Assembly (NCBI GenBank): GCA_050251055.1
Contig: JBFWNL010000002.1
Coordinates: forward strand, 416,001 to 480,000
Origin: Bacteriovoracia bacterium
GTDB lineage: Bacteria; Bdellovibrionota; UBA1018; JBFWNL01
Direction: 5' to 3'
Length of the DNA: 64,000 nucleotides
Shown here piece by piece: positions 1-64,000 of this stretch (its first letter is position 1; each line of letters starts with the position of its first letter). Below the pieces are notes generated by a model. It saw nothing but the letters and a program-made list of their open reading frames with translations, was not told the origin of the DNA and searched no databases. Position numbers and translations under genes: made by a program.

Positions 1-36
1 ACTGATTTTTTAAGTCAGAAATAGAAGCCGGCGTTT

Positions 37-64
37 TCAAGAAATCGAAAAAAATCACCGATGA
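37..64 (+). promoter_or_regulatory. possible sigma28 (FliA)-type promoter
   Basis: TCAA-N16-ACCGATGA, close to TAAA-N15-GCCGATAA; upstream of RBS AGGAGG (80-85) and ATG 91. Confidence 0.3.
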
Positions 65-90
65 GATTCATAGACGGCAAGGAGGCCTCT

Positions 91-426
91 ATGAAGCAGC
101 ATCATCAACTATTTCTGATTGTTTCACTTTTATCCTGCGCCACCGCTTGTGCGACCATTGAGGAAGCATTCAAGCCCTCGCGGACTCCCGCTTCGCGCGT
201 GTCCCCAAACGAAATCTACCTCGGTATGTCGATGCGAGCCGTGGAAAATGCCTGGGGCATTCCCGGCGAGGTGGAAACGGCGGGCCAGCAGACTTCGGGA
301 AATCAGCGTTGGATCTATCGCGACCGCGGCATTAGTCACTACGGGCTGGGCTCAGCTCGCGTGATTTACTTTGAAAACGGCCAGGTCGCGGGGTGGCGGA
401 CCACTCCCGATACCTTGGCGCAATAG
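91..426 (+). CDS. small lipoprotein, SmpA/BamE-like domain
   Basis: AGGAGG RBS before ATG 91; hydrophobic signal with Cys; GMS..V...WG.P, W.Y and IYFENGQV motifs. Confidence 0.65.
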   Translation: MKQHHQLFLIVSLLSCATACATIEEAFKPSRTPASRVSPNEIYLGMSMRAVENAWGIPGEVETAGQQTSGNQRWIYRDRGISHYGLGSARVIYFENGQVAGWRTTPDTLAQ

Positions 427-493
427 CCCATTCGCCTGGCTCAATAAAAACAGGCGTGTTAGGGTCGAAAATCCCGCAAGGGGGTCCCATACA

Positions 494-1669
494 ATGGAAA
501 TCTTTCTGGAATTTGAAAAACCGATCGCCACTCTGGAGAAGAAGCTCGAGGACCTGCGTGAGCTCTCCAAGCAAGAAGGCATGAACCTCGGACACGAGAT
601 TTCAATCCTCGAAAAAAAGGTCGTTTCCCTGACCGAGGAGATCTACTCGAAGTTAAGCCCGTGGGAACGCGTCCAGGTCTCGCGCCACGCGAACCGTCCC
701 TACACCCTCGATTACATCGAAGCTCTCTTCCCCTCTTTCATGGACTTGGCCGGAGATCGTTGCTTTGGCGAGGATCGCGCGATTATCTCGGGCACCGCGA
801 TGTGGCCCCCCCAGGGCGCGACGAACGGCAACGGCTTGAGCACGCCGCCCGGCAAAGGTACGCCGGTATTGGTTTTAGGCCACCAAAAGGGCCGCACGAC
901 GAAACAAAAGATGGAGCGTAACTTCGGCATGGCCAAGCCCGAAGGATACCGCAAAGCGATTCGCCTAATGCAACTGGCCGACCGCATGCGCATGCCCATC
1001 ATCACCTTCATCGATACGCCCGGCGCATATCCCGGCATCGAGACCGAAGAGCGGGGCCAAGCCCAGGCGATCGCCGAGAGCATCCTGACGATGGCGGGCT
1101 TGAGCGTTCCCGTGCTTTGCGTGGTCATTGGCGAGGGCGGCTCAGGTGGCGCGCTCGCGCTCGGCATCGGCAACAAGGTCTTGATGATGGAATACAGCAC
1201 CTACTCCGTGATTTCCCCGGAAGGCTGCGCTTCCATTCTCTGGAGCGATTCCAAATACGCGGAAAAGGCAAGCGACTGCCTGAAAATGTCGCCCACCGAT
1301 CTGCTCAAGCACGGGGTGATTGACGGCATTGTGAACGAGCCGAGCGGCGGCGCGCACCGCAACTGGCCGCTCGCCTTCGAAATGATGCGCAAGGCGCTCC
1401 ATCAGCACTTTGATCCGATGCTTAAAGGATTCTTGGCTGGAATCGAGTTACCCGCGCCAGTCACCGGCGCGACCGCCAAGGCGAACGGTACGGGCAAGAA
1501 ATTACGTGCAAAAGCGAAAGGCTTACTCAAGGGTAAGAAACCCAAGAAAAAAGCGGAGGCCACCGCGACGAACAACGTGGCCAAGACCCTACGCCTGGAG
1601 AGAATCCAGAAGTTCCGCGACATGGGCGGCGGTGCGCTCGGACAAACCCGGGAGTCGACGGGCTCATGA
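494..1669 (+). CDS. accA: acetyl-CoA carboxylase carboxyltransferase alpha subunit
   Basis: FLEFEKPI, RHANRP, IDTPGAYPG, GEGGSGGALA, VISPEGCASILW; start moved to ATG 494. Confidence 0.97.
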   Translation: MEIFLEFEKPIATLEKKLEDLRELSKQEGMNLGHEISILEKKVVSLTEEIYSKLSPWERVQVSRHANRPYTLDYIEALFPSFMDLAGDRCFGEDRAIISGTAMWPPQGATNGNGLSTPPGKGTPVLVLGHQKGRTTKQKMERNFGMAKPEGYRKAIRLMQLADRMRMPIITFIDTPGAYPGIETEERGQAQAIAESILTMAGLSVPVLCVVIGEGGSGGALALGIGNKVLMMEYSTYSVISPEGCASILWSDSKYAEKASDCLKMSPTDLLKHGVIDGIVNEPSGGAHRNWPLAFEMMRKALHQHFDPMLKGFLAGIELPAPVTGATAKANGTGKKLRAKAKGLLKGKKPKKKAEATATNNVAKTLRLERIQKFRDMGGGALGQTRESTGS

Positions 1670-2652
1670 GCGCGAAAGCGACACCCGCAAAAACCGGGGC
1701 CTCCTCCGGATCCTCCCCAACTCCTTCCCCGGTTTCTTCCATGACCGGTTACGCCACCGCCGAAGGCAAGCTCGGCCAGGCCAGGCTACGGGTCGAGGCC
1801 AAGTCGCTCAATCATCGTTACCTCGAGATCAAGGCGCGCGTACCCCGCGAGCACGCACGAGTCGAAATGCTACTGCGCAATCACATCCAAAACCGCTTCG
1901 CCCGCGGCGCCATCGAAATCAAAGTGGAGCTTTTGGAAGACGCGCAGGCCCAGGCCGACTTCACGCCTAATCACGCGCTGGCTGCGCATTATTACGAAGG
2001 CCTCACCTCCCTGCAGAAGACCCTAGGGCTCACCGATCAGATCCGTACCGTGGATATCCTGGCGTTCCCGGAAGTCATCAGCAAGCGCGGCATGCGCGCG
2101 GAAGACACGCTTGATTCCGAGCAATTCTGGGAAGCCCTGCAACCTTCGCTCACGGAAGCCTTGAACAAGCTTGGCGATATGCGGGCGGTGGAAGGCGAAG
2201 CCCTGCAGGCAGCGCTGAACCGCACGGTGGCGGAGCTGCGCGAGGGTCTGCGGTTCGTGAAGGAGCGACGGCAGAAGTGCCAGCCCGAGCTCACCCGCAA
2301 GCTTGAGGAAAAAATCCAGACTGTGTTGCAGGCGCACCCCTTTCCGGCCGGAACGACGGCGGACGGAAAGACTTGGCTCGAGTCGCGCGTGGCCCAGGAG
2401 CTGGCCCTGATTTTGGACAAGACGGATATCGAGGAAGAGCTGACGCGTTTCGCCGGGCACCTCGACCACTTCTCACAAACGCTCGCGGGCGGCAGCCCCG
2501 TGGGCCGTAAACTCGACTTCATCCTTCAAGAACTTAACCGCGAAGTGAACACGCTCGGCAACAAGGCGCAGGATTACTCGATCAGCGAAGAAGTCATCGC
2601 GCTGAAGGTCAAGATCGAACAGTTGCGCGAGCAGGTGATGAATATCGAGTAG
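1666..2652 (+). CDS. yicC: YicC/YloC family endoribonuclease
   Basis: SMTGY, KSLNHRYLEI, DIEEELTR, GRKLDFILQELNREVNTLGNK, EQLREQVMNIE; upstream of gmk. Confidence 0.95.
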   Translation: MSAKATPAKTGASSGSSPTPSPVSSMTGYATAEGKLGQARLRVEAKSLNHRYLEIKARVPREHARVEMLLRNHIQNRFARGAIEIKVELLEDAQAQADFTPNHALAAHYYEGLTSLQKTLGLTDQIRTVDILAFPEVISKRGMRAEDTLDSEQFWEALQPSLTEALNKLGDMRAVEGEALQAALNRTVAELREGLRFVKERRQKCQPELTRKLEEKIQTVLQAHPFPAGTTADGKTWLESRVAQELALILDKTDIEEELTRFAGHLDHFSQTLAGGSPVGRKLDFILQELNREVNTLGNKAQDYSISEEVIALKVKIEQLREQVMNIE

Positions 2653-2666
2653 AGGACCGGGGAACC

Positions 2667-3266
2667 ATGGCTATCTCCACAGCGTCCGCACCCCTTCCCA
2701 AACTCATTATCCTTTCCGCGCCCTCGGCCGCCGGCAAGACCACCCTCTGCCAACGCCTGCTCGAAGATTTCGGTGGGCGCATCGTCTCCTCCATTTCCTG
2801 CACCACGCGCGCGCCACGGCCCGGAGAAAAATCCGGTCGCGAGTACTTCTTCCTGAACGAGGACGAATTCAATGCGCGTGAACGCGCGGGGGAGTTCGTC
2901 GAAACCGCGCTCGTGCACGGAAAAATGTACGGCACCTCACGACGCACGGTTGAAGACCTGCTGGACCAGGGAAAATCCGTCCTACTCGCCATCGACATCC
3001 AAGGCGCGGACAGCCTCAAGCTTGCTTTCCCGGGTCGATGCATCACCGTTTTCATCAATCCCCCCAGCATGGAGATCCTGGAGAAAAGACTACGCGCGCG
3101 CGGAACCGAGTCGGACCAGTCGATCGAAACTCGCATCCAGAACGCGCGGGACGAGATGAAGCATGCGCACCGGTTTGACCACGTCATCGTGAACGACGAA
3201 CTCGACCGCGCGTACACCGAGCTTTTGGGCATCGTCGAGAAGGGCCTGGGCATTCGACGTGGCTAA
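2667..3266 (+). CDS. gmk: guanylate kinase
   Basis: SAPSAAGKTT P-loop, SCTTRAPRPGE, YGTS, IDIQGA. Confidence 0.96.
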   Translation: MAISTASAPLPKLIILSAPSAAGKTTLCQRLLEDFGGRIVSSISCTTRAPRPGEKSGREYFFLNEDEFNARERAGEFVETALVHGKMYGTSRRTVEDLLDQGKSVLLAIDIQGADSLKLAFPGRCITVFINPPSMEILEKRLRARGTESDQSIETRIQNARDEMKHAHRFDHVIVNDELDRAYTELLGIVEKGLGIRRG

Positions 3267-5445
3267 ACCGGAGACCGCCGACCTCGACACGCTCTGCGAC
3301 ACCATCAAGCGCTATTATCCGGACAGCGACCTGGAAAAGGTGAAGGTGGCTTACGCCTACGCGACCCAGGCCCACGAAGGCCAGAAACGCTCGAGCGGCG
3401 ATCCCTACATCATCCATCCCACCGAAGTCGCGCAGATCCTGGCGGATATGAAGCTCGACATTCCGAGCATCATCACCGGCCTCCTGCACGACACGGTCGA
3501 GGACACCCAGGCCACGCTCGAAGACATCGAGAAAAAGTTCAGCCCCGAGATCGCGCAACTCGTGGACGGAGTCACCAAGCTCAACAAGATCACATTTAAG
3601 ACCACGGAAGAAAAACAGGCCGAGAACTTTCGCAAGATGATCATCGCCATGGCGAAGGATATCCGCGTAATTCTCGTGAAGCTTGCCGATCGCCTCAATA
3701 ATATGCGGACCTTGCAGCACCTGCCGCCGCATAAGCAAACGGCCATTTCGGAAGAGACCCTGGAAATTTACGCGCCCATCGCCAACCGCCTGGGGATCAG
3801 CTGGATCAAGCTCGAACTCGAAGACCTTTGCCTGCGTTACCTGCACCCCGACTCGTACTACAAGCTCGCCCAGAAGGTTACGAAAACCAAAAAAGAGCGC
3901 GAGAAGTACATCGAAGAAGTTTGTGAGCTATTGACGGAAAAGCTGAAAGACTACGACATGAACGCGCAGGTCGTCGGGCGGGCCAAGCACTTCTACTCCA
4001 TCTACAAGAAGATGGAACGACGGCAGGCGGACTACGACCAAATCCATGACGTCATCGCTTTTCGCATCATCGTGGACAATATCACCGAATGCTACAAGGC
4101 TTTGGGCGTGATCCACGCACTGTACAAGCCGATCCCGGGCCGCATCAAGGATTACATCGCGATGCCGAAATCCAACTCCTACCAGTCGCTCCATACGACG
4201 GTGATTGGCCCCTATGGCGACCGCATCGAGATCCAGATCCGTACTCATGACATGCAGCAAGTGGCCGAAGGCGGGATCGCCGCGCACTGGAAGTACAAGG
4301 AAGGAAAGTTCGACTCCAAATCGCGCGAGAACGTGGAGTGGGTCAACCGCCTGCTGGAGTGGCAGAAGGACCTGTCGGATCCGAGCGAGTTTCTGGAGAC
4401 GGTCAAGATCGACCTATTCGCCGAGGACGTTTTCATTTTTACACCTAAGGGCGAGGTGAAACAGCTCCCTCACGGCGCCACGCCGCTCGATTTCGCGTAC
4501 GCCGTGCATACCGACGTCGGCAACAAATGCATCGGCGCGAAGGTCAACGGCAAGATCGTGCCCCTAAAGCACAAGATGCACTCGGGCGATATCGTGGAGA
4601 TCCTGACGTCGCCGACGCAATCACCTTCGAAAGACTGGCTCACGATCGTCAAAAGCTCGCGCGCCAAGGCGAAGATTCGTGCCTTTATCAAGTTACAGGA
4701 GCGCGAGCGCGCTCGCGACCTAGGCAAGGAGCTCCTGGAAAAAGCGTTGCGGGTCTATTCGCAGAACATGAACCGACTGGAGAAAGCCGGCACGTTGCTG
4801 AAAGCCGCGCAGCACCTGCACTTCCGGTCGGTGGAAGAACTCCACGTCGCCATCGGATACGGCCGCACCTACCCCGAGCGCATCATTGAACAGGTCGTGC
4901 CCAAGGAAGAGATCGAGAAGGTCAAAACCTCTCAGCCGCCCGAGGAGGAGAGTTTCCTCAAGAAGGTGTTCAAAGCGGCTACCCGCAAGAGCGAGGCGCG
5001 CAACGCGATCTCGGTGGCGAATCTGGATGACGTGCTCATTCGCCTGGGCAAATGCTGCAATCCGCTGCCAGGCGAAAGCATTGTCGGATTTATCACCCGC
5101 GGCCGCGGCGTGACCATCCACAGCGCCAACTGTTCGAAGGCCATCGATAGCGACACCGATCGACGCGTGGACGTGCAGTGGAATATCCAAAATCGCGAGC
5201 GTTTCAAGCACCACGTGAAAATCCGCATCCTCGCCCTCGACGAGCCCGGCCTGCTCGCGACCATGAGCCAGACCATCGCCACTCACGGCATCAACATCGC
5301 ATCCGCCAACATCCGCACCACCAAGGACAAGAAGGCGATCCTACTCTTCTCGGTGGAAGTCAGCGACACCGCCCAACTCTCCAAGATCAGCAGCGCGCTC
5401 GAGTCCAAGCGCGGAGTAATCTCGGTCGAGAGAACCCGCTCTTAA
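3259..5445 (+). CDS. relA: bifunctional (p)ppGpp synthetase/hydrolase (long RSH)
   Basis: HEGQKRSSGDPYIIHP, LLHDTVED (intact HD), YQSLHT, EIQIRT, TGS domain, CC zinc motif, C-terminal ACT. Confidence 0.96.
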   Translation: MAKPETADLDTLCDTIKRYYPDSDLEKVKVAYAYATQAHEGQKRSSGDPYIIHPTEVAQILADMKLDIPSIITGLLHDTVEDTQATLEDIEKKFSPEIAQLVDGVTKLNKITFKTTEEKQAENFRKMIIAMAKDIRVILVKLADRLNNMRTLQHLPPHKQTAISEETLEIYAPIANRLGISWIKLELEDLCLRYLHPDSYYKLAQKVTKTKKEREKYIEEVCELLTEKLKDYDMNAQVVGRAKHFYSIYKKMERRQADYDQIHDVIAFRIIVDNITECYKALGVIHALYKPIPGRIKDYIAMPKSNSYQSLHTTVIGPYGDRIEIQIRTHDMQQVAEGGIAAHWKYKEGKFDSKSRENVEWVNRLLEWQKDLSDPSEFLETVKIDLFAEDVFIFTPKGEVKQLPHGATPLDFAYAVHTDVGNKCIGAKVNGKIVPLKHKMHSGDIVEILTSPTQSPSKDWLTIVKSSRAKAKIRAFIKLQERERARDLGKELLEKALRVYSQNMNRLEKAGTLLKAAQHLHFRSVEELHVAIGYGRTYPERIIEQVVPKEEIEKVKTSQPPEEESFLKKVFKAATRKSEARNAISVANLDDVLIRLGKCCNPLPGESIVGFITRGRGVTIHSANCSKAIDSDTDRRVDVQWNIQNRERFKHHVKIRILALDEPGLLATMSQTIATHGINIASANIRTTKDKKAILLFSVEVSDTAQLSKISSALESKRGVISVERTRS

Positions 5446-5496
5446 TCGAATCCCCCTTCTAGTTACCCAGAAGTAACGCATTGTGCATCACAAGGG

Positions 5497-6126
5497 TTGC
5501 TTGGAAATCCTTTGGTTGGTATAGACCCCTACGAAGTGGACCACCCTAAAACGCCCGACCTGAGCGTCATTCAGGACAAAATCAAAGGAATTATTGGCGA
5601 AATTGGCGAAGACATGGGCCGCGAAGGGCTGCGCGATACCCCTCGCCGCTATGCCAAGGCGATGGAGTTTCTGACCTCGGGCTACCGCGCGAATCTGGAC
5701 AAAATCGTAGGTCAGGCGCTCTTTAAGTCCGAATCCAGCGAAATCGTGCTCATTCGCGACATCGAGCTCTTTTCGATGTGCGAGCATCACCTGCTTCCGT
5801 TTTGGGGCCGTGCGCACGTCGCGTATATCCCGAACGAAAAAATCATCGGGCTATCCAAAGTCCCACGCATCGTGGACGCTTTCGCCCGCCGCCTACAGGT
5901 GCAAGAACGCCTCACCACCCAGGTTTCCGAAGCTTTGATGAAGATCCTGCAGCCCCACGGCGTGGCCGTCACGATCGAAGCCTACCATCTGTGCATGATG
6001 ATGAGAGGCGTGGAGAAGCAAAACAGTAAGACCGTCACCAGCTCCATGCAGGGCGCGTTCCGCGACAACCCCTCGACCCGCCAGGAGCTGTTGCACTTGC
6101 TCAACGGGTTGAGCTTGTCGAAATGA
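5497..6126 (+). CDS. folE: GTP cyclohydrolase I
   Basis: [43 protein letters not shown]; start uncertain. Confidence 0.96.
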
Positions 6127-6380
6127 CGGGGGCGGGCACCGAAAAAGAGTGGGTTTTCCTGGAAGAGCTCGCGGTTGGACCCGAGCTGGACCTCTTAAAA
6201 ATCGTATTCGCCGACGAAGCCCTCACCTACCAAGCGCTTCCGGTGGCGCCTTACAAGAGTAGCGCCACCCATGCGAGCCTAACCGGCTACGATAGCTACA
6301 AGATCTACGTGCCGGCGGACGAGTCGGAACGAGCGGCAGACTTGCTGAAAAAGGTCCGGGAAAGCCGACCGGCCCAGTAG
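6123..6380 (+). CDS. small hypothetical protein (DUF2007-like)
   Basis: ATGA overlap with folE; C-terminal KIYVP..E.ERA.DLL pattern. Confidence 0.55.
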
Positions 6381-6384
6381 AGGG

Positions 6385-6846
6385 CTACTTCGGCGATTCG
6401 AAGTGAATAAGCTCATACGGCTTTTGCGCCTTCCAAGCCGCGAAGCAGTCCGCGGAGTAGGAAAGTTTTGATCCGTCGGGATTTTTCCGTGATCGAAAGA
6501 TTCCCGCCGATTCTCCGCTGCCAATCGCGCTCACCACCTCAACGTCCGTATCTCGGCTGAGCGACAACCATCCCATTTTCAGGCCTCCCTCGTCTTGATG
6601 ACGAATATAGGTACCGAGAGAAAACGGTTCTCCAAAAAAATCGATCGGCACGTTGACCGCTTGATTGGCCGTTACCGCGAACGCGACCCGCCGAACGGAG
6701 GCCACGCCGTTTTCACGACGCGAAAGGTGGCAATTCACGTAGACGGGGGATTCCGCGTCAAACGAAGTGGGAGAGGCCTCTGATGGACCACAAGCCCAAG
6801 CCAATGCTCCTGCCGCCCATAGGATGAATCCCGGAAGCCACATCAT
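6385..6846 (-). CDS. exported/lipoprotein, paralog 3 of tandem two-Cys family
   Basis: RBS GAGGAG; lipobox-like LAWAC; VYVNC...KNPDG...YSADC...YE shared with the two upstream genes. Confidence 0.7.
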   Translation of the reverse strand: MMWLPGFILWAAGALAWACGPSEASPTSFDAESPVYVNCHLSRRENGVASVRRVAFAVTANQAVNVPIDFFGEPFSLGTYIRHQDEGGLKMGWLSLSRDTDVEVVSAIGSGESAGIFRSRKNPDGSKLSYSADCFAAWKAQKPYELIHFESPK

Positions 6847-6855
6847 ACGTACTCC

Positions 6856-7317
6856 TCAGTTAGCAGGCGTAAGCTCATAATCGGCGGCCACGTCCGCCCG
6901 ACAAGCGGCCGAATAAGCATAGCGCAATTGCCCCGCCCCATTCTTTTCAAAACGGGAAATTTTCAAGCCGGGCACCTTCGCTGAATCCACCGGCTCCACG
7001 CTCCCGATCTCGCGACTGCCTAACTTGTTGAATCCGAGCGCCCTCAAATGGAGGACGGGAGAGGTACCTTCGCTCAATCCGACTATCGACGAAATCCGAA
7101 AGCCTTGGGTTCCGAGGGTAAAGTCGGAGAAAAAAATCTGACCCTCGTCCAACGCGAAAGACTTATTCGCTTCCACCACTCGAATTGGCCCCGGTGATTC
7201 TTGATAATATTCGAGTTTAAATTGGCAGTTCAGAAAGACGGTTTCCGCCGTCGCCAGCCCCGGCACCACTAGCGTAAGCAAAGGATACACAAACCCCTTA
7301 AGAAATTTTCTTTTCAT
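6856..7317 (-). CDS. secreted protein, paralog 2 of tandem two-Cys family
   Basis: GGAGG RBS before ATG 7317; signal peptide ending ATA; VFLNC...KSF...FNKL...KNGAG...YSAAC. Confidence 0.75.
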   Translation of the reverse strand: MKRKFLKGFVYPLLTLVVPGLATAETVFLNCQFKLEYYQESPGPIRVVEANKSFALDEGQIFFSDFTLGTQGFRISSIVGLSEGTSPVLHLRALGFNKLGSREIGSVEPVDSAKVPGLKISRFEKNGAGQLRYAYSAACRADVAADYELTPAN

Positions 7318-7335
7318 CGCGACCTCCAAATATAT

Positions 7336-7773
7336 TTATTCAACCGGATACGCCGAGACGGACGACACCTTACAATCAGCGTAGTAAGCCTCTAAAAGCA
7401 TGCCCATTTCGTTTTTATTCACCCGTCCGACCCGCAGGCCGTAAGCGCGCTGACCATCGCTGGGCGCGACGTACGTGTATTGATCATTAAGTTTATTGAA
7501 GGCCAATAAACGCATACTCGCATCGGCCGCGAGGGTGGCCGGATTGATTTCCGCATTCAAGTGATAGACCTGCTCCCCGACATAGAAATCTTTCCGAACC
7601 GTGCCATTGGCCTCAACCACGAATGACTTTCCGAACCGCGAAGAATTGCCATTGGGAAAGTGGGGGTTGGACTCATTGACGGTCGCTCCGATGTTACAGT
7701 TCAAAAAAACGGGATTCGCAAATGCCGAAACCGGTAAGAGCGCAAGACCAGCCAATACAATTGATCGCAACAT
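7336..7773 (-). CDS. secreted protein, paralog 1 of tandem two-Cys family
   Basis: GGAGG RBS before ATG 7773; signal peptide ending AFA; VFLNC...KSF...FNKL...KNEMG...YYADC. Confidence 0.75.
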   Translation of the reverse strand: MLRSIVLAGLALLPVSAFANPVFLNCNIGATVNESNPHFPNGNSSRFGKSFVVEANGTVRKDFYVGEQVYHLNAEINPATLAADASMRLLAFNKLNDQYTYVAPSDGQRAYGLRVGRVNKNEMGMLLEAYYADCKVSSVSAYPVE

Positions 7774-7910
7774 TTTAGACTTCCTCCAAGTTAAAGTTGC
7801 GATCCAAATAACGCATCGAGTCATACGTGGCAATTCTGATCACGGCTAAGCCCAATGTTTCTGCTTACTGAGTCGGAAAATATTCGAAAGTAAGCGGGGC
7901 CCGCGTGATT

Positions 7911-8738
7911 TTATGCCGTGGCGAAAGCCGATTGTGTGAACTCGCGTCGAAGCTCGCTCTCGAGCCACGCACGCCACTGGGGCTGCCAACCCGGGGGTAA
8001 GGATGCCGACGACTCCAGCTCCGCCAGATTCACCATCACCTCCGGCGAGAACCCGCACGGAGAAATCAGGCGAAATCCATCGAAGTCGTTCACTACGTTA
8101 ACGGCCATGCCGTGGTAGGTGACCCACTTGCGGATGGCGATGCCGATGGAGGCGAGCTTGCGCTCGCCCACCCAAACGCCAGTGGCGTCGCGGCGGTGCT
8201 CACCCGCGAGACCGTAGCGTGCGAGCACGTTGATCAAGACGCCCTCGAACTTGCGCAGAAACGCGTCGATGTCCCGGCGCGGACCGAAGCCTTCTCCATC
8301 CAAAAGGCAAATCGGATAGATCACGAGCTGGCCAGGGCCGTGATACGTCAGGTCCCCGCCCCGCTCGGTTTCGCTAAACGAAATCCCGGGTGGAAGCATC
8401 GGCGCCGGCATGTGACGGACCCCGCCTTCCCGGGAGCCCGCGCCCTGCAAACCGCGGCCACGCGTAATGACCGGTTCGTGCTCGAGGAAAATCACCGTAT
8501 CGGGGATTTCGCCGCGCGCGCGCTGATCGACCATCTTCTGCTGAAGCTCGCGTGCCTCCGTGTAAGGCGTCAGGCCCGGAAGGGAAAGAAACTGCAACTC
8601 GCGGGAAGCCGTCGTGGCCGGTAAAACTTTAGAAGCGCCAGGAGTGCCCGACCCAAGCGAATCATCACCGACCATCGGACTAGTCGCCGAGGCTACCGAT
8701 GGGCTCGCTAAAGTATCGAGATTCCCGCTCACTTCCAC
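7911..8738 (-). CDS. lipB: lipoyl(octanoyl) transferase
   Basis: LEHEPVITRG, RGGDLTYHGPGQLVIYPI, KLASIG, YHGMAVNV, ISPCG. Confidence 0.95.
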   Translation of the reverse strand: MEVSGNLDTLASPSVASATSPMVGDDSLGSGTPGASKVLPATTASRELQFLSLPGLTPYTEARELQQKMVDQRARGEIPDTVIFLEHEPVITRGRGLQGAGSREGGVRHMPAPMLPPGISFSETERGGDLTYHGPGQLVIYPICLLDGEGFGPRRDIDAFLRKFEGVLINVLARYGLAGEHRRDATGVWVGERKLASIGIAIRKWVTYHGMAVNVVNDFDGFRLISPCGFSPEVMVNLAELESSASLPPGWQPQWRAWLESELRREFTQSAFATA

Positions 8739-8757
8739 TCCTCACTTCCCGACCGGG

Positions 8758-10197
8758 CTAAGCGTGGGCCGACGGCTGGGCGCTGGCACCGCGCTTGGGC
8801 TGGAAGATGTGGATGGCATGACCGAGCGTCGCCTCGGCGGCTTCCATCAATGTCTCCGGCAACGTCGGGTGCGCGTGCACCGTCAAAGCCAGGTCTTCCA
8901 CTTGCGCGCCCATCTCGAGCGCCAAGGCGGCTTCGGCAATGAGGTTCGAGGCCTCGGCGCCGACGATGTGCACACCGAGTAGCCGACCCGTTTTCTTGTC
9001 GCCGATCATCTTCACCATGCCGTCCGGCTCCGACACGGAAAGCGCGCGGCCGTTCGCCGCGAAGGGGAACAACCCCACCATCACGTCGATGCCCTTGGCT
9101 TTCGCTTCGGCTTCGGTCAGGCCCACGGTCGCCACTTCCGGATCCGTAAAAATTACGGCCGGCATGGCGATGACGTCGTACTTGGTCTTCTGGCCCGCGA
9201 TCGCTTCCGCGGCCACGATGCCTTCCTTCGATCCCTTGTGCGCGAGCATCGGCTGGCCGGCGATGTCGCCAATCGCATAGATATGCGGCACGCTCGTGCG
9301 GCGCTGGGCATCGACGGTGAGGAAACCCTTCGCATCGGGCTTCAGTCCCGCCTTCTCGAGCCCCAAACCATCGGAGTTCGGCGTACGTCCCACGGTCACG
9401 AGGATTTTTTCCACCGAGATCGTGGACTTCTTGCCCTCGCTTTCGAGCTCGACGTCATATCCCTTCTTAGTTTTCTTCTGGCCTTTGACCATCGTCTTGA
9501 CCATCACGTCGACTTCGCGCTTCTTGAGACCTTTGGCGACGACCGAGGTCAACTGCGGATCGACCATGCCCAGCAACGCCGGGCCGGCCTCCACCACGGT
9601 GACCTTCGTGCCGACCTTCGCATAGAAAGTGCCGAGCTCAAGCCCGATGTACCCGCCGCCAATGCAGAGCATGGACTTCGGGATTTCGGTGAGGTTCAAA
9701 GCACCAGTGCTGTCCAAGATGCCGTCCTGATCCACCTCAAAACCCGGAATCGCGGTAGGGCGCGAGCCCGTGGCGATCACGCATTGGTTGAACGAAAGCT
9801 CGATCGTTTCACCCTTGGCCTTGATCTCCATCGTCTTGGGGCCGGTGAACTTCGCGTCGCCCGCCACCCACGTGCAGCCGTTGGCCTTCAAGAGCCCGCC
9901 CACGCCGCCCGTGAGTTTCTTCACGACGGTTTCTTTCCAGGCGACCATCTTCTTGAGGTTCACCTCGGCGCCCTTGACGGTGATGCCCATTTCTTCCGCG
10001 TGGTGCATCTTTTCGAATAGCGTACCGGCGTAAATCAACGCTTTAGAGGGAATGCAACCGCGGTTGAGGCAAACGCCCCCGACTTCAGCGCGGTCCACCA
10101 CCGTGACTTTTTTGCCCAATTGCGCGAGCCGGATCGCGCAGACGTAACCGGCGGGGCCGGCACCAAGGACCACGACATCAGCGGTTTGCTTCGCCAT
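8758..10197 (-). CDS. lpdA: dihydrolipoyl dehydrogenase (E3)
   Basis: GAGPAGY, GGVCLNRGCIPSK, GGGYIGLE, HAHPTLPE. Confidence 0.97.
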   Translation of the reverse strand: MAKQTADVVVLGAGPAGYVCAIRLAQLGKKVTVVDRAEVGGVCLNRGCIPSKALIYAGTLFEKMHHAEEMGITVKGAEVNLKKMVAWKETVVKKLTGGVGGLLKANGCTWVAGDAKFTGPKTMEIKAKGETIELSFNQCVIATGSRPTAIPGFEVDQDGILDSTGALNLTEIPKSMLCIGGGYIGLELGTFYAKVGTKVTVVEAGPALLGMVDPQLTSVVAKGLKKREVDVMVKTMVKGQKKTKKGYDVELESEGKKSTISVEKILVTVGRTPNSDGLGLEKAGLKPDAKGFLTVDAQRRTSVPHIYAIGDIAGQPMLAHKGSKEGIVAAEAIAGQKTKYDVIAMPAVIFTDPEVATVGLTEAEAKAKGIDVMVGLFPFAANGRALSVSEPDGMVKMIGDKKTGRLLGVHIVGAEASNLIAEAALALEMGAQVEDLALTVHAHPTLPETLMEAAEATLGHAIHIFQPKRGASAQPSAHA

Positions 10198-10200
10198 GAT

Positions 10201-11568
10201 TTAGAAAGCCTCCATCAACAATAAACTCGGCGTTTCGATATAACGGATGAACGTCTTCATGAACTCGGCGCCGATCGCGCCGTCCACCACGCGGTGATCG
10301 AGCGAGATCGAGAAGTAAGTCCAATCGCGTACGACGACTTCCTCGCGGCCATTCACGAGCTTGGCGACGGGCTTGCGGAAGATCTTGTTGAAACCCAAGA
10401 TCGCCACTTCCGGATAGTTGATCACGGGCGTAGCAAACAAGCCGCCAATGGAACCCGCGTTCGTGAGCGTAATCGTCCCGCCGTGGAAATCTTCCACGGT
10501 GAGCTTCTTCGCGCGCGCGCGATCGACCAGATTTTGGATGTCGGCCGCGAGTTCGAGAATCGTCTTGTGCTCGACGTTCTTCACCACCGGGGCGGTGAGA
10601 CCGTCTTCGGTTTGGATCGAGAGGCCGATGTTGAAGTAGTGCTTGTAGACCAACTCTCCGGCTTCTTCATCCAAGCTGGAGTTGAGGATCGGGTATTGGC
10701 GAAGTGCCGCGACCATGGCCTTCATGATGAACGGCAGGTAGGTCACCTTCACGCCGCTCTTGGCGCCGATTTCCTTGGCCTGGTTGCGCAGGTTCACGAG
10801 CTCGGTCGCATCGGCTTCTTCCACGTAGGTGAAGTGCGCGGCCTTGTCCTTCGAGATGCGCATTTTTTCCGAGATCTTCTTGCGCAAGCCCTTGAACGCC
10901 ACCCGCTGTTCGCCGCCAGCGGGGAAATTGCGCTGACCCATGGGCACGGTGCCAGGCATGCTCATGCCGCCGGACATTCCAGCGCCCGAGCCACCACGCC
11001 CCGAATTCATAATGTCTTCTTTCATCACGCGACCGTGCGGGCCGGAGCCCGAAACACGCGAGATATCGACGCCCATCTCCCGCGCGAGCTTACGCGCCGA
11101 GGGAGCTGCGGCGACGTGTCCACCCCCGGTGGCGCCCGACGTCGCGCCCGCACCCGTAGAAGACGCCGCCATCGGGGCCGAAGCCGACGGGGAATGCCCG
11201 GACTTCGTGTGGCCATTGCCGCCGGCAGGAGCCGACGGGGCAGGAGCCTTGTTCGCCGACGCCGCGGGCGTGGACGGACTGGCCGTCGCGCCCGTAGCCT
11301 TGGCCGAGCTCTCGGCCGATTGAGTGGCCGTGCCGCCCGCCCCTTCATAAGTGATCAGGACTTGGCCGACATGCACCGTCGTGCCTTCCTTCGCGTTGAT
11401 CGCCGTGACCTTGCCGCTGAACGGGGCGGGGATTTCCACCGTGGCCTTATCGGTCATCACTTCGCAAATCGGCTGGTCGTCCTTCACCATGTCGCCGACC
11501 TTCACCTTCCAGCTGACCAATTCTCCTTCGTGAACGCCTTCACCCAGTTCTGGTAGTTTAAATTCCAT
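10201..11568 (-). CDS. dihydrolipoamide acyltransferase (E2) of a 2-oxoacid dehydrogenase
   Basis: lipoyl domain EVMTDKATVE, Ala/Ser/Pro linker, E3-binding GSGPHGRV, catalytic DHRVVDG; substrate specificity not determinable. Confidence 0.95.
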   Translation of the reverse strand: MEFKLPELGEGVHEGELVSWKVKVGDMVKDDQPICEVMTDKATVEIPAPFSGKVTAINAKEGTTVHVGQVLITYEGAGGTATQSAESSAKATGATASPSTPAASANKAPAPSAPAGGNGHTKSGHSPSASAPMAASSTGAGATSGATGGGHVAAAPSARKLAREMGVDISRVSGSGPHGRVMKEDIMNSGRGGSGAGMSGGMSMPGTVPMGQRNFPAGGEQRVAFKGLRKKISEKMRISKDKAAHFTYVEEADATELVNLRNQAKEIGAKSGVKVTYLPFIMKAMVAALRQYPILNSSLDEEAGELVYKHYFNIGLSIQTEDGLTAPVVKNVEHKTILELAADIQNLVDRARAKKLTVEDFHGGTITLTNAGSIGGLFATPVINYPEVAILGFNKIFRKPVAKLVNGREEVVVRDWTYFSISLDHRVVDGAIGAEFMKTFIRYIETPSLLLMEAF

Positions 11569-12622
11569 TTCGCGCTTCTCCTCCGGCCTTTGGTTCGGCC
11601 ATTTGACTGCGATGCTTACGGATAACTCCCTCAATAAAAAATTCGGCGGCTTTGTAGCTCGAGCGGACCATCGGCCCCCCGGCAATGTATAGAAAGCCCA
11701 AGTCCGCGGCGGCCGTCTTTAGCGACTCAAACTCTTCCGGCGACCAGTAACGTTCCACCGGCAGATGCGTCAGCGATGGCCGGAGGTACTGCCCGAGCGT
11801 TAACACGTCGACCTCGTGTTTGCGCAAATCACCCGCGGTTTGCAGGATTTCTTGCTCCGTCTCGCCAAAACCCATCATGATCGAGCTCTTGGTGTAGAGC
11901 GTGCGGCCAGTCGCGCGCGCGTAGTCCTTCGCGAGCTTCAGCGTAGCCATGGACTGCAAGTAGCCCGCCCGCGGATCGCGCACGCGGTAGTGCAGACGAC
12001 GTACGGTTTCGATATTATGCGCGTAAACGTCCAGGCCTGAGTCAACGATCGTGCGAATCGACGTCGCGTTGCCCCGGAAATCAGGCACGAGCGCTTCGAT
12101 GATCACGCCGGGTTGGCGGCGCTTGATTTCGCGGATCGTCTCGGCGAAGTGAGCGGCCCCGCCGTCGGCCAGGTCGTCGCGATCGACCGAAGTCAAAACC
12201 ACGTACTTCAAGTTCAAGGCGGCAACGCTCTCGGCGGTCTTGGCGGGCTCGAGCGGATCGAGCGGCGGGGGAATGCGCGCGGTCTTAATCGCGCAGAAAC
12301 GGCAAGCGCGCGTACAGGTGTCCCCACCCAACATGAAGGTTGCCGTGCCCCCGGCCCAGCATTCAGCCACGTTCGGACAGTGGGCCTCTTCGCAAACGGT
12401 GTGCAGGTTGCGCTCACGCAAAAGCTTCTTGATGCCGAGGTAGTTTTCGCCGCCAGGGGGCCGAATTTTCAGCCAACCCGGTTTGCGCACGGGCGCAACT
12501 TGGGCGGCCACCGAAGGGGCAAGGGGGCGCTCCATGTGCGTACGATCTTCCGCCGACGCCAAGACGTTTTCCGGCAGCTCTCGCCAGCCGTCTAAAACCG
12601 GTAATTCCCTGAAAATGGCCAT
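11558..12622 (-). CDS. lipA: lipoyl synthase
   Basis: CEEAHCPNVAEC, CTRACRFC, VRSSY. Confidence 0.97.
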   Translation of the reverse strand: MAIFRELPVLDGWRELPENVLASAEDRTHMERPLAPSVAAQVAPVRKPGWLKIRPPGGENYLGIKKLLRERNLHTVCEEAHCPNVAECWAGGTATFMLGGDTCTRACRFCAIKTARIPPPLDPLEPAKTAESVAALNLKYVVLTSVDRDDLADGGAAHFAETIREIKRRQPGVIIEALVPDFRGNATSIRTIVDSGLDVYAHNIETVRRLHYRVRDPRAGYLQSMATLKLAKDYARATGRTLYTKSSIMMGFGETEQEILQTAGDLRKHEVDVLTLGQYLRPSLTHLPVERYWSPEEFESLKTAAADLGFLYIAGGPMVRSSYKAAEFFIEGVIRKHRSQMAEPKAGGEARNGI

Positions 12623-12699
12623 GAAATCTGAGTTTGGTTATTTCAGATGACGCGGCGAAATGCAACGCTCGCTTACCGCCCTGGGGAGCGGAAGGGCAC

Positions 12700-12924
12700 C
12701 TACCAAGGCCCTTGGCCGGGATACATCGTGTTGCCTGTCCGGGGTGCGCAGTAGCAATGACGACACCCATCCTTCATTTCGCAGACCTGCTCGACGTTCG
12801 GGCCAATACAGGTAGCCGGGCTGTGATCTATACAAGCCCCGCGGCTCGACGAAGCCGTGCCAGAAGAATGCGCACATGCCCCAAGTAGAAGGAGAACGAG
12901 CGATAGCGCGCGCAAAGGGTTCAT
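12700..12924 (-). CDS. small cysteine-rich lipoprotein
   Basis: lipobox LLGAC; six further Cys in a short mature region. Confidence 0.65.
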   Translation of the reverse strand: MNPLRALSLVLLLLGACAHSSGTASSSRGACIDHSPATCIGPNVEQVCEMKDGCRHCYCAPRTGNTMYPGQGPW

Positions 12925-12957
12925 GGGTTCAAATTTACGTAAAAGGACGCGGGACGC

Positions 12958-13052
12958 CAGAAAGAAATTGGCCCTAGGTTTCCCTAGGGCCAATTTCATT
13001 GAGAGAGAGAGGAGAGTAGTTATGAGAGTGGTCAGTTTCCTTACCGACGCGA
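12958..13052 (-). ncRNA. candidate sigma54-dependent small RNA with CU-rich tract
   Basis: lies between a GG-N10-GC promoter and a perfect terminator; no plausible ORF; ends approximate. Confidence 0.55.
12964..12997 (-). terminator. intrinsic terminator
   Basis: perfect 15-bp stem GAAATTGGCCCTAGG/CCTAGGGCCAATTTC, GAAA loop and T-rich tail on the minus strand. Confidence 0.8.
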
Positions 13053-13063
13053 TCCGCCTTATT

Positions 13064-13078
13064 GCGATTTCAATGCCA
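13064..13078 (-). promoter_or_regulatory. sigma54 -24/-12 promoter
   Basis: minus strand TGGCATTGAAATCGC (GG-N10-GC), preceded by an AT-rich tract. Confidence 0.6.
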
Positions 13079-13282
13079 ATCCGACTGAATAAATCAAATA
13101 CTAAAAATTTTATTCCTTTGTATTTTTAGATAGTTAAAAAACAAAAAGCAGAGTCATAACGCACCACATTAAAAGTCCGACAAAACGAGTCAGTTTGCCT
13201 CCGAAAGCGACAATTTGGGGCGCCCTTCTCACGTCACTCGTCGACGACTTGGCCAGGATCACTTTGTCCCTCACCCTGGGCT

Positions 13283-13408
13283 ACTGCCCCCTCATTGAAA
13301 AAAAAACTCTGTCGGAGGGGGCATCCGCGGGCCACGAGGGCGCTGAGCGGTTGAGGCCAGGACGGCCGTCCCCCTCCGACAGAGTTTTTTTTTCAATGAG
13401 GGGGCAGT
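13283..13408. repeat. 126-bp palindromic/MITE-like element with 39-bp perfect inverted repeats
   Basis: 13283-13321 is the exact reverse complement of 13370-13408; 48-nt GC-rich interior. Confidence 0.85.
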
Positions 13409-13451
13409 CGAAAACTTGTTGGGTGCTGACTCAAGAGCAGGGAGTGTTTTT

Positions 13452-13482
13452 CCCCCTGCCTACCGTCTTGGTAAGCAGGGGG
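13452..13482 (-). terminator. stem-loop in the 3' region of the 13571-14221 gene
   Basis: 13-bp stem; its single irregular pair is a G-U wobble only on the minus strand; no U tail. Confidence 0.5.
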
Positions 13483-13570
13483 TGAGAGTTGAGAGAGAGA
13501 GGAGAGAGTGCCTCCTACGTGCGAGGCGGGAGAGAGAAACTTTCGATCGGCCGGGCGCCGGCTGGGCGCC

Positions 13571-14221
13571 CTAGTAAGCTGAAGACGCTCGCGGTGCACC
13601 CGACGTTTCCGCCGGCAGACCTTCGCTATCGTTCATGTAATAAAAATTACCGACCAAATCTTGGGTGTCGCTGTAGTAGTGGCCCTGGTTGAGCGCGGTC
13701 AGCATCTGACCTATGTACGAGTTCGAAGGCCAGCCTTTCCACATCGAGAAGGTCGGCGTCACTTCGAACGTGCCACTTTGCATGAGCGGAGTATTGCCGC
13801 TGAGCCACGCGAACGGGCCTTCGGCTTTCACCTGTAACGTGTTTGGAACGAGATCGTGCTGTTCGCCCAGCTCACGATCGAGCATTTCCTTAGGCGGCGG
13901 CGTGGTGGCCGCCAGGGACGAAGGCCGATAGCTTGTTTGCGCCACTTTTTGGGCGGGAGCGGAGACTCGCTCGGCGGCGGAAAGCGAAGCCAAGGCAAAC
14001 CCGGATTTATGGGCCACTGGTTTAGCGCCGGTTTGCACGGATTCGATCAGTTCAAGCGAGGAACGATAAGTAGGCTTGAGTGACGGGACGGAGGCGGGAG
14101 TCGGGGCGCCGATCACGCCTCCGCTGTGCAGCAGGCCCGCGATCACCACTCCGAGAGTGCCGATTTGCGGCGGGCTTTTACGCAAGATTTTTTTCCGGTC
14201 TGCTTTCACTGCGTACTCCAC
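13571..14221 (-). CDS. hypothetical exported protein
   Basis: 216-aa ORF with basic then hydrophobic N-terminus; sigma54 promoter upstream; start uncertain. Confidence 0.6.
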   Translation of the reverse strand: MEYAVKADRKKILRKSPPQIGTLGVVIAGLLHSGGVIGAPTPASVPSLKPTYRSSLELIESVQTGAKPVAHKSGFALASLSAAERVSAPAQKVAQTSYRPSSLAATTPPPKEMLDRELGEQHDLVPNTLQVKAEGPFAWLSGNTPLMQSGTFEVTPTFSMWKGWPSNSYIGQMLTALNQGHYYSDTQDLVGNFYYMNDSEGLPAETSGAPRASSAY

Positions 14222-14318
14222 TTCGAACCACTTCCGGTTGCTTTCGCAACCGATCGGTACCCACGCTCGCTACATCGTTTGGTTATCGGTACCGTCGACA
14301 ACCGCTGCCGCCCTTAGA

Positions 14319-14333
14319 GCAACCGACGTGCCA
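14319..14333 (-). promoter_or_regulatory. sigma54 -24/-12 promoter
   Basis: minus strand TGGCACGTCGGTTGC matches consensus TGGCAC-N5-TTGC. Confidence 0.75.
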
Positions 14334-14516
14334 GGAGCCAGGAAAAGCCCACAAACCCCAACCCCCACACAACCTCCTGTAACGCATAGAGCCAAATCGC
14401 CCCTCCCACGCCTAACCCCCCGTACCTACTGCCTATTTTTTTGACAGGTGGACAGGCCCATTATGCTTTGCAACAATCAATAGACGGGGAAAAGTCAAAG
14501 GGGATTACTACCGCTC

Positions 14517-16691
14517 ATGCGCCCAAGACGACGTCGTTCGGTAAAAACCAAAGGCCAAGTCTCCATCATGGTCGCCATGATGCTGACCACCTTTTTCCTC
14601 TTCTTTCTCTTCGTCGTGCACACGGGGCTTCTGATCAACGCCAAGATCAATCTGCAAAACGCGGCGGACATGGCGGCGTACTCGGGCGCGGCGAGCCAGG
14701 CGCGCATCCTCAATCAGATTGGTATTTTAAATTACGAGATGCGCCGACAGTTCAAGAAGTTCCTCTTCCGCTACTACGTCGTCGGGAACATGTCGCAAAC
14801 TTCGCACACGGTCGAAAGCCAAAGCGGTCAGGGAAATCGCAGTTGGGCGCCGAACGCGGACGAACCCGGGAAAACCTACCGGGTGCCCGCGGTGTGCATG
14901 ATCTACAATCTACGGGACAACTTCTGCAAACAGGTGGCACTGGAAAAACTGGCGGTGGTGCCCGTTAATCCACTGGACGGGTTGAGCGCGACCTTGAACG
15001 CGGCCGGCAAGGCGATCGAATCCGCGCGCCAGAACAACTGCTTCAAAATCGCGTGGGCGAATTTCCAAACCCTGAATCTGTGGCTCTACAATACGGACCC
15101 CACCCTCCAAGGCGTGATCGCCTCGATGCGGGCCATGGCGGCCCAGAGCAACAACCAGGGCGCTCAGATCATCGCGAACTCGGTCCAGGGCATCCAGGCC
15201 GTGGCGCAAGGGATCGGGCTCGTGCCTCGCCAGGTGATTCTGATCGAACGCATCCGCACCTTGCAAAAGTACGCGAACTTCGCGGCTCAGCTCGGCCTGG
15301 ACTCCGAAGGCGTCGAGGCGCTGCAGAACTCGGGTGAGGCGCCCATGCGCGAGCGCCCAATCCAAGCCTACCTCTCGGCGTACAACACTTTGGGCGAGCA
15401 CACCTTTCCGGGTGGCGACATCAAGCTCGACGAACTCATGCCTTCGGGGGGACTCGACGGCAGCGCCGACGTGTTGAAGCTCAAAACGCTCACTTCCGAC
15501 TTCGAAACCTATTTCGTGGGTTACCCGAACATCCAGGGCGGAAACTATCCCAGCGCCACCGCCGCGATTGACCCGGAAAATAATCCGCGCGGATGCGAGG
15601 CCAGCCCGATCCCCATGCAGATTCGAGGCTTGCCCGTGGGCGTGGAAAAGGATCCCTCGAGCCTCACGTACTACGCGGTGAGGCTGCGCGCGAAGGCCAA
15701 GCTCCTGGGCGCTTTCGGAACCGCGCTCGGCACCGTCGATCTCGAAGCCTATTCCGCCGCCCAACCCTTCGGCAGCCGCATCGGCCCCCAGGCAGACAGC
15801 CCGCTCGTTTCGGCCGGCTCCACCGCCTTCGTCAACCCCAACGGGATTCCGCAAAATCCGAACAATCCGGGGCAGATCCTATGCGCCGCGGGCGCCTGTA
15901 GCGGGACGCCCAATCTTCCGGTCTCGAAGGGCGACAACTTCGTCAACGGTTGGAACCAAAACCTCGTGATCAAGAACATGTTCGGCGAGTTCAGCGAATC
16001 GGGGGGGAGCCCCGGCGCCGACGGCGCGCCGATTCGCGCCAGCATGATGGGCCGCGCCCTGCATTCGGCCATGGCCCCTAACCCCGTCGAAGCCGGCAAA
16101 TACAACATCTTATATGAGGAAGACGTACCGCCAAACGACGCCGACCGGCACGAAACGGCGGGCGACCCTTTCGAGCGATACTTCGACGACCAGCTCGTCC
16201 ACGAATTCTGGGCGCCGGTCGTACCGGCCGACAATGTCAGCGGCGCCGATCCTTCCCGCAGCATCCAAGAGATGATCGCGAACTCGTCGGGCGGGGCCCC
16301 CGAGTTCAAGGAAGAGTTGGCGCGCCAGATCGTGACTTACATCGGTAAGCTTCGACAGTGCCAGGGCGAGGACATCGTTCCCGGGGTCAAGGAATGCTTC
16401 AATATCGCCCAGATCAGTGACCCACTGCGACGAAAAGAGGGCACGGTCACCCCGGTCACCATGGGCGACGGCGTACTCATGCGGGGAGAAGCCAACTTCA
16501 AGACCGGATGGGCGGATGTTCGCGACGGGAACATCATGAACCGTCGGCGCGGGGGATACAGCGTCAAGTTCGTCAACTTCGGAACGCTCTTGAACCCCCG
16601 GGGCCTGACGAGCAACGGCGAAGAAGGCTGGGCGAACGTCCCCCAAGCACCGTCGGACGCGACCGACGCCTTCAATAGCATCAAGCACTAG
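14517..16691 (+). CDS. Tad/Flp pilus-associated TadG-like protein
   Basis: KG|QVSIMV prepilin-like N-terminus, TM helix, LQNAADMAAYSGA Tad motif; TTGACA at 14441. Confidence 0.8.
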   Translation: MRPRRRRSVKTKGQVSIMVAMMLTTFFLFFLFVVHTGLLINAKINLQNAADMAAYSGAASQARILNQIGILNYEMRRQFKKFLFRYYVVGNMSQTSHTVESQSGQGNRSWAPNADEPGKTYRVPAVCMIYNLRDNFCKQVALEKLAVVPVNPLDGLSATLNAAGKAIESARQNNCFKIAWANFQTLNLWLYNTDPTLQGVIASMRAMAAQSNNQGAQIIANSVQGIQAVAQGIGLVPRQVILIERIRTLQKYANFAAQLGLDSEGVEALQNSGEAPMRERPIQAYLSAYNTLGEHTFPGGDIKLDELMPSGGLDGSADVLKLKTLTSDFETYFVGYPNIQGGNYPSATAAIDPENNPRGCEASPIPMQIRGLPVGVEKDPSSLTYYAVRLRAKAKLLGAFGTALGTVDLEAYSAAQPFGSRIGPQADSPLVSAGSTAFVNPNGIPQNPNNPGQILCAAGACSGTPNLPVSKGDNFVNGWNQNLVIKNMFGEFSESGGSPGADGAPIRASMMGRALHSAMAPNPVEAGKYNILYEEDVPPNDADRHETAGDPFERYFDDQLVHEFWAPVVPADNVSGADPSRSIQEMIANSSGGAPEFKEELARQIVTYIGKLRQCQGEDIVPGVKECFNIAQISDPLRRKEGTVTPVTMGDGVLMRGEANFKTGWADVRDGNIMNRRRGGYSVKFVNFGTLLNPRGLTSNGEEGWANVPQAPSDATDAFNSIKH

Positions 16692-16711
16692 TTCAGTCCG
16701 TTATCTCACTA

Positions 16712-16739
16712 TTGCCAAGCGTGATCGATTGGGCATAAT
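16712..16739 (+). promoter_or_regulatory. sigma70-type promoter
   Basis: TTGCCA-N16-CATAAT upstream of RBS AAGGAG and ATG 16780. Confidence 0.5.
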
Positions 16740-16779
16740 TCTATCCCTCAACCCAATCATTCATTTCCAAGGAGCGCGC

Positions 16780-17307
16780 ATGGCGAAGAAAAAGAAGAAA
16801 CCCGCGAAGAAGAAGAGCAAACCGGCGAAGAAAGCGACCGGGAAAAAAGGAGCGAAGAAGAAGGCCCCGGCCAAAAAGAGCGCGAAAAAAAGCGCTAAGA
16901 AAGCCGCCAAAAAGAGCGCCGCGAAAAAATCCAAGAAACCCGCTAAGAAGGCCGCAAAAAAAACCGCGAAGAAAACCACGGCCACCCACGTCGCTCGCGC
17001 CGCATCCGCCGCGCGACCAGCCATGGGATCAATGACGGAAAACACGACTCACGCTGGAGCCTCGATCTCGCATCCGGCCGATATGTCGACCGGCCGCATT
17101 TACCAGGATCACGGTGACGAGCACGAAAACGATCCTGAACAGGAAATGTACGGCCAGGGCCATGACGACGAGGACGAAGACGGCGAACCTTCGCACATCA
17201 TGAAGCCCGTTTCGAGCGAAGAGGACGAGGAAGACGAGAACGAAGAGCTCTCGGAGAAGACCTTCCAGAAGTTCCGCCACGAAGAGGAAGAAGAAGAAAA
17301 CGAGTAG
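16780..17307 (+). CDS. histone H1-like Lys/Ala-rich protein with acidic C-terminus
   Basis: AKK/PAKK repeats in the N-terminal part; D/E runs at the C-terminus; RBS AAGGAG. Confidence 0.8.
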   Translation: MAKKKKKPAKKKSKPAKKATGKKGAKKKAPAKKSAKKSAKKAAKKSAAKKSKKPAKKAAKKTAKKTTATHVARAASAARPAMGSMTENTTHAGASISHPADMSTGRIYQDHGDEHENDPEQEMYGQGHDDEDEDGEPSHIMKPVSSEEDEEDENEELSEKTFQKFRHEEEEEENE

Positions 17308-17330
17308 TTTTTTCGGCGGAGACGCTGGCC

Positions 17331-18638
17331 TTGGAAATTCGAGACATCATCCACGGGGCTGTAGTGGTCGAGCCCCATGAGCTTGGCACCTTAGATTCGA
17401 AATACTTCCAGCGTCTCCGCCACATCAAACAGATGGGGTTTTCGGAGTTCTCCTACCCCAGCGCCACCCACAGCCGCTACGTCCACTCCCTGGGGGCCAT
17501 GTTCACGGCCTCCAAGGTATTCGATTCCATCTTTCATCCCTACCCTACTCCCGGATTCACGCGCTTCCGCGCGATCGCGCGCCTGGCCGCGCTCCTACAT
17601 GACGTCGGGCACGGCCCGCTTTCGCACACGACCGAGATGGCCATGCCCCCGGTTTCCGCGCTGCAAGTGCCCGGACGCAAAAGCGGCAAGGCCGATCGCC
17701 AGGCGACCCACGAAGACTACACGCTGAAGATCATCTTGGACTCGGGGCTGACGCCGATTCTCAACGCAGCCGGAAAGTCCTTCGGATTCGACGCCCGCCA
17801 CATCGCCGCCCTCATCGATCCAACACTGGAAATCAAAGACGCCTTCTTCCTGGAAAAGAAGGTCGACTACCGGCCCGTACTCCAGCAGATCATCTCCAGC
17901 GAGCTCGACGCCGACCGCATGGACTACCTCCGGCGCGACAGTTTGCATGCCGGCGTAAGCTACGGCGAGTTCGATTTCGATTGGATCGTGGCGAATCTCA
18001 CTCATTACACGTCCAATGGACGTTGCTACCTGGCGCTCCAGCATCGGGCGCTCTACGCCTTCGAGGACTTCTTGATCTCGCGGTACCACATGTTCCTGAT
18101 GGTGTATTACCACCACAAAAGCGTGATCTTCGATGAGATGCTGCGCCAGTATTTCGAAAGCCGAGATTGCGATTACCGGCTCCCTTCCGACATCGAAACT
18201 TACTGCGACTATAATGACGCCCATCTGACCGCCCACCTGGGGGGAAGCCGAAACCCATGGGCGCGGCGAATCAGCGACAACCAGCCCTACCGGTTACTAC
18301 TGGAGCTGCATAGCGGAATTCCCGCGACGGAAGTGGCCACGCGCGAACAGCAGAAGCTACTTGAGAAAACGCGGCGCGAGCTCAAGGAAAAAGAGATCCA
18401 TTTCATTTCGCCGACGTCCACGGGCGAGCTTTCGAAGTATTTCCGCAAGCCGGGCGATCCCATCTACGTGCGGTACGACAACCTCTACAGCGCGCCGAGC
18501 TTCATCCCGCTCGCCAAGTGCACGGATCTGTTCCAGCGCTATCAAGAAAAACGATCCATCACTCGCGTTTACGTGTCGCCGGAGGACCTCAAGCGTTGCC
18601 GTCGCGACGGGCGCACGCCGCCGCTCTTTGTGGATTAA
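17331..18638 (+). CDS. HD-domain phosphohydrolase (YwfO/SAMHD1-like dNTPase family)
   Basis: FQRLRHIKQ, HSRYVHSLG, LLHDVGHGPLSH, HE, DADRMDYLRRD, VYYH. Confidence 0.9.
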   Translation: MEIRDIIHGAVVVEPHELGTLDSKYFQRLRHIKQMGFSEFSYPSATHSRYVHSLGAMFTASKVFDSIFHPYPTPGFTRFRAIARLAALLHDVGHGPLSHTTEMAMPPVSALQVPGRKSGKADRQATHEDYTLKIILDSGLTPILNAAGKSFGFDARHIAALIDPTLEIKDAFFLEKKVDYRPVLQQIISSELDADRMDYLRRDSLHAGVSYGEFDFDWIVANLTHYTSNGRCYLALQHRALYAFEDFLISRYHMFLMVYYHHKSVIFDEMLRQYFESRDCDYRLPSDIETYCDYNDAHLTAHLGGSRNPWARRISDNQPYRLLLELHSGIPATEVATREQQKLLEKTRRELKEKEIHFISPTSTGELSKYFRKPGDPIYVRYDNLYSAPSFIPLAKCTDLFQRYQEKRSITRVYVSPEDLKRCRRDGRTPPLFVD

Positions 18639-19348
18639 GGTGGGCGACGAGCGGGGAGCTCAAAAACCTCGTCCGTCAACGCCGAGGCGGGAATCACCTG
18701 CATCTCCAGGTCCCGGTTCCCCACCCGGTAGTGGAAATAAAACGGCTGATTGACCCGATCGGGGTGGAGATTCAGATCGACGCCTTGCGCGCGTAACATC
18801 CCCCGAATGATCCCTTGATCGGCCGTGACGAATCGAGGCACTGCGCCGGGCTGGCGCTCCGCAAACAAGATATCGCAGATAATCTCCCGATCGGCGTCGC
18901 CGCTGGCCCCGCCGACGGCATGCCGCTCGAGCATCGTACGCACCTCTAGGTACGCGGGCTGGGACCGTACCGCGGGATTGAGCTTCAGGCCACGCACTCG
19001 CACGGGAATATCTTGGCCCACCCCAATTTCCGAAAGCTCCTCGGCCGCCGTACGATCCGTGACGCGTAGATCGCTTCGGTGAATATCCGACAACCCATTT
19101 AACGCTTTGGCCGTAGTCTGCTGCCCCTCGTGAATGGGGCGCCCATATTGATCACGGAGTACGGCGGTGATCACGTTCGAATCGACGATAAGATTGCGTT
19201 GGCCGAGGGGAGGATGGTCCAAGTGGTAGAGCTGGGATGGGGGCTGCATGCTCAGCTGAAGCATCCTTTCACGTACGCACTCGGGAATGCCGCCCGCGTG
19301 CGCCGCCAAACTCACAAACCCAGGTAATAAAAAAATCCAAGTCAGCAT
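18635..19348 (-). CDS. exported protein with PIN-like nuclease motifs
   Basis: signal peptide ending AHA; LIVDSNV, AAEEL, DADREI, FVTAD in PIN order. Confidence 0.6.
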   Translation of the reverse strand: MLTWIFLLPGFVSLAAHAGGIPECVRERMLQLSMQPPSQLYHLDHPPLGQRNLIVDSNVITAVLRDQYGRPIHEGQQTTAKALNGLSDIHRSDLRVTDRTAAEELSEIGVGQDIPVRVRGLKLNPAVRSQPAYLEVRTMLERHAVGGASGDADREIICDILFAERQPGAVPRFVTADQGIIRGMLRAQGVDLNLHPDRVNQPFYFHYRVGNRDLEMQVIPASALTDEVFELPARRPP

Positions 19349-19406
19349 AGTTTCCTACGCTTAACTCTTCGGAAGAAAAAAGGACTTCTCAATAAACGTC
19401 AATATC

Positions 19407-20348
19407 CTAACGCGGAAGCACGCGGGGATGAAACCGAAGCCACCCCTGCCTTCCCCATAGAAGCGGAACTAAGGTGCTGAGGGTCGTCAACGGATTTTCG
19501 AGATGAAGGTTATGCCCGACGCCCTGCAATTGAAACACGCGAGATTTCTTGGGTCCCAAGCCCTTGGCCCAGTATTCGGCCCAATGAAATGGATTGAGCG
19601 TATCCCGATCACCCCAAACAATGGTCGCGCGGGGGCGGAATCCTTTCAGCTTCTTCTCGACGAAGTGATCTTCCCGGATGGACGCGACGAAGCGGCGGAT
19701 TTCCTTGCGCGCGAAAAAATCCTGCAGGGCGTTCGGGAACAGGCGAAACACCAGCGGCTCACGCACAAAAACGTGTTTCTTGAACTGCTCGGCATCCCCC
19801 TTGAGGGCTCGATCGAACTTCGCCTTCCACAAAAGCTTCTCTTGGCGACTCCCCCCCACGCCCGACGGCGCCAACAACACGACCTCGCTAGGGAGGTGCT
19901 TGGCCCGCGGCCGGACAGAGTAGGCCGAAGCAATCCAGCCTCCGAGCGAATGGCCACAGATCACGCGTGGCCGCAGACGCTCGAGGCAATCGAACGCGGT
20001 GGCAAGTAGATCATCCATCGAATCGAACGGCTTTTCGTCGAAGAGCGCGCCCTCGAAACCGGGCATTTCGAGAAAAACCACCTCGTCGTAAGTCCCATGC
20101 AAGGAGGGCAGCGCGGGCGCCAGCGTGAGCATCCAGGTCAACGCCGAGTCCCCTAAGCCGGGAATCAGCACCAAACGCCGGGGTGAGCGAGGCAGCGCCG
20201 AACCCCTCCGGCGCCACCGCCACATCCCGATTTGATGAACGTTCCGCCGATGAATTTCGAAACGAAATCCGATGGCGGAAAGCACGGATTTGGCGCCGCC
20301 GTAGGCAGCACGACGAGCGGCAATACTGAGCTTTCCGGAAGCCGGCAT
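19407..20348 (-). CDS. alpha/beta hydrolase
   Basis: LIPGLGDS, GHSLGG, WGDRD, GHNLHLE. Confidence 0.88.
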   Translation of the reverse strand: MPASGKLSIAARRAAYGGAKSVLSAIGFRFEIHRRNVHQIGMWRWRRRGSALPRSPRRLVLIPGLGDSALTWMLTLAPALPSLHGTYDEVVFLEMPGFEGALFDEKPFDSMDDLLATAFDCLERLRPRVICGHSLGGWIASAYSVRPRAKHLPSEVVLLAPSGVGGSRQEKLLWKAKFDRALKGDAEQFKKHVFVREPLVFRLFPNALQDFFARKEIRRFVASIREDHFVEKKLKGFRPRATIVWGDRDTLNPFHWAEYWAKGLGPKKSRVFQLQGVGHNLHLENPLTTLSTLVPLLWGRQGWLRFHPRVLPR

Positions 20349-20511
20349 GGGGCGAGCCTATGCAAGCAGCCGTACAAAGTCAAAAGACCAGAGCTTGTCA
20401 GGTTGTGTCATGCTCGACACCGGGGGATTGACTCGCCGCATCTATAGAGCTAAAATAAGTTAAGCAGATCCATTGCGCCTTGGCGCTAGCGGTACGTAAG
20501 CAGGAGAAGAG

Positions 20512-22209
20512 ATGCTGATTGAACGTAGATTAACCCAATTCACCCGTTTTATTTTCTTGGCCGCGGCCCTGCCGTCGCTGTTTGCCTGCCAGTTCTCGCT
20601 ATTCAACGGACAAAAGCAAGACGAGGGCGATAGCGACGCCGTCGAACTCGCGATCACCTCCCCGGCCGCCAATAGCTATATCAACTCTGCTAACAACTCC
20701 TCCACCTTCGCGGTCTCGGGAACGTGCACCATGAAGGGCGTGGAAGTCAAAGTTCAAGTCGATGGCGCGGACGCGGCTTCCCAGGTCGGTGGCACCTGCG
20801 ACGGCGAAGAATTTTCCGCCACTATCAGCACCACGGGCCTCAGCGCCGGCGCGCATACGCTTTCGGCCGTGCTCAGCCAGAACGGCAGCGATAACACTTC
20901 GGACGACGTGGCCGTGACCAAGGACATCGTCGCACCCACCGTTGCCATCACCACTCCGGCCGCGGCCGCCTACATCAATGCCGCCGCCAATACCACCACT
21001 TACACCGTTTCCGGCACTTGCAGTGAAAATGGAAAGACCGTCGCGATCCTCGTCGACGGGGTTTCGGCCACCGGCCAAGTCGGTGGTGCGTGCAACGGCA
21101 CCAACTTCAGCTCCACCATCAACGTCACCGGCTTGGCCCAAAATGGCCACACGTTGTCAGCGACCCTGGCGGACAACGCCGGTAACGCGGGCACCGCCGC
21201 GAACGTCGCCGTGACCAAGGACAGCGTCGCGCCAACGGTGGCGGTCACGAGTCCCGCCGGCGGCGCCAGCATCGACTTCGCTCAAAACTCGACGACTTAT
21301 GCGGTTTCCGGTACTTGTAATGAAAACGGCCGCACCGTCACGGTTAAGATCGACGGGGCCGCCGTCACCACTACGGGCGGCGTCTGCAACGGTACGAATT
21401 TCTCCGCCACCGTCGACACTACCGCCCTTTCGCAAGCAAGCCATACTTTCAGCGCCAGCCTTAGTGACTTGGCGGGAAATTCGACCAGTGCCGCCAACAT
21501 TTCGGTGACCAAGGCGCTTACGAACGCCGGTGCTCCGGCGTTCGCGTCCTGGATGGGCATACTGCGCTCTGATAATAACTACGTATGCATGGCCGTACTC
21601 ATCGCCGAATCGTACGCGATCACGACTGGTCAGTGCGCGGATGACGCCACTAACAGCGGCGGCAGCCTGGATATTCTATTCGGGAGCGAAGACGAGTTCT
21701 CCCCGAACGCGGTCGCGACTGGTGTCCAATCGATCACCTACCACCCGAACTATAACTCTGTCACCCTGGACCACGACCTCGCGATCCTTGTGTTGAAAAT
21801 CGCGGTTACGCCAACAGGGTTTGTCGAAAAAATTGTCATTCCCACCAACGAATGGTCATTCCCGGCTCTCACCATGGCCTACCAATTCGGTTACATGTCG
21901 CCGGGCTACGTACCAAACACCGCCTGGCTAGCGGTAGAAGGCCTCGTGATGGGCGCGGAAGAAACGGTAGCCGCCCACCAAGGATATGCCACGATTACCT
22001 CGAACATGCTGGGAGCCCAGTCGCAAGGCGGAGCCGGTAAGTGCGTGATCGATCGCGGCAGCTCGCTCGTCGCCTTGGATAGCGGTGGTGGTCCCGTCCT
22101 GGCGGGCATCATGAGCTTCGCCGGCCCGGACTGTGAGACTTACCCGAACATTTACACCCGCGTGAGCCTCTATCGCGACTGGATCGAGAACGAAATCGGC
22201 GGTTTCTAA
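20512..22209 (+). CDS. lipoprotein with three Ig-like repeats and a degenerate trypsin-like (S1) domain
   Basis: lipobox LFAC; three ~100-aa repeats (AITSPA..VSGTC..GGxCxG..F..H); HPNY, DHDLAIL, IYTRVS..DWI. Confidence 0.8.
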   Translation: MLIERRLTQFTRFIFLAAALPSLFACQFSLFNGQKQDEGDSDAVELAITSPAANSYINSANNSSTFAVSGTCTMKGVEVKVQVDGADAASQVGGTCDGEEFSATISTTGLSAGAHTLSAVLSQNGSDNTSDDVAVTKDIVAPTVAITTPAAAAYINAAANTTTYTVSGTCSENGKTVAILVDGVSATGQVGGACNGTNFSSTINVTGLAQNGHTLSATLADNAGNAGTAANVAVTKDSVAPTVAVTSPAGGASIDFAQNSTTYAVSGTCNENGRTVTVKIDGAAVTTTGGVCNGTNFSATVDTTALSQASHTFSASLSDLAGNSTSAANISVTKALTNAGAPAFASWMGILRSDNNYVCMAVLIAESYAITTGQCADDATNSGGSLDILFGSEDEFSPNAVATGVQSITYHPNYNSVTLDHDLAILVLKIAVTPTGFVEKIVIPTNEWSFPALTMAYQFGYMSPGYVPNTAWLAVEGLVMGAEETVAAHQGYATITSNMLGAQSQGGAGKCVIDRGSSLVALDSGGGPVLAGIMSFAGPDCETYPNIYTRVSLYRDWIENEIGGF

Positions 22210-22916
22210 ATCGAAAAGACTTCGCCGATCGCGAGATCACGTGGGAGTTGCCCACGCCGGAACAACCTAGCGCCTCCCATCCCTTTCAGCCCAAGACCCC
22301 TATCACCGACTTCGAGGATGGTCCCCTCCCACAGGCCCAAAACCGGAGTTTCATTCATCTCGTGGAACTCACGGAGGCGGTCGTCACGCGTCTCGCCCGC
22401 GTAGGCCGTGAAACCCTCGCCTTCCCGAAAGTGAATCACCCCGGGAAAGTAGTGGGGATTGATTTGAAACGAAACCAATCCAAGCGCGTCGAAGCTAGGC
22501 GGCATCACGATCGGCATGTCATTGGTGGTCTTGATCGTGGGGGTGGAAACGTTCGTGCCGGCGCTGACCCCGATGTAAGGTAAGCCCGCCGCCACCCGGC
22601 GGCGAATCGGCTCTAGCAGGTCGTGCCGATACAAATCGTGGAGTAGCCGGAACGTGTTCCCGCCTCCGATATAAATGGCCTGGGCATTCTCGATGGCCGC
22701 GCGAGGATCGGGCTTCGTGTGGATGCCGACCAGGCGGCGCCCGCCGTGAAATCCGCGCTCGATGAGCTTCGCGACGTATCCGTCGTGGTCCGCCAACGCG
22801 TAGGGTACGAACAAGACCTCTTCCACCGGCCCCAGAAACGCGTCCAAAGCGCGCCGCCAATGCTCCATGCGTTCGGGAGTACTGAAACCGCCGCTGCCTA
22901 AAAGAAGTCGTTTCAT
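22206..22916 (-). CDS. pepE: dipeptidase E (peptidase S51)
   Basis: FVPYA, GGGNTF, YIGVSAG, TTNDMP, FQINPHY, GETR. Confidence 0.93.
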   Translation of the reverse strand: MKRLLLGSGGFSTPERMEHWRRALDAFLGPVEEVLFVPYALADHDGYVAKLIERGFHGGRRLVGIHTKPDPRAAIENAQAIYIGGGNTFRLLHDLYRHDLLEPIRRRVAAGLPYIGVSAGTNVSTPTIKTTNDMPIVMPPSFDALGLVSFQINPHYFPGVIHFREGEGFTAYAGETRDDRLREFHEMNETPVLGLWEGTILEVGDRGLGLKGMGGARLFRRGQLPRDLAIGEVFSI

Positions 22917-22927
22917 CGAAATCACCC

Positions 22928-25006
22928 TTATCGAATCTGGCGCAAAAGCTCCGCGCCGTATTTTTTGACGAGCTTCGGGCCCATTCCGGGAATCTGTAAA
23001 AGCGCATCTTCGTCGGTCGGCATGCCTTCGCAGATCGCGTAGATCACCCGATCGGTGAGGATGCGAAACGCGGGCACACCCTGGGCCCGGGCTTTTTCCA
23101 ATCTCCAGGCGCGTAGAGCCTCGAACTGCTTCGGCAGCACGGAAGGCCGCTCGGACGCGGAATCCATGGCGGCCGTATCCGACCGGGGGACGGCTGCGTG
23201 GCGGGACTTACGCGAGCGCCCGGCCTTGGCGAACTTGGCCTTGGCCAGTTTCGCCGCGGGCGCCGCCATCATGGAAGGGCCATCGATCGTGATCTCCCCC
23301 AGCCGGTCACCGGAAATTCGTCGACCCTCGCCCGTCAGAAAAACTTTGCGGAAGGGTATGGTCTTTCCATTCTTTTCAAACTCCGCCGACTCGATAGACA
23401 CTAGGCGTGACTGCGCCAGCGCGGCCACCACGCGCTCGAAACCCGAACGATTCAAACGCCGATCCACCTTCGATGCTTCGTCGAACAAGCGCCCCATCGC
23501 CTGGCCGTCATAGCCGCCCAGGGAACCGAGCACGAGCGCCGCGATCGAGCGCTCCAGCTCATCGAACGGACGCGCATTCGAAACGGGCGCGCACCGATCG
23601 CAAATTCCACACACGCGTTCACCGTCGGCCTCGTCGCCAAAATACCGGATGAGCTTGAGCATCCGGCAGTCCGGCGCTTCGGTATACGCCTGCATGTCGT
23701 CGAGCTGCTTGAGCTTGTGATCGCGCTGGGCTTCGTAGGGGAGGCGCCACAAATCGGGCTCCGTCGGTTTCCCCAAACCTACGTTTTCCTCGGGATCGAT
23801 GGCAAGCCCGCCATGGATCCAAAGCTTCTCGATCGCCTTTTCGAAAACCTCGGCCTCCACGCGGTGGCAGCGTTCGGCAAGCTCCGCCTTCGGGAGGGTT
23901 CCCTCGCGCGGGACGTAACGGACGATATCGGCCAATATCGCGGGCTCCGGATGATCGCGATCGAGAAAAAACTCGTGGGTCTTGCGATCGGAAAACGCAT
24001 GCAAAAGCACCGCGCGCGAAGGATCGCCGTCACGACCGGCGCGACCGATCTCTTGGTAATAACTCTCGACGCTGCCGGGAAGCGCGGCATGCACGACCGT
24101 GCGCACATTCGCCTTATCGATGCCCATGCCAAACGCCACCGTCGCCACGATCACCTCGGTACGTCCCGCGAGGAACGCGGACTGCGCCTTTTCGCGCGCT
24201 TCGGGCTTCATGCCGGCATGGTACGGTGAGCACCTCCAGCGGCCTTTCAAATCCTTGGCAAGCTCCTCGGCCTTCTTCCGCGTCGGCGCGTAGACAATCG
24301 CCGGCAGGCTGTTCGGCTCCGAAAGCAACTCCGTGATCGTATCCGCGCGGCGCGAAGGCAACGACTCAATTAGGCGGATCGCGAGATTCTCGCGACGAAA
24401 GCCGTGAATGAAGCGCTTCGGTTCGCGCAGCCTCAACTGGGCGCAAATATCTTCCTGCACGCGCGCGGTGGCCGTCGCCGTCAGCGCGACCGTCGGGACG
24501 CCGGGCAGTCCTTGCAGCCGCTCCCCGACCAGGCGGTAATCGGGCCGAAAATCATGGCCCCATTGGCTGATGCAGTGGGCTTCATCGACCGCGATCAACG
24601 ACGGCGGATGCTGGCGCAGCATCTCTGCGAAACCGGGCACGGCCAGCCGCTCCGGAGCGATGAACAGAAATTCGAGTTCATTTCGGAGATAGGCCCGAAA
24701 TGTTTCGCGTGACTCTTCGCGTTGGCGCGCCGAGTGAATCCGACCGGCCTTTATGCCCATCGACTGTAAGCGCAAGACCTGATCTTCAATTAAGGCGACG
24801 AGCGGACTGATCACCAGAGTGGTGCCGCCCCGAGCCAAACCCGGCACCTGATAGCAAAGGCTCTTTCCCGCACCCGTGGGCATGACCACCAATGCATCGC
24901 ATCCCTCCGCGACGGCCTGGCAAATCGCCTCTTGCCGAGGGCGAAACTGCTCAAAACCAAAGCGCGATCGCAGGATGTCCCAAATCATTGACCTCAGAAC
25001 TACCAT
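22928..25006 (-). CDS. recQ: RecQ family DNA helicase with HRDC domain
   Basis: [46 protein letters not shown], Zn-binding Cys, C-terminal HRDC. Confidence 0.95.
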   Translation of the reverse strand: MVVLRSMIWDILRSRFGFEQFRPRQEAICQAVAEGCDALVVMPTGAGKSLCYQVPGLARGGTTLVISPLVALIEDQVLRLQSMGIKAGRIHSARQREESRETFRAYLRNELEFLFIAPERLAVPGFAEMLRQHPPSLIAVDEAHCISQWGHDFRPDYRLVGERLQGLPGVPTVALTATATARVQEDICAQLRLREPKRFIHGFRRENLAIRLIESLPSRRADTITELLSEPNSLPAIVYAPTRKKAEELAKDLKGRWRCSPYHAGMKPEAREKAQSAFLAGRTEVIVATVAFGMGIDKANVRTVVHAALPGSVESYYQEIGRAGRDGDPSRAVLLHAFSDRKTHEFFLDRDHPEPAILADIVRYVPREGTLPKAELAERCHRVEAEVFEKAIEKLWIHGGLAIDPEENVGLGKPTEPDLWRLPYEAQRDHKLKQLDDMQAYTEAPDCRMLKLIRYFGDEADGERVCGICDRCAPVSNARPFDELERSIAALVLGSLGGYDGQAMGRLFDEASKVDRRLNRSGFERVVAALAQSRLVSIESAEFEKNGKTIPFRKVFLTGEGRRISGDRLGEITIDGPSMMAAPAAKLAKAKFAKAGRSRKSRHAAVPRSDTAAMDSASERPSVLPKQFEALRAWRLEKARAQGVPAFRILTDRVIYAICEGMPTDEDALLQIPGMGPKLVKKYGAELLRQIR

Positions 25007-25055
25007 TTCCTAAATGCATTCGCCATACCCGTCGTAGCTCGGCTAAAATACGGAT

Positions 25056-26243
25056 ATGCGCGCTTTCGTAGCTGCCATCTGCCTCGGCACCGCGGCGTTT
25101 GTAGGGAGTGGCTCCACGTATGCCGAAGTTCCACCGGCGGTCATGAAGGACTGCTTGGAAGGTAAGTTGCCGAGCTGCCTTGGCATCCTGAAAAAACGCT
25201 GGGTCGAGCTCCAGCAATGGCAATTCGAGCAGGTGGCCAGTAAAGCTTGCGACCTAGGGCACACGAGCTCATGCGGCGAGCTGTTAAAAAACATGGAAGT
25301 TCGTTACCGACGCTTCTGGAAAGCGAAGCAGGGAAACCCCGTCGAACGACCAGCGATCGACTTGGTAAAGTACCTGCGCGTGCTCAATCAATTCCAAGGC
25401 TACTCCGAAATTCCTTCCGAAGCCCATCCGCCGGAATCGGTGCGTGACCTGGTGGACCGCGCCTACGCCCAACTCGACCCGGCCGTCCATCTCTTGCTCG
25501 GCGACGCGCTCGTGGGAATTTACTTGATGGAGAACCTGGGCAGCTCGGCCATCGCGGTGGACGTGTGGGATGACCGCCAGAAAGTAGTGGGCGGCGTGAT
25601 CGCGTTGGACATCGGCTGGCTAAACCGCGCGGCGAACGAGTGGGCGACCACGAAAGAAAACACAGCTTTCCAAAAGGAAAAAAGCTACCAACTGAAAGTG
25701 AAGCTGGCCGAAGCCGGAAAGAACACGCGCGAGGCGGCCCTTCAGTATATCTTGTTGCATGAGATCGGCCATATCATCGAACAAACGCGGCGCTTAAATC
25801 CGCCCGGCGACCGTGCGCCCCGCTGGGTGAAAACGCATCGGTATCCTTACTTCAAGCTCAGTTGGATGGGCGGGCACGAAAAATACGTGAGCCGTTTCGA
25901 CCGAAACTTTCCGGAACGCGCGCGTCTGAGCTTCTACTCGCCCAAAGCGAACCCACCCGCGGCCAAACCCACGCTCGCCGAGGCAACGGCAATCTACCGC
26001 AAGCTCGAGCAGACGAGCTTCCCCACGCTCTACGCCGCTACCCATCCCCAGGATGATTTCGCGGAGGCGTTTGCCAACTACGTGCACGTCGTGTTGATGA
26101 AGCGACCTTACCAAGTCACGCTGACCAAGGACGGTAAAATCACGCGCGAGCTCAAGGACTGCTGGAATGCACGCCGATGCCGGGAGAAGCGGAAGTTCCT
26201 CGAAAAACTGTTCCAGGTCTTACAAGCACCCACCAAAAAATAA
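25056..26243 (+). CDS. secreted zincin-like metallopeptidase
   Basis: signal peptide; LLHEIGH; TLYA...DDFAEAF; N-terminal C-x2-G-x3-SC helical repeats. Confidence 0.65.
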   Translation: MRAFVAAICLGTAAFVGSGSTYAEVPPAVMKDCLEGKLPSCLGILKKRWVELQQWQFEQVASKACDLGHTSSCGELLKNMEVRYRRFWKAKQGNPVERPAIDLVKYLRVLNQFQGYSEIPSEAHPPESVRDLVDRAYAQLDPAVHLLLGDALVGIYLMENLGSSAIAVDVWDDRQKVVGGVIALDIGWLNRAANEWATTKENTAFQKEKSYQLKVKLAEAGKNTREAALQYILLHEIGHIIEQTRRLNPPGDRAPRWVKTHRYPYFKLSWMGGHEKYVSRFDRNFPERARLSFYSPKANPPAAKPTLAEATAIYRKLEQTSFPTLYAATHPQDDFAEAFANYVHVVLMKRPYQVTLTKDGKITRELKDCWNARRCREKRKFLEKLFQVLQAPTKK

Positions 26244-26470
26244 TGGGGAAAACGGCGGGAAAACGCTTCTATTTACGCATTGCTTCCAGTTCTGGAGTTT
26301 TTCTCGCACCTAGATGAGTATGGACTCATTGAGAGTGCAGCGCTCCCACGAATGGGGCGGAGCGCTCCGAGTGGTCACGGGCATCCCCGTCAGCTCCTTA
26401 GACTCAGTACCCAAATACGGACCCGTGGCCACTCGCCATTTCTTTCCCGAGAAATGGCGCAAAAGATGGG

Positions 26471-27631
26471 GTGAATAGTTACAAGAAAGCTGGAAGAATA
26501 GGCCAAGTGAATCCGCGTTCCCCATCTCGCACTCGTTGGGTTAGCCTGACTCTGATCGTGACCGTAGGCGTTCTGGTCACCGCCCTGGGATGTGGTGCGC
26601 AGTTCTTGCGTTCGGTTCGGGCGCATTCGTTGGGATTCGTCACCTTGATCAATGCAGTGGGATCGTTTCGAATCGACGGAACGACGGGTTTGATTTCGGA
26701 ATATTCAGAAACCGCCACCACCGGCAGCTTCCACGACCTAGCCATCCGCTCGGACGGATCCAAGTTCTTTGGCAGCGGACCCTCCTCCTCCGCCCGTGCC
26801 TACCAGATCACCCCGCGCCCCGTGTCCCTGAGCGCACTGACTTCACCGGCCGTGGCCTTCATGCTAAGCGCCCTACGCTGGACCCGCTCCGACCGGTTTC
26901 TGATCGCCGGTACCTCCGACGGAAAAGTTGAAACTTACGGAACTTCGGCCACCAGCGAGCTTGCCCTCATTCAAACGCAAAGCGCTGGAGGATCCGGTAG
27001 CCTCGTACTAAAGATCGCGACTCACCCGGAAGGAAGAGTAGTCGCCGTGGTTAGCTCGAGCTCTCCCCGCCTGACGACCTACCTGCTGAGCGACGAAGGG
27101 CTGCTCACGCCCGCATTCCAATATGCCAACGTCGGCGGATCCCAAGCTATTGAGCTGCATCCCTCGGGAAGTTTTCTCTACACCGGCCTCGTCTTATCGA
27201 GCTACCGCGTGGACGGGCAAAGCGGAGAGGTGGTGAAAATCCAGACCGTCTCCCCGGCGTTCGTCACGAGCTACTCCGCGCTTACACCCGAAGGAAGCTG
27301 GCTGTTCGTGGCGAACTATTCGGGCTCCACCCACTTCAGCACGATCAAAAGTTTCTCCGTGGACGCCAACAGCGGGCTCCTCACGGAATCCGCCAGCTTC
27401 TCCTTGGAGGAATACGAGCAAATTCTATCCTTGGCTCCGCATCCGGACGGTGGATTCTTGTACGGGCTCACCGATCAGAAGAAAATCCATGTATTCGCGA
27501 TCAACGCCACGGACGGGAGTCTCCGACAGGTCGGCGTACAGGCGACCACGGGGAACGTATCAAACTTCGACGCGCGCTCGCGCCTTTTCACGATCCGCTT
27601 CCAGGAAAGCATCACCTCGCTCCAATACTGA
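26471..27631 (+). CDS. lactonase-family beta-propeller lipoprotein
   Basis: lipobox TALGC; repeated HP.G.FLY and ID..DG.L blades; start uncertain. Confidence 0.8.
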   Translation: MNSYKKAGRIGQVNPRSPSRTRWVSLTLIVTVGVLVTALGCGAQFLRSVRAHSLGFVTLINAVGSFRIDGTTGLISEYSETATTGSFHDLAIRSDGSKFFGSGPSSSARAYQITPRPVSLSALTSPAVAFMLSALRWTRSDRFLIAGTSDGKVETYGTSATSELALIQTQSAGGSGSLVLKIATHPEGRVVAVVSSSSPRLTTYLLSDEGLLTPAFQYANVGGSQAIELHPSGSFLYTGLVLSSYRVDGQSGEVVKIQTVSPAFVTSYSALTPEGSWLFVANYSGSTHFSTIKSFSVDANSGLLTESASFSLEEYEQILSLAPHPDGGFLYGLTDQKKIHVFAINATDGSLRQVGVQATTGNVSNFDARSRLFTIRFQESITSLQY

Positions 27632-27673
27632 AAGTCCGGAATGCGTCTTTTTTGACCCCCCACTAGGCAATTC

Positions 27674-27691
27674 AGTAAACACACAGAAAAC
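27674..27691 (+). promoter_or_regulatory. candidate operator 1 (direct repeat, 11-bp period)
   Basis: AGTAAAC-ACAC-AGAAAAC; related sites at 30153 and 31691. Confidence 0.5.
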
Positions 27692-27782
27692 ACTACTTCG
27701 CAAAAAATCCACCAAAACATCGGCATTTTCTGCGGTTTTACTCATGATTGAAACAGGGGAACAAATCGTAAGGGGGCTCAGG

Positions 27783-30116
27783 ATGAAACGTGACCAAGGC
27801 GGTTTCAGCTTACTGGAAGTGATGGTGGGCATGGGGGTAGCCACGGCGCTCTCCCTCGGGGTAGCCGGAGTCATCTCCTCTACGGCCAAACAAACCAAGA
27901 TCGTCGACAACCGCTCACGCGCCGCCCTCGCTTCGAACTCAATCCAGCAGATGCTCGGCAACGCTTCGGTCTGCGCCCATGCCTTCCGCCGGGTCGACCA
28001 TGCCTCCTCCGAGCCCGCCCGCGTGAACCTCACCGACCAGCCCCTGCCCTACACGGAGAGCGCGGAAGGCGCGCACGCCAAGGTCGAGGGCGCCGTTGGC
28101 GTACCGCAAGGGAACTTGGCGTTTCAAGCCATTTACCTAGGCCCCTCGCGCGTGGCATCGTTTGGGGCGCTCCTACCGGATACCTCCACTTTAAAAGTCG
28201 AAGAACTCCAATTCGTGCGTCTCGATTCTCCCAGCCCAACCCCTGGGGGAGGAGCGTTCATCACGCCGTTTGAACTGCGGCTGACCGTCTCCTCCCCCAG
28301 CCCCCAAGGGGCCACCAAATATAAATATTTTTTGAACGTCGAAACCCTTAGAGCCGATGGCCTGGAGCCGATCCGAGGATGTTCGATCCAAAACGGAATC
28401 GCGGGTAGCGGTAGCGGCACGCCCGGACGCTTGGCCAAGTGGGCCAACGCCACGACTCTCACCGATAGCGTCGTCCACGAACGTAACGGTAACATCGGGA
28501 TCGGAACCACCAATCCCGACACGGCGCTCACGATTGGCAGCTACCGAAGCACCGATCGTCTGCGCGTCAACACCAGCGACCTAGGTTTGTTGGTCGAAGT
28601 GAAGAATCCCAGTTCTCCCACCGAAGCGGATGTTGCGCAGCTCTTCGCCGGTATCCTGGAAAAAAACACTCTGGTCACCGGCGACCGCGCGCAGCTGCGG
28701 TTGGGCTTCAAGGCCAATAACGATGGAACGCCGGGAGATCTCCGAACCTTCGCGGCCGTGGAAGGCGTGGCGGAAAACGCCCAAGGCGCCACCCGCCGAA
28801 CGGGCCTGCGGTTACTCACCTCCGACACCGGTCACTCGCAGGCGCAGGAGCGCCTTCGCATCAGCGGCGCGGGGAAGGTGGGTATCGGCACGGCGGCGCC
28901 GCAGGAAGCCTTACAGATCGGACCCGAATGGACGTTTCGCGACGGCTACGGCGCGGGCAAATGGATCGTCTTCAACGGATTCTGGGAAGGCAGCAAATGG
29001 CAGTATCTAACTACGAATCCGATGTCGTTCCTGCACTTCGGTTACGACGGAAAAATCTCGTTCGGAGCGAACCCGACCGCGCCGGCGGGTAGCCAGACGA
29101 CCACTCCCCCAAAACACCTCACGATCGCCAACGACGGCAATATCGGCATCGGCACGGACAACCCCGCGGACCGCCTGGTGGTGCGAGGGCCGGCGCCTTC
29201 GCTGCGCGTGATCGATTCGGGCGCGGCGGCGGATTATGCGCAAGTGGGCGCAATTAGCGGCGCGGTAAGCGTACTTTACGGCGCCAACGCCGCGGCCTCC
29301 GGCGGGTACGGATACGTAGGCACCCAGACGAATCACCCGCTACGTTTTTACACCAATGCCGGGGCGGCCGGAGCGCCCGCCCTGACTATCACCAACAACG
29401 GCCTGATCGGCGTCGGCTCGTCGACACCGACCGAGAAGCTCGAAATCCTCGCGGGCGACCTCGCCATGAGCAACAACACCTCCATTCGTATGCGCGATAA
29501 CACGGGAACCAAGCGGGCCGCCTTGAGCTACACCTACGCCAACAACCTGCAGCTATTCAATCGGGCGGCGACCGGCGACGTGCAAATCGGCAACACGAAC
29601 AACCCCTCCGGCGAAGTGCACTTTTACACTGCGTCGACGAATGGCTCCGGGATCGAGGTACGTCGGGCCACCATCGGTGCCCAGGGCCTCACTCTCGTCA
29701 ACAACGGCAAAATTTACGTGGACAACATCCAGATTTGCTCCATCGCCGGTTGCACATCGAGTTCGGACCGCCGCCTGAAGGAAAACATCACCTCGTTAGA
29801 CGCCGACGAGTCGCTGGCGAAAATCCTCGGCCTGCAAGGGGTGACATACGACTGGAAAGATCGGGCTCGCTTCGGGGCCTCCCGTCAAATCGGCCTCATC
29901 GCCCAGGAAGTAGAGCGCATCTATCCCGAGGCCGTGGTGACGAATGAAAAAACGGGGTTGAAATCCATCGCCTACGATCACCTCGTGGCGCCCTTGATCG
30001 AGGCGGTCAAGGCCCTTTACGAGAAACTGGGCGGACGCTTGGAAAAGCTGGAGCGCGAGAACGCCGAGCTCAAAGCGCGGCTGGCACGAGTCGAAGCCGC
30101 GCTGGCGAAACGATAA
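27783..30116 (+). CDS. prepilin-type N-terminus fused to tail-fibre-like repeats and a peptidase S74 chaperone domain
   Basis: G|FSLLEVM N-methylation motif; four GNIGIGT-type repeats; SSDRRLKENI, IGLIAQEVE..YPEAV, coiled-coil end. Confidence 0.88.
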   Translation: MKRDQGGFSLLEVMVGMGVATALSLGVAGVISSTAKQTKIVDNRSRAALASNSIQQMLGNASVCAHAFRRVDHASSEPARVNLTDQPLPYTESAEGAHAKVEGAVGVPQGNLAFQAIYLGPSRVASFGALLPDTSTLKVEELQFVRLDSPSPTPGGGAFITPFELRLTVSSPSPQGATKYKYFLNVETLRADGLEPIRGCSIQNGIAGSGSGTPGRLAKWANATTLTDSVVHERNGNIGIGTTNPDTALTIGSYRSTDRLRVNTSDLGLLVEVKNPSSPTEADVAQLFAGILEKNTLVTGDRAQLRLGFKANNDGTPGDLRTFAAVEGVAENAQGATRRTGLRLLTSDTGHSQAQERLRISGAGKVGIGTAAPQEALQIGPEWTFRDGYGAGKWIVFNGFWEGSKWQYLTTNPMSFLHFGYDGKISFGANPTAPAGSQTTTPPKHLTIANDGNIGIGTDNPADRLVVRGPAPSLRVIDSGAAADYAQVGAISGAVSVLYGANAAASGGYGYVGTQTNHPLRFYTNAGAAGAPALTITNNGLIGVGSSTPTEKLEILAGDLAMSNNTSIRMRDNTGTKRAALSYTYANNLQLFNRAATGDVQIGNTNNPSGEVHFYTASTNGSGIEVRRATIGAQGLTLVNNGKIYVDNIQICSIAGCTSSSDRRLKENITSLDADESLAKILGLQGVTYDWKDRARFGASRQIGLIAQEVERIYPEAVVTNEKTGLKSIAYDHLVAPLIEAVKALYEKLGGRLEKLERENAELKARLARVEAALAKR

Positions 30117-30152
30117 GCCGCGCGGGGCCCAGCTCCCAGCTGGCCTAAAGCC

Positions 30153-30170
30153 GTTTACTAGGTGTTTTCT
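30153..30170 (-). promoter_or_regulatory. candidate operator 2 (inverted orientation, upstream of the regulator)
   Basis: minus strand AGAAAAC-ACCT-AGTAAAC. Confidence 0.5.
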
Positions 30171-30228
30171 GCATCCATAAAACCGTGTCCTGGATGACGC
30201 ATTTTAGCCGGAAAAGAGGGCAGATATA

Positions 30229-31128
30229 ATGTCTCTAAGGGGCCAATTCTTGAAAAAAAATTCCGTCCAGGAAAAATCCGCCCGCGGGCCGGTGATCTAC
30301 CAGTATCAAGACTACCGGGCTTTTCTCCGCGATTACTACCGGCACATGAAGCTGCTGCGGCCGGAGTTCTCCTTCCGCTTCCTCGCCAAACGAGGCGGCT
30401 TCAAGTCCTCCGCGATGTACAAGCTCGTAATGGAAGGGAAACGCAACCTCTCGCCGCGGGGGGCGACGAAGATCGCGCGGGCACTGAACCTCGGGCGACG
30501 CGAGTCGGATTTTTTCAAAAACCTCGTGAACTTCAACCAGTCCAAAACACCGCTACAACGGGAGCACTTCGCGGGCGAGCTCCTCGAAAGCGAAAAATAC
30601 AAGCAAACGCATCCGCTGAACGAAGCGCATTTCAACTATTTCTCGCGCTGGTTCTCGATCCCAATCCGGGAGATGGTCGGCGCCCAGGGTTTCCGCGACG
30701 ATCCGAACTTCATCGCCAAGCAGCTGATTCCCGCCATCGCCACCCATGACGCCAAGAAAGCCTTGAGCGAGCTGCAGGCGCTGGGGATCTTGGCGCGCAA
30801 TCCCGACACCGGCCGGCTCAAGCACAACACGTATTCGATCCTGACCCAAGACGAGGTGACTTCTTCCTACGCCGCGCAATTTCACCGCGAAATGATCCGG
30901 CTTGCGGGCGAAGCGATCGATCGCATCCCCAAGCCAGATCGTGACATTTCCGCCGCCACCTTCCTGCTGTCGGAAGAGGCCGCCCGCCAGTTCAAAGAAA
31001 CGATCCGCGCCATGCGCGACAAGCTCATGGACATCGTCGCCCACGACGACCGCAAGTCGCCGCGGGTCTATCAGGTGAATTTTCAGTTTTTTCCGCTCAG
31101 CCATGTCTTTCCGGAGGGCGAAGAATGA
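30229..31128 (+). CDS. TIGR02147 family (DUF4423) putative HTH regulator
   Basis: YQDYRAFLRDYY, FSFR..A...G, LVMEGKRNL, W...IRE, FHREMI, RDISAATF, VYQVNFQFFPLS. Confidence 0.9.
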   Translation: MSLRGQFLKKNSVQEKSARGPVIYQYQDYRAFLRDYYRHMKLLRPEFSFRFLAKRGGFKSSAMYKLVMEGKRNLSPRGATKIARALNLGRRESDFFKNLVNFNQSKTPLQREHFAGELLESEKYKQTHPLNEAHFNYFSRWFSIPIREMVGAQGFRDDPNFIAKQLIPAIATHDAKKALSELQALGILARNPDTGRLKHNTYSILTQDEVTSSYAAQFHREMIRLAGEAIDRIPKPDRDISAATFLLSEEAARQFKETIRAMRDKLMDIVAHDDRKSPRVYQVNFQFFPLSHVFPEGEE

Positions 31129-31673
31129 TGGTTGCTTTCGGGGTTTTTTCGAAGTGGCGCGGGGTCGGGCCGGCGATGCTCGTCCTCATCGGGCTCCTGT
31201 CCGGTTGCGCGGGCACCGACACCGTTCATACCGGAACGATCATCGGCAACCCCGTTGATCCGGACACCATTCCGCCATTGATTCACTCCGAAGTCTTGCG
31301 GCAAACCATCTGTGACCGCGTCATCGAATGCGGCGTTCCTAATATAGAAATGGAAGGATGCCTGCGGGGAGTGAATGGAACCCGCAAAACCGTGCCGCGC
31401 CTTGGCCTGTCTTCCGTCTTGTACTATGATTTCGGAGCCGTGGTGAAAAGCGAACGCCAGGGGTTTTTACGCGCCAACGAGGCCGCCGCCATTCACTGCC
31501 GAAAGGCGGTGGAACACACGAGCTGCGCGGAGATCCACAACCTAAAGATCCAGCATTTCGGGTATGAACCCCTCAATACGCTGCTCGAGGAAACCGACGG
31601 ATACTGCTTGAACTTCTTCAACTACCTGGGAGCGACGAATCCGTTCGGTGGCGCGACAGGGAACGGCCACTGA
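31125..31673 (+). CDS. cysteine-rich lipoprotein coupled to TIGR02147 gene
   Basis: ATGA overlap; lipobox LSGC; GTIIGNP; six further Cys. Confidence 0.75.
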   Translation: MMVAFGVFSKWRGVGPAMLVLIGLLSGCAGTDTVHTGTIIGNPVDPDTIPPLIHSEVLRQTICDRVIECGVPNIEMEGCLRGVNGTRKTVPRLGLSSVLYYDFGAVVKSERQGFLRANEAAAIHCRKAVEHTSCAEIHNLKIQHFGYEPLNTLLEETDGYCLNFFNYLGATNPFGGATGNGH

Positions 31674-31690
31674 GATGGCCACAGAAGATC

Positions 31691-31708
31691 AGTAAACAGT
31701 TTGCAAAC
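31691..31708 (+). promoter_or_regulatory. candidate operator 3
   Basis: AGTAAAC-AGTT-TGCAAAC, about 84 bp before ATG 31792. Confidence 0.45.
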
Positions 31709-31791
31709 AAAAACCACGAATCCAAGCTCTCCCCGCTCGATCTTCGTCCGCCGTATACGCTATTTTTAGGAACACCTAGAAGGAGTTCCCA

Positions 31792-32094
31792 ATGAAGAAA
31801 ACAATCGCTGGCATCCTCATGTTTTTAGCCTTAACCGGATCGACCATTTCCCTGAATGCTCCGTCGGCCCGTGCCGATGGCGGCGGGCTAGGTTGCGTCT
31901 ACTATCCAGCGGAAATTTTACCGCTTATCGAACAACTGGAAGAAGCTCACTTCATTTGTCTAATTGACTGCCGCAACGTTGCCGGGAACAACTACACGCT
32001 ATACGCTCAATGCTCCCAAGGCTGCCAACCGCTCGCAGATGCCTTAGCGGGTTATCAATGGACCGTGCGCAACTGCACGCCGATCTACAGATAA
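31792..32094 (+). CDS. small secreted cysteine-rich protein
   Basis: AAGGAG RBS; MKK signal peptide ending ARA; six Cys including two CxxxC. Confidence 0.75.
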   Translation: MKKTIAGILMFLALTGSTISLNAPSARADGGGLGCVYYPAEILPLIEQLEEAHFICLIDCRNVAGNNYTLYAQCSQGCQPLADALAGYQWTVRNCTPIYR

Positions 32095-32922
32095 CTAGAG
32101 CGGATCAATCAAAGTCATTTCCAAGGTCCAAGGATCTACGATCAGCTGATTGGGTTTCAGGCAACCCCGGTAACCCGTGCCGGTCGCAGGATCACGAAAG
32201 AAATAATATACCGGATTTAGGATCGGATCTTCCCGGGAGGACGGTTTCGACATCGCGTGGAAGTCCGGAAAAGCCGCCTGCATCTGGGCCACGAACTTCT
32301 CCGCTTGCTGGGTGTACTGCTGGCGCAGCAAGGCTCGCACCGCTTCCGGCACCTTCGGGTCAGCCAGCACATCTTGCAGAGATCTGCCGGCGACATACTC
32401 GATTTCGGTCGTGAGAGGTCGGGCACCTAGCTTGTACTCGGCCACTTTGAATACATCCGTCTTGAGCTTGATCCACTTCATGAGGGCGAAATCGTTTTTT
32501 TGGACCAGCGGAAGCTGCGCCGGATCGCCACCGGATCCCTCTCGAAAACGGTAGCGCTTGAGCACAATGGGCTCGCCCCCCTCTAAGCGGTGAGTAAGAA
32601 AAACCATGCCCGTCCCTCCCTCCCCCAGCAACGTGGCCCGGCCCTCGACGCCTGGGTAGTTGGAGATGCGGCCCGGCTTTCCCACGTGGACAGGAAAGAA
32701 ACCATCGGCTTGGTACCGGGCGGGGTCTAGGCCGAGGTAGTGCGCCAGTTGCTCGAAGCGCGCGCTCGCGTCACCCTTGCCTTCACCCCAGAGTGGACGC
32801 TGCAGGACCTCCAGCACACACTGGTACCAGGTTTTTTCGCTCGCGAGCGAACTTCCGCCTAGCGCGCTAGCACCGATGAGAAACCCTGCCAATATCCTGA
32901 CGCTCCGGCAACGGACCCGCAT
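32095..32922 (-). CDS. exported minimal protein-kinase-like protein
   Basis: GGAGG RBS; signal peptide; LGEGGTGMV, IVLK, EYVAGRSL, LKPNQL, LIDP. Confidence 0.65.
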   Translation of the reverse strand: MRVRCRSVRILAGFLIGASALGGSSLASEKTWYQCVLEVLQRPLWGEGKGDASARFEQLAHYLGLDPARYQADGFFPVHVGKPGRISNYPGVEGRATLLGEGGTGMVFLTHRLEGGEPIVLKRYRFREGSGGDPAQLPLVQKNDFALMKWIKLKTDVFKVAEYKLGARPLTTEIEYVAGRSLQDVLADPKVPEAVRALLRQQYTQQAEKFVAQMQAAFPDFHAMSKPSSREDPILNPVYYFFRDPATGTGYRGCLKPNQLIVDPWTLEMTLIDPL

Positions 32923-33008
32923 ACCTCCGTATCGGTGGGACTTGGCTAGAAATGGACCCTGACCGGCATTGAGCTAGATCACGCCTTGTGGCAGGATCGT
33001 CGGCGAAA

Positions 33009-34745
33009 ATGTACGAACTTCGGGACTACCAGCAAACGGCCGTCGATAACGCGGTCAAATACTTCCGGCAAAGCCGGGCACCGGCGGTCGTGGTTCTGCC
33101 CACGGGCGCCGGCAAGAGCCTGGTCATCGCCGAGCTCGCGCGCATCGCGAAGGGCCGCGTCTTGGTGCTCGCCCACGTCAAAGAGCTCGTCGAGCAGAAT
33201 CATGAGAAGTACGTGAGCTACGGAATGGCGGCCGGAGTTTTTTCCGCGAGCCTCGGAAAAAAAGACCGCGATCAGAAAGTCATCTTTGGCAACGTGCAGT
33301 CGGTGGCGCGGGCGCCGGACGACTTTTTCAAGGACTTCTCGCTACTGGTGATCGACGAGTGCCACCGCGTGGCGGATGATGGCGCCACCCAGTACCAGGC
33401 CATCATCCAAAAGCTAAGTGTCCGTAACCCCGGGCTCTGCGTCTTAGGATTGACCGCGACGCCGTATCGCCTGGGGCTGGGCTGGATTTACGAAATCGCC
33501 CAGACCGGCGAGCGCAAGACCGAACAGCCGCGGTTTTTCAAGCAGTGTGTTTTCGAGCTCCCGCTGACCTACATGATTAAAAACCGTTACCTCACGGTGC
33601 CGGTGAAGGTGGATATTCCGGTCACGAGCTACGATTTTTCCGAACTCTCCGAATCCGGCCGCATGTACACCGTGGCCGAGATTGAAGAGGTTTTGAAAAG
33701 CCAAAAACGGCTAACCCCGCTCATTATTCGCAACATCATCGACATCACCGAACGTTACGAACGCCAAGGGGTGATGATCTTCAGCGCGTCGGTGCGGCAT
33801 GCGGAGGAGATCTTGTCCTACCTCCCCGCGGAGCAAGCCCGCTTGGTGGTGGGCGACACGGATATGGCCGATCGGGCGCGAACGATCGCGGACTTCAAGG
33901 CGAAGAAATTCAAATACCTGGTGAATGTATCGGTGCTCACGACGGGCTTCGATGCCCCGCACGTGGACGTGATTGCGATCTTACGGCCCACCGAGTCCAA
34001 TAGCCTTTACCAGCAAATCGTGGGGCGGGGGCTGCGGCGCTCGAACGGCAAAAAAGACTGCTACATCCTGGACTACACCGGCATGGGCCACGACATCTAC
34101 GCGCCCGAGATCAGCGACAAGCGCCCCGCCAAGGACACCGTACCCGTTCATGTCCCTTGCCCCGAGTGCGGTTTCGACAACGTCTTCTGGGGCTACGCGG
34201 ATGCCGACGGGGAAGTGCTCGAACATTTCGGGCGCAAATGCCGCGGCACGACCGCCGATGCGTCGACCTACCTATTAAAACCCTGCGGTTTTCGGTTTCG
34301 CCTCAAACTCTGTCATAGCTGCGGGGCCGAAAACGACGTCACCGCAAGAACGTGCGAAAAATGCGCGGCGGCCCTGACGGATGCCGAGGCCAAGCTCAAG
34401 CAAGCGAAGCTTTCCAAAAACGCGCACGTGCTCACACCGGATCGCATCACCTTCGAGGAGCGCAAAGACAAAAACGCCAACTCCTACCTAGAAATCCGAT
34501 ATTACGATTACGACGCCCAGTACATCAGCGAGGCGCACTTCTTCAGCAACCCCTCCTCGATCAAGAAGTTCAACATCAACTTCTTGCGCTCGCATTTGCG
34601 ACGCCCGGAGCTCGCCTTCGATTTCCGCGACCCCTTGGACGTAATTAAATATCAACGGCTATTCCGGCTGCCGGCGTTCGTGATCGCACGCAAGCAAGGG
34701 CCCTATTGGAAGATTACCGAGAAGGTTTTTGCCGAGGAGCTATAA
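33009..34745 (+). CDS. radD: RadD/YejH-like superfamily 2 helicase
   Basis: [32 protein letters not shown], CxxC zinc fingers. Confidence 0.9.
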
Positions 34746-34761
34746 CCGGGCGGCGGACGCC

Positions 34762-35805
34762 TCAGTTAGGCGGCAGCATCACTTCGTACAATAGTTCGAG
34801 AAGCAGAGTTTCGATATCGGCGAGGAACTCCGACTTAAGCGCGTGCTTCCCCCCGGTGAGATGGACTGGGTTGTTGGCCAACGCCCGAATTTTTTCGCGT
34901 AGACCTTTCCAATCTGGGATCGGCCCCCCGCCCACCTGGGTTTTCTTCAGGATCGCGTAGGCGATTGCCACTTCCATGGATCGCCAATCTTGATCCGAAT
35001 CCGAGTCCCATTTTCCGATCCCGCGATCTCTGATCTCTTTGATCAAAGGATTCCAGCCACCGCTGGTAATGCCCCAGCTCACGTTGGTGGGGATATCCCG
35101 AAGCAAGTAGGCCGCTTCCGCGATGTTGAACGTGCCGGTATAATTATTCACATAGTTTCTAAGATTAGAGAGCTGGGATGAGGGAGAATCGGAAAGCTTT
35201 TTGATCAGGGCCAGCTCGGGGTTGATGATCAATTGCTCGTAGGAAACGGTTTGGGTCCGCTCCTTAAGTACCAGTACGAGATCATGAAGTTTCGCCATTC
35301 CTTCAAGATGGATCTGCCAGTCCCTACCGTCGTTCACCTGGCTAGCGTTAAGTCGGAGCAATACCGGGCTTTCCGCGTCAAAGGTCACGGTTCCCGCGGA
35401 AGGGATCGGCTGGTCCGCTACGGACAGCGGTCCTTCTACTAAGGCATCGCCCACGGTCAGCCTCACGGACCCGCCCGCGTCGGCAAAACTCGCCGAGATT
35501 AGGAGACCACTCACTTCAAAGGCATGCGAGCGCACGTCAGCGCAATCCGCGCCCACCGCGGACGAAAAGATCTTACTCAAGTAGATCACCTTTTCGCGTC
35601 CAGCCCGACGAATGTGCCCCGCGCGCGAGCCACCACTCTCGGAGTTTCGTTCGAACATGGCATCGACCGGAAACTGGTTAGGCTTCAGTTGGCAAACCCG
35701 AACCTGATCAGCGGCTAAAACAACCCCAAGCGGAGCGCCAAAAACCCAGCTAAGTACCAGGCAAGAAGTCCATTTCCCAAAAATACTACCTGCGCGCGGA
35801 TGCAT
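34762..35805 (-). CDS. hypothetical secreted protein
   Basis: 347-aa ORF, AAGGAG RBS, N-terminal hydrophobic segment. Confidence 0.65.
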   Translation of the reverse strand: MHPRAGSIFGKWTSCLVLSWVFGAPLGVVLAADQVRVCQLKPNQFPVDAMFERNSESGGSRAGHIRRAGREKVIYLSKIFSSAVGADCADVRSHAFEVSGLLISASFADAGGSVRLTVGDALVEGPLSVADQPIPSAGTVTFDAESPVLLRLNASQVNDGRDWQIHLEGMAKLHDLVLVLKERTQTVSYEQLIINPELALIKKLSDSPSSQLSNLRNYVNNYTGTFNIAEAAYLLRDIPTNVSWGITSGGWNPLIKEIRDRGIGKWDSDSDQDWRSMEVAIAYAILKKTQVGGGPIPDWKGLREKIRALANNPVHLTGGKHALKSEFLADIETLLLELLYEVMLPPN

Positions 35806-35910
35806 GCAAAACTCCTTAAGTTTTTAACGCTATGCGTTATAACGTAATCCAGGAGAACTCGCAAGCACGCTCGGGCGAGAGATGCCTAAACCCCTAGGAA
35901 TATGGAGGAT

Positions 35911-36339
35911 TCAACTGTGACTGGCGAACATCCACTGAAACCCATAACGATCTTTGAGGACGCCAAACTTGCCCCCCCAGGGGGCGTCAAAGAGCGCATG
36001 AATCACTTGTCCACCCTCCGAAAGCGTCTTAAACAGGCGCAAAAGCTCCGGTTCAGGGGCGCCGATCGCAAGCTGAATGCTGGCGGCACCGAGGAGGGCA
36101 GGATCCTCGGGCTCGTTGGGATTCCCGTCTGAGCCAAACAGTACAAAGTCGCCGTACTTCAGCGATGCGTGCATCACCAGATCGCGATGAGCCTGCGGAC
36201 ACGCCTCGCCTTGCATTTCGCCGAAGGTCGTCAAGTGAAGCTCTCCGCCAATAGCTCGCTGATAAAAGCTCATGGCTTCCTTGGTCTTGCCGTTAAGAAA
36301 CAGATAAGGGGTCAAGGTGGTCTTGGTGATCGCGGGCAT
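35911..36339 (-). CDS. VOC/PhnB family protein
   Basis: PYLFLNG, VMHASL, WGGKFG.LKDRYGFQW. Confidence 0.9.
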   Translation of the reverse strand: MPAITKTTLTPYLFLNGKTKEAMSFYQRAIGGELHLTTFGEMQGEACPQAHRDLVMHASLKYGDFVLFGSDGNPNEPEDPALLGAASIQLAIGAPEPELLRLFKTLSEGGQVIHALFDAPWGGKFGVLKDRYGFQWMFASHS

Positions 36340-36366
36340 GTTTACTCCTAAGGTTAATTCTAGAGA

Positions 36367-36777
36367 TCAATTTGAAGTCGAACGGGAAAGAATACTGCGC
36401 GCTCGCGCGTCTCGTAAGTAAAGGCCCACCCAGATCAAGGCGGCGACGTAAATAGGAAACAACGTGTGGGTGAAGAGCGGATTGCTGACCCGTACGTGGC
36501 TCGCAATCGCCCCGCCCAGATAACCGGTGAGCAAAATAGCTCCCAGCACCGCGGATCGCGGAATGACGTATAGAAACGTGCAGACGAGGAGGATCGTCCC
36601 GACGAGGGGCATCTTCTCCATCGGCCACTGAAGCGCGGCGCCCGCCTCAATCGCTTCCGGCGGGAGCTTTTCCATGAAGAACTTCATGATGCCGTCCATC
36701 AACAGGAACAGAACCGCCACGCCACTCAGCGCGCGGCCAATCCAGAGGGTTCGCTTGGAAGTCGGTTGATGATTCAT
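36367..36777 (-). CDS. DoxX family membrane protein
   Basis: LY.IPR..VLGAILLTGYLGGAIASHVR. Confidence 0.9.
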   Translation of the reverse strand: MNHQPTSKRTLWIGRALSGVAVLFLLMDGIMKFFMEKLPPEAIEAGAALQWPMEKMPLVGTILLVCTFLYVIPRSAVLGAILLTGYLGGAIASHVRVSNPLFTHTLFPIYVAALIWVGLYLRDARARSILSRSTSN

Positions 36778-36821
36778 TTCGCTCTCCTGACTGAGTCGAT
36801 CACTTGCTATGCCTATATTTT

Positions 36822-36911
36822 ACATATCTATCGATATGTTGCAAATCATAATTAGCATCTATATCCATAAATTAATGTAAATAATTGGATTTATTAAATA
36901 TCGGTTGATAT
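36822..36911. promoter_or_regulatory. two TetR-type palindromic operators ATATC-N4-GATAT
   Basis: ACATATC-TATC-GATATGT (36822-36839) and ATATC-GGTT-GATAT (36898-36911) between divergent doxX and tetR. Confidence 0.7.
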
Positions 36912-36920
36912 ATTATTTTC

Positions 36921-37529
36921 GTGAAGAAGGCGAGAACCCGCAATCCCGAAAAAACCCGGGCGCACATCCTGAACTCGGCTTTTCTAGAGATCTATCGCCA
37001 TGGTTTTAATGGCGTGGGCGTGCGTGAGTTGGCCGCCAAGGCAGGCGTCACGATCGGCGCATTTTTCCATCACTTCCCCACTAAAAATCACGTTGCCTAC
37101 GCCATCATCGACGAAGTTATCCAGGCGGGCATTCAAGACCGGTGGATCAAACCACTCGCCGCCTACAAAAACCCGCTACAGGGCATTTTGAAATGCTTCA
37201 AAAACACGTTCGACCACTGGCCCGACGAACTCGTTTCCTTGGGCTGTCCGCTTAACAACTTAACGCAGGAACTTTCCGCCGCCGACGAAACCATCAAAGC
37301 CAGGACGACGGCCGTCCTGTTGGAATGGATGGAGAAAACCCACGAGCATCTGAAGCGAGCACAGGACGACGGCTATCTCCGCAAGGATGTCGACGCGCGG
37401 AAGCTCGCCGAATTCATCGTCACCTTCCAAGAGGGAACCTTCGCCATGGGCAAGGCCCTGAACGATCGGCGTATTTTTTCTTCGATGTACAGTCATTTCA
37501 AGCAGCACTTAGATTCGGTTTCTGCTTAA
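36921..37529 (+). CDS. TetR/AcrR family regulator
   Basis: N-terminal HTH AGVTIGAFFHHFPTK; GCPLNNL. Confidence 0.93.
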   Translation: MKKARTRNPEKTRAHILNSAFLEIYRHGFNGVGVRELAAKAGVTIGAFFHHFPTKNHVAYAIIDEVIQAGIQDRWIKPLAAYKNPLQGILKCFKNTFDHWPDELVSLGCPLNNLTQELSAADETIKARTTAVLLEWMEKTHEHLKRAQDDGYLRKDVDARKLAEFIVTFQEGTFAMGKALNDRRIFSSMYSHFKQHLDSVSA

Positions 37530-37541
37530 TATAGGTCCGAT

Positions 37542-37883
37542 ATGGAAAACAAAACTCACGTCGTTACGATGGAAAATTTCGAGTCAGTCGTCGATGCGCA
37601 TCCCTTGGTACTGCTCGATTTCTGGGCCGGCTGGTGCCAACCGTGCCAAGTCTTTGCCCCGATCTTCGAGCAAGCCGCCGAGGTTTTCCCGGACATCTAT
37701 TTCGGCAAGGTCGACACCGAAGCCGCGCCCGACCTCGCGCAGGCGTTCCAGATCCGATCGATCCCCACCCTCATGGCGTTTAAAAATGGCGACCTGGTTT
37801 TCGAGCACGCGGGCATCTTGCCGCCCGGCCCGTTTGAGCAGCTGATCGAGAAGCTTCGCGCGGCGGGACCGGAATCGAGCTAA
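37542..37883 (+). CDS. thioredoxin
   Basis: DFWAGWCQPC, IRSIPTL. Confidence 0.92.
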   Translation: MENKTHVVTMENFESVVDAHPLVLLDFWAGWCQPCQVFAPIFEQAAEVFPDIYFGKVDTEAAPDLAQAFQIRSIPTLMAFKNGDLVFEHAGILPPGPFEQLIEKLRAAGPESS

Positions 37884-37946
37884 GGCTAAGCGACACCCAC
37901 CCAGCGGCAGGCGGTTTTTGACGCTTGAGCACTCCAAGCAATTCTA

Positions 37947-38474
37947 TCAACGCGCTCGCATAGAAACGAGCAGTCCTTTCGAATAATCGCTAAGTGCCTG
38001 GCGCCGTGCCTCGTCCAGCTCACCTATGATTTTCATTTTCTTTCGCGAGATCACTACATATCGAGTCTCGATATGAAACTCGTTAGACCCAGGAAACACC
38101 ACCAGCAAAAAATCACCCCGTTTGAAAGCTCGCGGACTACCCCGGCAAGTGTCTATATTGGGCAACCTTTCATCGATTACTTCCATCGGTACGTTCTTAT
38201 CGAAGGCAGCGAGCTTGAACCGAAAGTTAGATAGCTCACAGGGCCGAATGCCGGCATGCGCCGAGGCAGAGTATTGCTCCACCGTCAGCTCAAACTTCTC
38301 GGAACCTTCATAAAAGGTTGCAACCGGATAGACACGCTCGAGTGGCATGGCATCCGTCCGAGCCAACCGATGGATCTTCCAAGTGAGGTAATAACCGCCA
38401 AAAACCAGAATAGTGGCGGCCGCTACACTGAGCGTGATGTGCCAACGCTTCTTAACCCACATAGAAGCAATCAT
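37947..38474 (-). CDS. hypothetical membrane-anchored protein
   Basis: 175-aa ORF with N-terminal TM helix. Confidence 0.55.
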   Translation of the reverse strand: MIASMWVKKRWHITLSVAAATILVFGGYYLTWKIHRLARTDAMPLERVYPVATFYEGSEKFELTVEQYSASAHAGIRPCELSNFRFKLAAFDKNVPMEVIDERLPNIDTCRGSPRAFKRGDFLLVVFPGSNEFHIETRYVVISRKKMKIIGELDEARRQALSDYSKGLLVSMRAR

Positions 38475-38548
38475 GCCGAAGTCACTTTGGGCTGTCTACA
38501 AACTCTATAACCGCTGGACTAGAAACCATGGGCGAATAAACGCTCGAT

Positions 38549-38950
38549 TTAGCGCTCCAAAAGTTCTTTCAATTTCGCCATCTCTACGTCCATTTCACGC
38601 ATGGCTTGATTGAATTGTGCGTCATCCATAACCGGCGGCTGAAAGAGCGTCATGGACACCGTCGCACCATCGCCATTGGGAACGACGCGGGAGAATACGG
38701 TCCAAGTGGCCTGCGGGTCTTTCCACGTATGGTCCAGGAGCCCGAATTCTTTGATCGGATTGACCTTAAGCTGGCCTTCGCCAAATTTTGTGATGGCTTT
38801 GAACCAGCCGTTTGATCCCAAGCTCACCGAGCGCAGGTTCACCACGGCATACTGCGGCCAGTTCATGGGATCGGCGAGAAACGTAAAAACCTTTTCGACG
38901 GGAGCTTGAATATCGACCGATTTAATTTGAGAACGCGAGAGTTTTTGCAT
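38549..38950 (-). CDS. SRPBCC family protein
   Basis: IQAPVEKVFTFLADPMNWPQY; C-terminal LKELLE. Confidence 0.85.
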   Translation of the reverse strand: MQKLSRSQIKSVDIQAPVEKVFTFLADPMNWPQYAVVNLRSVSLGSNGWFKAITKFGEGQLKVNPIKEFGLLDHTWKDPQATWTVFSRVVPNGDGATVSMTLFQPPVMDDAQFNQAMREMDVEMAKLKELLER

Positions 38951-38959
38951 TTGAATCTC

Positions 38960-39352
38960 CTATTTTGGGCTGGGAAAGTGTTGAACGTGCTCATCCCCAT
39001 TTCTTCCGAAGTAACGGACCTTTCTGCCATTCAGGTAGACAATGTAGTAAGCGCAACCTGCGGCGCAGCCCTCTTTGACGAAATCCGCGAACGTCGCTTG
39101 TCCAGCCAGCACCCGTTGGTTGACCGAATCCAAAGTCTCCGGCGAAAAGCGGCTGGCCACTCCATGATGCTCGAAGGGGATGTCCAGGGAAAAGGATGCG
39201 CCATCTTTTGCGTAGTAGCGACACTCATTCCTCATGAAATCGACGTGGTAAGATTCGACTCCCTCTTTCGTGAGAATGGAGAGAATTTCCGGGAAAGTAA
39301 TCTGCCTTGCGAGCGACTTCTCCAAGAGTGGCTGGATAACTAGTTTATTCAT
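38960..39352 (-). CDS. DUF1398 family protein
   Basis: ITFP, GVESY.VD, AAGC..Y.V, YFGR.GD.HV..FP. Confidence 0.85.
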   Translation of the reverse strand: MNKLVIQPLLEKSLARQITFPEILSILTKEGVESYHVDFMRNECRYYAKDGASFSLDIPFEHHGVASRFSPETLDSVNQRVLAGQATFADFVKEGCAAGCAYYIVYLNGRKVRYFGRNGDEHVQHFPSPK

Positions 39353-39364
39353 GGCGTTCCTTTT

Positions 39365-39838
39365 TCACTGCGTAGGTACAGTTTTAATTTGGAAGTGATC
39401 GGCCAGCTTCTGCAAGACCGCTTTCAGTTGAGAGCGTTCTGCCTTGTTGAGACAGGAAAAAAACTCGCGGTCATTTTGATCGGCGAGCGCTCCGAGCTTC
39501 GGCACCAGCTGAATGCCTTTGGCGGTGAGCTCAATGTCCTGGTAACGACGATCATCCGAAGATTCCTTACGACTGACTAAGCCCTTTTCCAGCAACCGGG
39601 TAATGAGCTTGGAAACCGCCCCCCGCGTGAGCCCCGTTAGCTCGGCGACCGCACTGGGCGAGGTGGTGTCGTCGCCACCGTACATTTCTCGCAAAATGAC
39701 CCATTCCGCGACCGTAACGCCACTCGCTTCGAGCTTGCGGGCAAACGAGTGAGAAACGTTGTTTGAAACGACTCGCATCCAGTAGCCGATGTGCTCCGTG
39801 AGCTTGCTCGCTTCAAGTTTTTGCTTTTTTCCCATCAC
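39365..39838 (-). CDS. MarR family regulator
   Basis: LTRGAVSKLITRL..KGLV, DDRR, LT.KG. Confidence 0.93.
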   Translation of the reverse strand: MMGKKQKLEASKLTEHIGYWMRVVSNNVSHSFARKLEASGVTVAEWVILREMYGGDDTTSPSAVAELTGLTRGAVSKLITRLLEKGLVSRKESSDDRRYQDIELTAKGIQLVPKLGALADQNDREFFSCLNKAERSQLKAVLQKLADHFQIKTVPTQ

Positions 39839-39845
39839 ATTCCCT

Positions 39846-39882
39846 ATATTAGTTTACTTATAAATAGTTGTCAAGGAAACTA
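39846..39882 (-). promoter_or_regulatory. sigma70 promoter of marR operon overlapped by a palindrome
   Basis: minus strand TTGACA-N17-TAATAT; TAGTT-N8-AACTA (39865-39882) over the -35. Confidence 0.75.
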
Positions 39883-40002
39883 ATTATCACGCACCCAAGT
39901 GGTTGAAACGACTTCCTTTAATTGTTTCGAAATATTCGGATGGACGCGGGTAGCGCTTTTGGCTTCTTCTACCTCCAGCAGAAGCATCGGTGGCAAGGGG
40001 TT

Positions 40003-40200
40003 GGCCTTCGCCCTACGGGCGTCGCTTCGCGACGTGCGATTTGGCCGTCGCTACAATTCCTTCGTTCACCAAGCGACTTCACCTCTTCTCCACCTCGAGC
40101 AAATTTTTCCCTCCACATCTTCAGACCTGCCGGCGAGTTCCGCAGGCTTGCAAGGCAAGCCGAGGACTGTCTGAGCCCAGGCGGGTCTAAAAAATGTGGA
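40003..40200. repeat. cluster of palindromic hairpins downstream of tRNA-Pro
   Basis: CGCCC-TAC-GGGCG, CGTCGC-TTC-GCGACG, imperfect IR 40112-40131/40180-40200 enclosing GGCTTGC-AAG-GCAAGCC. Confidence 0.5.
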
Positions 40201-40208
40201 AGTTGAAT

Positions 40209-40286
40209 TGGTCGGGGCGGCGAGATTTGAACTCACGACCCTCTGGTCCCAAACCAGATGCGCTAGCCAGGCTGCGCTACGCCCCG
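40209..40286 (-). tRNA. tRNA-Pro (TGG)
   Basis: CGGGGCG acceptor stem, TCTGG-TTTGGGA-CCAGA anticodon arm, GTTCAAAT T-loop, encoded CCA. Confidence 0.97.
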
Positions 40287-40478
40287 ACGGAAAAAGCCTG
40301 AAGTAGCCCTAAGTTAGCGGAGTCATCGAAGCTGCGCAACCCGCGATTTGACAACCACGGGAAAAACCCTCACGCTTATCTATGGGTGGCCACCGACGTT
40401 CCATGGAGGGCCGTCCCGACCACCTCCTGCCAGACCGCAGGTCTTTCCGACGCCAGTCGTATTACAGGGAGGTAATAT

Positions 40479-40877
40479 ATGACTAAATCAATCCAAAGTT
40501 TCGTGACCCACGTCACTCACTGGAGCCTAGGCACCGCGATCATTACCTTTGCCTTGATCGGTCTATTCACCCTGGGGTCCGCCTTCGGCGGCGGCCGGGG
40601 GGACTTTACGAGGGACGCGAATTCCACGTTCAGGGAGACGTATATTAAAATGTCGTCGATCGAGGTTCGGGGCAGCGTGACCTGCCTGATGGGCGCCGAG
40701 AACGACGGCCAGGGCTGCAATCTGCGCATCACCGACCAAAACACGGGGCGCGCATTTTCCCTGAGCAACGGCACCGACGTCCGCCGGATGTACAACTCCG
40801 GCGCGCGCATGTTCGCCATTCAAGGCGAGATGGAAGACTCGGAAACCATCCGCGTCGACGCGGCTTCGGCGATCTAA
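40479..40877 (+). CDS. hypothetical membrane-anchored protein
   Basis: GGAGG RBS; TM helix; two Cys; TTGACA at 40348. Confidence 0.7.
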   Translation: MTKSIQSFVTHVTHWSLGTAIITFALIGLFTLGSAFGGGRGDFTRDANSTFRETYIKMSSIEVRGSVTCLMGAENDGQGCNLRITDQNTGRAFSLSNGTDVRRMYNSGARMFAIQGEMEDSETIRVDAASAI

Positions 40878-41034
40878 TCCTCTTACTCCGGCTTTCCTCC
40901 GGCGGGGTGACCCGCCGGGTCGATGGAGAAAGGCGCGGGCTGGTCCAACACGAGCGGACGGCCCGCGCCCAATTCCTCTCCCAGCCGCCCATTTCCCAAT
41001 TGAGAACCTAGCCCATCCTCGGTAATAATGAGGC

Positions 41035-41259
41035 ATGCCCGTCGCCAATTTGGACCGTGAAAAATACCTGAAAATCATGCGCGCGCAGGGTTACTCCGCC
41101 GCGATCACCCAGCTGCATCACGACATGGAAAGCATGGAGTTCGAAGCTTTCGAAGGATCGAAGGGGTACCAACCCGAGCTTTACGAAGACATCAAGAAAT
41201 TCCGCGATTTCTCGCGTGAGCTGTGGGAGCTGAACCAACGAGATCCCCACGCGAAGTAG
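41035..41259 (+). CDS. small hypothetical protein
   Basis: 74-aa ORF with GAGG RBS and protein-like composition. Confidence 0.7.
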   Translation: MPVANLDREKYLKIMRAQGYSAAITQLHHDMESMEFEAFEGSKGYQPELYEDIKKFRDFSRELWELNQRDPHAK

Positions 41260-41332
41260 CCTCCGTCTGAAGACCCTGAAACCCAAAAATTACGAAGTCG
41301 AATACTTTAAATACAACTGCAAGGTCGGCTTA

Positions 41333-42565
41333 GTGGTCACCTTCGTTGCCATCGGCGTGGCGATGTTCGTGCACTCCACGCTGCTTCTTGTCTTCAGCTT
41401 GGCCTACCTGGGACCCATGCTGCTATTCAGCCGAAAGCTGACGAAAAAGCGCCTGGCCAAGCGCAAGATCTACTTTATGGCGACGATCTTGGCGTACTTC
41501 ACGATCGTGGTTTGCGTTACCGGCGCCCTTAGCTCACCCTTCGTGCTGCTATTCGTGGTCTACGCCCAAATCGCCGCCTCTTTTTACAACGGGCGCCGCG
41601 CCTGGTTCTGGCTAGGGCTGGCGGGCGTGGGGCTCACCATCGTTTTCGCCACCGGCGTTTCCGGGATGGACCTTCGGGACTACCCTCGCCTCGCGGATAA
41701 CGAACGCTCCACCTTAAGCTTGATCATTGCCATGCTGGTTGCCCTCTCGGTTTCCCTGCGTACGAACATTTTCCGAAAGTTTCTCACGAAAACGTACGAC
41801 CAAATCGCCGATCAGCACGCGAAGCTCGCCGCGCAGGCGCGGATGGCGACCTTGGGTGAAATGGCCAGCGGCATCGCGCACGAGATCAACAACCCGCTCT
41901 CCATCATCATGGTGAAGCTCGACCTACTTAAGTCTTCCGCCCAAAAAGGCGTCCTCACCCCGGATCAACTCACCGACAATCTGGACCGTTTGCAGGCCAC
42001 GACCGACCGCATCTCCCGCATCGTAAAGGGGCTGCGCGCATTCTCCCGCGACAGCCGTCAGGATCCGTTCGAACCCACCCAAATACGCGCGGTGGTGCAA
42101 GAGTGCCTGGATCTCTGCGGCGAGAAAATCAAGCTACTGGGCGTGGACCTACGCGTGAAGTGCGAAACGGACTCCGAATTCGAATCCCGCCCCGGTCAGA
42201 TCATGCAGGTACTTATGAACTTGCTGGTGAACTCCTTCGATGCGGTGGAAAACCTGCCCGACCGGTGGGTGGAGATCGAGGCGCGCGACCTGGGAGGGTG
42301 GCTAGAGCTACGCGTGACCGATAGCGGAAAGGGAATTCCCGCGGAAGTGGCCCAGAAGATGATGCAGCCTTTTTACACCACGAAGGAAGCCGGGCGCGGC
42401 ACGGGCCTGGGGCTGGCCATCTCGCGCGCGCTCGTGGAGAATCACCGCGGTGAAATCACGCTTGACGAGAAACACCCCCACACGCGCTTCGTGATCCGGT
42501 TGCCGAAGCACCAGCCCTTGACCCAAAAAAAGTCGCCGCGGACCGAGCTATCCCTGTTTACCTGA
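41333..42565 (+). CDS. membrane sensor histidine kinase (orphan)
   Basis: several TM helices; GIAHEINNPL, NLLVNS, DSGKGI, FYTTK, GTGLGL; frame is open further upstream so the start is uncertain. Confidence 0.93.
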   Translation: MVTFVAIGVAMFVHSTLLLVFSLAYLGPMLLFSRKLTKKRLAKRKIYFMATILAYFTIVVCVTGALSSPFVLLFVVYAQIAASFYNGRRAWFWLGLAGVGLTIVFATGVSGMDLRDYPRLADNERSTLSLIIAMLVALSVSLRTNIFRKFLTKTYDQIADQHAKLAAQARMATLGEMASGIAHEINNPLSIIMVKLDLLKSSAQKGVLTPDQLTDNLDRLQATTDRISRIVKGLRAFSRDSRQDPFEPTQIRAVVQECLDLCGEKIKLLGVDLRVKCETDSEFESRPGQIMQVLMNLLVNSFDAVENLPDRWVEIEARDLGGWLELRVTDSGKGIPAEVAQKMMQPFYTTKEAGRGTGLGLAISRALVENHRGEITLDEKHPHTRFVIRLPKHQPLTQKKSPRTELSLFT

Positions 42566-43060
42566 AGCTTCGCGAGACGGGCGGCGCACAGCGAGCGTGT
42601 TGGCCATCACGTCATGCAAGGCCTGTTTACGCGGATGAAAAAGCGCCATGAGGTAGCCAATACCCATGAGCGCCGAAGAAACAAAGTAGCCCACGGTGCG
42701 CACGCAGCTGCGCCCCAGCGACGGAAACTTACCGGTGTCCGCGTCCACCACGTAGATTTTGAACGGGTACTTGCCGAGCGTGGTGCCCCACCGGGAATGC
42801 GCATAACTGTAGTAAGCCATGGCCACAATGAGGTAGAAAATCAGGATCCAGATCTGCTGCCAAAGCGGGCTGATTTCGATCGGCAACGCGAAAAATGGCA
42901 GGGCCACGACCCACGAGACCAGCATCAGCAGCAGCTCGTCGACGATGGACGAGACCGCGCGCAGGAAAAAACTCGCCAAGCGGGGCCGATCTTTCCCAGA
43001 AAAAATAGTTAAGTGTTCGCCAGGCTTAAGCTGGACCTTGATCTCAACTTCCGTGCTCAC
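42548..43060 (-). CDS. RDD family membrane protein
   Basis: R...SIVD, GTTLGK, KQALHD; GTG start overlaps the EamA stop. Confidence 0.85.
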   Translation of the reverse strand: MSTEVEIKVQLKPGEHLTIFSGKDRPRLASFFLRAVSSIVDELLLMLVSWVVALPFFALPIEISPLWQQIWILIFYLIVAMAYYSYAHSRWGTTLGKYPFKIYVVDADTGKFPSLGRSCVRTVGYFVSSALMGIGYLMALFHPRKQALHDVMANTLAVRRPSREASGKQG

Positions 43061-43965
43061 GTGGTTTTCTCCCGGCGGATGGAAATCAAAAGCCCGGTGA
43101 ATATGAGCAAGCTCGAGCACACCGTGCGCAACGTGATGGCCTGGCCGAACCAGATCCACGCGAGCAATGCCGCCACCACCGGCTGCACGTAGACCCAAAG
43201 CGCGACCTGCGAGGGCTTGGCGTAAGCGAGCGCCCAGTTATTCAGGAAATACGCGAGCAAGGTGCCGCAAAGGATGGCGTAAGCCGCGCACCACCACAGC
43301 TCCGTCGTCATGACCGGGAACTTGAAATCCAGGTAAAACGGGAACGCGAGCGTAGTGAGCCCAACGCTGCCGTACGCGAAAAGCCACGCCGTGCCCCACA
43401 AGCGATCGTGCCTTTCAAAGAACGACTTACCGTAGGACAGAAAGAAGGCGAAAGAGAGACAGTTTAAGATCGTGAGCAGGTCGCCCTTGAGCGTTTCATT
43501 CGAGAGCGTGAAGTCTTCCACCTTCCGCAGCGCGAGCACCCCCACGAGGGCGAAGGCAAAGCCCACGGCGCGCCGACGCGTGAGCGGCTCCTGCCCGCGC
43601 AAGGTCACGACCAAAAGCGTGAAGATTGGGATGAGGGTATTCAGAATCGCGCTATTGGTCGGCGTGGTGTAGCGCAGCCCGACGAGGAAGCTGCCTTGAT
43701 TGATGATCGTGCCCAGGAGCGCGAGCCCGATGAGCGGCAGGAAAAACCCCTTCGCGCCGCCCGTGGGATGCGGGCGCTTGGAGAGAATCGCCACCGAGAA
43801 GAGCACGGCGGCCGAAATGATGATGCGGATGCTGGCCCACAGCAGCGGCGGAAACTCGCTCACGACGACTTTGGAGAAGACGTAGTTCAACCCGAACAGC
43901 ACCTGCACCGCGAGCAAAGCGGCCATGACCAACAGAGGCGGAGGTGTTTTAGAAATCGCTTTCAT
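43057..43965 (-). CDS. DMT/EamA family transporter
   Basis: about ten TM helices; GLRYT, PIFT, QPVVA. Confidence 0.9.
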   Translation of the reverse strand: MKAISKTPPPLLVMAALLAVQVLFGLNYVFSKVVVSEFPPLLWASIRIIISAAVLFSVAILSKRPHPTGGAKGFFLPLIGLALLGTIINQGSFLVGLRYTTPTNSAILNTLIPIFTLLVVTLRGQEPLTRRRAVGFAFALVGVLALRKVEDFTLSNETLKGDLLTILNCLSFAFFLSYGKSFFERHDRLWGTAWLFAYGSVGLTTLAFPFYLDFKFPVMTTELWWCAAYAILCGTLLAYFLNNWALAYAKPSQVALWVYVQPVVAALLAWIWFGQAITLRTVCSSLLIFTGLLISIRREKTT

Positions 43966-43993
43966 GGGGGGATCCTTTAACAGGATCCAACGG

Positions 43994-45232
43994 TTAGCCG
44001 ATCTTGTCCAGCTCGAAACCCTGGTGTAGGCAGCTAACCGCCTTCTTCGTGTCCGCGCCGGCGATGAGGCAAGAAACCTTGATCTCCGAAGTGGTTACCA
44101 GGCGGATATTGATACCAGCGTCCGCGAGCAGGCGGAACATCTTCGCCGCGACCCCCGGGTGATTTTGCATCCCTACGCCCACGATACTGACCTTCGCGAG
44201 CTCGGCATCCTCGCTGATTTGCATGCCCACGAAGTGGGTCTGCGCGAGCGCCTGGAGAACCTTTTGGGCCTTCAGGTGATCCGTCTTGCCCACCGTGAAG
44301 CTCACCGAAAGCTTTCCTTGCGCCGCGGTGGTTTGCACGATGACGTCCACGACGATCGCGGCCTCCGACAGCGCGCCGAAGATCTGCGCGGCGGTGCCTG
44401 GGGTGTCGGGCAGGTTCTGAAGCGTGAGCTTCACCTGCGCGGGGTCGGCGGCGACTCCCGCCACCACGACTTTTTCCATCTCGCTGCCTAAATCTTCCTT
44501 CGCCACCACGCGCGTACCCTCCGTCCGCTCGAAGCTCGAGCGCACATGCAAATTTACCCGATACTTCGCCGCGATTTCCACGCTGCGAATCTGCAAAACC
44601 TTCGCGCCCAACCCCGCGAACTCCATCATTTCCTCGTAGGAAATCCGCTGGATCTTGCGCGCCTGGGGACAAAGCCGCGGATCGGTCGTGTAGACTCCGT
44701 CCACGTCCGTGTAAATATCGCACTCGTCGGCCTGGATCGCCGCCGCGATCGCCACCGCGCTCGTGTCCGAGCCGCCCCGGCCCAGCGTAGTAATATTGTT
44801 GTCCGAATCGACGCCTTGAAACCCGGCGATGACGGGCGTGATACCGTTTTCAATCTCGCGCTTGAGCAGCGTCGAATCAATCGCCTGGATGCGCGCCTTA
44901 GAAAAAACCGAATCCGTGCGGATGCCGATCTGGTGGCCAAGCAGCCCGCGCGCCACCGTCTTTCCGGCCAAGGTATTGAGCGCTAAGCTCACGAGCCCCA
45001 CCGAAACCTGCTCGCCACTGGCGATGAGCAGATCGTACTCGCGGGAATACGGGATAGGATTGATCTTCGTGGCGAGCTCCACGAGGCGGTTCGTTTCGCC
45101 AGACATCGCCGAAACGACCACGACGATCTGATCGCCCTTCGCGCGTGCGTCCATTACGAGCTTCGCCACTTCCTGGATGCGCTCGATGGAGCCGACCGAC
45201 GTGCCGCCGAATTTTTTAACGATTAGAGCCAT
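43994..45232 (-). CDS. lysC: aspartate kinase
   Basis: KKFGGTSV, VVSAM, LGRGGSDTSA, TDVDGVYTTDP, two ACT domains. Confidence 0.97.
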   Translation of the reverse strand: MALIVKKFGGTSVGSIERIQEVAKLVMDARAKGDQIVVVVSAMSGETNRLVELATKINPIPYSREYDLLIASGEQVSVGLVSLALNTLAGKTVARGLLGHQIGIRTDSVFSKARIQAIDSTLLKREIENGITPVIAGFQGVDSDNNITTLGRGGSDTSAVAIAAAIQADECDIYTDVDGVYTTDPRLCPQARKIQRISYEEMMEFAGLGAKVLQIRSVEIAAKYRVNLHVRSSFERTEGTRVVAKEDLGSEMEKVVVAGVAADPAQVKLTLQNLPDTPGTAAQIFGALSEAAIVVDVIVQTTAAQGKLSVSFTVGKTDHLKAQKVLQALAQTHFVGMQISEDAELAKVSIVGVGMQNHPGVAAKMFRLLADAGINIRLVTTSEIKVSCLIAGADTKKAVSCLHQGFELDKIG

Positions 45233-45318
45233 TTACCTATCATTATAACGCGTTGCGCTGTTTTTCCAGTTTTTTCTGGCCTTGCCCCCCGACCCGGCCT
45301 TCTTTATAACGGCTTCCT

Positions 45319-46089
45319 ATGTCGAATTCATTCCAAGGCAAGAAGGCCCTGATCGTGGGCGTAGCGAACGAACGAAGTCTCGCCTGGGCCATCGCGGAGC
45401 AGTTAGCCGCGGGCGGGGCTCAGCTGGGGTTCACCTACATGGGCGAGGCCCTCGAGCGCCGCGTGCGCCCACTCGCGGAATCCGTGAAATCGGATCTGAT
45501 CGAACCCTGCGATGTCGCCGACGACGGCCAGATCGACCGGCTATTCGAGAAGGTAAAGGCGAAGTGGGGCACCGTCGACATCCTGATTCACTCCGTAGCC
45601 TTCGCGAATCGCGAAGATCTCGAAGGGTCGTTCACGGCGACCTCCCGCAAAGGCTTCGCCACCGCCATGGATATCAGCGCCTATTCACTCGTCGCGCTCG
45701 CCCAGCGCGCGACGCCGCTGATGCCGAACGGTGGCTCGATTGTCACCCTTTCGTACTACGGCGCCGAGAAGGTCGTGCCGAACTATAACGTCATGGGCGT
45801 AGCCAAAGCGGCGCTCGAAGCCTGCGTGCGCTACCTGGCGTGGGACCTCGGCCCGAAAAAAATCTGCGTGAACGCGATCTCGGCCGGGCCCGTGAAGACG
45901 CTCGCCGCCGCCGGCATCCGCGACTTCCGCACCATGCTCGCCAAAGCCGAGGAGAAAACCCCCCTGCACGAAAACATCAACGCCGAAGACGTCGGCGCGT
46001 TGGCCGCCTTCCTCTGTGGCCCGGGCGGACGCCATATCACCGGCTCCACGATGTACGTCGACAGCGGCGCGCACATTATGGGAGCCTAA
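45319..46089 (+). CDS. fabI: enoyl-ACP reductase
   Basis: GVANERSLAW, YNVMGVAKAALE, SAGPVKTLAA. Confidence 0.97.
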   Translation: MSNSFQGKKALIVGVANERSLAWAIAEQLAAGGAQLGFTYMGEALERRVRPLAESVKSDLIEPCDVADDGQIDRLFEKVKAKWGTVDILIHSVAFANREDLEGSFTATSRKGFATAMDISAYSLVALAQRATPLMPNGGSIVTLSYYGAEKVVPNYNVMGVAKAALEACVRYLAWDLGPKKICVNAISAGPVKTLAAAGIRDFRTMLAKAEEKTPLHENINAEDVGALAAFLCGPGGRHITGSTMYVDSGAHIMGA

Positions 46090-46099
46090 GGGGCGCCCC

Positions 46100-47050
46100 A
46101 TGGTGCAAACCGAGCTTCACCGCCACCTCGACGTCTGCACGCGACCCGCGACGCTGCTCGAGCTGCTGCAAGCCCAAGGCCTGGAGCCGCAAAGCACTTC
46201 ACTGGCCGCTTTCCGCGAAAAGACCCTAATTCAGGCTCCGATGAAGGACCTAGCGAGCGTACTGGGGAAGTTCGGGGCATTCCAGCGCGCGCTCCACACT
46301 CCGGATGCGATCGAGCGCGTGGGATTCGAAGCCGTGGAAGACTGTTGGCGCGAGGGCACGCGGGCCGTGGAATTGCGTTTTTCACCTAGCTTCGCCACCG
46401 AGTTCTCCGGCCTTTCCTGGCGGGAGGCGACCGAAAGCTTCGATCGGGGTATCCGGCGAGCTTGCGCCCAGTACGCGGGCATGCGCGCGGGGATGATCTG
46501 CATCGCCACGCGTGATTACGGCGCCGACTCGGTCGCCGAGTCCGTCGAATTCTTCCTTAAAAATCGGGATCTCTTCGTCGGCTTCGACCTGGCCGGCGAC
46601 GAAGCCGCGCACCCCGGAAAAAAATTCGAATCATCGTTCAAGCGCCTACGGCAAGCGGGGGCCCGCATTACGGTTCACTCGGGGGAAGCCTCCGGCCCCG
46701 AGAGCATCTGGGAAGCCCTAGAGTACCTGGGGGCCGAGCGCATTGGCCATGGCGTCGCGTGCGCGCGCGACCCCAAACTGATGGAACACTTGCGCGACCA
46801 GCGGATCTGCCTGGAGATCTGTCCCACCAGCAATTGGCTCGTGGGCATCTTTCCGCGCGTCGAAGACCATGTTCTCCCCAAGCTTCTGCGCGCGGGGGTT
46901 CCGGTCAGCCTCAACACCGACGACCCCGGAATCATGAACGTGACGCTCGCTTCCGAGATCGACGTCTGCCGGAACCGCTTGGGGATGACCCCCGCCGAGA
47001 TCCAGCGCTGCTTCGAATACGCCGCCGCGGCCAGCTTCCTACCTCATTAG
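46100..47050 (+). CDS. add: adenosine deaminase family protein
   Basis: ELHRHLD, DLAGDE, HSGE, RIGHG, CPTSN, NTDDP. Confidence 0.9.
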   Translation: MVQTELHRHLDVCTRPATLLELLQAQGLEPQSTSLAAFREKTLIQAPMKDLASVLGKFGAFQRALHTPDAIERVGFEAVEDCWREGTRAVELRFSPSFATEFSGLSWREATESFDRGIRRACAQYAGMRAGMICIATRDYGADSVAESVEFFLKNRDLFVGFDLAGDEAAHPGKKFESSFKRLRQAGARITVHSGEASGPESIWEALEYLGAERIGHGVACARDPKLMEHLRDQRICLEICPTSNWLVGIFPRVEDHVLPKLLRAGVPVSLNTDDPGIMNVTLASEIDVCRNRLGMTPAEIQRCFEYAAAASFLPH

Positions 47051-47142
47051 CCCGGCTTATGAACTGCCAATAGAAATTCTTATCGCATAGCAGCATTTTT
47101 TTTATTGTAAGCCGCGAAGGTCGTGGATATATCTAGCCCATA

Positions 47143-47232
47143 CCACGGGGACGTCTTTAATCCCCCCACAACATTAAACTCTTCCCGTGGATGTAAAGGA
47201 CTTGATAGCTCAAACTATCAGGTCCTTTATAG
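47143..47232 (+). ncRNA. candidate small RNA (hairpin with C-rich loop plus terminator)
   Basis: CCACGGG/CCCGTGG and TTTAAT/ATTAAA stems around loop CCCCCCACAAC, followed by hairpin 47194-47229. Confidence 0.5.
47194..47229. terminator. hairpin, possibly bidirectional terminator
   Basis: TAAAGGACTTGATAG/CTATCAGGTCCTTTA, one G-U pair on the plus strand. Confidence 0.7.
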
Positions 47233-47249
47233 TTTCTAGGGCTCGATCG

Positions 47250-47912
47250 TCACGGACTGGCTTGCAGGCCCGCGCGAATGTTCCCCACCGCTTCCCGATA
47301 GGTGGGCCCCAAGATCAAAGTCGGCCAGACCACAAGTACGCAAATCAAAAAGACGACGCCCGTCCAGGCTTGAATCCACACGCGCTGAAGCCATTGGCCC
47401 TTCTCGAGCTTCGAATATCGCCACGCACGCAGGAACATGAGGGCAATCAAACTGAAAACTTGCAGCATCAGCAGCGTGAATCGCGACGGATGACCGACGA
47501 TTTTCGAAATGCCGTTGATCACTTCCGGATGGGTGACGGCCTTGAAGTACGCCTGCAGGGCGGGATTCTCCATGACTCGCTTGGCGGTCTCGGCCATTTT
47601 TTGCTGCTCAGGAGTGAGCGACGTGGGCGCGGGGGTCGCAGCCGCGCCGGAAGCGTCCACCACGCCAACCGCCGAACTTCCGGGTGACGTGACGCTCAGT
47701 TCGGCGAGCTTCCGCCGACGCTCTTCGGCCATCTTCTGTAACTCGAGAACCGCGGCATCTTCGGCGGTCAGGGCGCCCGGGCCCGGCGCGGTCGGTGGTG
47801 GCGCCCGCCGGGGAGCCGGCGGATCTACGAACAAAACCTTGCTCTCACGCGCGTCGCCGGTGCCGCCCCAAAAAGCGGCGATCAAAAGAGAAAAGAAAAG
47901 GGCCAGTGGCAT
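47250..47912 (-). CDS. hypothetical membrane protein
   Basis: N-terminal hydrophobic segment, Pro/Ala linker, two C-terminal TM helices. Confidence 0.7.
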   Translation of the reverse strand: MPLALFFSLLIAAFWGGTGDARESKVLFVDPPAPRRAPPPTAPGPGALTAEDAAVLELQKMAEERRRKLAELSVTSPGSSAVGVVDASGAAATPAPTSLTPEQQKMAETAKRVMENPALQAYFKAVTHPEVINGISKIVGHPSRFTLLMLQVFSLIALMFLRAWRYSKLEKGQWLQRVWIQAWTGVVFLICVLVVWPTLILGPTYREAVGNIRAGLQASP

Positions 47913-47963
47913 GCTCTAAAAGCTAACCGACTGGCCCCGTTCGATCAAACACTATGGCGTTAA

Positions 47964-49736
47964 CTACGGCAAGTACGACTGCAACGCGTGCATTTCCGCG
48001 GCGCGCATGATCTCGGCGCGGTGCGGAGCCTTGGCGACATCGCCGTCCACCGCGTCCCGCAACATCACTTCCTTGACGGCGGCCGGAATGTTACGCGCAT
48101 TGGAAGCGAGCGACGGGAGCACGAGTTCTTCGGCGAGCTTCGCGCCTTTCTCGTCACCCAAGCTCTTGATCAGCTCCTGGCGCAGGTGCCAGGCGAACCC
48201 CGCCCAGGCCTGACCGAGCTGGTGAACCGGACCGGTGCCGCTCACCGGGAACTTGTACGTATTGTCGCCCGTGCGAACCTTCGTGCCGGCACCGAGCAAG
48301 TCTTCGCCGATGATGGGCTGACCCGAAACGTAGACCGCGAGCACGTCGCCCCAACCTTCGCTCAAACCACCGTTGGTGATGCCGCCGAAGCCGTCATCCA
48401 CCAAGTGGCCATATTCATGGTACACGACCGTGTCGTAGGCGGAATTCATGCACTCCTTATCGCCCACGTAGTAGTAGTTCTGGCCGCCCGAATACATAGC
48501 GTTGCACGTCATGTCGTTCCGATTGACGTTCACCTGGGTGACCTTCTCGGTATTCTTGTTGGTCAAGCCGCGATCCACGAGGAACTGGTGCACGATGTTC
48601 GTGTGTACATACCCGTTCACCTGCGCCATCGAGTGCTGCGTGCTGTCTTTCGCGTTGAACAAGAACATGGCTTCCGCCGGGCTTTCACCGGCGATCTTGA
48701 GCAGCTGGCCCACGCCAGTCACGATCTTGGCGAATTTACCTTCGAGCGTGCCCGTCACGGGAAGCGATTTCCCCTCTTCGAGCTTGATCTTGAGCTTGCC
48801 ATCCAAGTCGGAAACCATGGCCTGCCCACCGACCGTGAGGTTCAAGTGAGCAATCGTCAGCTCATCGAGCTTGTCGCCAGTTGCCTGGGGATTGAACTTC
48901 ACCCCGCGTCCCAGGACCTGCAGGGACATTTCCCCGAACTCTTCGGCCGGCTCGTATGCATGCTCGGCGTGCTCAAAGTAACCCCGGTTTTCCTTGTGCA
49001 CGGCCCCGCTCTGCACGTCCACGATATAGGCCGTTTTATGACCCTGAAACTGGATATCGTCCCCCATGATCCAACCTTGCCGATACGTCCACTGGCGCTT
49101 GGCTAAGTGGATCGCGGCATCGGCCGTACCGGCCGCTAAACGCGCCCGATCCGCCGACTGCGCGGTCGTTAGCTGCGGAGAGACCTTGCCCGGAGCAGGC
49201 GGATTTTTCGCGAGATTAGCGTCGACGTTCACGATCTTGCCGCCCTTCACCATCACGGTGGTGCCGCAGCCTTCCACCGGAACCCCGTCCACCAGCTGTG
49301 GGTAGAAGACATAGGTCTGAGGCTCGATCATCTGGGCATTCACGCCTTGCTTTTCAGCGCTGCCAAACCGGGCGCCTTTCAGCAGGTTTCCGTAACCGGC
49401 GTCCTTCAACACGGAGAGCGCCTTATCGAGGACTTCCTGGTCAAATTCTTTTGCATCGACCGGATTGTTCAGCTCCACGCTCGCGATTTGTTCGGCGTGA
49501 TTGAGCATGCTCTCCAGCTCGGCCTTGTGGGCATTCGCGTGCGGCACTTCCATCAGCACGGTGTGCGCGCCAGGATTGGCTTTCGCCACCGAAGGCACCG
49601 CCGTCGCCGAAGCGGCCTTGCTTTGCTTAGCGCCTGAATTCCCGTACGCGATCTCGGTCACGCCCGGACTTTGATAAGCGACGACGACCATCGTCACACC
49701 CACTACCGAAAACACCATCCCTAGTGATTTACGCAT
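47964..49736 (-). CDS. secreted gluzincin metalloprotease (M4/M36-like) with propeptide
   Basis: FTP-like Q.VDGVPV; CNAMY; YHEYGH...LSEGWGD; VHQLGQAW. Confidence 0.85.
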   Translation of the reverse strand: MRKSLGMVFSVVGVTMVVVAYQSPGVTEIAYGNSGAKQSKAASATAVPSVAKANPGAHTVLMEVPHANAHKAELESMLNHAEQIASVELNNPVDAKEFDQEVLDKALSVLKDAGYGNLLKGARFGSAEKQGVNAQMIEPQTYVFYPQLVDGVPVEGCGTTVMVKGGKIVNVDANLAKNPPAPGKVSPQLTTAQSADRARLAAGTADAAIHLAKRQWTYRQGWIMGDDIQFQGHKTAYIVDVQSGAVHKENRGYFEHAEHAYEPAEEFGEMSLQVLGRGVKFNPQATGDKLDELTIAHLNLTVGGQAMVSDLDGKLKIKLEEGKSLPVTGTLEGKFAKIVTGVGQLLKIAGESPAEAMFLFNAKDSTQHSMAQVNGYVHTNIVHQFLVDRGLTNKNTEKVTQVNVNRNDMTCNAMYSGGQNYYYVGDKECMNSAYDTVVYHEYGHLVDDGFGGITNGGLSEGWGDVLAVYVSGQPIIGEDLLGAGTKVRTGDNTYKFPVSGTGPVHQLGQAWAGFAWHLRQELIKSLGDEKGAKLAEELVLPSLASNARNIPAAVKEVMLRDAVDGDVAKAPHRAEIMRAAEMHALQSYLP

Positions 49737-49763
49737 CTTTCTATTCCCCCCGGTTAAACTGAA

Positions 49764-50255
49764 TTAGAACTTGATCGAACTTAGGATTTTTTCCACGTCC
49801 ATGCGGGACTGTTCATCCGCGCGAATTTGATACGAGATCTGCATGACCGCCGCCGGCCCCCGGAAAACGTAGATCGAGGTCTTCCCGCGCCATTGCACGA
49901 GATAGCCCGGACGCCCATCGACTTCCGTCGACTGCGGGAGCAGATACGGATGCTTGCTCGCGACGTACGCCTTCAGGTCGTCCAAGCTTTGGACCTGGCC
50001 CAGATCGTGCCGCGTGATGCCGACGTTAGTCGCCAGCTTCGCGTCCACGCCGTCTTCCATGAAACCGACGATCTCGCCCAAATCAAAATTATTCCAGGTG
50101 CGCGGGTACTCGGTCTCGTACCCGCCCAAGGCGCTGCGGAACTTCACGTAACGGGCGTTGCCAATTTCGCCGCCCGCGCGCACTCCGTTCGCCGCGCCCA
50201 AAGCGCCGGCCACAACTAACGAAAACAGTACCAGCTTTCGTGTCCCTGCCTTCAT
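49764..50255 (-). CDS. secreted protein coupled to TIGR02147 gene (PsbP-like fold possible)
   Basis: ATGA overlap; signal peptide ending VRA then GGEIGN; YP..W, VDGRPG, KILSSIKF. Confidence 0.75.
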   Translation of the reverse strand: MKAGTRKLVLFSLVVAGALGAANGVRAGGEIGNARYVKFRSALGGYETEYPRTWNNFDLGEIVGFMEDGVDAKLATNVGITRHDLGQVQSLDDLKAYVASKHPYLLPQSTEVDGRPGYLVQWRGKTSIYVFRGPAAVMQISYQIRADEQSRMDVEKILSSIKF

Positions 50256-51088
50256 GTCGCTCCCCCTTCTTTCATCATCGTCAGCGGAAAGAAATTCATG
50301 ACCAAATGGTAGACCTCCTCGTTGCCTTCTTTGGCCGAGTAAAGTCGGTTCAATTCCTTGCGAAACTCTTTTAATGATTTTTTGAACTCCGGGATCTTGC
50401 TCTTCGGAAGCGCGATGGTGAGCGCGCTAACTTCACGCTGCTCGATCGCGTCGTTGAAAACCGAGTTAATCCCCAGCTCCATGAACTGCCGATGCAGATC
50501 ACGAATGAGCAGCGAAGAGATTTCATCGGAGGTAGTGATGAGCGGCTCGCTCGGCACAAAACGGCCGCCGTCGCGCTTAATGAACTCGAGCTTCTCGAGC
50601 AGCTCGAGACTCGCCGCCGCTTGCTTCGGAGTGATGCGATGGCGCAGCCGTTGCGCAATCCAGGACGGGTCTTCTGAGAAGTCCTTCAGGAGCGTGAGTT
50701 CCCGGATCGCCCAGTGGTACCAGTGCTTGAGCATCTCGATACGCGCGGTTTGCACCTCGTGCACGGAATTCAAATTCCGCGCGCGGAGCTTGAGGATGTC
50801 TTTGAGGTAGTTGTTCTTGGCCTCGATGTCCTTGCATTCGGCGTAGAGCACGAGGCTGCGGAAATAATCGCTTTCGTGCTTCGAGAGGCTAAGTCCGCGC
50901 ACAAAGCTGGGCAGGTTCGTATCGGTGATGCGGCGCTGGCCGTCGATCACGAGCTTCAGGTAGTTGGGCGAGCCCAACTTCGCCTTGTTGGCGAAAACCC
51001 GGTAAGAGTAAGACGGGTTCACGCTCTTCTGCTGGCGATAGAAATCCCGTAGGTACGCTCGATAATCCGTGTACTCAAATAGCTGCAA
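50252..51088 (-). CDS. TIGR02147 family (DUF4423) putative HTH regulator
   Basis: YTDYRAYLRDFY, YSYR..A, LVIDGQRRI, WYHWAIREL, LHRQFM, REVSALT, VYHLVMNFFPLT; TTG start with GGAGG RBS. Confidence 0.9.
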   Translation of the reverse strand: MQLFEYTDYRAYLRDFYRQQKSVNPSYSYRVFANKAKLGSPNYLKLVIDGQRRITDTNLPSFVRGLSLSKHESDYFRSLVLYAECKDIEAKNNYLKDILKLRARNLNSVHEVQTARIEMLKHWYHWAIRELTLLKDFSEDPSWIAQRLRHRITPKQAAASLELLEKLEFIKRDGGRFVPSEPLITTSDEISSLLIRDLHRQFMELGINSVFNDAIEQREVSALTIALPKSKIPEFKKSLKEFRKELNRLYSAKEGNEEVYHLVMNFFPLTMMKEGGAT

Positions 51089-51466
51089 GCACCCCTCCTT
51101 GGCGTGTTGCGGTCACCCCAGGACATCACGAATCAAACGTCAAATTCTTGATGTCCCCCCAACTAACGCCTAAATGTCACCCGATTTTTCGATTTAGAAA
51201 AGGGGGGCTGAAAAATAATTCCGTTTTTTTTCTTAACGACTGTTAATGCGGGATTTTCCGCTTTCGTGCAAAAATCGCAGCTTTACCGCCTCATTTTCAT
51301 TTTTTCCGAATGCGCACAGTCTTCGATCGCCGTAGATTCAATCGCAACTGTTAGCGTCATTTTCGATATCGCATCGCGTGAAGGCCTTCGATTATTTCAC
51401 TTGGGTTTAACGCGCCCCTAAGGGAAAATCGGATCAATCGTTGTTCAACGAAGGGAAGGGACTGAA

Positions 51467-51838
51467 ATGAAAGCAAAATTACCCATGATTGCCCGCATCC
51501 TATTGGGCTTGGTCTTCTTTGTGTTCGGCTTGAACGGATTTCTGAACTTCATTCCGCCGCCGCCGGATATGCCGGAGGCTGGCTTGAATTTCTTCAATGC
51601 GATGGTCGCAACCGGCTACTTGCTCTACCTCGTGAAGGGCACCGAGGTGGTTTGCGGCCTGATGCTACTCGCGAACTTCAAGGCCCCGCTCGCCGTAGTG
51701 ATGATCACTCCGGTCGTAGTGAACATTTTCCTTTTTCACATTTTCGTCGTACCGGGAATCGCCATGGCCGCGATCATCGTCGCCCTGTGGGGCTTCCTGG
51801 TTTACAGCTACCGGGCTCACTACAAGGGCCTTTGCTAA
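51467..51838 (+). CDS. DoxX family membrane protein
   Basis: ARILLGLVFFVFGLNGF, PVVVNIFLFH. Confidence 0.88.
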   Translation: MKAKLPMIARILLGLVFFVFGLNGFLNFIPPPPDMPEAGLNFFNAMVATGYLLYLVKGTEVVCGLMLLANFKAPLAVVMITPVVVNIFLFHIFVVPGIAMAAIIVALWGFLVYSYRAHYKGLC

Positions 51839-51869
51839 GCGACGCTTTTAGTATCGAATTTTCCCATCA

Positions 51870-51906
51870 CAACCGCCGCCCGCGCCCTCCGCGCGGGCGG
51901 CGGTTG
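51870..51906 (+). terminator. intrinsic terminator
   Basis: perfect 16-bp GC-rich stem followed by CATTTT. Confidence 0.75.
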
Positions 51907-52064
51907 CATTTTAAGCTGTCCAAATTCCGACGGGTGTGTACTTTTTTGACTACTTATTTTTTATTAAAAATTTAATTAAATGTATAATTAATTGTTTTAA
52001 TTGAACTATTTAAATAAAAAAGATTCGGTATAAGTCTTGTATTGATTTTATTCATGGAGCACCC

Positions 52065-53039
52065 ATGAAAACAATCTCAATCGCCCTGGCCGGAGCCCTT
52101 TTTTTCACTCTCCCCTACTTGGGGCGGGCGAACGATGAAACCCGCAGCGTTCCGATTCAATCCCTCAATGGGCGCAGTCCGCGCGTCGGCGGGTTACCCG
52201 TTGAGTACGAGCTAAAGCCCGTTGCGCGCGCCACCATCGCCCTTATTCCCACGCTTCGAGCTGAAGAATTGATCGCGCCCCGGGACCCACAGCTACCTGA
52301 GCTACCCGCCACACGATGGTTCTCCAGCGAACAGCACGCCCGCTGGTACTTGCATAGCTTACCCACCGAGGTTCGCGCGAGCTATCGCATCGAAAACGCG
52401 CCCACCTGGAATGGACCGAACGAACGCGGCCTACTCCTCCCCGGCGTAGGAACTTACGATCAAGGGCAACTCATCCATCTGAATTGCTTTGCCAGCCAAC
52501 GGAAAGAGATCGAAATCGCCTTAATTCGATATCCGGAAATCCGGGAATCCATCTCTCGTACCGAGGAAGGACGATTCGTCATCACCTTGCAAGACATGCG
52601 GGAAAGCGCGGCGGCCTACGTGAGGGAGGTACGAAGCCGCAACAAGGTCTATCCCTTTGACCCTGGCAATACTACCGACCAGACGGTGGCGACGGCCCCT
52701 CACATTTCGGGTGACCGCTATCATCCCCAAGCACGTCCCATTCGTCTCACCGCCATCTTGAACGAGACCGGATGCCAGCCCGTCACGGCCGCCCAAATCG
52801 GGGAATGGCTACAACGGATACAAACCGGTACGTCAACAGTCGATCCCCTGGATTCGATGATTCAACTTCTCAGCTCGCCCCCGCCGGAACCCGTTTCGCG
52901 TACCCCCAGACAAGACTGGGTGCGAGAAGCCGCCATCAACCAAGCCGCGAGTAAACCCGATCCGAGCGCGGAGCCCGCGCCCGCGCCATCGAACGCGGCG
53001 CCGGAACCCGATGCCGTGCGCGGAAGGCCGGCGCGCTAG
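52065..53039 (+). CDS. hypothetical secreted protein with Pro-rich tail
   Basis: GGAG RBS, signal peptide, very AT-rich upstream region. Confidence 0.7.
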   Translation: MKTISIALAGALFFTLPYLGRANDETRSVPIQSLNGRSPRVGGLPVEYELKPVARATIALIPTLRAEELIAPRDPQLPELPATRWFSSEQHARWYLHSLPTEVRASYRIENAPTWNGPNERGLLLPGVGTYDQGQLIHLNCFASQRKEIEIALIRYPEIRESISRTEEGRFVITLQDMRESAAAYVREVRSRNKVYPFDPGNTTDQTVATAPHISGDRYHPQARPIRLTAILNETGCQPVTAAQIGEWLQRIQTGTSTVDPLDSMIQLLSSPPPEPVSRTPRQDWVREAAINQAASKPDPSAEPAPAPSNAAPEPDAVRGRPAR

Positions 53040-53161
53040 CCAGCAAGCAGGCTTCCGCCGCACACAACCCCGGAGCCCTTCGCACCTGCGTCATATTGGC
53101 CGTTTGCATCCGACAGGGTTCCAAGGGTAGAACGGGAGCGGTCGAAAAATACCGTGATCCC

Positions 53162-54184
53162 ATGAAAAGCGAAGCCATTCTTCCTTATTTTCATTCCTCC
53201 CCGTCCCCGACGCTGGTCGACCAGAGCGGACGGCTCCTTCGGTACTTGCGGCTTTCCGTAACCGACGCCTGCAACTTTCGCTGCACCTACTGTTTACCGA
53301 ACGGGTATAAGCCTACCCGCGAGGAGTCCTCGCTCTCCCCGATAGAGATTGAAAACCTGGTGCGAGGCTTCGCGGATTTAGGCTTCAAAAAAGTAAGAAT
53401 CACCGGAGGGGAGCCCACCCTGCGTCGAGACCTGCTAGAAATCGTCCGCCGCGTAGCGGGCACGGCCGACCTTCAAAAAATCGCGCTGTCAACGAACGGC
53501 TCGTCGCTCGCACGCCTAGCCGCTCCGCTCCGGGCGGCGGGCTTAACCCACCTCAATGTCAGCCTCGATACGCTGGATCGGGAATCCTTCCATCGGTTGG
53601 TCGGAGCCGATCGTCTGCCCGAGGTCCTGTCCGGGATTGAAGCCGCGCTCAACGCCGGTTTCCCGTGGATTAAAATGAACGCCGTTTTACTGCGGGAATT
53701 CACCCCTTCGACGTTAGATCGTTTTCTAGAATGGGTCGGCCACCGTCCCGTCACCGTGCGCTTCATCGAGCTGATGCGTACGGGCGAAAACGGCGGGTTT
53801 TTTTCCCAGCAACATTATTCCAGCGGAGAACTCCTGCTCGAGCTGCGCCGCCGAGGCTGGACGCAAATCCCCCGAGCGCTGGACGATGGCCCGGCCGTGG
53901 AGTTCTCGCATCCTGAAAGTCAGGGACGCGTCGGCATCATCGCACCTTACCGCGAGGGCTTCTGCGAGCAATGCAATCGCCTGCGGGTGACCCACACGGG
54001 CGGACTGCGGCTCTGCCTGTTCGGCGAGCAAGACTACTCCTTGCGCGAACTTCTGCAGGCACCCGACCAACGAGAAGAGCTTGCCGCCGCGATCCGGCGT
54101 TGGGTCGGCAACAAGGCGCCCCGCCACTTACTGAAAGAGGAAAAGTATGGAATCACGCGAAACTTCGCCGGTATCGGCGGCTAG
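53162..54184 (+). CDS. moaA: GTP 3',8-cyclase
   Basis: LRLSVTDACNFRCTYC, TGGEP, FCEQCNRLR, LCLF, C-terminal IGG. Confidence 0.96.
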   Translation: MKSEAILPYFHSSPSPTLVDQSGRLLRYLRLSVTDACNFRCTYCLPNGYKPTREESSLSPIEIENLVRGFADLGFKKVRITGGEPTLRRDLLEIVRRVAGTADLQKIALSTNGSSLARLAAPLRAAGLTHLNVSLDTLDRESFHRLVGADRLPEVLSGIEAALNAGFPWIKMNAVLLREFTPSTLDRFLEWVGHRPVTVRFIELMRTGENGGFFSQQHYSSGELLLELRRRGWTQIPRALDDGPAVEFSHPESQGRVGIIAPYREGFCEQCNRLRVTHTGGLRLCLFGEQDYSLRELLQAPDQREELAAAIRRWVGNKAPRHLLKEEKYGITRNFAGIGG

Positions 54185-55205
54185 CCGCTTCCGCATGATC
54201 GACGTGGGCGCTAAGGCGATCACGCGCCGACGCGCCCTGGCTCGAGGGCGCATCGTGATGGCTCGCGACACTCTGGAAAAAATCCGCCAAGGCACCATTC
54301 CCAAGGGAGACCCGCTCGCGCTCGGAGAAGCCGCCGGCATCCTCGCCGCCAAGCAAACCTCCGCGATTCTCCCCCTTTGCCATCCCCTTCCCCTCGATGC
54401 GGTCAACGTGCGCTTCCGGCTGGTCGAGCTTTCCTCGACCCAAGGCGCGGTGGACGCCGAATGCGAAGTCACGTGCGAAGCGCGCACGGGCGTAGAAATG
54501 GAAGCGCTCTTTGGCGTGCAAGCCGCCCTGCTTTGCGTTTACGACCTGGCGAAAGCCGTGGATCCCGTGCTTTCCATTGAAACCGTGCGGTTGGCATGGA
54601 AAGAGGGCGGAAAGCACGGGGTGTGGCGCCACCCCGCCGACGCCTCGGCCTCGCTTCCCCCTTCTCCCGTATCGGAACCCGCGCCCACGCAAAGCCTCTC
54701 CGGCTTACGCGCAAGCGTGTTGACCGTGAGTGACCGCGTCTCGAGAAATGAAGCCGAAGATCGCACCGGCCCCAAAATTCACGCTTGGTTGCAAAACCGC
54801 GGCGCGCAGACGGCGGCGATCGAAGTCGTTCCCGACGAACCTGAGCTCATTCGTCATGCGCTCATGCGTGCGATCGAGGGCGCTGACCGAGAACTCGTCA
54901 TCTTGACCGGCGGCACCGGCTTCGGCCCGCGCGACGTCACCCCCGAAGCCGTATTGCCGCTCCTTGGTCGGCAGTGGCCCGGTTTCGGCGAAGCCCTGCG
55001 GGCATTGGGCGCGCGCCACAAACCCCAGGCTTACCTCAGCCGCGCCTTCGCCGGCATGCGCGGAAAGTGCTGGATCGTCGCGCTGCCCGGAAGCCCCAGC
55101 GCGGTCCGCGACGGGCTCACGGTGCTAGACGAACTGTTGCCGCACGGATTGGAAATTGCTCGCGCTTTACCCAACGCCCACGAAGGAGAATCACATGTCC
55201 GCTAA
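54147..55205 (+). CDS. moaCB: MoaC-MoaB/MogA fusion
   Basis: MIDVG.K, PLCHPL, TGVEMEAL, KEGGK; then TVSD, TGGTG.GPRDVTPEA, LPGSP. Confidence 0.92.
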   Translation: MESRETSPVSAASRFRMIDVGAKAITRRRALARGRIVMARDTLEKIRQGTIPKGDPLALGEAAGILAAKQTSAILPLCHPLPLDAVNVRFRLVELSSTQGAVDAECEVTCEARTGVEMEALFGVQAALLCVYDLAKAVDPVLSIETVRLAWKEGGKHGVWRHPADASASLPPSPVSEPAPTQSLSGLRASVLTVSDRVSRNEAEDRTGPKIHAWLQNRGAQTAAIEVVPDEPELIRHALMRAIEGADRELVILTGGTGFGPRDVTPEAVLPLLGRQWPGFGEALRALGARHKPQAYLSRAFAGMRGKCWIVALPGSPSAVRDGLTVLDELLPHGLEIARALPNAHEGESHVR

Positions 55206-56310
55206 ATCTTCACGAACTTGGGTGAAAGACTTCGGCGGCGCGTTCGCGGATGCCGCCATTCTTTTTCCGCTATTGGCCGCGCTTTCGACGTCGAATGCCG
55301 GCCTGGCGGGCGGCACGCTCTTACTCACGGCCGGACTAGCCTATTGGATCGCCGGTGCGGTTTTCCGGGTCCCCATGCCGGTACAGCCGTTGAAGTCCAT
55401 CGCCATCGCCGCGCTGGCCCTCGGCGCGAGCGGTACGGAGATTCGCGTTTCCGGTGCGCTTCTGGGCGTGGCCTGTTTGCTCTTGCTTTTCACGCGCGCG
55501 GAAACCTGGGCCGCACGCGTTCCCACCGTGATCATCCACAGCATGCAAGTGGGATTAGGCGTGCTGTTGATCACGCAAGGCCTGAAGACGCTGCCGGGCG
55601 GATCAGAACTCTATTTCTTCATGCTGGTGGCGGCCATGTTCGCCGTCCCCTACCTCACGCAGTTCCCCCTTTTGGGTTGGGTGGCGGCGGCGGGACTCCT
55701 GTACGGGGTCTTGCGGGCTGACTCGCCGCAGGTGGGAGCAGGCGGCCCGCCTCCCGAGCTCCGAGATCTCCGACCCGGGATGATCGCCGCGCTGGTTTTT
55801 CCGCAGCTGGCGCTCACGCTGGCGAATTCCGTCGTGGGTACCCGTCAGGCGGCGCAAAGATATTTTGGGCGTGGCGCTGAACGCGTCACCGTACCCCGCC
55901 TCTTGAGCGTCATCGGGCTGGGAAACCTGGTGTCGTCACTGGTGGGCGGACTTCCTTTTTGTCACGGGGCGGGCGGCCTCACCGCCCATGTCCGCGGCGG
56001 CGCGACGACCGCGCGGATGAACTGGATCATCGGCGGGCTGCTCGTCACCTTAGCGGGGTTTCACTTTTTCGTTGGAGGCACGGCGATCCGCATCCCCCCG
56101 CTTCTCGTTGCCGCCTTGCTCGCGGTGACCGGCATCTTTCACATTCTGTTGGCCGAGGAAAGCTGGCGTCAGTCTCCGTGGCTTCGCATTCAAGTGATCG
56201 CCGCGGCGGCGGTTTCGCTCGCGACCCACAACCTGCTTTGGGTACTCGGATCCAGCGTCGCTCTTACCCTCCTGCTCAAGAAACGGCCGGCGCATGATCC
56301 AGTATATTGA
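55195..56310 (+). CDS. putative molybdate/sulfate transporter (MOT1 family)
   Basis: GAFAD, PMPVQPLK, PQLALTLANS, PFCHGAGGL.AH...GA; inside the Moco operon. Confidence 0.85.
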   Translation: MSAKSSRTWVKDFGGAFADAAILFPLLAALSTSNAGLAGGTLLLTAGLAYWIAGAVFRVPMPVQPLKSIAIAALALGASGTEIRVSGALLGVACLLLLFTRAETWAARVPTVIIHSMQVGLGVLLITQGLKTLPGGSELYFFMLVAAMFAVPYLTQFPLLGWVAAAGLLYGVLRADSPQVGAGGPPPELRDLRPGMIAALVFPQLALTLANSVVGTRQAAQRYFGRGAERVTVPRLLSVIGLGNLVSSLVGGLPFCHGAGGLTAHVRGGATTARMNWIIGGLLVTLAGFHFFVGGTAIRIPPLLVAALLAVTGIFHILLAEESWRQSPWLRIQVIAAAAVSLATHNLLWVLGSSVALTLLLKKRPAHDPVY

Positions 56311-57574
56311 TGCCCTTCGACAATTGCGGGCGAGCGCAGGCGAGCGCGCCGCTAACTTGGAGACGGAGACGCTGTCTTTGGCACCGGCCGTTGGCCGAGT
56401 TCTATCGCAAGCTATTCGGAGTTCGGAGTATTTACCTGCCTTCGACAACTCCGCCGTGGACGGATTCGCGGTGGTGGCCGCCGACCTGGCGCATGCTTCA
56501 CGATCCCAACCTGTCGAGCTGGCGGTGGCGGGCACGATCGCCGCGGGCGATCCGCCGCCCGCCCCGGATGCGAGGGACGAGACCGCGAGGAGGAGTCCGC
56601 CGTCCACCTTCGAAATCATGACGGGCGCGGCCTTGCCGGGGACGCCGTGGGATTCGGTCGTGAAGGTGGAAGAGGTCGAGCGAATCCACGATCCCGAGGG
56701 GCGCCTCGCACGCGTCCGCTTCGTCGGGCCGGTCACGCCAGGAGAGTTCGTGCGCCGACGGGGCACGGACATCACCCCGGACCAAGTAATCGGCCACGCC
56801 GGCACGCGCTTCACCCGTGCCCACGTTTTGGCCGCCGCGGCCCTCGGCATCCCCGCCGTCGAAGTGCGTCGACGTCCCGTGATCGCCTACTTGAGCACCG
56901 GGGCCGAGCTTGTACCCCACGATACGCCCTCCGGGGCACTGCGCGCCGGGGGAATCCGAAATTCCACGGCTCCTTACCTGGAGTCCGCGTTGCGCGCTTT
57001 AGGCGCGAAAGTGCTTCCGCTGGGCAGCTGCGGAGATGATCCGGCCGCATTCACCAAAATTCTGGCCGACGCGCTCGAAAACGGAGCCGACGCCATTCTC
57101 ACGACGGGTGCGGTCTCCATGGGAAAATTCGATTTCGTGCCCCAAGCTGCCGCGCAGCTCGGGTTCCAGCCCCGCTTTCACAAGGTAGCGATCCGTCCGG
57201 GGAAGCCTATTTTTTTCGCGGAACGCGGGAAGACCGTTTTGTTCGGGGTTCCGGGCAATCCCGTTTCCACGGCGGTGGCGCTGAGATTCTTCGTGGAACC
57301 TTACTTGCGCGCGCTGCAAGGGCTCGCGGCCGAAACACCCCGTACCTTGAAATTGATCGAACCGACATCGAAACCCGAGGGACTGCGCTGTTTTTTGAAG
57401 GCGGAGACCGCGGGAATCGATCACGCGCAGGCGCGGGTACTTTCTGGCCAAGCGTCGTTTCAAGTGGAGTCGCTGCTGCGAGCTAACGTCTGGGTCGAGT
57501 TGCCGGAAGCGGGCGCGGAGTTCCCGCCCGGCACCGCCGTTTCCGTTTGGCCGCTCGAGTTAGGGGATCGGTAG
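56294..57574 (+). CDS. moeA: molybdopterin molybdotransferase
   Basis: PAFDNSAVDGFA, IMTGA, STGAEL, GAVSMGKFD, IRPGKP, PGNP. Confidence 0.95.
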   Translation: MIQYIDALRQLRASAGERAANLETETLSLAPAVGRVLSQAIRSSEYLPAFDNSAVDGFAVVAADLAHASRSQPVELAVAGTIAAGDPPPAPDARDETARRSPPSTFEIMTGAALPGTPWDSVVKVEEVERIHDPEGRLARVRFVGPVTPGEFVRRRGTDITPDQVIGHAGTRFTRAHVLAAAALGIPAVEVRRRPVIAYLSTGAELVPHDTPSGALRAGGIRNSTAPYLESALRALGAKVLPLGSCGDDPAAFTKILADALENGADAILTTGAVSMGKFDFVPQAAAQLGFQPRFHKVAIRPGKPIFFAERGKTVLFGVPGNPVSTAVALRFFVEPYLRALQGLAAETPRTLKLIEPTSKPEGLRCFLKAETAGIDHAQARVLSGQASFQVESLLRANVWVELPEAGAEFPPGTAVSVWPLELGDR

Positions 57575-57583
57575 GGAGAGCGC

Positions 57584-57859
57584 ATGGAAATTGAAATCCG
57601 TTTGTTTGGTGCATTTCGAAACTTTTCCCCTGGCACGGACCGGGTGCGCGTGACGGTTCCGGCGGGAGCGGGATCCCAGGAACTACGGTCGGCCCTCTTA
57701 GCGGCGTTGCCCGGGGAACCCGCACGCGAGCACCTGCGAGATTTGATTGCGGATTCCGCTTTCGCCAACGAGAGCGACTTGTTGCCGCCGGATTTTCGGG
57801 TTTCCGAAACCTCGGCGTGGAAACAGCTAGCGGTGTTGCCGCCGGTGTGCGGAGGATAG
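57584..57859 (+). CDS. moaD: molybdopterin synthase sulfur carrier
   Basis: ubiquitin-like, ends LPPVCGG. Confidence 0.9.
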   Translation: MEIEIRLFGAFRNFSPGTDRVRVTVPAGAGSQELRSALLAALPGEPAREHLRDLIADSAFANESDLLPPDFRVSETSAWKQLAVLPPVCGG

Positions 57860-57868
57860 GCGCAGAAT

Positions 57869-58327
57869 ATGGCTTCTCCCATCGCTGTCCGTATCCAAAC
57901 CCACGCGATTGAAACGCGCGATCCCTTCGACGACGAGGGGGGCGACTTTGCCTGCGGAGCCGAAGTGCTTTTCTACGGCCGGGTCCGGGCGCACAACCAC
58001 GGTCGACGGGTGACCGGCGTTTCTTATGACGCCTTCGTGCCACTGGGAGAAAAGATTTTAGCGCGACTTTGCCTCGAAGCGCAGGCCAAGTTCGATCCCC
58101 GACTCCAGGCTCGCATTTGGCATCGAGTGGGGCGCGTGGCTCCGGGCGACATTAGCGTCCTCATCGCCGTACGCACCCCGCACCGGGCGGAGGCTTACGC
58201 CGCCTCTCGATTCCTCATCGAAGAAATCAAGCACCAGGTGCCGATTTGGAAGCAAGAGCACTACGAGGACGGGGATAGCGAGTGGCTGCAAGGCCATGCC
58301 TTGTGCACCCGGGAGGCGACGCCATGA
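57869..58327 (+). CDS. moaE: molybdopterin synthase catalytic subunit
   Basis: F.GRVR, HRVG, HRAEA, IK..VPIWK.E. Confidence 0.93.
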   Translation: MASPIAVRIQTHAIETRDPFDDEGGDFACGAEVLFYGRVRAHNHGRRVTGVSYDAFVPLGEKILARLCLEAQAKFDPRLQARIWHRVGRVAPGDISVLIAVRTPHRAEAYAASRFLIEEIKHQVPIWKQEHYEDGDSEWLQGHALCTREATP

Positions 58328-59442
58328 AGGAAGGCGAAGCTTGCCCGGCCGCCGATGGTACGCGTAGCGCGCGCCAAATCACCTTGCCCGAGGTCGGCGA
58401 AGAAGGCCAAGCGCTGATTGCGGGCGCGCGAATCGTCTGCGTCGGAGCCGGCGGTTTGGGGAGCGCCGCGCTTCCTTATCTCGCTTCCGCGGGCGTAGGA
58501 AAAATCACGGTAGTCGACGGCGACCGGGTCAGTGAATCGAACCTTCCCCGGCAAACACTTTACCGCTTCCGTGATGTCGGATGCGAGAAGGCCACTCGTG
58601 CGCAGGCGAGGTTGATGGACCTGAATCCGGAAATCCAGGTATCGGCGATCGCCGCTTACCTCACCGCGGAAAACGCATCAAAAATTCTGGCGGGACACGA
58701 CCTGGTTTTGGACGGCACCGACCAGTTCGCCGCTAAGTTCCTCATCAACGATGCGGCCGCAAAGTTAAAGTTGCCGGTCGTTTACGCCGCAGTCACGGGA
58801 TGGGGGGGCCAGGTCGCGGTGTGGGACGCGCAGCAAGGGTCCTGCTACCGCTGTTACCAGCCCGAAGCTCCGCGAAACTTCGTACCGAATTGCGCGCAAG
58901 CCGGGGTCTCGGGTCCCGTAGCGGGAGTGCTGGGACTGCACCAAGCCCAGCTGGCCTTGGAGCTCATTTTGGAGAAAAAGACATCTACCCCTCGGGTTCG
59001 CTGCGAGCGCGGCACGCTCTGGACGGTGGATTTCGCCCCCATTCAAGTCCACGGATTTAAAGTCTCCCGGCGCATGGACTGCCCGACCTGCTCGCGCGGG
59101 GATGCAAGCATCGAAGCGGGCTTGCCAGACGAATCCGGGGAGATCGATCCCCAGTGGCTCGCCGATCGCGATCGTTTCTCGGAGTACCAGCTCATCGATC
59201 TTCGGGAGACGGCGGAACTCGCGGCGGGAATTCTGCCGGGCGCGCGGCATTGGCCGTGGTCACAATTAAAAACCGGAGCGACTCCCCCCTGGCCGATCCG
59301 ACCCGAGCGGGTGATTCTTTACTGCCAGACGGGCGTGCGCTCGGAAGCCGCACGGGCCATGCTTTCCCGCGCCTTCAGCGCCCCGATCCGGCACCTGCGA
59401 GGGGGGATCGCGCGCTGGCCAGGCCCGCTCGTTCGGGGCTAA
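58324..59442 (+). CDS. moeB: MoeB/ThiF adenylyltransferase with C-terminal rhodanese domain
   Basis: GAGGLGS, SNLPRQ, CYRC, NC, CPTC; rhodanese IDLRE...YCQTGVRS. Confidence 0.92.
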   Translation: MKEGEACPAADGTRSARQITLPEVGEEGQALIAGARIVCVGAGGLGSAALPYLASAGVGKITVVDGDRVSESNLPRQTLYRFRDVGCEKATRAQARLMDLNPEIQVSAIAAYLTAENASKILAGHDLVLDGTDQFAAKFLINDAAAKLKLPVVYAAVTGWGGQVAVWDAQQGSCYRCYQPEAPRNFVPNCAQAGVSGPVAGVLGLHQAQLALELILEKKTSTPRVRCERGTLWTVDFAPIQVHGFKVSRRMDCPTCSRGDASIEAGLPDESGEIDPQWLADRDRFSEYQLIDLRETAELAAGILPGARHWPWSQLKTGATPPWPIRPERVILYCQTGVRSEAARAMLSRAFSAPIRHLRGGIARWPGPLVRG

Positions 59443-60095
59443 GCCGCCACGCGATTGCGCCCTTTTTTCTTAGCGACGTACAGCTTTTCATCCGCCAGCT
59501 TCAGGAGACGAGTGGCGTCGTAACGTTCACTAGGGGCACCGGGGATACTCCCCGTCGACGCCATGCCCACGCTCAGCGTGCACTTCCACGCAACTCTGCT
59601 CGAAGGTTTACCGTCCCGCTCGATCACGGGGCCATGCAACTTTTCGCAACCACGACGGATCATCTCCGCTTTTCCCACGATTTCCGGGTCCGTACCCCGG
59701 ATGGCCACGGCGAACTCTTCGCCCCCATAACGTCCACTGATGCAGTCGGGGGATTCAAACTGCTTGAGCAACTCTCCTACTCGCTTCAGAACCTCGTCTC
59801 CGGTCTGGTGTCCATGAGTGTCGTTCACCTGCTTGAAGTGATCGATGTCGATCATCAGAACCCCACAGTTCTGATTCACGCTCTCGCACTCTTTCAAAAC
59901 TTCGTTCCACTTCGCAAAGAAGGAGCCTCTCCGCAGCAACCCGGTCAGCTCGTCAACGCCTTGGGCTCCTTCTAGTTTCCGGAGGACGAGGAGTATCTGG
60001 TGATAACTCGACTCAAGGGCAGTGATTTCACCGTGGAGGTGTGAGAGGAGGTGGCGAATACCCTCAAGCCTCGTCTCCAGATACTCCTGGTCCAT
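59439..60095 (-). CDS. diguanylate cyclase (GGDEF domain)
   Basis: DELTGL, DIDHFKQVNDTHGH..GD, RYGGEEF, AK..GRN; N-terminal coiled coil. Confidence 0.93.
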   Translation of the reverse strand: MDQEYLETRLEGIRHLLSHLHGEITALESSYHQILLVLRKLEGAQGVDELTGLLRRGSFFAKWNEVLKECESVNQNCGVLMIDIDHFKQVNDTHGHQTGDEVLKRVGELLKQFESPDCISGRYGGEEFAVAIRGTDPEIVGKAEMIRRGCEKLHGPVIERDGKPSSRVAWKCTLSVGMASTGSIPGAPSERYDATRLLKLADEKLYVAKKKGRNRVAA

Positions 60096-60151
60096 GTCGT
60101 CCTCCGTTAGCTCGCTCGGCCCAATTGCCCAGCCAGCGAACTCCTACTAGA

Positions 60152-60166
60152 GCACGGCCGGTGCCA
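60152..60166 (-). promoter_or_regulatory. sigma54 -24/-12 promoter
   Basis: minus strand TGGCACCGGCCGTGC (GG-N10-GC) upstream of the GGDEF gene. Confidence 0.55.
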
Positions 60167-60264
60167 GACGAATGACGTGGATTTCACGAGGTTTTCGCGG
60201 GATTGGTGTCAGCGCTCGCTGGGGTCGGGGCCGACACAGTGAGGTGGGATAGCCCTAAGCGGGG

Positions 60265-61365
60265 CTAGCGGACGTTAGTCATCCAGCGTCCCATGGCGAT
60301 GCGGGAGAGGCCGGCCATCTCCCGGCGGGAGACCAACGTCAGGGATCCGTTTGAGGAGTCGACCCGGTAGGTGTAGAGCACCGGTGTTTCCGTGCTGTAT
60401 GTCCGTACGCTGTAAAGAAAGCGGCCTTCGGCGTCGATGACCGTGGAATTGGTGGTGCCGTAGCCGGTGCTAATCCGCAAGTCCTGGCGCTCGGTCAAAG
60501 AGCTCCCATCGAATTCTAAGACTTTCATCTGATCTCCAAAACCGAGATAGATGAAGCGACCGTTAGGCGTCACCGCCGCGTTTCGGATGGATGCGACATA
60601 GTCAGTGGAGCCCAGGAAAGCCACTTGAGAAAAACGGGCTTCAGAATCGATCGCATAGACTCGCATCCCCGCGGTCAACGATCCCACGTAGAGATAAGTC
60701 TGAGAAGCGTTCATCGCGAGCCAATGCGTCGCGAAACTTTCCTCTTGCACCAAACTAAAGGTTCCGTCGTCGTAGTAGTGATAGGAGCGCAGGTTCACCG
60801 AGCTGCCCGAAAAAATATCGTTGGAGGTTTCTCGAAACGCGAGCGCGTGGGGGATATCCGCGAAGACGACGGGCGTGCCTCTTTGCGTGAGACTGCCGTT
60901 GGTACCCACGTCGTAGGCGCCGAAACCCCTATTCATCCCGCTCTGGTAGCCCAGAAACACGATCTCGACGGTGGGGTGAAAGGCGAGAGGACTAAACAGG
61001 GAAGCCGATACATCGAAAGCGGCCGCGGGTCGGGCCGTGAAATCGGCGCTCGTGCTGAGATCTAGATACTGAACTCGCTTGGTCTCCGCCGAAGTCGTAG
61101 CCCCGTAAATCACTAAATGCGAGTAAGCGGGATGCAGGTACACGTTGTAAAAGAACTCCAAGTTCTGAAACCCCAGCAGCGTGGAAATATCGCCCGTGTC
61201 GCGATCAAGCTGGTAAGTTTCCGCCCGGTATTGGCTACCATCCGTTAAGAACGCGTACAACGTCGTGTGCGCCTGCACGGCCCGACGAAATCCGGCCGAA
61301 CACGCGGTGCCCCCGATCCCCAGACAGACCGCGAGTATTCCGGCGATGCGCACGCTTCGATACAT
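60265..61365 (-). CDS. lactonase-family beta-propeller lipoprotein
   Basis: lipobox GTAC; blades such as TPNGRFIY, EGRFLY, VDSSNGSLT. Confidence 0.8.
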   Translation of the reverse strand: MYRSVRIAGILAVCLGIGGTACSAGFRRAVQAHTTLYAFLTDGSQYRAETYQLDRDTGDISTLLGFQNLEFFYNVYLHPAYSHLVIYGATTSAETKRVQYLDLSTSADFTARPAAAFDVSASLFSPLAFHPTVEIVFLGYQSGMNRGFGAYDVGTNGSLTQRGTPVVFADIPHALAFRETSNDIFSGSSVNLRSYHYYDDGTFSLVQEESFATHWLAMNASQTYLYVGSLTAGMRVYAIDSEARFSQVAFLGSTDYVASIRNAAVTPNGRFIYLGFGDQMKVLEFDGSSLTERQDLRISTGYGTTNSTVIDAEGRFLYSVRTYSTETPVLYTYRVDSSNGSLTLVSRREMAGLSRIAMGRWMTNVR

Positions 61366-61474
61366 CCGTAAATAGTAGCGTGGCCCACCTCGTAAATCCA
61401 ACCGTCAATGGATTGTCGGCGGAAAACCGAGACCACGGAATGCGTTTGGATAGTACAATGTCCTCGGAGGCCGA

Positions 61475-62701
61475 TTGTCTTCAATCCTCAAACCGTTCTT
61501 CGCCCTGAGTCTGACCTTGGCCGCCCTGGCTTGCGCGACGCCGATCGACCGCCGCCCGTCCGACGACCCGCCGGCGCGACCACCCCGCTTCCGCCCGGAA
61601 GATACGATCGCGCGCCTTCAAAAGGCTGGCACCCTGCGTGTAGCCGCGACGGCAGAAAAACTGGCCACATCGATCGAACTACCGGCCGGCACCCGCGTCG
61701 TGCGCCTCAATCCCGAAGGGGAAGTCCTCCTTCGCTGGAACGGTCAAATCCTCCACGGCCGGATCCCTCCCGACATTTTGGGCGGCTGGTCTTGGCCCGC
61801 TCACGTGCCCCCTGACTGGGAGATATTCCGGCAGGAGGCCGAACTTCATCTTTACGTGCTCACCCTCGAAACGCGGGCATTCGCCAAGATGACGGAAAAA
61901 ATTCGATCCCGCTTAGCGAAGCAGAACGCGCGGCCGCGGGAGGCGGCTCAGGCCGCGTGGCTCCAGGCGCTGGAGCGGGTGAGGGCGCGGATCGCTAGCT
62001 CTGATCTCGATAAGCCCGGGAGCCTGGAAAAAGCGCAGACGGAAATCGGCAGCGCCCTGGGCCTAGACCTGGCGAGCGCGATCCTCGCCGTACCCATCTC
62101 CGAGTTTTGGCTCCTCACCCAACCCTCGCTGGGCGAAGCCCTGAAACGAGGCGAGTTCGATCCGCTGCGCTCCCACCTGCGGGGGAACTCCGGAGAAGGG
62201 GTTTCGACCCCAGCGGATCGGGCCGTGATTTTCCAGCAGCTTCTGCGGATACAGCGCCTAACTGAAGGCACGGCCGACGAGGGGGCAACTCCCGAGAGCA
62301 TTTGGTTGCAAAGCTCGAACGCCGCGGATCGATCTAAAATCAAATCGATCGTGTTCATCCACGACGGGAGCTGGGAGCGCCACTCCGCCCCCCTTGCCCC
62401 GCGCATGTGGGCCGACTTCATCCCGATCGATGCCGCCTTAGGCGCGCTTTCTGCCGATCCGATTTTTTCGATTCTCTTACATGAAATGAACGTAAATTCC
62501 TCCGATCCGCAGGTCTTGCCCCAGGACTCGCACGGCTCGGCGGACTACGGACAAGCCGTGTGGGAATCCTCCCGGGAGGATTTAGACAAAGCCTTGGCCA
62601 AGCCCGAGGATCGACGCACCCTCTTCCAAATCAGGCCCGAGCTGAGCCTCGTTTACGTCGCGATGATCCTGCAGGAAATGGAAAACACGGAGCGCCGCTA
62701 A
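61475..62701 (+). CDS. hypothetical lipoprotein
   Basis: GGAGG RBS, TTG start, lipobox ALAC. Confidence 0.7.
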   Translation: MSSILKPFFALSLTLAALACATPIDRRPSDDPPARPPRFRPEDTIARLQKAGTLRVAATAEKLATSIELPAGTRVVRLNPEGEVLLRWNGQILHGRIPPDILGGWSWPAHVPPDWEIFRQEAELHLYVLTLETRAFAKMTEKIRSRLAKQNARPREAAQAAWLQALERVRARIASSDLDKPGSLEKAQTEIGSALGLDLASAILAVPISEFWLLTQPSLGEALKRGEFDPLRSHLRGNSGEGVSTPADRAVIFQQLLRIQRLTEGTADEGATPESIWLQSSNAADRSKIKSIVFIHDGSWERHSAPLAPRMWADFIPIDAALGALSADPIFSILLHEMNVNSSDPQVLPQDSHGSADYGQAVWESSREDLDKALAKPEDRRTLFQIRPELSLVYVAMILQEMENTERR

Positions 62702-62705
62702 GCGA

Positions 62706-63422
62706 ATGAACCGTCGCAGCCTCATCGTCCTGACGATCCTCGGTGTCACCTACGCCGCGATCATTTCCTGGCGGCCCGACCTTCTGGATCCCGAGCCGGA
62801 AATGGACTGGCTGCTCGGCGCGATCTGGCTCGGTCTGACGCTGGCTTGTATCTATCGCGTGGAATGGCGGAATTTCACTAAGCTCCTGGTAGCGGGATTC
62901 CTGGGCGGCGCCCTGATCGAATGGTGGGGAACGACCAATCAGATCTGGGACTACTACACGCACGAAAAACCCCCGCTCTGGATCATTCCCTGCTGGCCGG
63001 TTTCGGCGCTTGCTTTCGATCGGATGCTCGCCTTTTTCGATCCCGGCGAAGCACGCATGCGGAAGATCGAAAAACTCTATTGGCTTTGCGTTCCCGGCTA
63101 CGCGCTTTACATGACGGGATTTGCCTGGCCCTTTCGCCACGCCATTTCTACCTGGGGCATGTTCGCCATTCTTTATTCGGTGGCGTTTCTCAAACCCCGC
63201 CCGGCCCACGACCTGGGGGTTTTCCTCATTGGGTCGCTCTATGGTTGGGTGATGGAGTACTGGGGAACGTCGAACTACATCTGGACTTACTACACTTACG
63301 AGACGCCGCCCGCCGCGGCCGCCATGGCCCATGGCTTCGCCGCGGTCTTCTTCGCCCGCGTGGTGCGAGTCTTTGAATGGCTAGTTATCTATTTGAAATC
63401 AAAGCAGAAACAAATAAATTGA
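62706..63422 (+). CDS. multi-pass membrane protein with internal duplication
   Basis: EWWGTTNQIWDYYTHEKPP and EYWGTSNYIWTYYTYETPP. Confidence 0.8.
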   Translation: MNRRSLIVLTILGVTYAAIISWRPDLLDPEPEMDWLLGAIWLGLTLACIYRVEWRNFTKLLVAGFLGGALIEWWGTTNQIWDYYTHEKPPLWIIPCWPVSALAFDRMLAFFDPGEARMRKIEKLYWLCVPGYALYMTGFAWPFRHAISTWGMFAILYSVAFLKPRPAHDLGVFLIGSLYGWVMEYWGTSNYIWTYYTYETPPAAAAMAHGFAAVFFARVVRVFEWLVIYLKSKQKQIN

Positions 63423-63508
63423 TCAATTCAGTCCGATTATGCTCTAATTAAAGAACGGGTAAAAAGGGAAGGTCAGAACGCGGCCCGGCCGCAAAAGCAT
63501 GAGGGTTT

Positions 63509-63583
63509 ATGCTGACTTTCCTGATCGTGCTCGGACTCACCACCGGTAGTTTTCTCCTCTATCTATTGGACGCGCCCGCTTAA
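63509..63583 (+). CDS. possible 24-aa membrane peptide
   Basis: GAGGG RBS; MLTFLIVLGLTTGSFLLYLLDAPA. Confidence 0.35.
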   Translation: MLTFLIVLGLTTGSFLLYLLDAPA

Positions 63584-63593
63584 GCGGAAACCC

Positions 63594-64000
63594 ATGTACA
63601 ATCGGGCCATGCTTTTACCGGCCCAATCCCGAGAAGGAATTCCTTGGCGCGAATACGCCTGGCCGGCCCTGCTCATCGCCATTCCTCTCTCGCTCGTTCT
63701 GGAGATTAGCCTTAAACTCTACGGCCTGACGTTGCGACGAGCCCCGACTCCGGCGGCGAACGTGCCTCGAAACGCCATCGTTTTTCTCTTTCACGGCGAC
63801 ATTTACTGCAGCGTCTTTCAAGATTACGGTGCCCGTGAGTTCGGCGTCGGCACTTTCTTAGGCGCGCACTCCTTCCTCTCTTACGTCTGGATATGGCGCA
63901 CCTATTGGATGGGCTACGGAGTTCTGCGATACGACCGACGCCGACAGACCGCGAAGCTAATTCCTTGGATTGTCGACTATATGAATCGGCACGCATCCTT
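63594..64000 (+). CDS. partial CDS, membrane-associated (possibly DUF374/acyltransferase-like), truncated by the window end
   Basis: frame open from ATG 63594 to the window end; hydrophobic helix then NAIVFLFHGD. Confidence 0.5.
   Translation, partial: MYNRAMLLPAQSREGIPWREYAWPALLIAIPLSLVLEISLKLYGLTLRRAPTPAANVPRNAIVFLFHGDIYCSVFQDYGAREFGVGTFLGAHSFLSYVWIWRTYWMGYGVLRYDRRRQTAKLIPWIVDYMNRHAS

Follow-up and report, generated by a model that had tools for sequence, protein, structure and literature searches.

In the RRNPP regulators, amongst them the Rgg/SHP and PlcR/PapR pairs, a cytoplasmic protein with an XRE-type HTH lies next to an exported product in which a short peptide is conserved. Systems in which a cytoplasmic protein is tied to secretion, through coupling or as a chaperone, are exemplified by FlgM/sigma-28, the type III chaperone co-activators and the Tat chaperones TorD and DmsD. 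In Bacteroidota, a lipoprotein export signal consisting of a short motif after the lipobox Cys sorts lipoproteins. For the TIGR02147/DUF4423 protein family, we know of no described function. Here, we analyzed two members of this family encoded in a stretch of 64,000 nucleotides (referred to as the window) from a Bacteriovoracia bacterium of the phylum Bdellovibrionota (GenBank assembly GCA_050251055.1, contig JBFWNL010000002.1, positions 416,001 to 480,000 of the forward strand). Each of the two genes lies next to the gene of an exported protein that bears a short peptide tag, and the combination of such a regulator with a tagged exported protein is a widespread two-gene unit. Those parts of the literature on TIGR02147, DUF4423 and the Fibrobacter paralogous-family names that were available to us do not describe a pairing with an exported neighbour or the tag, and a table entry of one study gives a 2.67-fold increase of the DUF4423 protein Bd3700 for growth in prey (PMC12546842).

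Results

Two regulator-partner pairs in the window

A preliminary description of the window had assigned two genes to the TIGR02147/DUF4423 family, and the profile scores bear this out. Regulator 1 (positions 30229..31128, forward strand, 299 aa) scores 237.6 bits against TIGR02147 and 114.8 bits against DUF4423 (residues 123-290), while regulator 2 (50252..51088, reverse strand, 278 aa) scores 234.6 bits and 147 bits, respectively. All of these values lie above the curated cut-offs, which are 50 bits for the NCBIfam model TIGR02147 and 30 bits for the Pfam family DUF4423 (PF14394), and both proteins are thereby members of the family. Read base by base, the stop codon of each regulator gene shares the letters ATGA with the start codon of the gene behind it, as had been noted, at 31125-31128 on the forward strand for the first pair and at 50255-50252 on the reverse strand for the second.

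The two genes behind the regulators were also correctly described as encoding exported proteins. According to its translation and a reading of the sequence, partner 1 (31125..31673, forward strand, 182 aa) is a Cys-rich lipoprotein, whose lipobox L-S-G-C (residues 25-28; 31197..31208, forward strand), located in the translation and by lipoprotein scripts, ends in Cys28, a residue that is invariant in the family of this protein. Partner 2 (49764..50255, reverse strand, 163 aa), characterized in the same way, is an exported PsbP-like protein without a lipobox; it contains no Cys anywhere, and its signal peptide has the signal-peptidase-I-type end V-R-A. Both partners carry, just past the signal peptide, a tag of the form G-x-x-[T/I/V]-G-N-[P/A/G]. 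The tag of partner 1, G37-P43 (G-T-I-I-G-N-P; 31233..31253, forward strand), begins 9 residues past the lipobox Cys, scores 13.2 with a matrix learned from foreign loci (see below) and also fits a fixed expression. The tag of partner 2, G28-A34 (G-G-E-I-G-N-A; 50154..50174, reverse strand), recognized in the translation, in the family alignment and by the fixed expression, starts at the first residue of the predicted mature protein. Of the Gly-rich 'IGN' segment that had been reported shortly past the cleavage site of both proteins, the tag itself is present in both, but the stretch that precedes it in partner 1 is not Gly-rich.

Outside the tag, the two partners are unrelated to each other, in line with the original observation that one is Cys-rich and the other PsbP-like. 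Partner 1 matched no Pfam or NCBIfam family. An alignment of its own family (7 sequences) has M1, C28, G41, N42, C63, G94 and C161 as invariant positions, amongst which C28 belongs to the lipobox, G41 and N42 belong to the tag and the two further Cys are structural. In the family of partner 2 (10 sequences, 13-31% identity), M1, G28, G32 and N33 are invariant, and at least 90% of the sequences retain E30. Its match to the Pfam family PsbP, at 13.7 bits, stays under the cut-off of 23.5; the ESM Atlas model of the protein has neighbours of the PsbP, PsbP_2 and LpqN type, with TM values of 0.63-0.68 over residues 33-163. As these structural neighbours align from approximately residue 33 onwards, the fold begins right after the tag.

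Regulators with predicted DNA-binding domains

A profile built from 18 paralogs of the TIGR02147 family resembles XRE-type HTH chains of the PDB over approximately residues 17-97 (8bny, E 2e-4; HigA 2icp, E 3e-3) and proteins with a MarR-type winged helix over approximately residues 122-208 (FabT 6jbx, E 1.4e-4; ZitR; SlyA). When the 18 paralogs were searched individually against Pfam with E-values up to 0.1, HTH_31 was found in 11 and HTH_3 in 7 of them, neither being found in the window regulators, and winged-helix models each matched one or two paralogs (MarR_2 and TrmB 2/18 each). No TPR family is amongst the Pfam matches of these 18 paralogs, and neither a signal peptide nor a membrane segment was seen in the TIGR02147 regulators. 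Judged by these profile matches, the TIGR02147 regulator looks like an XRE-type HTH combined with a MarR-like winged helix that lies within DUF4423. The predicted domains are of the DNA-binding type, which supports the earlier view of an HTH-type cytoplasmic regulator.

The family is present above the cut-off in 98 of 121 sampled genomes of the window's phylum, the other 23 being below it, and was found in Myxococcota-type genomes as well. In the genome from which the window is taken, 33 paralogs score above the cut-off. Single genomes carry 33, 38 and 58 TIGR02147 cassettes, and this range of 33 to 58 copies covers predatory Bdellovibrio-like bacteria as well as fibre-degrading Fibrobacteria. 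The cassettes clearly multiply by duplication.

Pairing with an exported protein and occurrence of the tag

To count the coupling of regulators with exported proteins, one uniform and crude script was used, which accepted any signal-peptide-bearing ORF starting between -70 and +300 nt from the regulator stop. By this measure, 176 of the 190 loci sampled in Bdellovibrionota, Fibrobacterota and Myxococcota-type genomes have an exported ORF behind the regulator, and the repeated two-gene module that had been proposed from its two copies in the window is thereby confirmed. The individual sets contributed 28/30 loci from this genome, 36/40 from the phylum sample (one locus per genome), 80/80 named loci (Bdellovibrionota, Fibrobacterota, Myxococcota-type and other), 13/20 from Bdellovibrio sp. 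HCB337 and 19/20 from a Fibrobacteria genome. The gap between regulator and partner is exactly -4 in 100 of the 176 coupled loci, and no third conserved gene goes with the pair. When the surroundings of the 33 paralogs in this genome were read by eye, approximately 30 were seen to adjoin an exported protein and 3 had no exported neighbour; amongst the adjacent exported partners, approximately 15 have a clear tag, 6 a near variant and 9 no recognizable tag. Tagged lipoproteins occur here in other arrangements too, with one encoded divergently from the regulator, two upstream of it and one on the opposite strand.

In order to assess the association more quantitatively, an 8-residue tag matrix, trained solely on the partners at 80 foreign loci, was applied to the 269 lipoprotein-like ORFs of this genome. 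Scores of at least 6 were reached by 9 of the 19 lipoproteins neighbouring TIGR02147 genes versus 9 of the 250 others (Fisher p 1.8e-7), and scores of at least 12 by 5/19 versus 1/250, the sole non-adjacent lipoprotein in this upper range being an orphan paralog of partner 1. The fixed expression covering both window tags has 55 six-frame matches in the genome, 11 of them after a signal-peptide-like segment, and 8 of these 11 lie no more than 900 nt from a TIGR02147 match, in regions that make up 2.3% of the genome (binomial 1e-11). Since the fixed expression was written after the data had been seen, it is the matrix that provides an independent test. Applied by itself to all six frames, the 8-residue matrix is noisy, with 6 of 102 matches near a TIGR02147 gene. 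Of the 176 coupled partners, 73 have the loose core G-x-x-x-G-N no more than 50 residues from the hydrophobic segment, versus 9 of 816 later windows taken from the same proteins. The enrichment of the motif and the coupling of the genes, on which the preliminary description had staked its proposal, are thus both found.

Five genomes of other clades were searched with a back-translated tag pattern, which gave 17 matches versus 5 with a reversed control. Five of the 17 lie downstream of a TIGR02147 match, at a distance of 66-132 nt, and the remaining 12, when read in context, comprise one gene for a tagged lipoprotein, which ends where a TIGR02147 gene begins, one ambiguous lipoprotein and 10 chance-like matches. 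In these genomes, all six clear tags on exported N-termini (6/6) are therefore encoded beside a TIGR02147 gene, with one further lipoprotein being ambiguous. A strict tag pattern, which is insensitive, produced 5 matches in the 121 phylum genomes, of which at least 3 adjoin a TIGR02147 gene. Genomes with merely 2-3 cassettes retain the tag. At locus L154, the tagged partner is found in an upstream arrangement, and at locus L203 a single reading frame naturally unites regulator, hydrophobic segment, tag and cargo; database searches for longer regulator-cargo fusions beyond L203 found none, which is weak evidence. Overall, the tag occurs nearly exclusively in proteins encoded beside a TIGR02147 gene. 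This near-exclusive co-occurrence would fit the idea of a peptide-controlled regulator, as would the pairing in rearranged loci. As regulator and tag are no more than approximately 150 nt apart in most cassettes, part of the co-occurrence could be simple linkage.

A short peptide tag on unrelated cargo

An alignment of 109 partners has a mean column identity of 6%, and the only positions conserved in at least 90% of the proteins are the first Gly and the Asn of the tag, corresponding to G37 and N42 of partner 1; this agrees well with the earlier claim of a conserved N-terminal peptide on a variable partner. The signal peptides and the cargo that flank the tag are unconserved across these 109 proteins. 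Conservation of the tag spans three phyla, within which several dialects can be told apart. In Myxococcota-type loci, the tag reads G-T-E-T-[G/D]-N-P and follows straight after the lipobox Cys, in Fibrobacteria it takes the form [D/E]-R-[V/I]-A-G-G-[S/T]-x-[E/x]-T-x-N, and in the lipoproteins of Bdellovibrionota the form G-T-x-T-G-N-P. Non-lipoproteins of Bdellovibrionota, including many partners from the phylum sample, carry G-[G/F]-E-[I/V/L]-G-N-[G/A] at the mature N-terminus, and it is to this type that window partner 2 belongs; x-[V/I]-G-N-G-G-D-A is a further dialect. The inner positions of the tag vary among paralogs within one genome, and in several partners two tags are found in tandem.

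Across 65 tags from genomes with 33-73% GC, the third codon positions vary freely. Selection therefore acts on the peptide, and the same variation at the wobble positions rules out the tag as a DNA or RNA element. A rare-codon pause at the Asn of the tag was likewise discarded (AAT in 14 of 36 tags versus 86 of 322 other Asn codons, p 0.17). Self-cleavage by Asn cyclization is unlikely, as the Asn is replaced by His or Gln in some partners and the residue after it can be P, G, A, V, T, S or M.

The partners range from 130 to 990 aa in size and have domains of their own. A Pfam scan of the 109 partners found 9 full-length serpins, many CarboxypepD_reg, DUF2341 and Laminin_G_3 proteins and a few beta-propellers; no Pfam family was found for more than half of them, including all of those from the phylum sample (29/29), and no NCBIfam model names the tagged partners as a group. 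Across cassettes, the types of cargo (serpins, lectin-like domains, PsbP-like and Cys-rich proteins) are unrelated. The tag is independent both of the fold of the cargo and of the type of signal peptide, be it that of a lipoprotein or one cleaved by signal peptidase I. The cassette is conserved, and the tag is a functional element tied to it.

Candidate operators upstream of the regulators

Scripts identified an inverted repeat in front of each window regulator that may serve as an operator. The first, CATCCA-N13-TGGATG (30172..30196, forward strand), lies 33-57 nt upstream of regulator 1, and the second, the perfect 8-bp inverted repeat GGACATCA-N20-TGATGTCC (51121..51156, reverse strand), lies 33-68 nt upstream of regulator 2. 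Both the CATCCA-N13-TGGATG repeat and the 8-bp repeat are unique in the window, and each appeared in 0 of 100 shuffles. Scans with promoter and terminator consensus sequences around both window cassettes gave nothing above shuffled background.

In the phylum sample, a palindromic word, TGTATTC/GAATACA, was found to recur within 160 nt upstream of the regulators. Amongst loci that were not used for its discovery, it is likewise enriched, being present at 3 of 30 in this genome (6 occurrences versus approximately 0.27 expected), at 5 of 26 in the Myxococcota/delta group (7 occurrences versus approximately 0.1 expected) and at 3 of 11 unclassified loci; in Fibrobacterota, it is present at 2 of 36 loci, with approximately 0.9 occurrences expected, and is not enriched. 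Neither window cassette has the word upstream. A candidate upstream operator is common to some 15-20% of the cassettes.

Discussion

A possible link between tag and regulator

We propose that each of the window pairs represents a copy of a cassette that is complete in itself. In such a cassette, the TIGR02147 protein would be a cytoplasmic DNA-binding protein of two domains, with its own small operon as the most likely target of its control, and the partner is a lipoprotein or a signal-peptidase-I-cleaved protein whose mature N-terminus bears a linear tag of 6-8 residues. The tag, with the core G-[T/G/F]-x-[T/I/V]-G-N-[P/G/A], lies outside the cargo fold and is maintained by selection at the level of the peptide, and it would report the state of the cargo to the cassette's own regulator. 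The most likely route would be that the regulator recognizes the tag on the un-exported precursor in the cytoplasm, and the outcome would be a secretion-coupled feedback in which transcription of the operon is coupled to export.

On the strength of the genomic comparisons, we tentatively favour a cassette in which tag and regulator are directly linked in function, most simply through cytoplasmic recognition of the un-exported precursor. Such a link is favoured because tagged proteins without an adjacent regulator, as predicted for a general sorting signal, are almost absent, and because the pairing also survives divergent and upstream arrangements. A more specific form of this proposal is, in our estimate, somewhat doubtful, namely that the tag would be a cis-acting reporter of export status, by which the regulator reads the precursor of its own neighbour before export in a one-to-one secretion-coupled switch, with the inner tag positions acting as dialects that separate paralogous cassettes. 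A direct link has to contend with the constancy of the tag across the cassettes of one cell, which offers no obvious specificity unless recognition occurs in cis or through the inner positions. It has further to contend with the exported neighbours of approximately 9 of the 33 paralogs that lack a recognizable tag, with the 3 of 33 that have no exported neighbour and with the absence of the shared operator word from both window cassettes. A single co-folding job of regulator 1 with residues 25-75 of partner 1 gave a score of 0.19 against a mark of 0.32, a result that counts neither way.

As the main alternative, the tag might be an envelope-side handle for sorting, anchoring, docking or processing that is read after export by machinery common to all these bacteria, in which case TIGR02147 would be a local transcription factor and the cassettes would spread as units, with the cargo being swapped downstream of the tag. 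The position of the tag is in keeping with such a role, as it is always preceded by a signal peptide, lies outside the cargo fold and forms the very N-terminus of the mature protein in non-lipoproteins; several partners have tandem tags, as docking motifs often do, and motifs after the lipobox Cys are used elsewhere to sort lipoproteins, the Bacteroidota export signal being the example. A general signal would, however, be expected on proteins without a regulator, and there is one orphan amongst the tagged lipoproteins of this genome and, in the five other genomes, no clear orphan and one ambiguous case. The tag is moreover kept even where a genome has 2-3 cassettes, the pairing persists when the partner is divergent or upstream, and no third conserved gene accompanies the pair, all of which leaves an envelope-side handle somewhat unlikely. 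The signal peptide next to the tag, the one-to-one pairing with translational coupling (gap of -4 in 100/176 loci) and the natural fusion at L203 would also suit a TIGR02147 protein that is not mainly a transcription factor but a private cytoplasmic escort, binding the tag so as to hold or target the precursor of its neighbour in the manner of the Tat-substrate chaperones. We regard this as improbable, given that both halves of the regulator resemble DNA-binding domains, that a conserved palindromic word precedes a subset of the genes, that the signal peptides of both window partners lack a twin-arginine motif and that L203 is the only fusion found.

The comparison with peptide pheromones made in the preliminary description was a loose one and holds as such; the absence of a TPR-type peptide-binding domain from the regulator and the full size of the partners, which have folds of their own, speak against taking it further. 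Taken literally, it would mean that cleavage outside the cytoplasm releases the tag, which then re-enters the cell and binds to the regulator, in the way of the Gram-positive RRNPP systems. A regulator with a predicted XRE-type HTH does adjoin an exported protein, a single cut after the tag would free a peptide of 6-8 residues from non-lipoproteins, and the inner positions differ among the paralogs of one genome. Lipoproteins would, however, require two cuts, the core of the tag is common to dozens of cassettes per cell and the cassette includes neither a peptide transporter nor a protease, so that we consider such a circuit quite improbable. That the tag is a shared motif without a function of its own, arising by chance or as the inherited remnant of an ancestral cassette head, could be imagined for cassettes that multiply by duplication to 33, 38 and 58 copies in single genomes. 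This explanation is contradicted by the enrichment obtained with the matrix, the fixed expression and the G-x-x-x-G-N core, by the two tag positions that stay at least 90% conserved in 109 partners of 6% mean identity amid unconserved surroundings and by conservation across three phyla in spite of free synonymous change, and it is very improbable.

The rule that a regulator stands beside an exported protein with one short tag covers most of the sampled TIGR02147 members and provides a first testable function for the TIGR02147/DUF4423 family. A large set of proteins of the envelope or secreted from the cell, with no earlier connection between them, is thereby marked as one type of regulon; it includes serpins that are lipoproteins, lectin-like proteins and numerous orphan folds. 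Should the tag inform the regulator of export, the cassette would represent a novel mechanism by which gene expression is coupled to secretion, and if it does so as a cis-acting reporter, a switch of a kind undescribed for diderm bacteria; if the tag is a sorting or docking signal instead, it would be a new envelope address label. Either way, the tag offers a convenient means of locating these proteins and of investigating them.

Comparison with known systems

Both window regulators are clear members of TIGR02147 ('Fsuc_second') and of Pfam DUF4423. With the RRNPP systems, the cassette has in common a cytoplasmic regulator, here with a predicted XRE-type HTH, beside an exported product in which a short peptide is conserved. 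It falls outside that class, as its regulator has no TPR-type sensor and its partner, a lipoprotein or secreted protein, is of full size; in addition, its hosts are diderm, and the core of the tag is common to all cassettes of a cell rather than private to one. FlgM/sigma-28, the type III systems and the Tat chaperones resemble the cassette in that each cytoplasmic protein has a single exported protein as its operon partner, and, as in these systems, the cassette regulator could recognize a segment near the signal peptide. The cassette differs from them in that its proteins come from unrelated families and take the Sec route with signals for signal peptidase I or II; the window pairs are also distinct from Tat-substrate chaperone pairs, neither partner having an RR motif in its signal peptide. 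As with the Bacteroidota export signal and with sorting-signal/sortase pairs such as PEP-CTERM/exosortase, a short motif at one end of many unrelated exported proteins co-occurs with one protein family. In the cassette, however, this family is a cytoplasmic protein of the DNA-binding type and not a membrane enzyme or transporter, the tag is found on non-lipoproteins too, and the association is one of gene-by-gene adjacency rather than of one machine serving many substrates.

Cargo of the tagged partner proteins

At nine Myxococcota-type loci (L044, L050, L052, L061, L065, L084, L092, L100 and one more), the gene directly following the TIGR02147 gene encodes a full-length serpin with a lipobox and the tag, the short peptide that follows the signal peptide of the partner proteins (Pfam serpin matches with E-values of 1e-82 to 1e-108). 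Two tags stand in tandem on the partners at L146, L135, L124/L125, L144 and L136, and at L144 and L124 the tag asparagine is replaced by histidine or glutamine. Within the source genome, G000, a tagged lipoprotein of the Cys-rich family of partner 1 (contig C1, 386744-387280, minus strand; tag T-G-T-I-T-G-N-P) is an orphan, lying about 5.5 kb from the nearest TIGR02147 match.

At locus L203, regulator and cargo are joined in frame in a single ORF of 944 amino acids (976-3807, minus strand). Its residues 5-274 constitute the TIGR02147 domain, which is followed without a stop by a hydrophobic segment, a tag-like stretch (G-G-D-V-K-N-G-G-G-G) and a long cargo. Either the fusion is genuine, and the protein would then be anchored in the membrane, or it may have arisen through misassembly; database searches for longer forms returned no second regulator-cargo fusion, which is a weak negative.

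Genes flanking the two cassettes

Just upstream of cassette 1 lies a long plus-strand ORF (27450-30116) with a Peptidase_S74 intramolecular-chaperone domain (E-value 5.5e-20) and a pilin-type N-terminal methylation motif scoring 21 bits, slightly below the cut-off of 21.2. On the other side, 118 nt past partner 1, an exported Cys-rich protein of 100 amino acids is encoded (31792-32094, plus strand), for which reading of the sequence and a Pfam scan revealed neither a tag nor a Pfam family. An exported HExxH metallopeptidase of 590 amino acids (47964-49736, minus strand; weak M36 match, E-value 1.2e-4) begins 27 nt past partner 2 on the same strand and may be the third gene of its operon.

Regions upstream of the regulators

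The 150 nt upstream of each TIGR02147 paralog in G000 (58% GC genome-wide) were analyzed for base composition. GC content is 46-72% upstream of the 12 paralogs with the highest scores, among them both window genes, and 12-41% in 19 of the 21 regions upstream of lower-scoring paralogs (for example C3:188411, C13:8789 and C1:211444). Such AT-rich islands might serve as promoters or operators, or be targets of silencing.

Across different genomes and phyla, the word TGTATTC/GAATACA occurs repeatedly upstream of TIGR02147 regulators: at L001, L007 and L023 in G000, at L120/L032, L121, L131, L132 and L148, at L045, L055, L068, L082, L083 and L108, and at L111 and L115, where the palindrome is complete and its halves are separated by 2 nt. 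The word is thus far a candidate for the operator of some of the cassettes.
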